From Selaginella moellendorffii (taxonomy: Eukaryota > Plantae > Lycopodiophyta), in contig NW_003314280.1 in the NCBI RefSeq assembly GCF_000143415.4, forward strand, positions 1,049,663 to 1,113,662: DNA of 64,000 bases. The letters are read 5' to 3'. Every line of letters begins with the position of its first letter. The stretch's first letter is position 1. The notes beneath the pieces are model-generated. The model saw only the letters and a program-made list of their open reading frames with translations, ran no database searches and was not told the origin of the DNA. A program made the position numbers and the translations under genes. This document shows, piece by piece, positions 1 through 64,000 of the stretch.

Positions 1-1973
1 CTATAAGAGTAGTGAGCTCTCACTGATTGCACTAACACTTTTCTTCAACCACCTTCAAGATCCAATGTGAAGATAAAACACTAACAAGAAAAATGACATG
101 GAAAATCAAGCTCTAAGGAAAATTCCTCATCACTTAAAATAACAATACCACTTCTACTAACACTAGTGCCAGTGATGTCAATGCCTCAACTATGCATCTT
201 CTTTATCCAATAATCTACTCCAAGTGTTAACAGATCAACTGACAAGCTATAGCAAATGAATATTACAACCTTTTTCTAACACCTTATGGGCAAACTCAAG
301 GAAATAAGGTACCAACATAAGCTTAGCATAATTGGACCACTATTGAGAATCAAGTCAAAACTACTACAATGCTACTTTATGTAAGTAGACTAGCGTCACC
401 ATCAACCACTTTGGGGTTGATCATCGTTTAACTAAGCAACTTCATAAACACATTGCTCACTATCACATATATATGATATAAGTATCACAATGACTTGATC
501 ATCAATTGAGCAACACCATGAGTAACACCCACGTCATTACTTCAAAGGTTTATATGAGTATCAAATGTCAACTCGACTCGACAAAATGCAACATAAATGC
601 CACACTCCACCAATAGAGATTTACAACACCTAACACCACTAACTTTTATTCACAACATGGACAAGCTCATGTGACTTTCTTTCCGACTAAACTCAAAACT
701 AATCCAACATCAAGCTACTCAAGGAGCAATAGCAAGGTTCCCCGGAAAAGAATTGAGCATTGCAACCCAAATTTTCTAATAACAAGCTTAGACAAAATGA
801 TATAGCATTTCACCGCTATCCATCCCATAACTCACCATTTGTAAGACCATTATTTCCAACATGCATCAAGGTAGGGACTCTTGATTGCATAATGTGAACA
901 TGAGCAATGAGTCACACCTCGTTGCAAATCATCTCTCAAAAAAGAGAAGATGATTTACATATTTGATCCTTAGTCCCCGATGACTCTCTTTTCGGTCTCA
1001 TCTTTGACCAAACCTCAAGCTTGCATTTGCACTACATTCAGTCCAATCCAAGAAAAGTTTATGAGAGAGCACAACAATATCTACTTGAACCAATAGATTA
1101 ATCCTTATAGTCTTAATTGATCCACTTATAAACATGCCTAGGAAGGATCCACTAGTGCTGTGCTAAACAGCTATGGACCAACTTATTTGCCACTCATAGC
1201 AAACCTAGGGAAGGTTTACTTTAACTCATGGTACATGGAACAACTCACGAAACCATTAGAACAACTCATAGAACCACTGATAGGCTATTATTAATCCTGC
1301 CAACTCAAAGCGTAACCTCAAGTTGCTAATGCGCCTCACTCACGAGCCCAAGCACAAACTCGTGCAAAATGGTACAACTCAATCCCTCTTATGAGCCCAA
1401 AAGCAAGCTCACATTATCACGGTAAAACAAGGTAACCAAATCCATACCCAAGGAACAAATGTGAAGCCTTTGCACCCAAACGTGTACCCCTCAGATCATC
1501 ATTTTCATCTCTGTGTATGCAACGAGACTAGTTGCCCAATCTCATTGGATAATACTCGCCAAGACTCATCCTTTGATACCAAATGTAGCGCACATGGTTT
1601 TGACCCTTTATCCTATGGTGATTTACCATAGGATAACACCACAAAGCAGAACCTAAACCCTCCATGTGCCACGTGTCCATAGGACAGTGGTGTGGAACCC
1701 ATGGTTTAGGGCTTTGGGCCACTGAATGAAGGGATGGTGCCAAACTCCCAAGCATGAAGCCAAGGAGTGTCGGAACCGAACCATGGAGCAACTCTCAATC
1801 ATACAGCCCAAGGAGCAAAGGGATAGGAGCCCGGAGCAACTTGGAATAGTCCTGGAGCAACCAACATCCCAATGCTAGGACTAGCACGCAAAATGGAGAT
1901 AAACGGAGTCTGGTGCTATTTTGGCATACCGGTGGCCTAACGTACGGATATGGGTACTCCACCAGCAAGCATG

Positions 1974-2275
1974 NNNNNNNNNNNNNNNNNNNNNNNNNNN
2001 NNNNNNNNNNNNNNNNNNNNNNNNNNNNNNNNNNNNNNNNNNNNNNNNNNNNNNNNNNNNNNNNNNNNNNNNNNNNNNNNNNNNNNNNNNNNNNNNNNNN
2101 NNNNNNNNNNNNNNNNNNNNNNNNNNNNNNNNNNNNNNNNNNNNNNNNNNNNNNNNNNNNNNNNNNNNNNNNNNNNNNNNNNNNNNNNNNNNNNNNNNNN
2201 NNNNNNNNNNNNNNNNNNNNNNNNNNNNNNNNNNNNNNNNNNNNNNNNNNNNNNNNNNNNNNNNNNNNNNNNNNN
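1974..2275. other. Assembly gap (N run) inside the LTR of copy B, next to a poly-C tract
   Basis: Run of N in the sequence. Confidence 0.99.
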
Positions 2276-2762
2276 CCCCCCCTTGAGGAATAAATGCTTT
2301 AGGCTTTCACCCCAAGCCTCCCTTAATATCAAGAGTTAGTCTCTGGCTCCCTTAGTATCAAGAGTTAGTTTCTGGGACAAACTCGAAACTTACTAAATAT
2401 GGGCTGGCGCTAGATTGCGAATTTGGACACAGGACGAACACCATTGTGTTCAGGCCAATCTCTACATTCCATAGATATGCCAAATGAGCAAATCTAGACA
2501 CTTTCCATAAATAGCATTTGGGACCGAAATGAGACTAACACAAAGGGTATGATAGCGAGGGTGTTTGGCAAACACGGTAAACTATCATCTAGCAATATTG
2601 AGGGACCAATCTTAATACGCGAGGGTTTTTGTCAAGCCAGTGCAAGACAAAGCAAAAGAGAACTAACAAGCCAGGCCAAATATGCTTGGCTAAATAGACA
2701 CTTAGGAATTCCTTCCTTATGCTCGTCCGGCTAAGTACAGATGCAAAGTCCAGTTTACTAAG

Positions 2763-3886
2763 TGTCGCGAATGTGACTTCGGGTATCGAAAGTTACCTGT
2801 CAACTAGTCCTTACGAACACTCTTACCTTACTGCCACGATGGCAGGAGGTCGGTATTGCTGGGCCCGTTATTAGTCTTCGCCTAAGCTAGTTGAGAAACT
2901 GGTCTTCGCGTGTGCACTTAACCAGATGGGCATAAGGACGGAATTCCTATGTGCTATCTGTCAAGCATACTTGACCTAGTTAGAGAAACTCATTCGTTGA
3001 CTTGCACTTGCTAGTGTTGGGAACCCGCGATATTGAGATTGGTCCCTCAATATCGCTAGATGATAGCTTACCGTGTTTGCCAAACACCCTCGCTATCATG
3101 CCCTTTGTCTTAGTCTCAATTCGGTCCCAAAAGCTATTTATGGAAAGTGTCCAGATTTGCTCATTTGGCATATCTACAGAATGTAGAGATCGTCCTAAAC
3201 ACAATGGTGTTCATCCCGTATCCAAATTCGCAATCTAGGGACATTCCATATTTAGTAAGTTTCGAGCTTGTCCCAAAGATTAACTCCTGATACTAAGGGA
3301 GGCTTGGGGTGAAAGCCCAAAGCATGTGTTTCTCAAGGGGGGGGGGGGCTGTGGGGGGTTCCAAATGTGCAAAACAAGGACAGGCACGCAAGCGGGAGCT
3401 AGACTATGCCTCAGGTTGGTCGGCCATGCCTGACCTACCCACTATCCCTTCCAGCTTGGGTCTAAGCCCAAGTTCCATTCCATGCTAGCTGGTGGAGTAC
3501 CCATGTCCTCGCGTTAGGCCACCGGTATGCCGAAATAGCGCCAGACTCCTATTGGCTCCGTTTTGCATGCTGGTCCTGGCATTGGGATGTTGGTTACTCT
3601 AGGACTGTTCCAAGTCGCTCCGGGCTCCTGTTCCTTCGCTCCTTGGGCTTTATGCTCAGGAGTTGCTCCGTGGTTCAGTTCCGTCACTCTTTGGCTCCAT
3701 GCTTGGGAGTTTGGCACCGTTCCTTCGTTCAGTGGCCCAAGGCCCTGAACCTCGGGTTCCTATGGACACATGGCATGTGACACGTGGCATCTGTCACATG
3801 GCACAAAGAGGGTTTAGGTTCTGCTTCGTGGTGTTATCCTATGGTAAATCACCATAGGATAAAGGGTCAAAACCACGTGCGCTACA
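2763..3886 (+). repeat. 5' LTR of copy A
   Basis: Starts TGTCGCGAATG, ends GTGCGCTACA; matches 11331-12472. Confidence 0.9.
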
Positions 3887-3888
3887 TT

Positions 3889-3899
3889 TGGTATCAGAG
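3889..3899 (+). other. Primer-binding site (tRNA-iMet) of copy A
   Basis: TGGTATCAGAG 2 nt after the 5' LTR. Confidence 0.9.
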
Positions 3900-6100
3900 G
3901 ATGAGTCTCAATGAGTATTATTCAATGAGATTGGGCAACTAGTCTCGTTGCATACGCAAAGATGAAAACGATGATCCTAGTGGGTACACATTTGGGTGCA
4001 AAGGCTTCGCAATCGTTCTTTGGGTATGGATTTGGTCACCTTGTTGTACCATATTCTGTGAGCTTGAGCTTAGGCTCACAAAAGGGATTGAGTTATTCCA
4101 TTCTCACAAGTTTGAGCTTGGACTCGTGAGTGAGGCACATTAGCAACTCAAGGTTACACTTTGAGTTGGCAGGATTAATGTTAGCCTATCGGTGGTTCCA
4201 TGAGTTGTTCTATGTACCATGGGTGAAAGTGGCAAATAAGCTGGTCCGCAGCTATTTAGCACGGCGCTAGTGGATCCTTCCTAGGCATGATTACAAGTGA
4301 ATCAACCAAGATTGTAGGGATTAGTCTATTGGTTCAAGTAGTTATTGTCGTGCTCTCTCATAAACTTTTCTTGGATTGGACTGAAAGCAGTGCGAATGCA
4401 AGCTTGAGGTTTAGTCAAAGATGAGACTGAAAAAAGAGTTGTCAGGGACAAAGGATCAAACACGTAAATCATTTTCTCTTGGAGAGATGATTTGCAACGA
4501 GGTGTTAATTCATTGCTCATGTTCACATTATGCAATCAAGAGTCCCTACCTTGATGCATGTTGGAAATGATGGTCTTGTAAATGGTGAGTTGTGGGATGG
4601 ATAGCGGTGAAGTGCTAAACCATTTTGTCTAGATTTGCTATTGGAAGACTTGGGTTACAATGCTCAATTCTTTTCTAGGGAACCTTGCTATTGCTCCTTG
4701 AGTAACTTGGTGTTGGGTTAAGTTTTGAGTTTGGTCGGATAGCGAGTAGCATGAGCTTGTCCGTGTTGTGAACAAAAGTTAGTGGTGTTAGGTGTTGTAA
4801 ATCTCTATTGGTGGAGTGTGGCATTTATATTGCATTTTGTCAAGTTGAGTTGGCACTTGATATTTCATGTAAACCTTTGAAGTAATGACATTGGCATTAC
4901 TCGTGGTGTTACTCAATTGATGATCAAGTCATTGTGATACTTATATTATATCCATGTGATAATGAGCAATGTGTTTATGAAGTTGCTTAGTTAAACGATG
5001 ATCAACCCCAAAAGTGGTTGATAATGAAGCTAATCTACTTGCACGAAATAACATTGTAGTAGCTTTGACTAGATTCTCAATGGTGGTTCATTATGCTAAG
5101 CTTAAGTTAGTTCTTTGTTCCTTGGTTCCTTGAGGGTTTGACCATAAGATGTTGGAAAGGGTTGTAGCATTCATTTGCTATAGCTTATTAGTTGATCCAT
5201 TAACACTTAGAGTAGATTGTTGGATAGAGAAGGTGTGAGGTTGAGGCATTAACATTACTAGCACTTGTGTTAATGGAAGTGGCATTGTTATTTTAAGTGA
5301 TGAGGAAGTTTCCTTAGAGCTTGATTTTCCATGTCATTTTTCTTGTTAGTGTTTTAGCTTCACATTGGATCATGAAGGTGGTTGAAGAAGAGTGTTAGTG
5401 TAATGTGGATATCCGAAGATGTGGTCTTCATGATCAAGACTTGGATGTTCCATTTGCATTTTACGGATGTCGGTGTTAGATGGCGAAAGAATGGGCAAAA
5501 AGATGTTCGAGGCTTAAACATACTATAGGTCATGAGAATTTGTGTTGAGGTGAATGTAAGTGACTAATTTTTCCATTCTACTTTAGTCACTTAACCGCAC
5601 TTCCGACCACTTGGAGGAGTCTCATTCACGACCTCCATAAGTCCCATTCAGAAGTCCCTAGCCCCGCAAATGGCATCCATGCCACTCAACTTTTGCACTT
5701 GGTCCAAGTGCTCCACGTGTCCAATCCCTTGACCGACACCCCAAGGCACCACCAACATACCAGCCCATTACGCTAGGCCATGCCCAATCACCTTGGTCAC
5801 ATCGGTGGTCTAACACCACCTGCATTGCAATCCTGTCTCTCCAAGACTGAGCTATCCGTCCATGAGTGGTCATCCCAGATCCACTCCTTAGCATCCTTAG
5901 GATGCCCGCAGACATGGGAAATAGCCTTCCCCAATATCTCCTTTCTGGTCCCCACCAAGTCCCTTTCTATCCATGGCCGTGTTCACCAACACTGCCACTG
6001 GATCAAGGCCCATAGGCCCGACCACTAAGTCCAACTGTCCTCTAGGACTTCCTTACTGTGTGACTGTGTCCCTTGTCCCCACACTAGAGGGCTACTCCTC

Positions 6101-6773
6101 TGTAGCGCATGTGATCATGGGATGAGATTTGGATATACTGTCACCGTGGATCCTTGGAACCTTGGGGGATAAATGGGGATAAAATAGCCACTAAGGGCTC
6201 TCTCATCAAGCAATTGCCCCTTTCCAATTGGCTTAAGGGGAGAGAGATAAAGTGCGCTACAGTTGGTATCAGAGAAAATGGCACGGGTTCGATTCCCATT
6301 GATTAGTGGCTACTTAAAAGTATAATATACCCTTGAGCAAGGTATATTCCTACCCCTAAATTTGAAATCGTACGTATTGGGCATCCATGCGTACGTCCTT
6401 CCTCTTGTGTGGTGTATCCACGGACGAAGGTATCCACCGTGGGACTGTGGTACGGGTGGATGACTAGTTGCCTCACATGGAATAGCTGGTCTACACAATG
6501 GAAGGATTGGTAGATTGAGTGCGGAAATGGAGGTGCTGGTTCCCCTTGGCTCAGTAGGGGTTGTTAGTCAATAGTCAATAAGGACATTAACATCTCTGAA
6601 AGGGGGGTGAGTGTAGCGCATGTGATCATGGGATGAGATTTGGATATACTGTCACCGTGGATCCTTGGAACCTTGGGGGATAAATAGGGATAAAATAGCC
6701 ACTAAGGGCTCTCTCATCAAGCAATTGCCCCTTTTCCAGTTGGCTTAAGGGAAGAGAGATAAGGTGTGCTACA
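6101..6773 (+). mobile_element. TRIM (terminal-repeat retrotransposon in miniature)
   Basis: LTRs 6101-6261 and 6612-6773 (TGTAGCGCA..GCTACA), PBS TGGTATCAGAG 6264-6274, PPT GAAAGGGGGGTGAG 6598-6611, perfect TSD TCCTC on both sides. Confidence 0.93.
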
Positions 6774-7242
6774 TCCTCTTCCTTTCCACAGTCTGGGACT
6801 TTGGGGCAACATTTTGGAACACCGTGGCCCTACGCGGGCCTCGTGGGTACTCTCCTCGCCTTCTACCTTTGGGTGCTTTAGCCATGGGCTTAGAACAAGG
6901 TTCCATTGAGCCACACCAGGTATCCAAGTAGGTAGTGCCACCCACACTTGGACTGGGAGCCTCGGCCAGTCGATCTCCAGGGGGAACTAGAGCCGGCTCT
7001 TGAACACTTCACCAAGCTACCCCGCTTGTTGGTCCGTGTTCACTCTATTCTTGGACTTCCCAGTGGGCAGCTCATCACCCAACACTAGGTCCGGCCTTCT
7101 TGGGCCAAACTAGCATTTCCTGGCCAAACTGGCATTTCCTGGCCAAACTGGCTCCACTGCAGTCCTCCCCCCTACTATACTTTTGGAGCTCACCAAACCC
7201 CCCAGGGTCTAGGAGACGAACGCTTTGGGCTTTCACCCTCTC

Positions 7243-7797
7243 AGACTCGAACTCAGATTTGGCCTCGGACTCGGACTCGGACTCGGACTCGGACTCGGAT
7301 TCGGACTCGGACTCGGACTCGGCCTCGGCCTCGGCCTCGGTCTCGGTCTCAGTCCCGATCTTGGTCTCGGTCTCGGTCCCGGTCTCAATCTTGGTCCCGG
7401 TCTCAACTTCGGACTCCATCTCGGGTCCATCTCAGACTCCATCTCAGGTCCATTTTGGACTCCATCTTGGACTCCACCTCGGGCTCCATCTCGGGTCCTT
7501 CTCGGACTCCACCTCAGACTCCATCTTGGGTCCATCTTGGGTCCCATCTCGGGTCCATCTCGGGTCCATCTCGGACTCCATCTCGGACTCCATCTCGGGT
7601 CCATCTCGGACTCCATCTCAGGTCCATCTCGGATCCATCTCGGATCCACCTCGGACTCCACCTCGGACTCCATCTCGGGGTCCTTCTCAGACTCCACTTC
7701 GGACTCCAACTCGGGTCCATCTCGGGTCCACCTTAGACTCCACCTCGGACTCTATCTCGGGTCCATCTCGGGTCCCATCTCGGGTCCATCTCAGACT
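7243..7797. repeat. Tandem array inside copy A: hexamers (GGACTC/GGCCTC/GGTCTC) grading into 11-12-mers (CTCGGGTCCAT/CTCGGACTCCAT)
   Basis: Directly visible periodicity. It explains the low-complexity ORFs in several frames. Confidence 0.92.
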
Positions 7798-10700
7798 CTT
7801 CCACGTGTCATGTGTTGGTCCTTTTGGGTCCCTTTTTGGAGCCTCGCTTATTGCTCTCTTTGTGCTTGTTCCTCGAGCACTTCGTTGGGAGTTCCACTCC
7901 TACTCTCAACCTTTCAAGGCGGAGCTTTTAGTCCAAACGTGTTACGCTTGTTTGGCTTTCCCTTCAACCATTACCACATGGCGCCCTTCCGGCTCCACTT
8001 TGGGGCCTAGGGATTTTGTGTCTCACAGTGAACTTATGTGAAGTTGTAAGTAGGAGGAAGTTGGTTGAGTTTTGAAAATTTGTATTCCTAGACTGAGAGT
8101 CATTCTTTCTCTAAGATGGAAAATTTTCTACAAATTTTCTTAGACTTATCCAATGGCTGATGTATTGATCACTTTGCTCGAAAACCATTCTGTTTTCGAA
8201 AGCCAATACAAACTAGTGAAGGGGTTGGAGTTGACTTCGGTTAGCTTAGACCTTAGTATGTAATTTGTATGATGTGGCCCGAAAGGGATGTTGACTTTTG
8301 GGGCTAAGGCAATTGAGTTGGATAGAGTCTGGAGTTGGTATAGAAAAGTAGTTGTTGCACTTTTCTAAGAAAGGTGACCCTTGTGCCTTTCTTCTGTAGC
8401 ATTATGCTTGGTGGCAGGTTGCACTTTGCATTTTGTAAGACTCTATGAGAGTAGTGAGCTCTCATTGATCTTGATTTGGTCTTGGTGGCTTTGCGCCTTA
8501 GTTGAGGATGGTGATGTCCAACTTAGTTGTTTGTAGTTGAGATGTTAGTACCCATACTATAGCTTTGTTTAAATGGAGGTTGTGCACTGATATGAGTCCA
8601 TCTCATGGTCTTCACTTTAGTTTCGGCTAAGTGTTGATCATGCATAGCTAGCTTCTTCAAGGCATGCTCAGAGTTAGTGGCTAAATGCATTGGTGAGCTT
8701 ATCGCGGTTGAGTTGGATTCGAGTGGTCATTTAGTTCGTGCTTGTTCATGAACCCTTATCTCGACCTGGGGTATTACGTTCATGTTGGACAAGTATATGA
8801 CTTGATGACATGAGTTTAGTGTTTAGGTCTTGTGAAGGCAAGTTGAAAGGTGATTGTTGGTTGCTTTGCGACTAGTGCTTACTTGTAGACTCCGTTGAGG
8901 ACTATTGACACTTGCTTCACTCGGTGAAGATTTAGCAGTGGTGGGTTTACTTTATCGGATGGTGTTGCGGAGGATCGTGTTGTTAGACTTACATGGGTTT
9001 TCCATGCTGGTCTCTTGACTCTACTTCTATCAATATCATTTGGTTGCATTTAGTTCGTGGTGTTGGATTTCATTGAGTCTTGGATGTGGTGATTCACTCC
9101 TTGATGAAATGTTATCTGTAATTGAGTATTGTTAAAGGATTGGTCTCGGATACTGAGTAAAGTATCTTCGACCTTGGTTAGCTTAGTTGCTAGAGAGTTT
9201 TGAGTGGTGATTCACTCCTACTTTCTTCTAGCTTTGTTATAGTGTTGATGGCATTGAAGTGATGCCTTGTCATTGATATTATTGATGTTGAGATTCAAGT
9301 GAGATAAGATGTTTCTCCTTAGGATTGACATTAAGTTTCATTAGTTTTAATGAAGATAGTGCTGATGATTTGGCTATGGCTTTGTGTTATTGGCATTCAT
9401 ACATTTGCTAGTTAGCAACTATGTTGATGTTCAAATGAACTGAGTGGCAAGTTTGAGTTAGTTGTGTTCTAAACGAGATTATTTAGTAAGGGCTGAGCTT
9501 TAAGCTTTTCCTTGAAAAGTGATTTAGTCATGGACTGTGCTAACTCTACAAGTGGAAGAGTTAGTGATCGATATTGGAATATTTGAATCCTTATGGGATT
9601 TTAGTTGAAATATATCGATCATTGATGATTCTTCTTATGCTTGTTATGAAGTGAGTTACGTCTTGCTATAGATGGATTCATGGAGGATCGTTTAGTGATC
9701 ACTTGTTGAGCATAGTTTTGTTATGCTTAGCTTTTAGATTGATGCAAACATGCTCTTCATTAGCTTTGGCATTATAAAGTTTGGCTTATGGATATGTTGA
9801 GGAGGATATTGTGGGTTGCACCATGATTTCTTCTTTAGCATTGATGTTAGTTCATGCGAGACTCGTGATCATTATTAAGCAAGACTTGGCTATAGACTTC
9901 TTCGAGCTTGTGGTTCTTTGAGTTTTATGCTTATTGTTCTATTTGTTAGAAGTTGTTGGGGAAAGGCATTTTGGCTCATTAGTTTCAATGTTGAAGTTGG
10001 TTTTTGCATCTAGCAATCATTGGTGATGATTGACTATCATCTAAGGTAGTTGATTATCCTTATCAAAAGTTTTGCTTGATTATTGTTGGTCTGGAATTAT
10101 TTGCTATTTTTCGGGATGGTAAATTCTTGCTTAACGATGATTTGGCATATCTTTTTGATGGGATAATTGATGATCTTTTATGATAGTTAGTTGTTCTCTT
10201 TGATAGCTTTTGGCTTTTCGCAATACCACATGTTCTTTGTGGTTTGCTTTGGATTGGTCTCTTGGGTTTGAGGCATCCATAGGATGTTGCTGACACTTGC
10301 TTAGGCAACTTGAGTTCCTTAGTGTTGTTGACTGGGATCTATTCGGATTGGGTCGTGTGATAGTTGGCATGATTGAGGGTTTGTTGGTCTTACCTCCTTC
10401 ATTCTGTTCTGTTGTCTATTGCTCAAGTTAGTTCTGATAGATTGGGATGTTATTTCCTTCAAGTGATACATTCGCAAGCATTGTGCTTGTCAGTCAATGA
10501 TATTTTGTGTTCTTTGAGTTATCTCTAGTAAGTTGTTGGCTTACTATCTGCTATCTTCGGTAGTTAAGTTTCATCATTGAGTTTACTTGATGATATACTT
10601 GCTATTGAATTTTGTTGGATAATGATTCCTATGTTTACCAATTATGATGATTTTGGTGGTTCTTATACTCTACTACTAGTTTATCGGATGATAACTTACT

Positions 10701-11318
10701 TGGAATACTCTTGTGTTCTAATATAAGATTATTCACTGATAATTAAGACTCTAAGATATCATTGTTTATGACTTTGATATTGTCCATCTATTGATCTTTG
10801 AATTTTGGGCCAGTATAGGCAGACTGGCTTCAGCACTTCGTGTGCATGGTGAAATCTCTCGTCATGGGGTAGCTACTATCGACTGGTCACATAACCCACC
10901 TCTTTATCGATGTTCTTTATTCAGTTGAAAGGGCGTGACCGTGTAAACAACTCTAACTGCCTGTTTACAGTAGTCTATCTAAACCTTACCAACGGGTTTG
11001 GTTTCTTTGCTCAGGAGGGTTGGGGCCTCTAGCTTCTCTCTCTATGTCCTTGTGAGTAGGGGCGTATCACACTTTTGTAAGCTGGGTGACTCCCAGAGCA
11101 GCAAGGGTGGCTGACTCCGTTGGTCATTTCCTTGTCGGCGATGGCCGGAAGGTGTCTGAGCTGGTAGCGCATCCGCGTTAGACAAAGAGATTGCCTCCTA
11201 ACTCATTTAAGTTGGTGCATTTCTCACATAATGTGAATACCGTGAACTTTTTCTGGAGTTGTTTCCTTGGCGGTATTCTAGACTCGAGTGTGCATCGACG
11301 AGGATGTCGATTTTCCCT

Positions 11319-11330
11319 AAGGGGGGAGAG
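11319..11330 (+). other. Polypurine tract of copy A
   Basis: AAGGGGGGAGAG immediately before the 3' LTR. Confidence 0.88.
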
Positions 11331-12472
11331 TGTCGCGAATGTGACTTCGGGTATCGACAGTTACCTGTCAACTAGTCCTTACGGACACTCTTACCTTACT
11401 GCCATGATGGCAGGAGGTCGGTATTGTTGGGCCCGTTATCAATCTCCGCCTAAGCTAGTTGAGAAACTGGTCTTTGCATGTGCACTTGACCAGATGGGCA
11501 TAAGGACAGAATTTCTACGTGCTATTTGTCAAGCATACTTGACCTGGTTAGAGAAACTCATTCGTTGATTTGCACTTGCTAGTGTTGGGAACCCCCGCGA
11601 TATTGAGATTAGTCCCTCAATATTGCTAAATGATAGCTTACCGTGTCTGCCAAACACCCTTGCTATTATGCCCTTTGTGTTAATCTCAATTCGGTCCCAA
11701 AAGCTATGCCAAATTTGCTCATTTGGCATATTTACAGAATGTAGAGATCATCCTGAACACAATGGTGTTCATCCCGTGTCCAAATTCGCAATTTAGGGAC
11801 ATTCCATATTTAGTAAGTTTCGAGATTGTCCCAGAGACTAACTCCTGATACTAAGGGAGGCTTGGGGTGAAAGCCCAAAGTGTGTGTTCCCCAAGGGAAG
11901 GGGGGGGGGGGGGGGCTGTGGGGGGTTCCAAATGTATAGTAGGGATAGTGGGTAGATTGGGCATAGCCAACCAATTTGAGGCATAGTCTAGCTCCTGCTT
12001 GCGTGCCTGTCCTTGTTTTGCATCTGGCTTGGGTCTAAGCCCAAGTTCCATTCCATGCTAGCTGGTGGAGTACCCATGTCCTCGCGTTAGGCCACCGGTA
12101 TGCCGAAATAGCGCCAGACTCTGTTTGGCTCTATTTTGCATGCTGGTCCTGGCATTGGGATGCTGGTTACTCTAGGACTGTTCCAAGTCGCTTTGGGCTC
12201 CTGTTCTTTCGCTCCTTGGGCTTTATGCTTGGGAGTTGCTCCGTGGTTCGGTTCCGTCACTCTTTGGCTCCATGCTTGGGAGTTTGGCACCGTTCCTTTG
12301 TTCAGTGGCCCAAGGCCCTAAACCTCGGGTTCCTATGGACATGTGGCATGGACACGTGGCATGTGACATGTGGCATCTGTCACGTGGCACAAAAAGGGTT
12401 TAGGTTCCGCTTCGTGGTGTTATTCTATGGTAAATCACCATAGGATAAAGGGTCAAAACCACGTGCACTACA
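11331..12472 (+). repeat. 3' LTR of copy A
   Basis: TGTCGCGAATG..GTGCACTACA; homologous to 2763-3886. Confidence 0.9.
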
Positions 12473-12608
12473 CTAACACTTGAACAAAAGAGGCCAATAA
12501 AGGGAATTAGCAATATCAACCTCCTACCATCGTGGCTGAGTAAGGAAAGAGTGTCCGTAAGGACTGGCTGGCAGGTAACTTTCGATACCTGAAGTCACAT
12601 TCACAACA

Positions 12609-14810
12609 GTAACAAAGTTAGTGGTATTCTAAACGAGATTGTTTAGTAGAGATTGTGTTTTGGCTTTTCCTTGAAAAGTGATTTAGTCATGCATTCTATT
12701 AGCTTTACAAGAGGAAGAGTTAATTTCGATATTGAAATGATTAAATCTTTATTGAATTTAAGTTGAGATATATCAATTATTGATGATTTTTTCTTATACT
12801 TGTTATGAAGTCAATTATGTTTTATTATAAAAGATGAATTTATGGAGGATTGTTCGGAGATTATTTATGAAGTATAATTTCATTCTACTTGGCTTTTGGA
12901 ATGATGCAAATATACTCTTCATTAGTTTTTGCATTATGAAGTTTAACTTTTGAATGTGCTAAAAAGAATATTGTGAGTTGTATCATAATTTTTTCTTTAA
13001 CATTAAAGTTAGTTCATGTAAGGCTTGTGATTATTGTTAAGCAAGACTTGGTTATAAACTTCTTTGAACTTTTAGTTCTTTGAGTTTTTATGTTTATTGT
13101 TCTATTTGTTATAAGTTGTTGGAGAAGGCATTTTAGCTCCATCAGTTTCGATGTTGAATAAGTATTTACATCTAGCAATCATTAATGATGATTGACTATC
13201 ATCTACAATAATTAATTATCTTTGTCAAAGGTTTTGCAAAATTATTGTGTTAAATGATTTACCATTCTTTATGATAGTAAATTATTTATTCAATAATGAT
13301 TATATATTTCTCTATTAATGGGATGATTGATGATCTTTTATGATCATTAATTATTCTCATTGAAAGCTTTTGGCTTTCCATATTTTTACATGTTTTTTGT
13401 GGTTTGCTCTAGATTGGTCTCTTAGGTTTGAGACATCAGTAAAATGTTGATGATGCTTGATGAAGAAATTTGAATTCCTTAATATGGTTAACTAAGATTT
13501 ATTCAAATGAATGAGTGTTTGTTTACTTTGCAATATTTATTCTGTTTTGTTGATTATTATTAGAGTTGGTTCTGATAAATTAAGATGTTATTTCCTTTAG
13601 ATGATACATTCATAATCATTTTGCTTATTTATTAATGATACTTTGTGTTTTTTTAGTTCTCTTGTATATTTTGTTTGGCATACTATTGTAGTTAAGATTT
13701 ATCATTTCCTTAATGATCTATGTGTTATTAAATTTTATTGGTTGGTTAATCTTGTAATTCTGGTTTATCAAATGATAAATTACTTAGAATACTTTTTGTA
13801 TTCTAATTTAAGCTTTATTCATTAATAATTTAGTCTCTTAGATATCATTGTCTCTAACTTTGATATTGTCCATTTATTAATCTTTGGATTTGGGCTAGTA
13901 TAAGTAAACTAGTTTCGGCACTTCGTGTGCATAGTGAAATCTTTTATCATATTATAGACTGGTCACATCACCTTACCTCTTTCTCAATGTTCCTTATTTC
14001 TTAAAAAGGGGTGTAAATAACTCTAATTGCCTATTTAGAGTAGTTTATTTATTTGGTTTATTTGCTCATGAGGGTTAAGGCTTCTAGCTTCTCTCTCTAT
14101 GTCATATATAAGTAGGGGTATATCATCTTTTGTAAGTTCAGTGACACTCAGAGCAATAGGGGTGGCTAACTCTATTAGTCAATTCTTTGTTAGTGACAAT
14201 TAGAAAGTGTTTGAATTGTACTGCATTTATGTTAAATAGAGAGTTGCCCCTTAACTCATTTAAGTTGGTGCATTTCTTACAAAGCATGAATACTATAAAC
14301 TTTTTTTGGAGTTGTTTTTTTGGTGGTATTCTAAACTCAAGTGTGTATCGACGAAGACATCAATCTTCCTTAAGGGGGGGGAGAGTGTCACAACTTTAAT
14401 TGCAAATATTGAAAGTTACATGTTAACAAGTTATTTAAGATATTTTTTCTTTACTGCTACAATGGTAGGAAGTCAATATTGTTAGACCCTTTATCAATCC
14501 CTTTTATTCAAGTGTTAATAAACTTAATTTAGCATCTATACTTAGCCGGATGAGCATAAAAAAAGAATTCTTAAGTGTCTATTTAGCCAAATATTTAGCC
14601 CAGTTTGTTAATTCTCTTTTGCTTTATTTTGCATTAGTTTAACAAAAGTCCCCACGATATTGAGTTTGGCCCCTTAATGCTCATTAAGTGATAAATTACC
14701 ATATTTGCCAAACATTATCCCCAATGCTCTTTATATTTCCAGATTCGTAATCTAGCACCATTCTATATTTAGTAAATTTCAAGCTTATCCTAGAGATTAA
14801 CTCTTGGTAC
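12609..14810 (+). mobile_element. Old AT-decayed copy C of the same LTR family (3' internal region, PPT, partial 3' LTR)
   Basis: 12615-14385 aligns by eye to ~9455-11330 with many C>T/G>A changes. PPT AAGGGGGGGGAGAG ends at 14385 and a degenerate LTR starts TGTCACAA at 14386. Confidence 0.8.
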
Positions 14811-15269
14811 TAATTAGATATGGCCAATAAAGTATAGTCTCTCACTCCATTCCTTCATTTGGTGATCCAAAACCTTGAAACTTAGGTTCTACTCCTTAGG
14901 CACATGCTATATAGAAAGTTTAAGTTCCATTTCATGGTTATCCTAATATAATAAAAAGTGAAAACTATGTATGCTACAAGATTATCAATTCTTATTGTAG
15001 CTGCTGGACAATAGGGTATTGTTTTAGTCAATGCAAAATATAGAAAGGTTAGCCACTCACAATTTAGTAAGCTTGCATGATAAGTAAGTTTCAAGAATTC
15101 AAAGACAAATCTATATAAACAAGTGTATATAGTAGCAGTTTATTTCAAGTTTGTTACATATGGCTTGGGGAGTTGGGGATCCCCAACCAAGGCACTCCAC
15201 TCATGCCCTGAGTGCAATGACATCTCTTGGACAATTATCATCAGTCGGCCACGTGCAGATCAGCAGCTA

Positions 15270-16396
15270 CATGAAATCCATCTCCAAAAGGAAGCTAGAA
15301 TGGAATTTAGGTGTCATGGACGGCCATGATCGCTGGATACGCCACATGGGCAAGGCATGAGCGTTGTTCGATGCTATTCCAAAAAGCAATGTCATCTCAT
15401 GGAACGTGTTCATTGACAGATGGAACAACAAAGGGAATCTAGAGGACACCGAGCACTTGTCCAACGAATGCCTGGCTAGGACATGGCCACAATGGCAACA
15501 ATGATCCAATCTGCCGTATTGTTCTTCCACTCTGGCATGAGCGAGCACAATTTGATGATCTCTTGATGATCTCAGCCTACGTTGCTTCCGGAGATCTTGG
15601 AGCTGCAATCAGAGTGCTGGATAGAATGTGCGAGAGGAACCTCATCACTCTGGTCGTGATCCTCCAGGGCTACACTGCCACTGGGCAGCTCGAGGAGGCC
15701 AACTATATGTTCGACAATGCAATGCCAGAGCGCGATACAATACCATGGAATGTGATATTCCAGGGGTATGCCCAGCGGGGGCATATGAAGTAGGCAAAGC
15801 TCTGTACGAGAGAATACCTGAGAAAGACCTCGTCTCGTCCACCTCGATGCTCCAATTTCTTGCCATAAACGCATGCATGCAAGAGGCAAAGCTCGTCTTT
15901 GATGCCACTCCTCACTGTGATATCGTGCTGTGCAATGCCCTCCTCCAGGCCTTTGCACAGCACGGCTATCTTCCAAACGCCAAGCGCTCTTCGATTCCAT
16001 GGCAGAGAGAGACGTCCTGGACCACCATGTCATGCCCGAGGCCTTGTAGCAGACCACGGACGAGACACCATTGATGTCTTCACGACGATGATGTTTGATC
16101 CCGACCATTCAGCGTTTGTGAGTTCTCGGTGCTTGGGTTGTTCAAGCAGGGATGGAATTATTTTCGAACATGGTCGACGATCATCAATGGGGAGCACACT
16201 ACTAGCCAAGGCCGAGGATCTCATCTCCAGCATGCCTTACGTCCCTGATGGAATCACTTGGATGGCGTTTCTCGCTCCCTGTCGGCTCCAAGAAGATCCA
16301 CAACGAGCAACAGTCGCTGCTCGACAGCACCATCTCGTCACCGCATGCTCTCCTTTCCAGCACCTACGTAGTCGTGCTCTAGACTGGACCAAGTGA
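15270..16396 (+). pseudogene. Degenerate PLS-class PPR pseudogene
   Basis: Motif fragments (LFDAIPKSNVISWN, GDLGAAIRVLDRMCERNLIT, MPYVPDGITW) broken by stops and frameshifts; paralogous to 20395-21390. Confidence 0.8.
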
Positions 16397-17061
16397 TGAA
16401 GAGAGCCCAAGAACACCTCGAGCAGCGTTAACTGCTAGATGGTGGTGAGATCTTGATCGCAGGTGCTGGAGCAAGCATCCCCAAGCAACGGCATCCGGGA
16501 CAAACGGTATTGTCTCGAGAAGTTCGTGAGCTTCTTCTGCTCGTCCCGAGTTTCCCAGCAGTGAGAGCTCGCTGCGCTACAAACACATTTGGTTTGCTTA
16601 TCGAAATTCGTCCTCGCAAAGTTATTGGCCTAGAGCGCAGGTGCAGGCTTGCTCAATAAGTTGAAAGCTGGGATTTACCGACAGGTTGTATATCTGCACA
16701 AGGTGTTATTAGTCTGTCCGTCCCACCAGGGTCGCCATGAACCAGGTAATGTTTAAGAGCCGGAGGTGGTGAAGCTCAACATCGCTGCTGCTCGTCCTCG
16801 GGCTGTAAATTACAAGGACGTTTCTCTCCTTCCTTGCCCTGCCTTTCACTAAAAACACGGCCTGGCTTTTCCATACGACCTCTAGCACCGTGCACTGTAA
16901 TATTTAGATAACTTGCTCCGGTTTACGACATAATTTACAGTTTTCTAAGCATTTAAATCCCATGCTAATATATTACCGTATAATAATAATAATTTAACCA
17001 TAAAAGCATATTTTTAATGATATTTAAACCTGAATCTATTATGGGTTTGTTTTTTGATTTT

Positions 17062-17730
17062 TTACGCCTTAACGCCTGCACCAAGAAAAAATAATCAACA
17101 CGCAAAGCAAACATACACAAAATTAAAATTAAAATCTTTACTTGGTCCATCAAACTCTTCTGGATCAAGACAGGCCCAGATGAGATCGTAGTTGATTGCC
17201 TCTGGAATCGCCTCTGGTGTCTCCTCCCTACAAAAAAGTAAAATAAAATTCAGCAGCCAAGAAGAAGAAGAAGAAAAAGAAAGCTTACTTCCCAAGGCAA
17301 CAGTAAAAGTAACTCGGTCTCTTATAATCTGGAGGTTTCCACATCGATGGTCGCTCCTCATCCGGCATTAAAAGATACTTCCGGTTCTTCATTTTCTCCT
17401 CGTGTTTCTTGTGTGCAGCAGCCCGTTGTTCGTCGGAGAGGTACTCTGGGAACTTCAATTCCACGGGTATGTCTTCGTGTCGAGGAAAGTAAAGACGAGC
17501 ACCCTACAAGATAAAGAGAGTCAAACAATCACAAAAATTTGGGAGTTTGGCTTACGGAACGCTCGTACCAAAAGCGTTCCACCGGATATTTCCCATACTC
17601 TCTGTCCATCCGCTTCACTGCCGTGTAAGGATAAGTGGTTTTAACTTCCACTAGCCCAGCTACATAAAAGAGTAAAAGAGTGAGGGAAAAAGCAAAGGGA
17701 ATCATCAAAATCAAACTTACGAAGTAGCAT
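17062..17730 (-). CDS. Hypothetical 142-aa protein, 5 exons (17730-17721, 17659-17556, 17503-17289, 17227-17142, 17075-17062)
   Basis: Four GT-AG introns of 61, 52, 61 and 66 nt. All phases are consistent and give a 429-nt open frame, MLLPGLVEVKTTYPY...DPEEFDGPSVKA*. No family recognised; the N-terminus may extend upstream. Confidence 0.7.
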
Positions 17731-17769
17731 GGCTCCCGGCTGACTCCTTGTGATCCGTCTCTCACCCGG

Positions 17770-18370
17770 CTGAATCTGGATCGACCGTCTCTTTGCGCAG
17801 ATTCTGAGAAATAAAAAGCAAGGCTAGATTCGAACGACAGAAATTTGGCTTACTGTGGTGGTGTGACGGCCTCCTCCCTCTCGTCCAGTTGAATCGACCG
17901 CCGCCTGGGCTCGCGCTCAATCGACCGTCTAGTCGAGCGTTCTCTGAAAGGCAAGAGGTTAGAAAGAAAGAAAGAAAGGAACGGATTTGGTGTCACGCCT
18001 GCTGGCGGCCGAGCCTCGAGCTGTCTAGGCGAGCGTCCTCTGAGAAGAAAAGGAAGACGCTAGAAACAGGAAAAGAACAGAGATTCTCCCTCACCCAGTC
18101 TATCTCTGAGAAATAAAAGCTACGCTAGATTCGAAAGAAAAATTAGCTTTCTCTGAGAAATGAGAAAGAAGAGGCTAGAAAAACGAAAAGGACAATCGAC
18201 CGTCTAGTGAGAAATAAGAGAGGACGAGTTTAGAAAAAGAAAAAGGAGGGAAAATTCGGTCACCTCTGATCCATCTAGAGCGTTCTCTGTGAAAGGCTAA
18301 AGGAGGAAATTTTGGCTCCCCGCTCTCGCCCAGCTGAATCGACAATGACCTATAGCAAACAAAAGAGGCT
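17770..18370. repeat. Degenerate tandem units (TCGACCGTCT / CTCTGAGAAATAAAA / GCTAGA) upstream of the orphan gene
   Basis: The same short motifs recur several times. On the minus strand they read as polypyrimidine + CAG acceptor-like units. Confidence 0.55.
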
Positions 18371-18949
18371 CAAAAATCTTACCGGGTGCACTGTCATACC
18401 TTAAGATTGGAAGCGAAGAACCCTAAACCCGCCGGGCTTCCGTACGCCATACCGTACCAACTGGTACGGTCCCCTGTTTTAGCTGGAGAGCAGCCAGATC
18501 TCAAGGAACAGTGAAAGAGCGCGGGAGAAGTGAGATAGGAGAGCAGATCTGGGCCAGAGAAGAGCATATTTGAGTGAGGAAGCCGGGAGGGATCTGCTTC
18601 TGCTGCTGCATCGAGGAAGATTAAGCCCAAGAAGAAGAGGGGAGCGCTGGAGCGAGACCAGAGGAAACGCACGATGATATCGTGCAGGAGAAGTGGAGGT
18701 AGCGCCCGCAATGTTGTGTCGCTCTCGCCGTATGCGCCGTGCAGAAATGGAGATAAGAAGCAGCCCGGGCGCACGACTTGGAGAGAAGAAGAGCCCAAGA
18801 AGAATGGAACAAGACAATCACCAAGGGGGAAAAAGAAGAACAAGCCCCAACGATTCAGATGATCCTCTACCATAGGAGACGAAGAACTGGGAAAAGGTCA
18901 AACCAGCTGCTTACCCGAAACTCATTTACAAGGCCGTTTTGTATTACGC

Positions 18950-19660
18950 TCCTGTTGCTCTTTGTGCTCTTAGAGCCCATCGTGGAGAATGCTGGGCTCG
19001 GTCGAGAGGAAGCTGTCCTCACGACACCAAAGCCGAGTAGATTTTCTCGTGCACATCATTGTTAAACTTGTCAAAGCTCGCTTCAAAGAACTGCTTGCTC
19101 TTCTTGCTCAGCAGCTTCTGGTGGTGGGAGGACTGAGTACGCAGCCATCCAGCCAGCTCCATTCTCAGGGGCTAGTTTCCGGCTATAAAAAGAATTTACA
19201 GTGTCACAAGAGGCAAACCGATACTCTCTACCTTGAAACAACAAAGAACAACACCGAAGACAGCCCAAAATTTGACCGAGAATGTGTACTCCTTTAAAAA
19301 TGCAAACGACTTGCCACCACCAAATAAGCCTGCATCATCAAGAATCGCAAGCTTTCATACAATAAACAATCCATGGAACAAACACCTGCACCAAGATTGG
19401 CTGGGATAATCACTCGGCTGTATACACACATGTCAAAAACCTGTAAGCAATTTCCTGTGACACCTCACCTGCGGCCGCCACACCTGTAGAAAGGCCAAGT
19501 GCTTCCATTGCTCCCAAAACCAAAACTTTGAGAGCGTGGGTGCTCTCTATGTTACTCACGGCCAACCACGGTAGTGATGATCCTAAAGCTTCTGCTGGAA
19601 ATGGAAGCACCTCCTCGTCTATCAAATGATGAACAGCATAGCTAGCATTGTCGCTCAAAA
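18950..19660 (-). pseudogene. Probable spliced gene remnant of unknown family
   Basis: Short exon-like frames bounded by GT/AG sites. 18960-19120 is partly duplicated at ~23050-23230. No intact model could be built. Confidence 0.3.
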
Positions 19661-20079
19661 GAACCCAGGACTAACCTCTCGACTCAGACGAATTTTCTTG
19701 GATCTATAGAAACGAATAAAGCAACCAAGAGAAGAAAGCGTGGAGAGTGACGTGACGAGTTTCCAACTCGGTGGAATCATGATCTTGATGTTGAAAATCA
19801 CCCTCCAAATGGGTGCTCGAATGCCGTCGCTTCCTGGAGCTGGAAACCAAAAAACGAAGAAGGAAATCTCACTTCGAGGGACATCCATTGTTGTCATCGC
19901 GAAGGATTCTGCGGCGTCACAGCTCATCTCTAGCAGCGGCGTCTTGATCGTTGCACCTGCAACCAAGAGCTCCGATCTCCTCATTGGATTCGATCGCCAT
20001 TGGCGCCTCATTCGTACAAGTGTACCTAGGTTTTTTGGGTTAACCGCCATTTCAGCTGAATTGTATAGTGAGCAAGAGC

Positions 20080-21390
20080 TCGATTTTGCAGCAAAACCAG
20101 GGATCATTCGCGGGGAAAAAAGATTTATGTTCAAATTCGGCGGAGTAGCGAGCAGAGGCATACAATCAAGTGAGAGATATTAAGTGTTCGATGCAATGTC
20201 AGGAGTTTCATGGCCTTTACGGCATATGCCCAGTGTGGGAAACTTCTTTGACAGCAAAGCTAATCTCTGACTCGATGCCTACTAGAGACATTTTCCCTGG
20301 AATTCAATGATCCCCGTACGGAAAGAGAGGGCATCGCCAGGAATTAGGAATGAATTGTATGCTTGACGTCTACACCAAGCATCGCGATGCCATAAGCACG
20401 AAATCCATCTTCGAAAGGATGCCGGCATGGAATGTGGTGTCATCGCTGGATACGCCACATGGCCGAGGCACAAGCGCTGTTCGATGCTATTCCGGAACGC
20501 AACGTCATCTCCTGGAACACGTTCATCGACAGCTGGATCAACGCGGGGAATCTAGAGGACGTTGAGCGCTTGTTCCAACGAATGCCCGGCTGGGACATGG
20601 CCAGAATGGATCCATCTAAGCTCAATCTGCCGTATCGTTCTTCCACTCTGGCATGAGCGAGCGCAATTTGATGATCTCTTGATGATCTTTGCTTCCGGAG
20701 ATCTTGGAGCTGCGATCAGAGTGATAGAATGCGCAAGAAGAACCTCGTCGCTCTAGACGCATCCTCCAGGGCTACACTGCCGCTGGCCAGCTTGAGGAGG
20801 CCAAGTGTATGTTCGACAATGCAATGCCGGAGAGCGATACAATGTCGTGGAATGTGATATGCACTGTGGCGGAGGAGGCCAAAGCTCTATACGAGAGAAT
20901 ACCCGAGAAAGACCTCATCTCGTCCACCTCGATGCTCCAATCTCTCGCCGAAAACGCATGCATGCAAGAGGGAAAGCTCGTCTTTGACGCCACTCCTCAC
21001 TGTGATATCGTGCTGTGCAATGCCCTCCTCCAGGCCTGTGCACAGCACGGCTATCATCCAAACGCCAAAGCGCTCTTCGATTCCACCATTCCGCATTTGT
21101 GAGCGTTTCAGTGCGGCCAGCTCGGGCTGTTCGAGCGGGGATGGAATTATTTTCGAAATATGGTCGACGATCATCAAGTCGAAGCACTGGGAGCGCACTA
21201 CTGCGGTCAGCCAGCCAAGGCCGAGGATCTCATCTCTAGGATGCCTTGCGTCATCATTTGAATGGCGTTTCTCCCTCCCTGTGGGCTCCAAGAAGATCCA
21301 CAACGAGCAACAGTCGCTGCTCGCAGCGCCTCCACCCTCGACAGCACCATCTCGTCCGTGTAGTCCTGACGAGATGATCAACTAGACTGA
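20080..21390 (+). pseudogene. Degenerate PLS-class PPR pseudogene
   Basis: KSIFERMPAWNVVS, ALFDAIPERNVISWNT, ERIPEKDLISSTSML across shifting frames. Confidence 0.8.
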
Positions 21391-21421
21391 ACCAAGTTAT
21401 AGATCTATCGAGACGTCGCGA

Positions 21422-23060
21422 TCAGCTGATAAAGAGAGCCCAAGAACACCTCGAGCAGCGGTAACTGCTAGATGGTGGTGAGATGATCTTGATCTCAGGT
21501 GCTAGAGCAAGCATCCCCAAGCGACGGCATCCGGGGCGCACGGCATCTTCTCGAGAAGTTCGTGACCGTCTTCTGCTCGTCCCGATTTTCCCAGCATGTC
21601 TATCGTGAAGCAAAAATGCCTGCTCGTCGGAAGCATCGAGTAGCTCTCATTGATCGAGAGGAAGTATGCCCATCCCTGGTCGAGCAAGCCCAAATGCGAG
21701 CAAGCTGCTAGTGCTCCCATGAAGCTTCCTTCATCGGTCGATTTGCATCAATCCAAAGAGCTCAATCGCGTCTCTGGATTTTCCGTGCGCGGCAAGGGCC
21801 ACGAGCATCGAGTTCCAGGCTACCACATCGAGCTCCGGCATGTGCAGAAAGAACTTCCACACGTATCCACACGCTCCAAGCAAGAACATCGTGCTGGATC
21901 TTCAAACATCTCTCGTGCTTCTACCTTTCTCGAGGCGAGGATGAAAGCTTGTAGCATTGAGTTGGAGCTGGCTAGATTATGCTTGGGCACTGCGTCGAAG
22001 ATCTCCTTGGCTTGCTCGAGATTTTCCCCTGTGAGCATACGAAACCACCATTTGCTCAAACAGCTCCCTCGATTCCTCCAAGAGCCCCATCTCCGAGCAA
22101 GCCCCATTCTCCGAGCAAGGAATCATGGCATTCCAAACAACGATGCTTCGCTGTGGCATTGTGGTGAGATATGCCTGGCCTTGTGGATTTGCCCGGTCTG
22201 GTGCATACGCAGCGATCATCATGGTGTAGGAGGCCTCGTCGTGATCAGGCATGGAATTCCGGAAGAATGCCACTGCTTCTCGATCCTGCGATGTAAAACG
22301 TACCCTTTTGGAGCATCGAATTTCATTCTGCTGTGTCCCACGCCCGCATTGCTTGCAATTGCCAGATACATACGCCTGGTCAAAATCGTCCATGCGACGG
22401 CATTGTGCTCAGCCATCACCGAATCGAAGATCCTTCGCGCGTCGGAAACCTTGCCTGCGCTAGAGAAGCGATTCCGGAATCCCGTGCAGGAAGAGATCCA
22501 TCGCGGCCGTCCGCGCGTATCCATCGATCATCACCGTCCACGTGGCAAGAGAACTACCAGCGTTTGCTGGAGCAGGCGGCCATGGAATTCTTCTCCGGCA
22601 TGGCATCGAAAATGTCTTAGTGCCCGTTTTGGGCATAGGCCTGGATCATCGCGTTCCATGTCACGGCATTCTTCCGAGGCATCCATTGGAAGATTCCTAG
22701 CGCCTCTCGCAATGCTCTCTGCCCCAATCCAGTGATCGTCGTCGTCATTCTTGGTAGCTTCCTCGCGTCGGCGATTTGGCTGTGCTGGGCATACGTCGTG
22801 ATCATCGAGTTCTCTTTCCTTGCATCGAGTCGAAGATCTGGCGAGCGGACTGGATGTCGCCATTCTGTGCGTATGCCGAGAGGAGGATGTCGCGAGAAAA
22901 TAGATTGAGCTGCTTGATCTGATCGAAAACCAGGCGAGCTTCACGCAATCTCCCACACGTCCCATACATTTGTATGAGGAGATTCGCAAGAAAAGTGTTC
23001 TGCTTGCTGTGGCGGATCCGACTAGCCTGAGCTTGTCGGCCTCTGTTAAAAGCGTTGCTC
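21422..23060 (-). pseudogene. Degenerate PLS-E PPR pseudogene
   Basis: NTFLANLLIQMYGTCG, KNAVTWNAMIQAYAQNGH, ACSHLGLLDQG, MPCAPDAVAWGCLL, interrupted by frameshifts. Confidence 0.82.
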
Positions 23061-23289
23061 TTGGTAGTCTTGCTGCTCTTGGCAGTCGAGAGGACCAAAA
23101 GCCGAGTAGATCTTCTTGTTGCTAAGTGGACGTCGAACAAGTGTTGGTTCTTCTCGGCCTGCGCTTTGAAAATCTGGCCGTGTCTACTTTAGCAGTTCCC
23201 CAGGACTCCTGCTCCTCCTGCTTGATGTTTCGCTGCATTTCCTACGCAACGACCATTTCACTGGACCAATTCAGCTTGTGACACTAGGA

Positions 23290-23830
23290 GGTTCGCGGCG
23301 GTTCTTTGATTTTGCAGCAGAACCAGGGATCTGCCGCGGGGAAAAGAGATTTACGGTCAAGTTCGGCGGCGTGGCGACTGTGCAGCGAGCAGCTATCTCG
23401 CGAATTTGGCAATCCGGAGCCTTTCGATCGCATGGGCTCTGCGAGGAATCGCTTCTCTTGGGACAATATGATCGCTGCTTATGCCCAAAATGATGCAATG
23501 CCAGAAAAGAACGGAGTTTCATGGACGGCTATCCATGCCCAATGCGGGCATTTGCTAAAAGCAACCTAGTAACATTTTCCCCTGGAATTCAATGATCCAA
23601 GCGTACGGACAGAGAGGGCATCTCCAGGAATTTCGTGACATTTGTGAAAGAATGCTTGACCACGACTTTGTGGCGTGGCATTGTGTCTACACCTCATTCA
23701 AGCTGACACACCATGCTGGAGCGAAATGAGATATTTTGAACAATCATGACCGTCACCCACATGCAAATCCGGCAGCTCCAGAACACGAAGTCTATCTTCT
23801 AAAGGTTGCTGGAATGGAATGTGGTGTTAT
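23290..23830 (+). pseudogene. PPR 5' fragment, further copy of 20080-20440
   Basis: Shared GATTTTGCAGCAGAACCAGGGATC..GGGGAAAA and CATTTTCCCCTGGAATTCAATGATCC; PFDRMGSARNRFSWDNMIAAYAQN. Confidence 0.7.
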
Positions 23831-23942
23831 GGATGGATATGGATTAAATGGTAGAATAAATTAAAATATACTAAGAAGTGTTTAAGGAAGTTTTAATCTA
23901 AATGAATAAGAACCAATAGATAGTAGAATATTCTATAATATC

Positions 23943-24091
23943 AAAGCATATTTTAAGTATATTCACTGCCACCCTTATATTTAAATCTCATTAGAAGTCA
24001 TTTTTAGGTTTGCTTAAAAGCATATTCTAAGTATATTCACTGCCACCCTTATATTTAAATCTCATTAGAAGTCATTTTTTGATTTGCTTAA
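23943..24091. repeat. 2 x 74-bp tandem repeat in an AT-rich block (23830-24640)
   Basis: AAAGCATATT..CACTGCCACCCTTATATTTAAATCTCATTAGAAGTC..TTGCTTAA repeated. Confidence 0.85.
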
Positions 24092-24689
24092 GCAAACCTG
24101 TAAGGGCATTGTAACCTGTATTGGATTAATAAGTAAAAATTGGTATGCATTGCATGTAACAATGTTTGGTTTGCTTATAAGTAGTGTTATTCTTACTTAT
24201 TAGTTCATTATATCAAATAAAATTTATAATTATAAGCATGTTTGTAATTTATCATAAGATTAATCTTATTGCATATGAACCATTAAATGATAGAATAGAA
24301 AAGAATATACTAAAAAAGGTTTAAGAAAGTGTATAAATTGTAATCATGTTTATAAATTATAAATACAAGATTAATCTAAATGAATAACAACAATTAGATG
24401 GTAGAATATCCTAGAATATTTAAGCATATCCTAGGTATATTCAATATTATAGGTTTGCTTAAGCAAACCAAAAATAACACTACCATTGCTATATGCAAGG
24501 CATAACAATTTATTTTAATTGTTGAGATATGTAAAACTTGATTAAAACTTGATTGTAAAACTTTTTGTTTCTCTAAATTTTTCCTCAAAACAAAGAGGTC
24601 TACTTTACACTCTTTTTAGCTTGTCTATCACTAATTATATTGATTAATATTTAGGTTATAGAAGTGGAGACTGAAGCCATATTGAGGTG

Positions 24690-27600
24690 ATGATGAATCC
24701 GCTTGTCTCCGTTGGCTGCCTCCCAGAGTTTAACAGGGTTGAAGCTCACCATGTTGTTCCAGGGGTCAAGCAAGTTGTCAAGGAACTGGTACGTGTAGAT
24801 TTTATGATAAAAAATTGTCATTGTGGTGTTTATTTCTTCCTCCAGGAAAAGGATTTGCTTGAGCTGGAGTGCTTTGCTGCCTCAAGTTTTGGAGAGAATG
24901 GTGGCGATCTGTGGGAGGCGCTCGTCCATCCCTTCGAACGCATTCTTGATCGCTTGACTGTGGTATGGGGGATTGTTTCGCATCTCAAGGATGTCAAGGA
25001 TTCCGACGCTCTTCGAGCTGCTGTGGACGAAGCACAAGTAACTTTACTTGTTCTTTCTCCTGAGTTTTAGGACTGTTGTGCAGCCCTTGAGAACGAACTT
25101 TTTGTTGAGGTTAGGACAGAGCAAGGCTTTGTATCAGGCGTTTGAGAAGATCCGCAATGGTGCCTTGTTCGATACACTGAACGAAGCTCAGCAACGAGTT
25201 GTAGAAGGTATGTGAGCGCTTCATTTGATCTCTTGTGGAGTTCTCTCTCTTTTTTTCCTTCAGGACGTTTGAAAGATGCCATACTAAATGGAGTGGCATT
25301 AGAACATGAGAAGAAAGTGCATTTTAATGAGATCCAACAGGTATATATATGTGTTTGTTGGCTAACATTTCAAAGTTTTGCAGGAGCTGGAGAAATTACT
25401 GAACAAATTCAGTGAAAATGTGCTGGACTCCACCAAGTTGTTTGGGAAGCTGGTGACTGATATTTCTGTTCTTGAAGGCTTGCCGGAAACGGCTCTTGCT
25501 CTTGCTGCACAAGCCGCAGTATCCAACGTAAGATCCTTTAGTTCGCTATTGATAATGCTTTGGTCATGTTGTATTTTTTGCAGGGATACGAAGGCGCCAA
25601 TGCGAAGAGTGGACCGTGGCTGATAACTCTGGACAGTTCCATGTACTCGGGAGTGATGAGATTTGCGAGAAACCGTGACCTTCGCGAGGAAGTATATCGC
25701 GCAGACATCACAGTGGCCTCCGGAGAGAGTTTTGATAACTTCCCTGTAATTACAAGAATTCTCGAGCTTCGCCAGCAGAAAGCGGAGTTGTTAGGATGCG
25801 AAAACCATGCTCAGGTAATATTACCTATACATGAGAGTCTAAAAAGTTCTTTTTAGTACAGGTGAGTATGCTTCAAAAGATGGCGACACTGGATTCTTGT
25901 CATGCACTTCTCGAAAAACTGCATAGTTGTTCACGAGCTGCTGCTATTCGAGGTCTATGTTCTCTCTGCTATCAAAGCTTATTGCAAGTGTTTTTCTTTT
26001 TCGTTGATCTTCGTTTTAGACATGCGGGAGCTTGAGGAATTTGTGAGAAGTGAAAACTCAGAAGAAGATGAGAATTTGTTCCACTGGGACATTCCATATT
26101 GGACGGAGCGCTTCAGGGAGGCCAAGCTTGACATGAATGATGTAAGTTTTCCTTCCAAGGCTTGGTCATATTTGCTCACTTTATTTTGGAATTTTTAGGA
26201 GGAACTCAGGCCGTATTTCTCCATGCCTAATGTCATGGATGGCCTGTTCAGCCTTGCGAAGCGCTTGTTTGGCGTCCACATTGAAGAGTTGGAAGAAAAT
26301 ACACCAGTAAGCGTGCATGCCAAAACTATGATCCATCTATCTCAATCTGAATAACAGGTCTGGGACAAAGAAGTTAAGCTTTACAAGGTGGCAGAATGCG
26401 CCAGCGGAGAAAATCTGGGATACTTTTACCTGGACCCATTCTCGAGGCCGCACCAGAAGAGAAGTGGAAATTGGATGGGCGTAGTCTTTAACAGAAGCCA
26501 TGCAGCTGTGCAAAAAGGTGGCGGGGTGCGATTGCCTGTCGCTCATATTGTCTGCAACCAGGCACCACCATTACCCGATCAGCCAAGCTTGATGACGTTC
26601 TATGAGGTAGTAGCAGTAGGCTTTTTTATAATCATGATCTTATGGGTAGCGCTGACAAGTTTGACGGAGCACTTATGATTGAAACTTTGCAGGTGACAAT
26701 GCTGTTTCATGAGTTCGGGCATGCTTTGCAGCACCTTTTGAGCAAACAGGACGAGGGTCTTGTGGCTGGATCCGAAGGAATAGAGTGGGATGCAGTCGAG
26801 ATTCCCTCCCAGTTTATGGAGAACTGGTGCTATGACAGGTCTGATTCGATTGTAACAAACTAGTCTTCAACTAATCTCGTGATCGCAGGAACACTTTGAT
26901 GAGCTTTGCAGTGCACTATAGAACTGGCCAAGAGCTCCCAGAGGCGCTATATACGAAACTCAAGTCGTCAAGAACGTTTTTCTCGGCTTCAAACGTTCTT
27001 TATCTGGTAAGCCGAATGAAGAAAAGTTTTCTTGGAATAATTTCTCGTTTTTGAATGCACACAGGTTTCCCGCTCTCTGATTGATCTCAAGCTGCATGCA
27101 AAGCTCGAAGCCGTGAATTCGAAAGAGATTTACAACTTGTGCAACAAGGTTGCAGGGGAGATATTGATATTACCCCCTTTGCCTGAAGACAAGTCCATCT
27201 GCAAATTCCTCCACTTATTCGCCAGTATGTGTTTTTCCTCTATTTCTAATCTCTCCTGTATTTTTTCTCTTACTGGACTTATGTTGTTGGTTGTCATTCT
27301 TGTAGCAACTGAGTATGCAGCTGGTTACTATAGCTACCTGGTAAGCTGGCCTCAGAAAACATATCCTGACACTCAAAAAGAATCTTGGTATGATTCTGTG
27401 CAGTGGTCTGAGGTTCTGTCATCAGATGCTTTTGGAGCGTTTGAAGAAGCAGGCCTTGAAAATGAAACTGTGAGTGAAAACAATCATTAGTGGGAAGCCA
27501 TTGTTTCGCTTTTGTATGTTTCACAGGCCGTTAAGGAGGCAGGAAAATTATTTAAGCAGACAATTCTTGAGCTTGGTGGAGGCAGAGCGCCTGCTAAAGT

Positions 27601-27717
27601 AAAACTTTTGATAAATTTACACTAAACTCACGACGAGCTCTGCAGGTTTTTGAAGATTTCCGTGGAAGAGGCCCCAGCATAAATGCTCTTCTCAGGCATA
27701 GAGGTCTCGTGGTATAA
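24690..27717 (+). CDS. Oligopeptidase A / thimet oligopeptidase (peptidase M3A), multi-exon, no obvious transit peptide
   Basis: HEFGHALQH zinc motif, [50 protein letters not shown]; many ~55-nt GT-AG introns. Confidence 0.93.
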
Positions 27718-28367
27718 ATGTTGGTATATATATTGCTGCTTATCTAATAGCATAATCACTAAAAAAACCATGACTTTGAAAACAAAATGCTCGTGAGGAG
27801 CTAGCAATGGAGGACGAGTCCGCGAGTAAACACTGGAATTTCACGGTACACTCCTGCTCCGATCTTAATAAGATGGTTACTCCGTGGACGCTGTGCAGAG
27901 AAAGCCCGATCGCATCAGAGCCGAGGCCGCCGAGTACCGAAAGCTGCTACCTCTTCGCCTCAAGGAGCAGTGATAGCGGTGGGCGTCTCGTTCTCGGTCT
28001 CCTCCACTTGAATACAGCTAAAGTTCATGAAGAAGCTGGAGCCAGACTACGCGCGGACGTAAGCTTCGGGGGCGACTCTTTTCCTTGGGTGAGGACTTAT
28101 GACAGAAGCAAAGCGAAGAGAAACGCTGCAGGAGAAAAAATTCTCGAGCGAGTGATATTGGCATGAAGACTTAGATGGAACAACCGATCAGAGAGAGCCG
28201 ATCGCTCATAACAAACACACGAATTAGAGACAAGCTTGCGTGAGCTGGAGCTGCTATTAGACTAGGAGAACATATGAATTTTATTGAGTGTGGGGTCTCC
28301 TAGGGCGACCAAAACAACACAGACATCAGCAACGTAATGGAAGAAAGAAAAAAAGATTACCATTTGT

Positions 28368-28559
28368 TCAGGGCCCATACTTGTTGGTTATATTCGGGCC
28401 GCTGATGCTGGTTCCCGGCCCGCTTGGCCCTTCGGCTTTGGCAATGTGGCCTCCCTTGAGTGATGGCATTGGCATTGGCATGTCATCTCCATCACCCTGC
28501 CCAAAAGAGCTAGCCACTAGGAGGAGGGTAAAGACAACAAGAAACTTTGCAAGAGTCAT
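28368..28559 (-). CDS. Small secreted peptide precursor (63 aa)
   Basis: Signal peptide MTLAKFLVVFTLLLVASSFG, TATAAA ~45 nt upstream, 61-nt GT-AG intron (28360-28300) in the 3' UTR, then AATAAA. Confidence 0.72.
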   Translation of the reverse strand: MTLAKFLVVFTLLLVASSFGQGDGDDMPMPMPSLKGGHIAKAEGPSGPGTSISGPNITNKYGP

Positions 28560-29183
28560 TGAGAGTATTCGACGAGAGTAAGTTCGTGGTGGATTTGTGT
28601 TGTTTTATAGCCAAGGATCGTACACCACCAATATGCATGAGCAAGTCATGCTCTTTCTTTCCTTCGTTGTGGAAAGAGATGTTATATGTCCGGTTCTCAC
28701 AACTTCGTCGACTGCTTTTGATATTCTTTCTGCATAGAAGAAGTATAGAAGAAGATGGTGCTGTGAAGTTATGTCTGTATCATAAAGAGAACACTGAATC
28801 GCCCAGGTCGCTCTTCGCGCTGAGGCTCTCGTGAACCTACATTTATTAGTTAAACCAAGAAGAAAAGGTAAAGAGTTTGATCATAGTTCTTTCTTTTCCA
28901 GGATCTGGCAGACAAAGAGGCGACTATACGAGATAGATATATTGTGCAAAGATATCTAAATGGAGCAGCCTTCCATCGCAATGGCTTGGCAGACAGACAA
29001 TCTTTAGATTTAATTCTATGCTGACTATACAGTTAGCTTCACAAGGTGCCGCAATTCTTCCACAGGGAGGTCAATTCCTGACTTATAAAACGCCACTCTT
29101 CTCTTCCGCTAGAGCATTCGTTGTTTCTTCTCGCAGAGTCCTCAGGTGTGTCCTTCGTGGTAGAAACGAGGAGTTCTAGCAAA

Positions 29184-29629
29184 ATGGCTCTGGCTTTGAA
29201 GTGGCTAGCATTTCTCGTCCTGCTCATTTTTGTGATTGCCGAGGTGCATTGCCTGATTGAGTTCTTCGGGATCGTGTTTTAACGAATCTCTTTTTCTTTT
29301 TGTCTGTGGCAGAATGGCAATGTGGTTCTTGGCAGCAGAGATTTGACTGGAATCGGTGAGACATCTTTCACTGTTTCTTAAGTTTCGAGCTTCTAGTTTT
29401 GCTGGTTGGATCGAGTATAAGTGATGGGTCTTTGTTTCTCTTTCGCAGACTGTTGAGGAAAGTGCAAGTACGGATGCTCTCTAACTCATGGGAGCCCGAG
29501 ATGTGCAACAAGATGTGTAACATATGTTGTAGCAAGTGCTTTTGCGTTCCAAATGGCCCAAAAGCGAGCAAGAAAGAGTGCCCGTACGATGCCGTCCTCA
29601 ACAACAAGGGAAAGCCCAAATGCCCGTGA
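29184..29629 (+). pseudogene. GASA/Snakin pseudogene
   Basis: Three-exon GASA layout with signal peptide and CNKMCNICCSKCFCVP..KPKCP. In-frame TGA at 29454-29456, a 1-nt frameshift near 29480, and the second Cys of CPCY is missing. Confidence 0.85.
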
Positions 29630-29699
29630 AAAAAAATTCCCTTTTTCGCTATTCGTGTAGGAATGCTACTCTGTTTTTAGGGTTCCTGGAAGCGGTGTG

Positions 29700-30200
29700 A
29701 GTGCGTCCGGCTGCTCAAATCCGCGCGCCACATTGCCGACGCCCGCAATGTCCACTCCCAGGTGCTGCAATCGCGATTCATGTCCACCGACGGCATCTTC
29801 CTCAACCTCCTCATCCAAATCCAGCATCCCCCTCTTCCGCCAGGAATCCCTTCTCCTGGCGCCAAATCTTCCTCTCCTGCCTCGCCAGCAGCAGAGATCT
29901 CTCTCGTGTACTCTCGATCCTCACCAGCAGAGATCTCTCTCGTGTGCTCTCGATCCTGGCCAGGATGCCTGAATTGGATGTGGTTTCCTCCACCGCAGCG
30001 GGTGGCGGATCCAAATCCCCAAAGCTGGGGATTTGGATCTTATCTTTGATGGCATTCGATTCCCCAGCGTCATCTCCCGGAGCACGATCCTGGAATACCT
30101 CTTCGATCGAATTCTCGAGCGAGAGATTGTTTCGTGGACTATCCTCCTCGAAGGAAATTTTGCTCGATCCAAGCTTACTGTGGCGCGCGGTGGCCTGGAA
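29700..30200 (+). pseudogene. PPR relic
   Basis: DGIFLNLLIQ, LIFDGIRFPSVIS, LFDRILEREIVSWTILL. Confidence 0.55.
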
Positions 30201-30434
30201 CTCGGCGTTCTCTCCTTCCGTGGGACCCGGCGACCTAAACTCGGCGATAGCGATCTTTCACCTGGGAAGATCCTTGCAAGCTTTGTAAGATCCAAGTCCA
30301 GGAAACTAAACAATCTACATCCTTCAAATGACGACCAAAGGGATTTCCACCGTGCGCATTTGTGTGTGGGCTCGTCAAGCCTCTAGCTTTTGAAAAGTCC
30401 AGTCTCTGTGGCCACAGCCCCATGGAGAACTTCT

Positions 30435-30830
30435 TCCTCACGCTAAGCTAGTTACCAGGAATTGAACGGGCGCGTTTTGTTTTGGCCTGCAGCATGGAAG
30501 CTCAGCAGTTGATCGAGCTGCTTGTTTGATTTGAGACACTTGAAAAGAACAACTAGACACTCCTCATACACCAGGAGAAAACCATCCAGTTCCATGAAGA
30601 GATCATGGAGGTATTTGTCGTCGTCTCCATCGTCACAAATCCAATGCCTCGGGACTCCCTAGTAAAAGGCAACATTCTATAATCTCATTTTTTTTCACGA
30701 TCAAAGCCTGGATAAAGAAGAAAGAAAAAGAAAAGGTTCAGCTTGCATTGGCAAAGTTACTCTTCGAGCCATTCTCGTCGAAAGCCCTACAAGTTTACTC
30801 CGGCTCCTGAGAAGAAGGAAAAAATCAGAT
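30435..30830 (-). pseudogene. Intron-retaining degenerate fragment of the SR45a gene
   Basis: Matches 38893-39560 (GGGCGCGTTTT..TTGGCCTGCA, CCATCGTCACAAATCCAA, CTCTCGTCGAAAGCCC, CCTGAGAAGAAGGAAAAAA). Confidence 0.8.
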
Positions 30831-31082
30831 CCAAGTTACAGGAAACAAATTGCTATCCCATGGGTGTTAGATTAAATTCAATCGACTATTCCACAAGCTA
30901 GTTAAACTTTTTGGCTTTCTCCAGTATAGAAGCACAACAAAAGCTCTACTGCCAAATTCTAGGAAACATGAAAGTTTTGAGCTTAGAGTAAGAATATTCT
31001 CGAATATTCTTTACTGAAGAATATTCTTAAACAGGGCGACGAATATGCCTCCATAAACCCTAGATTGCGAGGGAAATGTTTG

Positions 31083-34000
31083 ATGCCTGGGACGCAATGG
31101 GCGAGGCGCGCGGCCAGGGAATGCTTGGCTCGAGCTCGATCGCCGCCGGCATCGCAACGGGGCGGAGGAGGAGGGCGGGCAAGCACTGGCGAGGAAGTGA
31201 ATCTTGTCGAGCAGCAGCGTGGCTTGATCGCCGCGCTCCAGGAATGCAAGCAGTCTAGGGATCTCCAGCGAGGTCGCAGGCTGCATTCTCAGGCGCTCGA
31301 GAGCGGCGGCGGCCTTGTGCGTAGCATCTACGTCGCGACGACGCTGGTGGTTATGTATGCTCGATGCGGCAGCATGGAGGAAGCCCGGCAGGTTTTCGAC
31401 GGGATGAAATCCAGGAATGTGGTGTCGTGGACGGCTTTGATCCTCGGCTATGTGGAGAATGGAAGAAGCGAGACTGGCTTGGAGCTGTTCGAGAGGATGG
31501 AGAGGGAAGGGTGTAGAGCCGATGCTCGGACTTTCGTGGCCGGGATCATGGCCTGTGGGACTCTGGCAGCCAAGGAAGGTGGTCAGGGGAATTCGTTGAG
31601 CGATGGAAGAGTTCTAGCAGGCAAAGAAGATGCTTCTTCTGGAAGAGTTCTAGCAGCCAGAGAAGATGGTTCTTCACGGGAAAAGTCTTGGCGGGATGAG
31701 AAAGATGTGAAGAAGAGGATCAAGTTACAAGCTCTGGAAAGAGGGAGAGAGATGCATCGACGAGCTGCCGAGGCTGGCTGCGAGATGAACTTGTTCGTGG
31801 CGAATACTCTGGTGGACATGTACTCGCGTTGTGGGAGCCTGGTCAATGCTCGAGCAGTGTTTGAGAGGATGCCGTGTCACAGCTTGGTCTCGTGGACGGC
31901 ACTTATCCAGGGTTGTGTGGAGAATGGAGAAGAAGAGAGAGCGCTGGAGCTCTTTTCACGAATGCAAGAGTCGCGAGGAGGGTCTTTGCCGGATGCTCAA
32001 ACGTTTGTGGCCGTTCTCGCGGCGTGTTCTGCTCTGGCAACGAAAGAGAAAGACATATCCAGCAGCAGCAGCAGCAGCAGCAGCAAAGAGAGGAAAGCTT
32101 TTTTGAAAGAGAAGGCGCTGGAAACAGGACTGGTGCTTCATTCCGAGGCCGAGAAAGCTGGGGTCACCTCCAACATCTTTGTGGCAAACAAGCTTGTGGA
32201 TATGTACTCCAAGTGTGGGAGTATGGAGGATGCGAGAAGAGTTTTTGACAGGATGGCCTTCCACGACGTTGTGACTTGGACGTCTCTCATCCTGGGATAT
32301 GTAGAAAGCGGAGAAGCAGCATTGGGATTGGAACTCTTCGATCTCTTGGTGACATCTCAGCAAATTTTTCGAGATCCTCGGTTCTTCGTGGCTGGACTCA
32401 TGGCCTGTGCTAGTTTGGTGGAGACGAGCAAGGCCGACTGCCTGGAAAAACTGGCTTTTATTCACTCTCAAGCTGGGAAGAGCGGGTGTGACTCGGACAT
32501 GTTCGTGGCCAGCACTCTGGTGGATTTGTATGCCAAGTGTGGCAGCATTGGAAACGCTCGCGGGGTTTTCAATCGGATGCCTCAACGGGACGTGGTTTCC
32601 TGGACTTCTCTAGTTCTGGGATATGTGGAGAGAGGCCAGGGGGACATGGCTCTGATGCTTTTCTCGCTCATGCAACGTGAAGGTTGCGTTCCAGACGCTC
32701 GGACTTACGTCGCTGCCTTCATGGCTTGTGCGAGCCTGGCCGAGCATAAAGAAGAGTTACTAGATGGAAGAAAGGTCGAGGCTCTCCAGGAAGGAAAGCG
32801 TCTCCACTCGGAGGCTGTGAAGTGTGGCTTTCTCTCGGACAAGGTGGTGGCAAATTCCCTGGTAGACATGTACGCGCGCTGCGGAAGTATGGTGGAAGCT
32901 CGAAAAGTTTTCGACGAGATGCCGAGTCTAGACGTGGTTTCGTGGAATTCACTGCTGCTAGGATATGTTGTTAACGGGGAGAGTGAAGTGAGTTTGGAGC
33001 TGTTCGAGGAAATGCAACGCAAAGGCTGGGATCCGGACGCTCGGACTTTCGTTGCTGTTTTCAAGGCCTGCGGCAACCTGACATCCGAGAAGGAGGAATC
33101 GACGGCTGAGTGGCTCAAGCGAGGCAGTGCATTCCATCTTCAAGCTTCTCAGTGCGAGCTGGATTCTCACATCTTCGTGGCCAATAGTTTGATCGACATG
33201 TATGCCAAGTGTGGAAGCTTGGCCGACGCTCGAGCAGTCTTCGACAAAATGCCACTCCACGACTTGGTATCCTGGAACACGCTGCTCTCCGGCTACGCAG
33301 ACAATGGAGAGAGCGAGAAAGCTCTCGAAGTCTACAAGCTCATGCGCAAAGAGGAGAGCTCCTCGTGCCGGCCAGACGCTCGAACTTTTGTTCCACTCTT
33401 GAAGGCCTGCTCCAACACCGCAGCTCTGGAAACTGGGAGAGCCATCCACGGCGAAGCTGTGCGGTCGGGAGTGGAAAGCAGTCCATTCCTCGCAGCCTCT
33501 CTGGTGGATTTCTACGGCAAGTGTGGAGGAAACATGGCTCAGGCGGAGCAAGCCTTCGACGTGACTCCAACCAGGAACTTGACGCTGTGGAGCGCTCTCA
33601 TGGCTGGCTATGGTCGACTTGGAGACACGAACCAGGTACTTGGGCTGTTCCAGACGCTCGAGGAGACAGGCTTGCGGCTGGACGGAGCTACGTTTTGCTC
33701 GCTTCTCACCGCGTGTAGCCATGCCGGGCTGGTCGACCGGGGAAGAGAAGTTTTCCTCGTGATGGCTTCCAAGTATGGTGTTACTCCTGGCGTGGAGCAC
33801 TACCACTGCCTGGTGGATTTACTGGGACGAGCTGGGCTTGTCGAGGAAGCAGTGAGCGCCGTGAAAAAAATGCCGCTCGGGCCGAGCGTGGTGGCGTGGA
33901 AGACGGTGCTGGCTGCGGCTCGGAAGTGGCAGAAGGTGGAGATTGGAAAGATGGCGTTTCAAGCGTTGGCAGCGCTGGAGGTGGAGGTAGACGAGGATCA

Positions 34001-34109
34001 AGCTGGATCCACGTTTGCGTTGATGGCGAACATCTACGCTGGAGCTGAGATGTGGGAAGAACAGGCACAAGTTCTCAAGCAAAAGAAGAGCTTGTTCTTG
34101 GCAACTTAA
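31083..34109 (+). CDS. PLS-class PPR protein, E subclass (no DYW), long-loop L motifs
   Basis: Repeated P-L-S triplets (LVDMYAKCGS, DVVSW), ACSHAGLV, EHYHCLVDLLGRAG, E motifs; Arg/Ala-rich N-terminus; first in-frame ATG at 31083. Confidence 0.93.
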   Translation: MPGTQWARRAARECLARARSPPASQRGGGGGRASTGEEVNLVEQQRGLIAALQECKQSRDLQRGRRLHSQALESGGGLVRSIYVATTLVVMYARCGSMEEARQVFDGMKSRNVVSWTALILGYVENGRSETGLELFERMEREGCRADARTFVAGIMACGTLAAKEGGQGNSLSDGRVLAGKEDASSGRVLAAREDGSSREKSWRDEKDVKKRIKLQALERGREMHRRAAEAGCEMNLFVANTLVDMYSRCGSLVNARAVFERMPCHSLVSWTALIQGCVENGEEERALELFSRMQESRGGSLPDAQTFVAVLAACSALATKEKDISSSSSSSSSKERKAFLKEKALETGLVLHSEAEKAGVTSNIFVANKLVDMYSKCGSMEDARRVFDRMAFHDVVTWTSLILGYVESGEAALGLELFDLLVTSQQIFRDPRFFVAGLMACASLVETSKADCLEKLAFIHSQAGKSGCDSDMFVASTLVDLYAKCGSIGNARGVFNRMPQRDVVSWTSLVLGYVERGQGDMALMLFSLMQREGCVPDARTYVAAFMACASLAEHKEELLDGRKVEALQEGKRLHSEAVKCGFLSDKVVANSLVDMYARCGSMVEARKVFDEMPSLDVVSWNSLLLGYVVNGESEVSLELFEEMQRKGWDPDARTFVAVFKACGNLTSEKEESTAEWLKRGSAFHLQASQCELDSHIFVANSLIDMYAKCGSLADARAVFDKMPLHDLVSWNTLLSGYADNGESEKALEVYKLMRKEESSSCRPDARTFVPLLKACSNTAALETGRAIHGEAVRSGVESSPFLAASLVDFYGKCGGNMAQAEQAFDVTPTRNLTLWSALMAGYGRLGDTNQVLGLFQTLEETGLRLDGATFCSLLTACSHAGLVDRGREVFLVMASKYGVTPGVEHYHCLVDLLGRAGLVEEAVSAVKKMPLGPSVVAWKTVLAAARKWQKVEIGKMAFQALAALEVEVDEDQAGSTFALMANIYAGAEMWEEQAQVLKQKKSLFLAT

Positions 34110-36553
34110 GCTCTACTTCTTCCGAAACGCTGGAAGCATTAGCACAGGAGAAGCTACGAGCGAGTGCTCTGATTCTGGGGCCGCTCAAGGCATGCAGCAG
34201 CGCCAAGGATGGGAAGATCATCCATGGCAATGCCATCCAGTTTGGAGCGATTGCGAACCTTTACGTGGCCAGTGGTCTGGTTCATATGTACGCTCGATGC
34301 GGCAGCATGGTGGATTCGCAGCGGGTCTTCGATGGGATGGTCCAGCACGATGGGGTGTCGTGGAACTCGCTGATTCAAGGCTATGCCACCAATGGGGAAA
34401 TGCCGAGAGCGTTGGGCATTTTGTCGCTGATGATCTGGGAGAGTGAGAAGAGTTCTTCCGTGATTCCGACACCTCGGACCTTTGTCGCTGCACTCAAGGG
34501 GTGTAGCAAGTTGGCGGTGGAAGAAGATGGAAGGCTGGTCAATGGAAAGCTTGTCAAGGTTTCTGCGCTCCAGAAAGTTTCGGAGATTCACTTGGTGGCT
34601 GCGAAGTATGGAAGGACAGACTCGACAAGCGTTTTCGTTGGCAACTCGCTGGTGGATTTGTATGCCAAGTGTGGGAGCCTGGAGGATGCTCGTCGGGTGT
34701 TTGATCGGATGGATCATCGCGACAGGGTTTCATGGAACGTTTTGATGGCCGGATGTGCTTTTCACGGGGAGGAGGAGGCGAGTTTGGAGCTGTTCGAGCG
34801 GATGCTACTCCAGGGCTATGCAGCGAACTCTCGGAGCTTTGTCACGGCACTCAAGGCCTGCTCGAGTCTGGCAGAGAAGGAAGAAGCGATCAAGGGCTCA
34901 CGGGATGGACAGTTTGTGAAGATTGTGGCTTTGGAGAAAGCTATGGCTATACACTCGCAGGCTGAGAGACTTGGCTTGGATGTTTACATGGCCAGCGCAA
35001 TGATCAGTCTATATGCAAGGTGTGGAAGCATCGTGAACGGGCTAAAGGTTTTCGACAGGATGCTGTGCCGTGATCTCGTGATGTGGAACACGATGATTCT
35101 CGGGTGTGCCGAGAACCATGACGCGGAGCTCTCTTTGGAACTGTTCGAGGCGATGAGCAAGCATAGCTGTGAAGCTCCGAATGCTCGAACTTTAGTTGCG
35201 GTGCTCAAGGCATGCGTATATCTGGCCGAGAAAGAAGAAGAAGCGCAGGAGATTTGTGGGAAGAAGATTAGAGTCATGCTGCTCGAGAGAGGCATGGCTT
35301 TGCATGCTCGAGCCAAGGCAACCATGGAACTCAATGGCTTTCTAGCTTGCGCTCTCGTCGAGCTGTACTCCAAAAGTGGGAGCTTGGTGGACAGTATGGC
35401 CGTGTTCGAAGCTATGGCGCATGATCCAGATGTTACGTTGTGGACTGCTTTGATCACCGGGTGTGCTGACAATGGGGAAGAAGATCTAGCTCTTGAGCTC
35501 TTCTCTCAGATGCAAAGTCATGGAGGTTGTGCACCGGACGCTCATAGTTTTGTAGCGGCAATAAGAGCTTGCGGGTCTAGCTTGGCAGCAGCGAAAGAAT
35601 CCAGGGAGACGAAAGTGCTCGTGTGCGTGGAGAGAGGCATGGCTCTCCACTTCGAAGCTACGAAACAAGGATTTGTTTCGAACAAGTTCCTGGCCAGCGC
35701 TCTAGTCGACATGTACGTGAGATGCTCGAGCATGGACGATGCTCGCAGGGTTTTTGCTGCGATCCAGCGTCCGGAGGTGGCAACTTGGAACACACTGCTT
35801 CTGGGATACGTAGAAAGTGGGCAAGGGGAGCTAGCTCTCGAGACTTACGAGCAAATGAAAGCTCGCGGTGGTCTGGAACCGAATGCTTCGACTCTTGGCC
35901 TCGCACTGAGGGCCTGTGGAGTGGCGAGAAGATTGGAAACTGGGAAGAGAGTCCATGGTGAGCTATGCAGGAGAGGCCTTGAAAGCGATGCTGTTCTAGC
36001 AACGTCGCTCATAGATTTCTACGCAAAGTTTGGCAGTCTAGACAACTCTCGCCAAGTGTTCGACTCGGTTTCTACAAGGGACGTGATCACCTGGAACGCA
36101 TTGATAGCAGGATGGAGCAGCCAGGGGAGCTACACGAATTCTCTTGCATTGTTCTACGCCATGCAAGACGAGGATCTAAGGCCCAGCAGTGTCACCTTCG
36201 TCTCGCTTCTCAACGCTTGCAGCCATGCCGGGATGGTTGAGAGGGCGAGGAAGATCTTTCGTGCAATGGAGGAGTCGTCCAAGTTTGCCGTGACGCCTGG
36301 TATCGAGCACTATGGCTGCATGATCGATGTGCTTTGTCGAGCAAACCAGCTCGATGACGCAGTGGCTATGGTGCGAGGCATGCCTGTGGAAGCCAATGCC
36401 GTGGCCTGGACGATCATTCTCAACGAGTGCTGGAAGCGGCAAAACTTGGTGGTGGGAGCGCTTGCATTCGACGCACTACAGAGAATGGGTTTTACCACAT
36501 CCTCGGCCTTCACCTTGATGACCAGAACTTATGGAGCTGGACAAAGTTTATAA
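34052..36553 (+). CDS. PLS-class PPR protein, E subclass (short), long-loop L motifs; start codon unclear
   Basis: 833-codon open frame with PLS triplets and EHYGCMIDVL. No ATG before the first PPR motif; overlaps the previous ORF by 58 nt. Confidence 0.85.
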   Translation: MGRTGTSSQAKEELVLGNLSSTSSETLEALAQEKLRASALILGPLKACSSAKDGKIIHGNAIQFGAIANLYVASGLVHMYARCGSMVDSQRVFDGMVQHDGVSWNSLIQGYATNGEMPRALGILSLMIWESEKSSSVIPTPRTFVAALKGCSKLAVEEDGRLVNGKLVKVSALQKVSEIHLVAAKYGRTDSTSVFVGNSLVDLYAKCGSLEDARRVFDRMDHRDRVSWNVLMAGCAFHGEEEASLELFERMLLQGYAANSRSFVTALKACSSLAEKEEAIKGSRDGQFVKIVALEKAMAIHSQAERLGLDVYMASAMISLYARCGSIVNGLKVFDRMLCRDLVMWNTMILGCAENHDAELSLELFEAMSKHSCEAPNARTLVAVLKACVYLAEKEEEAQEICGKKIRVMLLERGMALHARAKATMELNGFLACALVELYSKSGSLVDSMAVFEAMAHDPDVTLWTALITGCADNGEEDLALELFSQMQSHGGCAPDAHSFVAAIRACGSSLAAAKESRETKVLVCVERGMALHFEATKQGFVSNKFLASALVDMYVRCSSMDDARRVFAAIQRPEVATWNTLLLGYVESGQGELALETYEQMKARGGLEPNASTLGLALRACGVARRLETGKRVHGELCRRGLESDAVLATSLIDFYAKFGSLDNSRQVFDSVSTRDVITWNALIAGWSSQGSYTNSLALFYAMQDEDLRPSSVTFVSLLNACSHAGMVERARKIFRAMEESSKFAVTPGIEHYGCMIDVLCRANQLDDAVAMVRGMPVEANAVAWTIILNECWKRQNLVVGALAFDALQRMGFTTSSAFTLMTRTYGAGQSL

Positions 36554-37539
36554 TGAGACTTCATTTATATCAAACACGTACAAGCAAGCTAGCTGTTTAG
36601 CTGGCGAGCCGATCCACATCATCGTGCAGGCCCTGTTTGATAATCAAAGCTCGAGGTTTGCTTTGTATCGTTCCAACAGGTACTACGAAGAAACTGTTAC
36701 AAGTGGCATCACTTTTGCAAGCCATAGAGACTCTTTTCAGCAGGTACCTTGATTTCTTAGTATTGTGCTTGTTATTCGTCCTTAACTTCTTTATAAAGCG
36801 TAAAGGTGGTGATAGTTTTTCAAGCCCTAATTAAGAGCGCCACTATCTTTGCTCGAGTAGAAATCTTTGTAAGTTTTTTCTTGGCTTAAATTTCAATTTC
36901 TGGTCTTATAGACTCAGCAGCAAGCTGAAAGAAGAAAAGTCAAAGTGAAACACTGAGCACGAGAATTTCAGTCAAGCTGTGATTTTTTATATATGTTTTG
37001 ATTTTACAAGAAAAAACAATGCAAGCAAAGATTTGGAGATATACTCTTGTTATTCTCAATTGTCAAGAAAAAAAAAGTGGAGTGCGTGCCTGATCCAAAT
37101 TTTAGGCCTTCAAACAAGCCCCCTCCCGAGATATCCCCGGAGCAAACGGCAATTATCCGTTTCATTCATTTCCTCCGGCAGCAAATAAAATAATATCAAT
37201 ACGGATGGGCTCGCTTGCTAGTACACGGAACCCAATACGAGTTGCGTATACCAAATCTGTTGATGACGCGGCGCCCGCCTTACGCAATCGATTGACGGTT
37301 TATTCACTCCTTAGATAGATGGACGAGTATTCCTCCCCTGAAAATATTTTAACCTTGATAAGAATGGCTACGAAAATTAGTGTGTTGATTCTTGTTCTTC
37401 CTTTCTAACTAATTCATTTTCTTTGAATCGAATTGGATCAAGGGATTTCTTTTTACTATGCTTGACACATATGTCATGATTAGAGCACGCTTTCTCTTCA
37501 ATGCGTGGGTTGATCCGGGCTGAGTCTTGCATGCTGAAA

Positions 37540-37790
37540 AACTCTGGTCATGGCGTCGATCGATGCTCAAACTAAAATCTGTTCGTTAATCGATGCAGCT
37601 CCTTATGCGGGATCTTAAGTCCTGGACGTCGATGATAGCCGCTTTTGCTTGCCAATGGAGATTCTCGCCGATCCAAGCATGGTCGCCTAGAATGCAATGC
37701 TAGCTGCGTATATTAGGAATAAGATTGTGTTACAGTCCGAGATGGAGGAAATTTCTACTGCCATGCCTGGATATTGCAAACCAGCAAAGT
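37540..37790 (+). pseudogene. Short PPR relic
   Basis: DLKSWTSMIAAFA- and NAMLAAY-like fragments. Confidence 0.35.
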
Positions 37791-38087
37791 CATAGTGGAA
37801 CACAGTAAGCTGGTCCCGCGGTATTGACTCTATCGCCATTATTTTGTCATTCGTTTTTACCAGTCTCTAGTCTAAAAGTAAAGAAATAACATCAAGAAAA
37901 ACTCAGAAAAATCATTTAGAAATCACAGTGTCTTTCTGAGTTCGTCTGAAATAAAATACGCTCCTCTTAGTGTACATATTTAGAGTCAAGGCTTAAAACA
38001 ACCAGCAACCACCGTTCCTCTCTCTCTCAAACCACAAGGAGTCCAGAAATAATTTAAGGTTATTGGATTGAACTAATGACTAATGTC

Positions 38088-38498
38088 TCAGTTCTCTCCT
38101 TTAGACAGCTTGCTTATGTCCGAGGCAGTAAGAGACGTTGCGTCATTCTTTCCGTCGAAGCACTTGACTTGGACGTCGCGCAGCGTGCCAGGATCCACAC
38201 AATGCACAGTCACAGCCACCACGTCCGGATTGATGCGCGGCTTAAAGTAGGAGCAAATCCCACACACCTTGCAAAACAGATGCTTGGTCTGGTGCGTCCC
38301 AAACGTGTAGAGCGAGAGCCACTCCTCGGAGCCGGGCTGAAGCCGAAACCTGGCCTCGGGAACAATGAAATGCGTGTTCCTTCGCATGGCACAATTGGAG
38401 CAATTGCACTCCCACACAACAACGCTGGCCGCGGCGTCCACCTCCCACCGCACGCGGCCGCAGTGGCAGCCGCCTTTGTGTGTCACAAGGCCCTCCAT
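38088..38498 (-). CDS. GFA / CENP-V family zinc protein
   Basis: GGCHCG, CNCSNC, FCKVCG motif set; 136 aa, intronless. Confidence 0.92.
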   Translation of the reverse strand: MEGLVTHKGGCHCGRVRWEVDAAASVVVWECNCSNCAMRRNTHFIVPEARFRLQPGSEEWLSLYTFGTHQTKHLFCKVCGICSYFKPRINPDVVAVTVHCVDPGTLRDVQVKCFDGKNDATSLTASDISKLSKGEN

Positions 38499-38607
38499 CG
38501 CTCTAGATCCACAAACACAAGCTCACTAGATCACTGAATTCTCTATACCTGAGGATAACGATGCCAAAATGAGAACGGTGTTTACCTATGGACTCTTTTT
38601 TTTATCT

Positions 38608-39839
38608 TTAGTATGATGACGCCGACCTCGATCGCGATGAGCAGTATGAGCTACGTCGGTACGAGCGGCCTCGTCGAGGGCTCCGGTAGGGAGAGTAGCC
38701 AGGCGACGCTGAGCGTTCCCTTCTGCCACGAGAAGATGGGGAGTATCCCCTCCTTGAAGAATGCCTGTACTCGCTGCGTCTCCTTGAGTAGGCTGTGGAA
38801 ATCAAACATGGAAGTCATCAAAGAGACGTAAGAAAAAAGGAAAGAAACAGAGGCTTGAGAAGCGAAGGAACTTACAGACTTCTCTCGCACTCCTCACGCC
38901 GAGGTACTTGCCAGGAGTTGGAGTCCGGGCGCGTTTTCTTTTGGCCTGCAACATAGAAGCTCATCAATTGATCGAGCTGCTTGTTCAATCAGTTTGGCTA
39001 GCTGGTTGGTTGGTTCCGATGATGTTTGAGACACCAAAACAGCTCTGGACGAGGGAAATAAGACAAACATAAGAGCATTTCAGAAAGAAGAAGAAGGAAA
39101 AAAAAAAAAAAAAAAAAAACAAGAGTGTCACATACACGAGGAAGAAAAAAAACAGAAAAGAAAAGGAGAGAAATGAGCTCTAAAGATGAATTTTTGTACC
39201 TTTTCCACGGTGATGGAGCGTCCATCCAAGTTGGACCGATGGAGATATTTGATGCACCTGTCGGCATCTTCAACTGTGTCCATCGTCACAAATCCAAAGC
39301 CTCGGGACTCTCTAGTAAGAGGATCAGTTACCAGGCAGCATTCTATAACCTGGTTGTTTCAATCGAAGGAGTGAATAACCTGGAAAGAAGAAGAAGAAAA
39401 AAAAAACAATAAGTAAAGGCTCACCTTGCCTTCCTTGGCAAAGTACTCTTCGAGCCATGACTCCGTCACTCTCGTCGAAAGCCCAGTCACATACAAGTTG
39501 TTACCAGGATTCGCAGTAACATCCCGGTCCCTGAGAAGAAGGAAAAAAAACCAAATCCAAGAGAGAAGAAAATCACAAAGAAAAGAGAATGCCATCGGCA
39601 TTTTGCCAAAGAAACACACCTGACGGGGCTTCGTGAAAGAGATCGCGGCGACGAGCTGTATCTGGGAGACGAAGAAACGAGAGGAGATTCTTGCTTCAAC
39701 AGCGAAGAAAAGAAGAGAAAGACACGCAAATTTCTTTACCTGTTGCGCTTCGGCGACCTGCCCTGAAAGATGATGAGAGAGAGAGAGAGAGAGAGAGAGT
39801 CATAGAAGCTCAAGGCGAGAGAAAGAACGCAAATACCAT
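38608..39839 (-). CDS. SR45a: SR45a/TRA2-like RS-RRM-RS splicing factor
   Basis: NPGNNLYVTGLSTRVT, RESRGFGFVTM, RSITVEKAKRKRARTPTPGKYLG, flanking RS-rich exons; ATG|GT first exon at 39839-39837. Confidence 0.88.
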
Positions 39840-39917
39840 GCTCGCGAGGCCCTCCAAGAAAAAAACCAAGGCGGTGCCCTAGATTTTAAACAACGGGTGA
39901 AAATGAACCTTTTTGCC

Positions 39918-39940
39918 AACCCTAACCCTAGCCCTAACCT
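39918..39940. promoter_or_regulatory. Telo-box-like cluster (AACCCT)n upstream of SR45a
   Basis: AACCCTAACCCTAGCCCTAACCT about 80 nt from the ATG. Confidence 0.6.
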
Positions 39941-40052
39941 CTGGGATTAGTCGTAATCAATTGGGATTAAGTTAATGTGTTCTTTTCCATATAAGTGTTT
40001 CTTTTTCTTCATATTATAAACTTTCATAAACTTTATCGAATTCTTTTGTATC

Positions 40053-41806
40053 TCAATTTAAACTAAGAATGTCCGCCACCCTGTACTTCTCTGGGTCTAC
40101 TAGTGACTTGAACTTGCCGCGGCCATTGAATTGGGCCGAGCCTTGTAAGCTACCATACAACTTCCCAAAAATCCCGTCTACCAGCAGTAGCCTGGGCTGG
40201 AAGGAGCTTACCTCAACATTTAGGAAACTAGGCCTTTCGTAAATTGGCCTGGAGATTTTGAAACTCAGACGAATGCGTTTGGCAACCTCCACTATCACCT
40301 GCAACCAAAAAACAGTTAAGCCTTCAACAATGAAGAACATAAAACCATCACCTCGTTTCTTGTCCGTGAGACCAAGAGATTGTTGAGAAAGTTCCAAGTT
40401 GTGGATTCCATAGGCATTTCCATCTGGTAAGGCAGAGATTAAGCGCCAGAAAACCATGCCTTCAGAGTAATACCTTGTTAATAACAAGCGTTCCTTGATG
40501 CTTGGTGCCACCGTCACTGCTCCAGGAAGATAACCACACAGTCTGGTCTCGATAGACAAGCCCGAGTTCCCTGATATACTGCGGAAAAAAAAAAACGTAA
40601 CTTCATAAAAATAAATGAAAGAGTACTCACAGTTGAGCTGCCTGTGGCAGTCATGATCCTCATGTTGAGCTGCAAGTCCCCGTCCCAAATGAGACAATAG
40701 CTCTGGTCGGGAGTACCGCGGAAATCGAATGTTTCACCGTGAGGGCCACGGATATGGGGATCTCCTCGAACTCCCGGCGAAGGTCTCAAAGCAGCGTTGC
40801 ACGGAGCACAGTCCTCCGAAGCAACGGTGCCGGAAACGTCGGCCGAACTGGCTCTGCAAACAGTGACGGTGGAGCCACCTTCGGCCATGATGTTTGGACC
40901 CTCAAGGCTCCCGGTGTTTTGGATGAAGGACGCTCCGCACACGTTGATTGTGCTCTCGTGAGCAGTGGTGGCTCCTCCAAGCTGGAAGAGAGAATAGAAA
41001 GTGAAAATTTTGAGACAGCACTTCAAGCTTACCGAAGCCGAGTTGTTCTCGTAAGTATTGTCCGCGAGGAATCCTGCCGAAGTGGCCAAGAACTCTAAGC
41101 CTCCGCCACTGAGACTAGCGATGTTGTGTCGAAAGGCCGAGCTTCTTATGTCCGCCTTGCTATTCTCAGAGACTCCAACAGCACCGCCAAAGCCAGCGTT
41201 GTTTTTCACGAACAGAGACTTGTAGATGTCGGCCGCACTCCCGTTTCTAACGCCAATAGCACCTCCGATGGAAAACTGTGAAACCAGCAAATACTCGTTA
41301 GTTGAGAAAGCTGGATGGCAAATATGTAACTCTTACCATGGCAACTTCGTTGTTAATAAAAGCGGCACTATTGACTTCGAGAGTTCCCCCGTCGGAGACG
41401 AGAATGGCACCACCGTCGTCGTTACCGGATTTACCATTCCGGAGCTCCAAGTTGTAGAGCGAGAGCCTTCCGCCCTCGCCTGAGACAGCGAGGTGACGAG
41501 ACTTGCGCTGGGCATCGATGTAGCAGCTCGCGTCTTTGCATGACTTTGCATGGCCAGTGAGCGTGACGCACTTCGTGATGGTCGGCAGCTCTTTGGTGAT
41601 GGTAATGGAGTGGCCCACGACGATCCGGCTGCTGGAGCGCAGAGCTTCGATCAGCTCTTGCTCGCTTTTCACGAGTCCTAAGATGAAAGTACATCGATCA
41701 AAAGAAACGTAGAAAAAGAACTGTGAAGTTTTGCTTTACCCGATACAAAAGTTGTAGACGTAGCGAGAAAGAGAGCGCATATCACGGCAGCAAATCGCAG
41801 CTCCAT
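40053..41806 (-). CDS. Secreted protein: GGA(I/V)/FxxN beta-helix repeats fused to a root-cap/LEA-related domain
   Basis: Signal peptide MELRFAAVICALFLATSTTFVS; GGAIL..FINN, GGAIG..FVKN, GGAVG..FRHN repeats; GDPHIRGPHGETFDF..YCL and VDGIFGKLY; multi-exon with consistent phases where checked. Confidence 0.8.
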
Positions 41807-42096
41807 AGCTCCCAAAGTCGTAACGCTGCTTGTTCTCGCCAATAGGAGAAGTTCTTACATGAACTATAGATCGACCGAGGCGTGAGTTTTCACGAGGAAC
41901 CACACTCTGGATGAGTGTTTCAGGTAGCCACATTTATGCTATACCGGCAAGGTGGAATTCCGAAGGCTAGCCACGAGTTCCAACCAATAGGCTTAAGCTC
42001 CCAAGTTTTGGTGCTACAAGTTAACAAGTTATTCAATCCTGCTGTTACTTAATTCTCCCTGGAATCAAATGCTTGTGTCAGTTCTTCTTCCAAACA

Positions 42097-42831
42097 CTAC
42101 CTGGAACGTAGTTTTCGCCCATGCTGGCACCCGATATCCTGACCGAATGTGTTGTTCTGAGGAGGAAAGTAAGTTCCAGGCCCCGGAAGCCCGCTATCCG
42201 GTCCTCGGTGCCACTTCCCTGTCATTGTGAAGGCCGGACCGCTCCTGCCAGCAACACGTTTGCCTCTGTCCGGGTTATACTGCGCAGGGCCTGGAGTGTT
42301 GTAAAAGTCGCCATAGACCGTCCGAGGTCCCGGGTTACACGTCCTCGATGGAGGAAACCTGTTGGCCATTGTAAACGAGGGACTCTGCGGCCTTGCCGAG
42401 TAGAAGTAAGTGCCTGGACCCGGAGCATCCGTGTCGTGCTTGGTGGTCCGCTTGGACGCCACAGTGAAGGCCGGCCCGCTGTTCTTGTTTGGAAGGGAGT
42501 AAGTGCCAGGCCCCGGTGTCACCTCGCTCAGGAGAAAACGTCTAGGAGTCCATGCGTTGGTGTTGCCTCGAGGAGATGGATGTCGCGAGCGTTCCAGCAT
42601 CCACATCTTCTCCAGGTCCAGGTTTGGAGTCCCCTTCGTGCTCAGGCTGAAAGCCGGTCCCGTTGGGCCGAGCCTTGGATGGTACATGCCTGGTCCCAGC
42701 TTCCAATCTTCATTGGGAGGTGGTCGACGCTTTGCAGCGAGGGTGAAGGCCGGAGGAGAACGGACAACCGGTTTTATACTGGGATTGTAAGCAGCTGGTC
42801 CAGGAGACCTGTCTTCCACCTTGTAGGACAT
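42097..42831 (-). CDS. SHIPPO-repeat (ODF3/STPG-like) flagellar/sperm-tail protein
   Basis: Six PGPGxY-type repeats alternating with (G)PAF(T/S) motifs. Confidence 0.88.
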   Translation of the reverse strand: MSYKVEDRSPGPAAYNPSIKPVVRSPPAFTLAAKRRPPPNEDWKLGPGMYHPRLGPTGPAFSLSTKGTPNLDLEKMWMLERSRHPSPRGNTNAWTPRRFLLSEVTPGPGTYSLPNKNSGPAFTVASKRTTKHDTDAPGPGTYFYSARPQSPSFTMANRFPPSRTCNPGPRTVYGDFYNTPGPAQYNPDRGKRVAGRSGPAFTMTGKWHRGPDSGLPGPGTYFPPQNNTFGQDIGCQHGRKLRSR

Positions 42832-42931
42832 TTGGATGCAGTGCTGCTCCTTCTAATTCGGCGGCTTCTGCAGAACACATAACTAAAGTTCTTGACAGTT
42901 ATAAGACAGTTGCCAACTTCACCTGAATCGT

Positions 42932-45234
42932 TCACGAAAAGAAAATATATAAGCATAGGATTGAACAGGGTAAAAAGACCACGAAAGCTGACACGTAGAG
43001 GGCGCTTCCCCAAAACCACATCAGCTCGACGAAGCTCCACAAACCGGCTGACTCTCTCGCCAGTATGGTTAAAACTACAAGTAGAGGAAAGCACGTAAGA
43101 GCGGGCGCAAGCACCGCGTTTACGCGAGAAATGACTCCAGACTTGGGCTTCCAGAGCGCTCTCCAAGAAGAACTCAAAGGCTGAGCAGAAAGGCACATAG
43201 GAACCAAAAGCAATGCACCGGCCAGAGCTACGGAGAAGTTTACGGCGGAAAGGATTCCCAGAGCAATGCCGGTTAGACCCAGAGTTAAGGATTTTAGTGG
43301 CACGTACCAATCATCTGAAGCGTGTGCATCAGATCTAAGACAAAAAACCGGAGCAAGGCACAAGCCGGACAGGAGAATCCAAACAGCCAACCTTGTGGGA
43401 GCAGAAGAAAATAGATGGAAAAGAATGGCTGGACAGATCGCGTTCCCCAGGGACCATGTCTCAACGAGAATAGCAACAAGGATTGCTTGAGTCCAGGAGC
43501 CAGGCGTAGCTTTGACACTAGTGCAGAGCGCTGCTGCCTGTATGGGAAAATTCGAGAGGAGGAGACCGAAGGGGATAATGTAGGTACTGATGGACACGAA
43601 TTTGTTGGGAGAGACCATGATGTATAGGAAAAGAGACTGATGGAACTTTTCAAGCAGGTTGTTTACTGATCGCAGAACACCTTCAATCAGCCTGCAAGCC
43701 ACCGGGGACTTTACGATCCCGTTCAATGTAGTCAAATGAAAGCTTACCTTCCGAAGTTCGTCAAGAAGTCCATATTATGCTCCAGATCTGTAGAGACCAC
43801 TTCCAAAGTTACAGCATCGAGTTGGAAATCTCGAAAGGCTCCATGAGAACCTGTTGGAACTCCTAGCATCTGCATAAAACACGTCAGTTCACATACTCGA
43901 CACGGTAAATACGTACTTGGTTCCAGCAGGATCTCAAGAGAACAGAAACTCCATTCACGTAGTCCTCAGCTGTAGTGAAGCTCGCTTTAGCATGAGAAAG
44001 AAATGCCTTCCGAAGCTCAGCAGCTTTTCTCCCGACAACCTCAAAGACGTATCCAACACTTCTTAGCCACTGCCAATCTTTGATCCTCGGCACACCCTCA
44101 AGCGTTAAATGGAACTGTTGCCGCCAGGAGACCAACAGGTTGACGACGCTGATCATATCCATGTTCGGCATCTGCCCGTTTGAGCCTTCAGCGTGGATTT
44201 CCAAAGAACTCACTTTAGTAGCACCAGCACCACGAGTAAACTCCAAGACAAACCCGGCTGTAATGCTTCCTGCTCGTTTGAAAAAAATGTCCCTGGAACT
44301 GTTACCATCCTGTGTATAGTGCATCCCCTCGAACGAAGAATCTGATACCAAAGGTTCATGGTACTCTTTCAACCACGCAGCAACTGCCGTGTACTTCTCA
44401 TACTTGCTGTCCGCGGCAACCCAAACGACGTCTTTTGCCAGCCAAAGAGTCCGACTTAGAAGATCTAGTAGCGACAGAGATAAACCCATGGCGATGGCGT
44501 TCTCCGCCGTAAGATTCTCCAACTCGAAGGGTGTAACCAGCACAATGGCCTCGTTGCCGTCCCCTTGATGAGCTCTGAGTATCCCAACCGCATTGACACC
44601 AGGAGTTTGCTCGCGTCCATCGACCAGGCAGTGCTTCCTGGCCTCGTAAGTATATGACGTCGAGAGAAACCCGAGTATGGAGAAGGACCGGGTTGGAGGA
44701 CAAAAACAATGAAAGTAGTAGTCGGCTCCAAGAGCATCCAAACGATCACCCAGCCACTTCCGAAAATCTCTGCACGACCAAAGAAAAAGATTAAAGTTTT
44801 CATAGACTGTGAGAGAGCAATAGCACTGACTTTTGAGGATCAGTGCTGCTCGAGAGTAGCGTTTGGATCTCGCGAGCAAGATCGTGCGCCTTCAAGGTAT
44901 CATAATGAGAGAATGTTGCTCGAGCCGAGCCTGGAATCACGAGATCGATCGGATAAAAATTGGAGAAGAAAAGTATTCAAACCTGGCAACAGCGCATTCT
45001 CGTCGACATAGACAGACTTCGCGAGCACTGGCAGGAGCATCAGCGACACGATCCCCGCAACGCAGCACACAAAACTGGCAGGGTATTCCAGGGAAGATTT
45101 TCACAGATGATTCACAACTAGAGATCGCCTCACCTGACGAGCGCAGCGTGGCGGACGATCAACACAGCAAGGCGCGCCAGCAATCGGCCTTTGAGAGGCG
45201 GCGCCTGCCGATCCTTCTCTCCATCAGCCCCCAT
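42932..45234 (-). CDS. GAA1: GPI transamidase component GAA1/GPAA1
   Basis: GDGNEAIVLVTP, WLAKDVVW, EGSNGQMPNMD, RSVNNLLEKFHQSLFLY, multi-TM C-terminus; multi-exon. Confidence 0.92.
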
Positions 45235-45280
45235 TCTCTTCTCAAGAACCCTAAAATATTTTTCCTTCCTGGGGAAATGT

Positions 45281-48200
45281 ATGAGCAAGTCTCTTCTCGT
45301 CGCGATTGGAAGCTGGAGGTATCCGATCGAGCAATGCACCAGGATCGCTCCCGGCGCTCCCGTGATCCTGGCGGCACTCAAGGCCTGTAGCGCTGTGAGG
45401 GATTTGGAGGCGGGCGCCAGGATCCACGCCTCGTTCTTGGAATCGAGTGGAAGCGGCGCTATCGCCAACAGCAATGTGGAGAACAGTGTGATCCACATGT
45501 ACGCAAAGTGTGGGAGCTTGCGCGATGCACGATCGGTCTTCGATTCCATCTCTCACCTCTCGGTGGTATCATGGAACGCTTTAATCTTTGGCTACGCAGA
45601 GAATGGAGGGCCGCGCGAGGCGCTGGAGCTCTTCCAGCGGATGCAAGACGATGGATTCTCGCCAAATCCTCTCACTTTCGTGGCAGCGCTCAAGGCCTGC
45701 GTGAGCTGCGCCGATGGAGAGGAGGCCCAGAGATTGGAGTGGCTGGAAAGAGGGAGAAGAATTCATAGCCAGGCTCTAGCAGCTCTAGCAAGAGGTGAAG
45801 AGCTCGGCTTGACGCTGGCAAACACGCTAGTTCACATGTACGCTAAGTGTGGCAGCGTTTTGGAAGCTCGGGAAGTTTTCGACAAGATGGTGGAGCGCGA
45901 TGCCGTGAGTTGGAACGCTCTCATGTTTGGATACGTGGAGGTTGGCCAGAGCGAGCAAGCGCTAGAGCTCTTCCGGCGGATCCACAAAGAACTTCTCCAA
46001 GGCAAGCCGAATGCTCTCACTTACGTTGCCGCGCTCAAAGCTTGTGCTACCTGTGCAGAGGAGATCCAAGACGAGGAGAATGGTCGAGTAGAGCGAGCAC
46101 AGTGGCTGGAAAAGGGAAGAGCGCTCCACTCTCGAGCTGTGGAGAGCGGGCATGAATCGGATTTGAAGGTGGCAAGCACTCTGGTGGACATGTACGCGAA
46201 GTGTGGGAGCTTGGAGGATGCCTGCCGGGTTTTCCAGCGGATGAAGAGCCACGACGTTGTCTCGTGGAATGCGATCATCATGAGCTATGCTCAAAGCGAT
46301 CGAGGTGAGACTGCTCTGAGGCTCTTCTCTCAGATGTTGGAGGCTGGTTTCACGCCTAACGCGCGGACTTTTGTGGCTGCTTTGCAGGCCTGTGGCGAGC
46401 TAGCGGATAAAGAAGGGCGGTGTGTCGAAGGCAAAGCTGCGAAGGCATGGTGCCTGGAGAGAGGTATGGAGATACATTCCCAGGTGGTGAGCAGTGGCCA
46501 AACTTGCGACATTATCCTCGCCAACAAGCTGGCGGACATGTACGCAAAGTGTGGAAGCTTGCAAGACGCGTACCGGGTTTTTGAGAGGATGCCTCTTCAC
46601 GATGTGGTCTCATACAACGTTATGCTGTTCGGCTACGCGGATGTGAATGAGGGAGACTTGGCACTGGAACTATACGATCGGCTGCAAGAGAAAGGTGTTG
46701 CTCCCAACTCTCAGACTTACGTTGCTGCTTTGAAGGCCTGTGCAAGCTGTGCAGTGAAAGAAGAAGGACGACAGGTAGATGGGAAACTTGTCAAAGTGAG
46801 GAACTTGGAAAGAGGAGCTGCGATTCACTCCGAAGCGAAAATCTCCGGTTTTGAAGCTGACATCAAAGTGGCAAGCACTCTGGTGGACATGTACGCCAAG
46901 TGTGGATGCGTGGAGAGAGCTTCACAGGTCTTTGACGGGATGAAGATCCGGGATGTGGTTTCCTGGAACTCCATCATTCTGGGATACACGCAGTGCGGTG
47001 AAGGAGAGTTAGCTCTTCTCCTTTTTGTTCGGATGCAAGAAGATGGTGTGACTCCGGACGGACTAGCTTTCGTTGCAGCACTGAAAGCGTGCTCCTGCAT
47101 GGCCGGGAAAGAAGAAGGAAGTAGAAGACCAGAAGACGGGAAGATTATCAAAGCTAGATGCCTGGAGTTTGGGAAACTGATCTACAGTGAAGCTGCGACT
47201 AGCGGCTATGGACCCGACAGCAAAGTTACTAACACAATGCTAGATACGTTGGCAAAGTGTGGTAGCATGACCGACTCTCAGAGGCTCTTCGAGAAGATCG
47301 TAGAACGAGACGTGGTCTCGTGGAACGCTATGATTCTCGGCTATGCTCAGTGTGGAGAACCCGAGCTCGGTGTGCTCTACTTCAGACGCTTGCTAGAGGA
47401 AGGTCTGGCTCCAAACGAGGTGACTCTGGTGGTGGTTCTGAAGGCTTGTGGAAGTATCGGGGGTCTGAAAGTTGGGAAAATGATTTACGACGAGTTTATC
47501 CTGGCCGGACTGGTTCAAGAGTGTGGAGCAATCGCAGGCTCTCTGATCGGTTTCTACGGTAAATGCGGTAGCATGGTGGACGCTCAAGAGGTATTTGATT
47601 CACTTCCTTACAAGCAGCTAGTGACTTGGAACGCACTTCTAGCAGGATATGCACACCAAGGAGATAGCCAACGAGTCTTTGAGCTATTCGAGAGCATGCA
47701 AAGTGGAAACGATCGAGTGGACATCGATGGCATCACTTTCCTCAGCCTTCTCAACGTGTGCAGCCACGCGGGCCTCGTTTCCAAGGGGAAGGAGCTCTTC
47801 GAACTTATGGCCTCGCCGAGCTACCACATCAAGCCGAGGATCGAGCACTACGCTTGCATTGTGGATCTCTTTGGCCGAGCCAATCACCTGGCCGAGGCAG
47901 TGGCCGTGCTCAAAACGATGCCTTACAGGCCGAGCCCCGCGATCTGGAGAACAGTCCTGGGAGCTTGCAGAAAGTGGAAGAACGTCGAGCTCGCCAAGCT
48001 CGCCTTCGAGGAGATCCAGAGACTGGACAGGAAAGACGGCTCGGCGTACGTGCTCATGGCCAACACTTACGCCGCCGCGGGAATGTGGGACGAGAGCCTG
48101 AAGCTCCACTCGTCGAGCAGGATCCAGGGAGCCGTGAGGAAGGCCGGGCAGAGCTGGTGGAGCGACGGGGCCGGGAAGCTCCACTGCTTCCTGGCGGGGG

Positions 48201-48556
48201 ACTCGAGCCACCCGCAGAACGCAGCGATCCAGGCCAGGCTCAAGAGCTTGACGATGGCGATGAAGACCGCCGGATACGTCCCCGGGCTGGAGAGCTCGCT
48301 GCTCCACAACGTCCCGGACGATGCCAAGGAGTCGGCGCTGTGCGGCCACAGCGAGCGGCTGGCGATCTGCTGCGCGCTCGTCAACTCGACCCCGGGGACG
48401 CCGATCCGCATCGTCAAGAGCCTCCGGGTGTGTGACGATTGCCACAAAGCCACTGCGATCATCTCCAGGGTGGAAGGGCGCGAGATCATCTGCCGGGACA
48501 TGAGCCGCTTCCACGTCTTCCGGGACGGGAGGTGCTCTTGCGGAGATTTCTGGTGA
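45281..48556 (+). CDS. PLS-DYW PPR RNA-editing factor (DYW:WW-type PG box, ends DFW), long-loop L motifs
   Basis: PLS triplets, E1/E2, AGQSWWSD, HSERLA, CDDCH, RFHVFRDGRCSCGDFW; first ATG at 45281. Confidence 0.95.
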   Translation: MSKSLLVAIGSWRYPIEQCTRIAPGAPVILAALKACSAVRDLEAGARIHASFLESSGSGAIANSNVENSVIHMYAKCGSLRDARSVFDSISHLSVVSWNALIFGYAENGGPREALELFQRMQDDGFSPNPLTFVAALKACVSCADGEEAQRLEWLERGRRIHSQALAALARGEELGLTLANTLVHMYAKCGSVLEAREVFDKMVERDAVSWNALMFGYVEVGQSEQALELFRRIHKELLQGKPNALTYVAALKACATCAEEIQDEENGRVERAQWLEKGRALHSRAVESGHESDLKVASTLVDMYAKCGSLEDACRVFQRMKSHDVVSWNAIIMSYAQSDRGETALRLFSQMLEAGFTPNARTFVAALQACGELADKEGRCVEGKAAKAWCLERGMEIHSQVVSSGQTCDIILANKLADMYAKCGSLQDAYRVFERMPLHDVVSYNVMLFGYADVNEGDLALELYDRLQEKGVAPNSQTYVAALKACASCAVKEEGRQVDGKLVKVRNLERGAAIHSEAKISGFEADIKVASTLVDMYAKCGCVERASQVFDGMKIRDVVSWNSIILGYTQCGEGELALLLFVRMQEDGVTPDGLAFVAALKACSCMAGKEEGSRRPEDGKIIKARCLEFGKLIYSEAATSGYGPDSKVTNTMLDTLAKCGSMTDSQRLFEKIVERDVVSWNAMILGYAQCGEPELGVLYFRRLLEEGLAPNEVTLVVVLKACGSIGGLKVGKMIYDEFILAGLVQECGAIAGSLIGFYGKCGSMVDAQEVFDSLPYKQLVTWNALLAGYAHQGDSQRVFELFESMQSGNDRVDIDGITFLSLLNVCSHAGLVSKGKELFELMASPSYHIKPRIEHYACIVDLFGRANHLAEAVAVLKTMPYRPSPAIWRTVLGACRKWKNVELAKLAFEEIQRLDRKDGSAYVLMANTYAAAGMWDESLKLHSSSRIQGAVRKAGQSWWSDGAGKLHCFLAGDSSHPQNAAIQARLKSLTMAMKTAGYVPGLESSLLHNVPDDAKESALCGHSERLAICCALVNSTPGTPIRIVKSLRVCDDCHKATAIISRVEGREIICRDMSRFHVFRDGRCSCGDFW

Positions 48557-48571
48557 ATCTTAGTCCATGCG

Positions 48572-48680
48572 TTGACTAATCAGTCAACATTGATGACTAA
48601 ACAGTCCGTAAATATTTTAGTCAATAGTCTTTGACTAGGAGTGTTAGTCAACGCTTTAAACTGTATGACAAGGCGTCAAC
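48572..48680. promoter_or_regulatory. W-box (TTGACY) cluster upstream of the lipase gene
   Basis: TTGACT/AGTCAA at 48572, 48582, 48619, 48631 and 48646, plus partial sites. Confidence 0.6.
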
Positions 48681-48868
48681 CCAAGTCAGCGACCACGAAC
48701 TTCGTTCTTTAGTGCGCCGCTACGGAGATTTATTCTTCCTGCGTGACTTCAAACCGGGGCAGTAAATTTCGGCACGAACTTTTTTCCAGACACCGGTGCG
48801 AAGTTATATTGCCGTGTCGCGAGAAGAACGAGCGGCTAAAGCATTGTGGAGCAACGAAAGCGACGAGC

Positions 48869-49903
48869 ATGAAGAAGAAGAAGAGAAGAATGCCGGCGGT
48901 GGCGGTGAAGAGCGAGGCCGTGTTCCAGAGCCGGCGCGGGATCCAGCTCTCCACTTGCAGCTGGACGCCATCCTCGGCAGCAGCCACCAAAGCTCTCGTC
49001 TTCCTGTGCCACGGCTATGGCATGGAGTGCAGCGTCTTCATGAGCAAGGCCGGGGAGAAGCTCGCGGCCGCCGGCTACTGCGTCTTCGGCATCGACTACG
49101 AAGGCCACGGCAAGAGCGACGGGATGCGCTGCTACATCCGCCGCTTCGACGACATCGTGGACGACTGCCACGACTTCTTCCACTCGGTTCGCTCGCGGCC
49201 CGAGTTCGCTGGCAAGCCGGCCTTCCTCTACGGTGAGTCCATGGGAGGCGCGGTGGCGCTGCTGCTGGAGCGGCGGAGCGGCGGCGGCGGCGGCTCCCAG
49301 AGCCCGGGAGATTCCTCCAACTGCTGGAGCGGTGCCATTCTCGTTGCGCCGATGTGTAAGATCTCCGAGAACATGCTCCCGACACCGTGGCTGCGGTGGC
49401 TGCTCATCAAGCTCTCCGCTCTCATCCCGACTTGGAAGGTGGTTCCCATCAAGGACGTGATCGAGCAGTCGTTCAAGGACGAGCGCAAGCGCCGGGCCAT
49501 CCGGAGTAACCCGTATATATACACCGATAGAATGATCCTCAAGACCGCCGTGGAGCTGCTGCTGACGAGCCTGTCGCTGGAGAAGCTGCTCGGCCAGGTG
49601 AAGATGCCTTTCATTGTGTTGCATGGCGAGGATGATCGCGTCACGGACCCGGCCATCAGCAAGGAGCTCTACGCCGCGGCCAGCAGCTCGGACAAGACCA
49701 TCCGGATCTACTCGGGGATGTGGCACGGCCTCACCACCGGCGAGCCCGACCATAACGTCGACTTGGTGTTCCAGGACATCACTGAGTGGCTTGACAAGAG
49801 GTGCGCGGTGGCGGACTACTCTTTGGCCTCGTTGGATGGGCTCAAGAAGCTGCAGCACGATCCTCTCTTTTGCAAAGGGATGGATCTAGATGCTCGCTCT
49901 TAG
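48869..49903 (+). CDS. Alpha/beta hydrolase, monoacylglycerol lipase / caffeoyl-shikimate-esterase-like family
   Basis: CHGYG, DYEGHGKSDG, GESMGG nucleophile, HGEDD, MWHGL; intronless. Confidence 0.93.
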   Translation: MKKKKRRMPAVAVKSEAVFQSRRGIQLSTCSWTPSSAAATKALVFLCHGYGMECSVFMSKAGEKLAAAGYCVFGIDYEGHGKSDGMRCYIRRFDDIVDDCHDFFHSVRSRPEFAGKPAFLYGESMGGAVALLLERRSGGGGGSQSPGDSSNCWSGAILVAPMCKISENMLPTPWLRWLLIKLSALIPTWKVVPIKDVIEQSFKDERKRRAIRSNPYIYTDRMILKTAVELLLTSLSLEKLLGQVKMPFIVLHGEDDRVTDPAISKELYAAASSSDKTIRIYSGMWHGLTTGEPDHNVDLVFQDITEWLDKRCAVADYSLASLDGLKKLQHDPLFCKGMDLDARS

Positions 49904-50159
49904 TTGTTTTACCATTTCAAAATTCAATGCCGGCAGCTCTGCAAAAGTATGGAGTTTTTCTATTAAAGCCTGGAAGAATGCGATAAAAGCTCACCTGGGT
50001 GTACAGTGCGCTAAAGTGGAGCCAGAGGCCAGCGAGAACTGTGGCTTTATCGTTTTCTATTTCCAAGGCCGAGGCGAGGCGTCGCAGTCTCACCAAAGCG
50101 GGGGGTGAGTAAAGCTCAACTTGACAAAGAAAAAATATTGTTTTTTTAGCATGAAAGGC

Positions 50160-52986
50160 TTACTCTACCAGAACTTGGCGCATCTTACACACGAGACGAA
50201 CAGTTGGACCATCCAAGTCTGGGCCAACGCCTTTGGTAAATTCTGCGAGCTGCTCGCGGGTTGCACCTACACATTGCTGGAATGTGGACAACACAGCAGG
50301 GACGTTCATAGACAGAGCTGTCAGGACATTGCAGAGATAGTCGATGTCCGCAGATAACTGTTGAGCTCCTCGCTCGTTCAGATTGCGAATACCACGGATC
50401 TGGTCCACGTACAGAGCAGTCGCTCCCTCAGCCACCTGAAACATCCATTTTGAGAAAACGTTCCATGGAATTTTCAGAGCCGACAAACCTTGAACATCCA
50501 CTCTGTCGCAAAGTATTGGCCTTCTTCATTGATGTCGTCCGATGTATCAGAGGTTGTCATCGATGAAGTTAATGGTTCTAGCTGCTGCGGGAGCGTGAGA
50601 AGGTACTCTCCGATGCTAGTCACGTAAGGCAGCGGATACGCGCTGAAAGATGGCAAGGCGTACGGGTTGTCTTCCTGCGGAGCACTCCACACAGGCATAC
50701 TGGCCACGTCGGCCAGCCTTACTCGCACCTTAGAAATGAGAACTTCGTAGACGAGCTCATTCGCCGCGTCAACAAAAGCTCCAACTCTCTGGGATGCATG
50801 AGCAAGAGCATGGAAACGAGGGTCGGTCGCCTGTAAATGAAATCACACAAAAATTCATATGTTTCTACGTGAATGAGGACTAGAAAAGAGATTTACCTGT
50901 TCCACGAGTGATGCAAGCTTTCGTGCTTTATCTGGCGCATCCAATAATCTCAGGCCGGCTATATCCAGCAACGCATTGGCACCGTCTTCTCTACTTCCAG
51001 GCAACTGATTCTTAAGCCTTGAAAGTGTTCCACGTAAGCTTGCCTCGAAGACAGATAGTCGACCACTGAGACTTTCCGCAACGGTCAATAGCTGCAGCAC
51101 TCCTTGAACTATCACCCATTCTTCTTCTTCGGGAATCATGTCCTGATTTCCTTTGCCCTTGTTAATGCTTCCGTCAAGAGAATCCTTTTTTGTAGAGTCG
51201 AAAACCTGTGAAACCCCACAGACCGGTCGCAACGACTTGAGAACTTCATGCAAGCTGGAAGTGTACTGGATCATAGTTTCATCTAACGCGCGAAGGAGCG
51301 CCTCAACCTCAGAACCCCCAGTGAAGTTGAAACATCGCTCAACCGCACTCTCGAAAAAGGTGATGAGCTCTGGAACTGAAGATTCCATTCGTTGCACTGT
51401 CTCGCTAAGTTCCACTCCACGAGAGCCAACAGATCGCTGAACAGCACCTTTCAAGTCCAGAGAACTAAGATTTGAGGATAGCTGCACCCGTTCCAACTCT
51501 CCATACCTGTAAGACACGTTATGCACTGACAATGGTGAAGAGTTGGCGTACCTTTGCTTGTAACCTTCATAAGGAGAATATACAGCTTTCAAAACTCGCA
51601 TCATCTCTTGATGGTCGGCAGCTGAGAACAGCCGCTCTACATTCTTTGCAAATGAAGATGTGATATTATGAAGCATCAAAATGATGTTTAAAGGCGGCCT
51701 TTGTAATGTTTGCGCTGCAACGAAGACCAGCTTTCAGCTCTCTAAGATAAAAGTACAAAAAATACAGCAATGTAAACCTGGTGTGATGCTGGCCTCGATA
51801 CGAGCAGTAAAGCTGGTCTGTATAGAGGACATAGTATCTATCAACAATTTCGAGATTAAACGGCTGTAGTCCTCCGAAAAGCAAGTCATACACCTGTAAC
51901 AATCCATCATGAGATCCCACTATCAAAAAAGGAAGCACTGCCAAACCATTTCAATTCCTGCTCTAACGTAAGCAGAACTTGATCGTAAAAAGTAGGAAGC
52001 CACTCTATAAAAGGCTTGCCACTTCCGACACCGTCAGTTGAACTCTCGTATTCGTCCCAGAGTCGACGCAATGGCTTCAATCGAACCTTACTGTACTGCT
52101 GTTCTAGCGAATTGTAGCGCCCGATAGTTAGCAGTATAGCTCGGAAAGCTTGAACCGATTCCACCTGATAAGACATATCCATTGAGGAAAGACAAAACTT
52201 TAAAAGGAAAGAACACAAGACCTTGCGTTGAGTAAGAGCATCAGTAAGACGCGTTTGAACCATCCCATCCAGCCGATTTTCCAGCGCTTCAAGCTCACGC
52301 TTTACACTTGCGAATTCCGGAACCTGCGCGTGGAGTTTTAATCTCGAAACTCCGGAAGAACAGCTTTACCTCGCCAACAACAGCCAAGCATCGACGCATG
52401 TTTGCGAGTGTTCCTGCTGCCTCATCCAAATTCCCACTCGCAAAGACAGTCTCGACACTCGCACAGAGTTGAGCCAGGCCTGCGGCATCCTGTCTACAAA
52501 GACCAAGTCACAAAAAAACGTAAACAACACCAATGGCACCTTCAAAGTTTTGTGAGCAGCCTCCATTCTCTGCTTGACAAGATCCACTCGAGAGAGCGCA
52601 GCCACGGATCCAGCCGATAGGCCCTCTGCCTTCGCAATTTCCGACAAAAATCCATCAAAAAACAGGGCCCGGATCTGAGCAAGGAAAGCAAGAAAACTTC
52701 GTACCGTTCGGAGCTTGAGGAGCATTCCCGACACGGTGGATCTGAGCGAGAGAGCGTCATCGTGGAGCCGCGACACGTCCCTGAGAGCCCTAGGTATGCG
52801 CAGCAGCGCTGCCGTGCTCTGATCCTCCAATGCGGCGGCAATATCCTCCGACGCCAGCTGCAGCTTCATCTCGAGATCGCTCAGCTGCCGCTCCGCGTCC
52901 TCGTCGGGGTGCCGCGCCCTGCAAGCAGCGTTCACCCACGCCTTCGGATCGAAGCCTTCCTGGCCGAAGGCCGCCATGTCCACCAT
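50160..52986 (-). CDS. COG7: Conserved oligomeric Golgi complex subunit 7
   Basis: FDPKAWVNAAC..DLEMKLQ N-terminus, FSAYPLPYVTSIGEYLLTLPQQLE, QQLSADIDYLCNVL; multi-exon. Confidence 0.93.
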
Positions 52987-53118
52987 CTCCGCCAAGAACC
53001 CTAAACAAATATTCGCAGATTCGGGCAAATTCGCATCAAAGGGTAAAAATGTTTTGCCCTATAGTGGCAATTTATTTCAAGAACGGCGAAAAAGAATCAT
53101 AGAATCGTACAAATTTCT

Positions 53119-53313
53119 TCACAGATGGAGCGTTCTGGCGATGAACATCGACGCGAGGCCAGACGCTGCGATCCAAATTAGACTTGGGGCGAAAGCCATG
53201 GCACCGGAATCTGGGGGCGGTGCTGGAGCATCGGCGGATTGAGCCATCGCCATTCCAATCGCCTGCACGACCAGAAGGGCTGGAACGACGATCAAGGACG
53301 AGCGAAAAGCCAT
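53119..53313 (-). CDS. Arabinogalactan peptide (GPI-anchored, 64-aa precursor)
   Basis: Signal peptide, QSADAPAPPPDSG core, hydrophobic C-terminal GPI signal; TATAAAT upstream at ~53449. Confidence 0.85.
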   Translation of the reverse strand: MAFRSSLIVVPALLVVQAIGMAMAQSADAPAPPPDSGAMAFAPSLIWIAASGLASMFIARTLHL

Positions 53314-53990
53314 GACGATTTCCTGATGATCTCTAGCAGAATCCCAGCTCAAACCAAAAGGGGCAAATTCGAAGCGAAGAGAAGAAGACTCAGGTAAGAG
53401 CGATTGGGAGCGATTGATGGGCAATTGAGGGGCGATTACAGGGATTTATACATCCGCGCTTCGTGCCTGCAAAGCCAAGCACGAAAGCGACATGAAACAA
53501 CGCCGGCTTGAAAGATTCAAAGGGGAGAACGCGTAAACGTTTCACGCTTACGCCATCGTAGTGCTCTCTCGCGCGGCCGATCCGATTGATCGATTCTTTA
53601 GTGCGAATTGTTCCAAAAGTTTGGCACTCCGTAAGTGTCACTCACTCACGATTCCTCAGGAATTCTAAGAAACAAAGAAAAAACAAGTCCGCGCGACTCG
53701 GAAGCGGGACAACCGTAGTACTAGCATTGGCGTACAATCTTGAAAGGATCAGATTCTTCTTCCGCGGGTTATTTTAAATTTTTAAATTCGAATTCGAATG
53801 CTTTAAAAAGATCCCAAGGGGCGGGAAAAGGTCGGGCGGATTAGGTCTAGCTTTAGGGCTAAATGTTGGGCGGATCTTGGCGTAAGCACTCCGAGAAGTG
53901 CTGTTGTCTCAGCTCGAGATGGAGGTCGCAATGGCAATGGCTTCACTTGCCAGGATGATTTGAGCACAATCGGAAGAATTAATTTTTGGA

Positions 53991-55981
53991 ATGAATTCAT
54001 TTAAAGATTGTCATGATACCCAATTGGTAAAGATTTTTCTTTGTTTCAATTTTGATCCATTCTCGTGCTTTGTTCGCAGGGTAGAAACACCAGAAATTTT
54101 TTGCAGCAGCACATGACCTTCTTTCGAGTCCACTTAACTTGCTTTGTTATTGTGGCATTCATCGGGAGCTTGATCCTATGGGGTATCGGCAATGAGAGAG
54201 GTGGGCATTTTCCTTTTGTCGACTGCTTCTATGGCATCACGTCGGCATTATGCCTCTCGGGACTTACCACTGTTCCTGTAGAAGACATTCCACCCGGAGG
54301 ACAAGTAGTCCTCATGATCATGATGTTGCTGGGCAGCCAAGTTGTGACTTCCACTGTGCCATTGCTCGTCAAGAAACACCGCTACTGTCGAGTTGCCAGA
54401 ATAGCCATCGATCCCAGTGACCATGAACCGGTCGGACCACCAACACCACCGATCGTAGAGGTTTTGGTTCCAGAAACTTTCTCTCGCTCCGAGCCTCGGG
54501 TGGAGGAGCTGCAGCACGCTTCGTCAAAGTGGAGCATGGTAGCAAAGCGAGGCTCGCAGGTGCTCGAGAAACTCGGCAGCAAGATCAAGCGCAGAGCCGA
54601 GGACGAGGCCTGGATGGCCGAGATGGCTACCAAGCGGCAGGCCGAGCACTTGACAGAAGTTTTCCAGGAGCACCAGGCCACCATCGTGCTGATCCGGATC
54701 ATCGTCATCTATGGAGTTTTGGTTCATCTCATGGGGTTCTTCATCGCCTGGCTGAGCATTCTCTGCGGACGGCCATACCCCAGGAACTTGATCCGGCACA
54801 AAAAGAAGACCAACCTCGGATTCTTCTCGCTCTTTGCAGTGGTCTCGGCATTTTGCAACGTAGGATACATCGCTTCCAGCGAGAACTTGATGCCTTTCAA
54901 CTCGTCGCTGGTCCTGCTGCTCGACATGATCCTGCTGATCATGCTCGGCAACGGAATTTACCCACCGTGTCTACGAGGAATCATCCGACTGCTCCATCAC
55001 TTCTCCAAAGGCAATACAAAGCAAGCGTGTGAGTTCCTGCTCGACCATCCCCGCAAGTGCTACACGCATCTCTTTCCTCCCAACACGACGAGGTGGCTGC
55101 TCATCTCCTTTTTCGGATTGAACGGGTTTGAGATTTGCGTCATCTACATCCTCGACTGGAACTCCACAGCCTTCGACGGCCTTGATACTGGTGAGAAGAT
55201 CGTTAACGGCATCTTTCAGTGTGTCAACACTCGTAGCGGCGGCATGAACTCCGTCGCCATCACAGGTCTTTCGCCCACAACGCTCTTCATCTTTGCTGTC
55301 ATGATGTAAGTTGGAAAACTCTTTCCCCTTGCTTCTAACTTGCTCGCTCTCTCCTTCCATCTGTAGGTACGTTTCGGCTTACCCCGTCTTCTTATCCCGG
55401 CAAGCCACAAGACAAAAGTCCGTCGACGACGAGGGCGCCATCTCTCACCTCTCAGCCCGCAAGCAGCGTGACATCCTCGACACCACCCTCGCGACACAAT
55501 TCCGGAGGCTCCTCGCTCAGGACACGGCGTATCTCTTCCTCGCAACGTTCTTCATTTGCGTCTCAGTGAACCACGGCCTCAAACACGATCCACTCAACTA
55601 CAACATCTTCAGTGTCGTCTTCGAGATCATCAGGTTCGTTGCTCAAACACCTTTCTGTGAGGTTTTCTCTTTTTCCCTTCTCCTTGATGATTTGTAGATT
55701 GATCACTCCAACAGCTTGACGTAGTTTCGTGGTTTTGCTGCAGTGCTTACGGTGGCGTGGGACTGTCGTATGGATATAGCTGCAGCTTGAGGACGGAGCC
55801 CGGTTACTGTGTGGACGAGCCCGTGAGCTTCTCAGGCAAGTGGGGAGTTACTCCCAAAATCATCATGATCGTAGTCATGCTCCTCGGCAGGCACCGAGGC
55901 CTCCCTGATAACATTGATTCCGCAATTTTACTCCCCGAGCAGAAATTCAGCAACATAATGAGAAGGCAGACCAGTGAATGA
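53991..55981 (+). CDS. HKT: Trk/HKT cation (K+/Na+) transporter
   Basis: Four MPM pore loops (LCLSGL, FCNVGY, NTRSGG, AYGGVGLS), VFEII, GRHRGLP..D.AILLP; three introns; start inferred. Confidence 0.92.
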
Positions 55982-56270
55982 GATGGAAAAATCTACCTCT
56001 CCAAAGCTCTTCCACGTACAATCCCACCTTTGATGGCCTGGATAATCAAGCATACGTGTTCCGTGACGAGAGCCATACACGCAGCAAGCAGCCACTCCAC
56101 CGAGATTGGCATGACATGGAGGAGCTCTTGGGCCTGGCGGTTCCTGCAAGCACATCGGCCAAGTAGTAGCATTGATCCCATAGTCAGTGATGGAGGATGC
56201 GAAGCACTGCATGGCTGATTGGATCTCTCCCCTGGCTACACTCAATGAGTGCAAGTGTGAATCTCACTAC
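55965..56270 (-). pseudogene. Degenerate duplicate of the 3' end of the PPR gene at 63245-63625
   Basis: Shared GCAGACCAGTGAATGAGATGGAAAAATCTA, AATCCCATAGTC.G.GATGGAGGA; FASSITDYGINAT vs FASSIADYGIEAT. Confidence 0.82.
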
Positions 56271-56647
56271 AAGCTTGGGCTCATTAACAGAAATTCAGCA
56301 GAAAATAATAAAAAGATACAATTTTTTAAATAAAGCTTTATTCAAAAAAATTAAATTTGTAATAATAATATTAATTTTAGTATAAAAATCCTAAATAAAA
56401 CTTATATTTTTTAAAATAATTGTCAATATAAATATTTAATTTGTGAGTGCATGGAATATGGAAAGGGAATACAGAAATGTGCATATCAATTAACCCAAAA
56501 ACCCTAGCTTATATACAGGAGCGAGTGGTCCGGATTGAAACCAATCCGACGGCTACCAAAATCCACTACGCTAATATTAGTATACGGCATCGTAACCGTA
56601 CACTTGGCCCTCACATCATCCCCTCCTCTCGGAATAATGGAAGGCCG

Positions 56648-59600
56648 TCAGGGTTCTCTTGTAGATGGGCCGGGATCTGGAGGAACGTTAGGAGGAGGCA
56701 TCGGTGGATCTGTAGACGGTATTAACTGCTCCTGATCCCTCTGTATGAAGCGTTTTAACTGCTGCACATGCACAATCTCCGGAGGATCGGCCTGTTGAAC
56801 GTCATGCCGAACCTCATAAACTTGTGGTCCAACTTGCCGCAACACCCGATACGGTCCTTTCCACTGCGCAAGGAGCCCCTTAGATAAACCACGTACCGTA
56901 AGATGGGGAAAACGGACTAACACCAAATCATCCACTTTGTACTCCGCTGGTGGACGATGATGGGAATTGTAGCGCCGTTGTTGTCCCACTTGTACGCGGC
57001 CCAAGTGTTCAGCAGACTCTGCTCGGACAAGTGGAAGAATGCTTGTCAAATATTGATCCCATGACCTAGCATCAGGAGCTCGTGGCAATCGCGAAGGTAA
57101 ACCTAGTTCTGTTGGTAATATTGGATCATGACCATATAGAAGTTTATATGGTGAAGCACCAACAGAACTTTGCACCCCTGTGACATAAGCATACCGAAGA
57201 GACGGCAAATAACCATCCCAATCCGAATGTTGAAAGTTCACATACTTCGCAATCATCCCTTTGAATGTCCGAACGAGCCGTTCCACCAGACCGTCTGATT
57301 GTGGATGATAAGCACTCGTAAAAGTGTGGCGTATCCCCAACCAAGATATCAAAACATGAAATACCTCAGCCATAAATGCAGGACCATTATCCGAAAGAAT
57401 CCGTTCTGGACAAGAATGCTGGAACACCACTCGATTGAGGAGGAAGTATCCAACAGCAGTTGCAGAGGCACTAGCAAGAGCACCAACTTCCACCCAACGA
57501 GTCAAGTAGTCAGAAGCAATAATAACATACTCATTGCCAGCAGTCGATCACGGAAAAGGTCCCATAAGATCAAACGCCACCAACTCAAACGGACGAGAAA
57601 CTGCAATTGACTCCAACCGTCCTTCCGCAGCACAAGGGGGAGTATTACGAGCTTGGCACCAAACGCAGCTACGCACATACCGGATAATATCACGTCGCAT
57701 CTCTGGCCAATAGAAAGATCTGCGCAGCTTCTCGGTGACACGACGGTGTCCCATATGCCCACCTAGAATAGGAGAATCATGGTAGGCATGGAGAAACCGC
57801 AGAATAAACACCGAAGGCACCACCAGCCGTAAATGAGCATCAGGATCCGTCCCCACAAAATAAAGAAGGCCATCTTCAAGGCGATATTGAGAATGTAAAT
57901 GCAGAAAAGGCAAGTCATCAGCAAGTGATGCAGGATTCTCAAACCCATCTCGAAGCCTTCGAATCCACGGCTCAATCTTTTGAGCCTCGCGAACCTCATC
58001 CAGAGAAGGTAGATCTTGCTCTACGCCCTGTGGACACTGAACGTCAAGGACAGCAACCGCCGACGGCACAGAATCCTCATCTAGAAAATCCACAGATGCT
58101 AGAACAACAGGTTCGTCAGAAACATGAGAAGTGAGTGGAAAAGGAAGAGGAGCTCGAGAAAGGGCATCAGCATCAGCCATAGAACTCCCTGGGCGATGAA
58201 CAACATCGAAATCATATATCTGAAGCTTTAAAGCCCATCGAGCCGTACGACCAACCAGGTTCTTCCGCTTCAATAATGAAGTAACAGCAGCATGGTCACC
58301 TTCAAGTAACGTCCGAGAACCATGTAGATAGGCATGAAGTTTCTCGAAACCCCAGACTACTGCTAAACACTCCTTCTCCGTTGTGGAGTAGTTCATCTCC
58401 GCTGGTTGTAATGTACGGCTTATGTATGCAATGGGATGGCGCTGACTAGGCACACTCGAGCTCTCTTGCATCAACACACCTCCAAGACCAATGTCAGAAG
58501 CATCCACGCGCAAAATAAAAGGTCGAGTGTAGTCAGGATATGCCAAAACCGGAGGAGTCGTCAATAGCTCTTTGAGATTCACGAACGCCCGCTCACAATC
58601 GGGAGACCAGATGAAAGATGACGTTGATGACTTCAGCAACGCTCGCAATGGTAAAGTGCGATCGGAAAGATGATCCACAAAACGACCGAGATACTGCACC
58701 TTACCCAAAAAGCGCTGCACATCATTCACACACTTCGGAGTAGGGAACTTTAGAACAGCCACAAGTTTGTCAGGATCAACTTGCAAACCCTCACGAGAAA
58801 TACGGTACCCAAGATAAGTTGTGTCCTTGGACCCAAACACGCACTTCAACCGCTTCAGCTTTAAACCAACATCGCGTAGCCGATCCAACACTTTACAAAC
58901 ATCACAAACATGCTCCTCCCACGTCCCCTCCGAGTGGATCAAGACATCATCAATGAAGTCAGCCGTCACCTCCGGCATATCGCAAAGAACCTCGTCCATC
59001 ATCCGCTGAAAAGTTGCTGGAGCATTGTTCAAACCAAACGGCATCACCAAAAACTCGTACAAACCAAATGGTGTACGAAAAGCAGTCTTAGGAATATCGT
59101 CTTCAGCCATCGGTACTTGCCAATACCCAGAAGCAAGATCTAACTTGGTGAACCAACGACTTCGCCCCAGACGATCCAAGAGATCAGCAGTGTGAGGAAG
59201 AGGGTACACGTCCGGGATCGTCACTTCATTTAACGGATGATAGTCGATGTAAAAACGAATACTCCCATCAGGCTTCGTCACAAGATGAGGTTCACATGCC
59301 CAAGGACTCTGCGACTTCCGAATAACACCCTTCTCCAACATCTCCTTGACGTTTGCACGTAAAATCTTGATCTCCTTGGGTGACCGACGACGAACAGGAA
59401 CCTTGATTGGACGAGCATCCCCAGTTGGAATGGGATGACATATGGCAATCTTGGCCCCAGACGATAGGTCAAATTCAAAGAGATCAGAATACTCCTTCAT
59501 GAGCTAGTCAACAGCTGCAACACAAAGATCATCGGAGGGATCAGAAAAGGGAAGAGCAGAACAAGATGGAAACACAAGAGGAAATAATGGGGGAACAAAA

Positions 59601-60136
59601 GTAATGGAAACAGAGGTAGAAGTAGAGGGACGAAGAGGTACGGAAGTGAGAGGAATGGATGAAACATAAGGAAGTATGAGACAAGGGGGAAAAGCCTCAA
59701 AGTCACATTTGGCATGATTGTGCTGCAACCAATCCATACCAAGAATGAGGTCAAAAGCTTGACTCGGCACCACCCGCAATGACTGCAACTCAAGCTCGAG
59801 ATCGCCCACACGCACAACCAGGTCCACCTCATCTCATGCACATGCATGTGTACGGCCGTTGCCATAAAGAATGAAAACTGGATCCGCCGCACGACGCAAG
59901 TGTAGACGACAACGTGTGGCAACAGGTCGAGCAGTAGAAGATAAACTCGAACCTGTATCAACCAACACGGAGAGAAGAATAGGAGACCTCTTGTTATAAA
60001 AACGAGCTTGGAAAGTAAACACTGGATGAACCGGTGCTGAGTGAACCCCTTGATGATACTCCCGAAAGAAAGATGGAGGGGTCACTAACTTATTCGCGCA
60101 AGGTCCCTCCATTACTTGCGCGACTCCTCGTTTCCC
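56648..60136 (-). pseudogene. pol: pol (PR-RT-RNase H-IN) of the gypsy element
   Basis: LVDTGS, LDLASGYWQ, MPFGL, FIDD, DASDIGLG, HHCC, SDNG, ERL, GPY; one frame with three internal stops (59836, 59506, 57550). Confidence 0.92.
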
Positions 60137-61044
60137 GAATGCACCTCGGTATCCAAACCTTCCACCGCAGCAGCACCAACGGGATGTTGCTGACGCCAAG
60201 GTCTCCACCCAGGAAATGGAGGTCGCCAATCCGGAAAGCGCTAACAACGCCGATAAGTATGACCAACTTCATCACACGCCCAGCAACGAATGTCACGGCC
60301 ATGACCACGTCCTCGCCCTTGTCCTTGGACTCGAGTAGCAGCAGCATCAACCTCCATGGGAACAGGCCCATCACTCATAGGAAGTGGAGCTGAAGGACGT
60401 GTAGCAAGAAGTGGAAGAGGCGACGTCTTATAACGTTGTGCCAAGCGAAGGGCATCGTCAAGAGTGGCAGGAGCAAGTGCATGCACAAGTCCGACAAGAT
60501 CTTGACGAAGTGCTGGCCACAGCATTCCTAGCTTGATCCGCTCCGACATATTTGGCTCCGCACGAAGCAAAAGACTTCGGAAACGAACGCCAAATTGCAT
60601 CACCGACTCAGATGGCCATTGGCGAAGACGATGCAATTGTTGGAAGGCATCATTACAATCGTCGGCGTGTCCGAAGGCGCATTTGAAGACGTCCGGAAGA
60701 ACACTCCAATCGCCACGAGTAGCTGCGCTCAATCCTTTATACCACTGCAATGCCGTCCCTTGAAAACATGTGGGGAACTCACGCAAACGTCGAGCATCAT
60801 CCCAAGAATGATATGTGGCAATCACCGTGAAGTGATCGAACCAATGGTACACATCATCCCCAGGATTCCCACGAAAGAACTCCGGCTGAACGCGAGGATT
60901 GGCACCAAAAGCAGGAGGAGTTGTACCATGTGCCGTGAACGCCGCCATCAACTGAGTTTGGTTGTTCAATTGCAAGCGCATAGCATCAAGCAATTGAACC
61001 AACTGCTGCTCTAGAGTCAAAGGAGGAGATTGCGGATCGGCCAT
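60112..61044 (-). pseudogene. gag: gag of the gypsy element
   Basis: Retrotransposon gag domain, PMEVD, CCHC knuckle CWACDEVGHTYRRC; premature TAG at 60243-60241; likely true stop TAA at 60114-60112. Confidence 0.88.
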
Positions 61045-61191
61045 GAAAATGAATGAGAAAAAAAGAGCAAAAGAAGAGAAATGACAAAAAGCTGGAAAGA
61101 AATGGTAGATCTAAACAATGCAAAAAGCTAGATCTAAACCAAAATCCTGAAAGGAAAGAACGAAAGAAAGGAAATGGAAAAAGTTAGATCT

Positions 61192-61275
61192 AAACCGAAA
61201 TCCCAAATCCAAGCACTCCCCAAGGACAATCAAAACCAAAATCCCAAATCCAAGCACTCCCCAAGGACAATCAAA
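61192..61275. repeat. 2 x 41-bp tandem repeat in the gypsy 5' leader
   Basis: AAACC(G/A)AAATCCCAAATCCAAGCACTCCCCAAGGACAATCA repeated. Confidence 0.85.
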
Positions 61276-61470
61276 GGTGCCCCTCACCTCCACCAATGTG
61301 AGTGCATGGAATATGGAAAGGGAATACAAAAATGTGCATATCAATTAACCCAAAAACCCTAGCTTATATACAGGAGCGAGTGGTCTGGATTGAAACCAAT
61401 CCGACGGCTACCAAAATCCACAGCGCTAATATTAGTATACGGCATCGTAGCCGTACATTTGGCCCTCACA

Positions 61471-62780
61471 AATTGAATTTTCACAATGAAATTTATAATT
61501 CTAATATTTACAAATGGCTAATTGTAAGTAATTACAAAAGTGTAAAGGAATATGCTAGAAAATGTTTAGAAAATTTTAAATATGTTTATAATTTTTTAGC
61601 CTAAATATAAATTTCGTTGTTAAACATATTCATACTTATTAAATCTTTATCTTCCATATTTTGTGATTTTGAATTTTTAAAAATTTTCTCTAATTCTAAC
61701 TTTAAGTTTTAGATTAATATTAAAATAAAATGAAATATATTACGATATGAAGATTTAACTGAGTTATGCACTAAATATAAATAAAAAATCTATCAATATG
61801 TTAGGTATAAAGATTAAATTGAGCTTTTAAGATAGAATAATGATTTATATTTAATAAATTTAATTATTTATATGCACTTTAAACATTAGATAATTAAAAC
61901 CAATAAAGTTATTATCACCTATAAAAATGTTATATTATACCAATAAAAAATATTTCATATTTATCTATTTTTGTTAAATTTAATAAATTCACTTGAAAAC
62001 TGTTGAAGTTTATTTTTTTTAAAAAGATTTTGATTCATATTTAACTTACTATTTTAAATAAAAAATAACTTATTTAATTTTTAACTAATTAATTTTCTTA
62101 AAAGTTATACCCCAAAGAATTCCAAACCTATAAATTATTTTCTTTCTGTATAATAAATAAATATATTATATATAACTCAGTTGAGTCAAAAGATATATTA
62201 TGTTTAGACTAAAGTGTGTTATGCTCAGTAAACGATTAAAAAGACTATCATATAGAGTTCTTGAATTACAGAGTTGATTACACTAAAATTAATTACTAAT
62301 AGATAGGGTAAAACATAAAACTAAAGTTTTAAATTAATTTATATTTATGTAATAAGTATATGGTATTACTATATTACATATATAAAAAATATATTAAATT
62401 ATACCTTACAATAAAAAATCACCTTTAAATTAAAAACATTACTTACCTAGGTCAACAATATTTTTTAATAATCATTTGCCCACACAAAATAAATGTTCAA
62501 ATTTAATTTAATTTATACCTGTAATTAAATAAAAAATCTTACATTTTACTTTCATCTATTTTTATTAGAAAAAGAAATCTTAAAACTAAAGTTTTTAATT
62601 AAAAAAATTTGTCACCAAATCTTCAAAATTTGTTTATAAATTGAAGGAAAGTGGCCCAAGAAAAAGTTCAGTATGTGGAAATAAAAACCTAACCATAAAT
62701 CATTAAAAAATAAACATCTTTATAAAGTCAATAATGACTTAAAAGCTGACATGATTAAGGTCCTCAAATGTTAACTCCAA
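61471..62780. other. Extremely AT-rich non-coding block (continues at 56280-56441 on the other side of the gypsy)
   Basis: Composition only; no credible ORF. Confidence 0.6.
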
Positions 62781-63299
62781 AGATCACTTTCCAAGAATTA
62801 CATTTCCTTGATATCCACTTCTTCAAAGGCCCTTCCTTTGAATAAACCAGCTACCTTGACTTGTCCACCAGAACCCCTTTGACGCTTACCAATAAGAAAG
62901 ACTATCAAAATTATTCAGAAAGAAAACAAAAGAGAGAAAAAATGAACCTCCTAAACTCCTCTTTCCAAACGAAAAGGGAATGGTTCAAGCCCGCCTCTAA
63001 TCCTTTCAGAAATGCTTGGGGCTAGCTCCAATCCGAAATCACCTCCATCGCCGTCTTCTTTGTGGGAAGAAGTCGAGACCACCGAGGAGATGGCGCTGGA
63101 ATCACTGTCGCGGATCAGAGAGCGGCAGCATTCTGGATCCAGCGAACGGAAGAAAAGAGTGGAGACGGCCACAACATCCAGACTCACTTGATCATTTAGA
63201 AACCAGGCAAGAAGCCCGCCATGAAGGAGAAGCGTGTCCAGAGCCGAGCAGACCAGTGAATGAGATGGAAAAATCTATCTTTCCAGAAAGCTCTTCCAC

Positions 63300-64000
63300 T
63301 CACAATCCCACCCTTGGTGGCCTGGACGATCGACAATACGCGTTCGCGACGAGAGCCAATGCTGCTCCATGGTCCGCGGGGAAAAATCTTTGTGCTTGCA
63401 AGTCCGTGATCTCGCGCCGGTTCTTACACGCAGCGAGCAAGCACAGCCACTCCACCGAGCTTGGAACGAATGGCATGGCATGGAGGAGATCTTGGGCCTG
63501 TCGCAAATGCCCGGCTCGTGCGAGCACATCGGCCAGGCAGCAGTAATGCTGCTTTGTAGCCTCAATCCCATAGTCGGCGATGGAGGACGCGAAGAACCGC
63601 ATGGCCGATTGGAGCTCTCCCAAGCGGCTACACGCGATGAGCGCGAGCGTGAAGCACACTTGATCAGGGTGGTCCACAAGCTTGAGCTCGCCAAACGTGT
63701 CGACGATCTCGATGGACTGGCAAGAGTTTTGGGTGTGAGCAGCGAGCAGGGAGCTCCAAGACACGACATTTCTCTCGGGCATGGTGGCGAACACTCGCTT
63801 GGCAGCGGCGATATGCCCGATCCGGGCATACGCCCCCAGCAACGTGTTCCAAGAGACAAGATCTTTCTCGGGCATCTCCACGAATATTGCTAGAGCCTCG
63901 CCGAGTTTTCCTCCAGAATCGACATTGCCATATGCGCCCAGCATTGCATTCCACGCAACAAGGTCTCTCTCCGGCATCACATCGAACAGGAGCTTGGATT
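63300..64000 (-). CDS. 3' part of a PLS/SS-E PPR gene (continues beyond the window)
   Basis: MPERDLVAWNAML, MPEKDLVSWNTLL, ACSRLG, QHYCCLADVLARAG, MPFVPSSVEW. Confidence 0.85.
   Translation of the reverse strand, partial: SKLLFDVMPERDLVAWNAMLGAYGNVDSGGKLGEALAIFVEMPEKDLVSWNTLLGAYARIGHIAAAKRVFATMPERNVVSWSSLLAAHTQNSCQSIEIVDTFGELKLVDHPDQVCFTLALIACSRLGELQSAMRFFASSIADYGIEATKQHYCCLADVLARAGHLRQAQDLLHAMPFVPSSVEWLCLLAACKNRREITDLQAQRFFPADHGAALALVANAYCRSSRPPRVGL

Follow-up and report, generated by a model that had tools for sequence, protein, structure and literature searches.

The internal L motifs of three PLS-class PPR open reading frames in the nuclear DNA of Selaginella moellendorffii carry extra residues between their two helices. 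We consider it probable that these residues are genuine translated inserts, that they belong to an old PPR subfamily of lycophytes and ferns, and that they go back to an ancestral module of 16 aa which may brace the motif. In plant organelles, RNA editing sites are recognised by PLS-type PPR proteins, which are also being engineered into programmable RNA editors. The weak point of these proteins is the L motif, which needs a MORF cofactor in seed plants and reads bases poorly.

Long internal L motifs in three PPR genes

The window, that is, the whole stretch of 64,000 nt that was analysed, contains three PLS-class ORFs on the forward strand (genes A, B and C; Table 1), with Pfam PPR, PPR_2 and PPR_3 matches down to E 1e-100 and, by manual segmentation, 5–7 P-L-S triplets per gene. 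An earlier note on this DNA described all three ORFs as intact. Only gene C, which has both the E motif and the DYW domain, is fully so: the ORF of gene A stops within E2, and gene B has no ATG upstream of its first PPR motif. Gene C is also the only one of the three with E motifs and a DYW domain containing HxE and CxxC (Pfam DYW_deaminase, 6.4e-34; E_motif, 1.8e-10). It is 98% identical to an S. moellendorffii protein at NCBI of equal length (1091 aa), is covered by transcript-like contigs, and can be classified from its sequence architecture as a putative PLS-class PPR-DYW RNA editing factor.

To compare the motifs, the linker was measured as the residues from the Cys closing helix A of the L motif (...LKAC) to the Gly opening helix B (G..IH). 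By this measure, 14 internal L motifs have linkers of 13–62 aa instead of the canonical 8, and none of them has the 35–36 residues and the short A–B turn of a canonical L1. The count agrees with that made earlier from the letters alone, and the six long and three canonical examples quoted at that time are all present as quoted. The canonical spacing had been put at about 5, a discrepancy that lies only in the point from which counting starts. In all three genes a canonical first L (linker of 8 residues in A and C, 5 in B) is followed by the long internal L motifs, a canonical last L1 and then a canonical L2, which bears out the earlier statement that the first and last L are of canonical or shorter length. 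Only one linker in the window is exactly 24 aa long, and two are interrupted, one by a tandem duplication and the other by a microsatellite. A six-frame scan of the window found no further long-L copies outside genes A, B and C.

Table 1. Positions in the window of the PPR genes, their L-motif linkers and the DYW domain
Feature	Positions	Strand	Linker (aa)	Remarks
PPR gene A	31083..34109 (ORF start 31065/31083)	+		PLS triplets; truncated E motif with a weak Pfam E_motif match; DYW domain absent
A, L motif 1	31557..31742	+	62	36-nt tandem duplication inside, at 31604-31675
A, L motif 2	32028..32126	+	33	(CAG)8.7 poly-Ser run at 32060-32085
A, L motif 3	32409..32447	+	13	
A, L motif 4	32730..32792	+	21	
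A, L motif 5	33072..33122	+	17	
A, last L1	33411..33434	+	8	canonical
PPR gene B	34052..36553	+		PLS triplets; no E or DYW match (Pfam)
B, L motif 1	34505..34573	+	23	24-aa class, near consensus; helix-B Gly (residue 34) replaced by Val
B, L motif 2	34862..34936	+	25	
B, L motif 3	35216..35290	+	25	
B, L motif 4	35573..35635	+	21	
B, last L1	35918..35941	+	8	canonical
PPR gene C	45281..48556	+		complete PLS-E-DYW editing-factor architecture; 1091 aa
C, L motif 2	45701..45751	+	17	model: longer helix B, no hairpin
C, L motif 3	46046..46114	+	23	model: helical extension
C, L motif 4	46394..46462	+	23	model: short hairpin
C, L motif 5	46742..46813	+	24	consensus linker; model: helix A through Lys, strands RQV and KLV, DG turn
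C, L motif 6	47093..47170	+	26	fragment model: hairpin; whole-protein model: low-confidence loop
C, last L1	47450..47473	+	8	canonical
DYW deaminase domain of gene C	48272..48553	+		HSE ... CDDCH ... DFW; Pfam residues 998-1091

Short in-frame introns, or artefacts of the gene models, could in principle produce the same picture, with the mature protein having canonical L motifs; Selaginella introns are very short, and a 55-nt GT..AG joint does occur elsewhere in gene C. However, the transcript-like contigs of four studies, which start and stop at the limits of gene C and show GT..AG joints elsewhere, bridge all five of its inserts without any joint, so that for this gene the intron reading is already contradicted and spliceosomal introns are rejected. 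Two Pteridium transcripts, P0079 and P0121, likewise retain the inserts; the NCBI model equals gene C in length; and the protein sequence of the inserts is conserved although their synonymous sites are close to saturated. We therefore give this explanation almost no weight; the inserts are coding and unspliced.

Conservation of the insert and range of the subfamily

In 25 Selaginella paralogues the linker length has a sharp mode at 24 (+16 aa), with the consensus LA.KEEGK.V.GKLVK..sLE.G. The 35 Selaginella linkers that are exactly 24 aa long all have Glu16 and Leu31 as well as Lys or Arg at position 27, and 32 of them have Gly23, a degree of conservation that is not due to chance. A 24-aa linker with Leu12, Ala13, Glu16, Gly23, Lys27 and Leu31 is found in full in C motif 5 and, apart from the Val substitution in helix B, in B motif 1; the remaining 12 motifs of the window are shortened, lengthened or drifted from the consensus. 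The window genes carry mostly drifted copies of the ancestral insert, which would have had 16 aa and given a linker of 24 aa instead of 8. When three long L motifs were scanned in isolation against Pfam at E ≤ 10, no family was returned, and the insert thus contains no named domain.

Between the two best copies, pN was 0.18 and pS 0.64 in the insert, compared with 0.35 and 0.79 in the rest of the L motif, and pN/pS between paralogues, whose synonymous sites are near-saturated, was 0.28 in the insert versus 0.44 in the flanking helices. These substitution ratios point to purifying selection on the insert. Most of its exposed positions are free to vary, and its net charge is about zero. Within gene C, the inserts change faster than the remainder of the protein: they make up 73 of its 1091 residues and contain 6 of the 19 positions at which it departs from the near-identical NCBI protein (Fisher p 0.001).

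The 24-aa length and the key residues Glu16, Lys27 and Leu31 also occur in the lycophyte Diphasiastrum and are retained in the ferns Ceratopteris, Adiantum and Pteridium, so that sequence conservation, called for in the earlier note, holds across paralogues and species alike. Lycophyte-like plant data (SRR33208241) show the same linker length and key residues as well. A VAPYRIN-like gene in the same data is 52% identical to that of Diphasiastrum and 45% identical to that of Selaginella. No long L motifs were seen in the sampled seed plants or bryophytes. The idea that the insert is private to the three window genes or to lycophytes was rejected, because Selaginella paralogues and ferns carry it. 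Canonical L motifs are found in many Selaginella and in nearly all sampled Diphasiastrum PLS proteins, and 106 of 118 L motifs in Diphasiastrum have canonical spacing.

The order of canonical and long motifs seen in the window recurs in Selaginella paralogues, in Diphasiastrum P0013 and in Pteridium P0079. Complete DYW proteins with the insert include gene C and P0013, whereas by Pfam genes A and B and the fern proteins P0079 and P0126 lack the DYW domain. In a FastTree phylogeny of triplets on about 100 columns, from which the insert had been removed, 108 of 109 long-L triplets fell on one side of a single branch (support 0.89), and the terminal canonical triplets of long-L proteins shared this branch with the long ones. 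The long or canonical label changed 6 times on this tree versus 84–92 times with shuffled labels (five of 200 shuffled runs). The inserts accordingly mark a PPR subfamily, as had been proposed from the three genes, and on these alignments the long L appears to be the hallmark of an old PLS subfamily common to lycophytes and ferns, one that is greatly expanded in Selaginella.

Predicted structure and proposed role

In the AlphaFold2 fragment model (pLDDT 96.4, pTM 0.90; H71-87, E91-93, E96-98, H100-115), both L helices are lengthened and a two-stranded beta-hairpin with a DG turn is present. The hairpin recurs in the whole-protein model of gene C, and both models were built on paralogue alignments of 38 rows. 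The closest structure to the model is the RNA-bound synthetic PPR-DYW protein 9kfx (TM 0.85, rmsd 1.5 A), on which the fragment superposes with the helix-turn-helix stacking of a PPR solenoid, the hairpins being extras. In consensus copies the insert is thus predicted to form a small beta-hairpin: it would lengthen helix A by about one turn, start helix B three to four residues early and join the two through a two-stranded hairpin with a D/N-G turn. Degenerate copies were modelled as helix or loop, and in the whole gene C two of the five inserts were modelled without a hairpin while one differs between the two models. The extended helix and hairpin with a DG/NG turn suggested in the earlier note, displayed once per triplet, are supported for the consensus form; among the five inserts of gene C, hairpins are modelled in no more than two or three.

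We tentatively propose, as a possibility that falls short of being probable, that the insert is a rigid fin fixing both L helices relative to each other in a geometry competent for RNA binding, which in seed plants has to be imposed by a MORF protein. The fin would set Lys/Arg 15, 19, 24 and 27 beside the RNA phosphate path where it passes the C-terminus of helix A. Contacts with RNA phosphates are made by basic residues at position 13 and, in L1, at position 9 (PMC13324415; PMC13041630), and the insert begins a few residues beyond position 9 in the same helix. The L1 motifs of 9kfx are described as MORF-independent and similar to MORF-bound L1 (PMC13324415). Since the long L does not differ from ordinary non-seed L motifs at the base-reading positions (V/L/I at the fifth, D/N at the last), the insert would contribute to affinity or stiffness rather than to specificity.

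Alternatively, the hairpins could form a repeated docking surface for a partner protein, with one site per triplet in a row on one edge of the solenoid; the partner might be a DYW deaminase acting in trans, a further PPR protein or a non-seed cofactor. Many long-L proteins lack a DYW domain, as noted above, and ferns are reported to have many DYW-less PLS proteins together with short DYW proteins possibly acting in trans (PMC12548569). Glu16 and Lys/Arg27 are charged and invariant in charge, and in seed plants the L motif is the place where MORF docks (PMC13041630). However, there is no known partner, and the insert is found in complete DYW proteins as well; most of its exposed positions vary freely, and Glu16 and Lys27 could simply be paired in an internal salt bridge. 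We regard docking as unlikely. Equally unlikely, in our judgement, is that the insert is a functionless, tolerated decoration, derived from one ancient insertion in a surface turn that became fixed in one PLS lineage, was copied with triplet and gene duplication, and was kept only in so far as folding was undisturbed. The wide span of linker lengths in the window, the tandem duplication and poly-Ser microsatellite inside two linkers, the faster change of the inserts in gene C and the functioning of canonical-L proteins in the same plants, including the largely canonical Diphasiastrum, would all fit such a passenger. The persistence of the exact 24-aa length and the same key residues in both lycophytes and ferns, the lower pN/pS of the insert than of its flanking helices and the confident, compact predicted fold speak against it.

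Non-seed plants reportedly lack MORFs (PMC13386178, PMC8809517), in agreement with the earlier remark that none are known from lycophytes. Since canonical-L and long-L PLS proteins occur side by side in the same MORF-less species, editing in general does not depend on the insert. That it is a general answer to life without MORFs was rejected on the same ground, many Selaginella and nearly all sampled Diphasiastrum PLS proteins being canonical yet MORF-less.

Relation to known motifs and significance

The long L occupies the same place in the P1-L1-S1 triplet as the canonical L1 (35 aa in the motif set of Cheng et al. 2016, which PMC13386178 and PMC13324415 apply), and the two share the helix-A TFVAALKAC and helix-B G..IH signatures, the same flanking P1 and S1 motifs and, with canonical non-seed L motifs, V/L/I at the fifth and D/N at the last residue. 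They differ in length (about 51 aa versus 35–36) and in the conserved 16-aa module in the A–B turn, with its predicted longer helices and beta-hairpin, which canonical L1 lacks. The list of motifs quoted in 2026 (P, P1, P2, L1, L2, S1, S2, SS, E1, E2, E+, DYW and DYW:KP) holds no long-L type. No description of an L-motif insert was found in the literature searched, to which the motif-defining papers of Cheng et al. 2016 and Gutmann et al. 2020 did not belong, and 'LL motif' led there to dileucine papers only.

MORF/RIP bound to a designer PLS protein (PDB 5IWW/5IWB; Yan et al. 2017, via PMC13041630) acts, like the insert, at the L motif, where it orients helix B in a way that brings the recognition residues to the RNA (PMC13041630). 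By analogy, a module tying helix A to helix B could do the job of MORF in cis, and long-L plants lack MORF. However, MORF is an independent protein of alpha/beta fold that attaches from outside, whereas the insert is an intramolecular element of 16 aa, and in mosses canonical L motifs, too, function in the absence of MORF (PMC8809517). The SS-motif arrays of Selaginella PPR editing factors are likewise a lycophyte-prominent repeat variant, found in editing factors presumed to be MORF-independent (PMC8809517), but they drop the L motif wholly, whereas the long-L subfamily keeps and enlarges it, also in ferns. A far-reaching version, which we think improbable, would make the long L an eleventh PPR motif type, so far undescribed and predating the lycophyte–fern split. 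Its hairpin, as a built-in cis counterpart of MORF, would lock the RNA-binding geometry and touch the RNA backbone, and the motif would have been lost in the seed-plant lineage as MORF took over.

If the conserved compact L module holds, it would represent a further motif class, in a large subfamily, that present annotation profiles miss or split, and it would account in part for the unusual repeat lengths catalogued for PPR proteins of lycophytes and ferns. It would also provide a design element, open to testing, by which L motifs could be made stiffer with no cofactor and, if the cis counterpart of MORF is real, a ready-made route to cofactor-independent PLS editing tools. Even as a passenger, the insert would still be a clean phylogenetic marker of one ancient PLS lineage.

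Three PPR genes and their linkers

All three plus-strand ORFs, genes A, B and C, gave strong Pfam PPR matches. An earlier note had described them as three intact ORFs, which is fully true of gene C only, because gene A ends inside E2 and gene B has no ATG upstream of its first PPR motif, its first Met being residue 79. Gene C has the same length as an NCBI Selaginella moellendorffii protein and is 98% identical to it. A stop codon lies three bases ahead of the gene B ORF, and at this junction genes A and B may be a broken or fused tandem pair, a single spliced transcript or pseudogenes.

Features of the PPR genes and of related contigs
Feature	Position	Strand	Description	Linkers in order (aa)
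Gene A	31083-34109	+	PPR ORF, ends within E2 motif	62, 33, 13, 21, 17, then 8
Duplication	31604-31675		36-nt tandem, 2 copies, 91% match; gene A L-motif insert
Microsatellite	32060-32085		(CAG)8.7, giving poly-Ser; another gene A L-motif insert
A/B junction	34046-34109		End of A and start of B
Stop codon	34046-34048		Ahead of gene B ORF
Gene B	34052-36553	+	PPR ORF, other frame, overlapping end of A	23, 25, 25, 21, then 8
Upstream joint	45074-45134		59-nt CT..AC joint
Gene C	45281-48556	+	PPR ORF, 1091 aa, E motif and DYW deaminase domain (Pfam)	17, 23, 23, 24, 26, then 8
S-motif stretches	46143-46269, 46778-46904		MYAKCGS...
Gap	46322		2 nt missing, inside gene C
Skipped segment	47591-47645		55-nt GT..AG, P2 motif region of gene C
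SRR33208241 genes	L005:8991-12602, L005:15847-19035, L003:10001-13324		Long-L PPR genes in gene-dense DNA

The proteins were cut at the P1 anchors, and linker length was taken as the number of residues separating the terminal Cys of L helix A from the Gly that opens helix B (8 in canonical motifs). The earlier count of 14 long internal L motifs was reproduced in this way, as was the description of the first L and last L1 as canonical or shorter, which extends to L2. The insert linkers span 13 to 62 aa, internal triplets measure 108-155 aa versus 102-105 aa for the last triplet, and a six-frame scan of the window found no further long-L copies outside the three genes. The tandem duplication and the microsatellite, lying inside two gene A inserts, indicate that changes in insert length are tolerated. 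Gene C and its near-identical NCBI protein show 19 differences, 6 of them within the 73 insert residues (Fisher p 0.001).

Retention in RNA and predicted structure

Four studies contributed one run each, and the contigs of these runs were aligned to window positions 45000-48800. The contigs are transcript-like, since they total ~30-56 Mb per run, their pieces begin at 45280/45301 and stop at 48565, which are the gene C limits, and they contain true spliced joints, among them one over the 55-nt gene C segment described below; the upstream joint, seen in a contig of run X1 and matching a minus-strand GT..AG intron of the gene upstream of gene C, supports an RNA origin. All five gene C linkers were bridged colinearly, each in two to four runs, and no splice joint occurred at any of them in these contigs. 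Short-sided joints elsewhere matched over 20-30 letters and appear to come from paralogue contigs that match in part. Long L motifs are also present in Pteridium aquilinum transcripts (EukProt P0079 and P0121). On these gene C and fern data, the possibility that the insert is an in-frame intron, which the earlier note had proposed checking against RNA, was rejected.

The same contigs showed other features of gene C. The 55-nt segment was skipped in contigs of runs X5 and X8 and kept in X1 and X6; since 55 nt is not divisible by three, splicing would put the E and DYW parts out of frame. The name of the NCBI counterpart, 'isoform X1', hints at annotated isoforms. The 2-nt gap, found in one contig of run X1 and in none of the other runs, would mean either a frameshifted allele or faulty assembly. 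Summed contig depth was about tenfold higher at the two S-motif stretches, which likely reflects many PPR paralogue contigs matching conserved words rather than higher expression.

An AlphaFold2 model of a 301-aa gene C fragment (S1, two long triplets and P1), built on an alignment of 38 equivalent fragments, scored pLDDT 96.4 and pTM 0.90. In its consensus L, helix A is about one turn longer than usual, reaching the Lys of A-V-K, and is followed by a loop E-E-G, a strand R-Q-V, a turn D-G and a strand K-L-V; helix B begins at Val, three residues ahead of the canonical Leu. The helix extension and hairpin with a DG turn envisaged in the earlier note are thus predicted for the consensus L; the hairpin is absent from the 17-aa linker and one 23-aa linker of gene C, which became a long helix B in the whole-protein model (pLDDT 86). 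That model again placed a hairpin at the 24-aa linker and a shorter one at the other 23-aa linker, whereas the 26-aa linker was a loop with pLDDT <50, as against a hairpin in the fragment model. The closest structure to the fragment was the RNA-bound synthetic PPR-DYW protein 9kfx (TM 0.85, rmsd 1.5 A), ahead of the MORF9-bound designer PLS protein 5iww (TM 0.68). Isolated long L motifs matched no Pfam family.

Conservation, taxonomic range and descent

Thirty-five Selaginella linkers measure exactly 24 aa and give the consensus t-s-L-A-a-K-E-E-G-K-q-V-d-G-K-L-V-K-v-e-s-L-E-K, in which Glu16 and Leu31 are invariant, Lys/Arg27 is present in 35/35, Ala13 in 33/35 and Gly23 in 32/35. A comparison of C motif 5 with B motif 1, the best-preserved copies in the window, showed almost saturated synonymous sites; pN 0.18 versus pS 0.64 in the insert points to protein-level constraint, over 16 codons only, and the rest of the L motif gave pN 0.35 and pS 0.79.

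Among the best 120 homologues of gene C, 69 of the 84 L motifs in 25 Selaginella proteins were long, their lengths peaking sharply at 24, and Diphasiastrum had 3 motifs at exactly 24 and 71 of its 74 at spacing 8. Spacing 8 was found in 124 of 125 Cryptomeria motifs, 33/33 in Ginkgo and 25/25 in bryophytes. A second search, seeded by a long-L triplet of Pteridium P0079, recovered long L motifs from Ceratopteris richardii (~9), two Adiantum species (~8) and Pteridium (~13), and no true case among 18 gymnosperm or 113 angiosperm motifs. The fern linkers again have mode 24 and retain Glu16, Lys27 and Leu31, so the insert is conserved across both paralogues and species. The 24-aa class also occurs in Logan proteins of run SRR33208241, whose plant probably represents a third lineage of lycophytes, judging from a VAPYRIN-like gene adjoining a long-L gene (identity to Diphasiastrum 52%, Selaginella 45%, seed plants <40%). 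Its contig L005 carries a pair of PPR genes within 7 kb, a clustering like that of the Selaginella window. Canonical and long PLS proteins exist side by side in long-L plants: among 56 motifs of 12 further Selaginella proteins only 2 were long, and P0013 was the sole carrier found in Diphasiastrum.

In a FastTree of 321 P1-L1-S1 triplets with insert columns removed, the long/canonical label changed 6 times, versus 84 to 92 in five of the 200 label shuffles. A single branch (support 0.89) held 108 of the 109 long triplets (Selaginella 57, SRR33208241 25, ferns 22, Diphasiastrum 4) together with 25 canonical ones, nearly all of which come first or last in the proteins that carry the long triplets, and none of the sampled seed-plant or bryophyte triplets. 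Genes A-C, P0013 and P0079 have an identical architecture: the long L motifs are internal, preceded by a canonical first L and followed by a canonical last L1 and then L2. Because the tree is short and quick-built, a single origin predating the lycophyte-fern divergence is treated as suggestive only.

No long-L type is among the motif names cited by a 2026 survey, L motifs have 35 or 36 aa according to a structure paper of 2026, and a 2022 design study chose motifs 'on their average length'. No description of the insert was found in the full-text literature searched; specialists running PPRfinder on Selaginella may well have met it already.

Possible roles of the insert

On binding to L motifs, MORF proteins rotate helix B towards the inside, which brings the recognition residues within reach of the RNA (PMC13041630). 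The authors of 9kfx, a protein that needs no MORF to bind RNA, credit this to L1 motifs already in the MORF-bound shape (PMC13324415). Basic side chains that touch RNA phosphates sit at position 13 and, in L1, at position 9 (PMC13324415, PMC13041630). The insert starts a few residues past position 9 in the same helix, carries conserved Lys/Arg at four positions and, in the model, lengthens both helices and joins them by a hairpin. The fifth and last residues of long L motifs are those of ordinary non-seed L motifs.

The hairpins could present a series of docking sites to a partner, for example a DYW protein acting in trans; we consider this unlikely, and give the same chance to the insert being a tolerated passenger. 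A strong functional claim is disfavoured by the near-zero net charge of the insert and by the canonical-L proteins of the same plants, as well as by the wide length range, the repeats within inserts and the excess of differences there. Our preferred reading, held tentatively, is that the insert would serve as a cis-acting brace alongside the RNA backbone, adding stiffness or affinity but not specificity.
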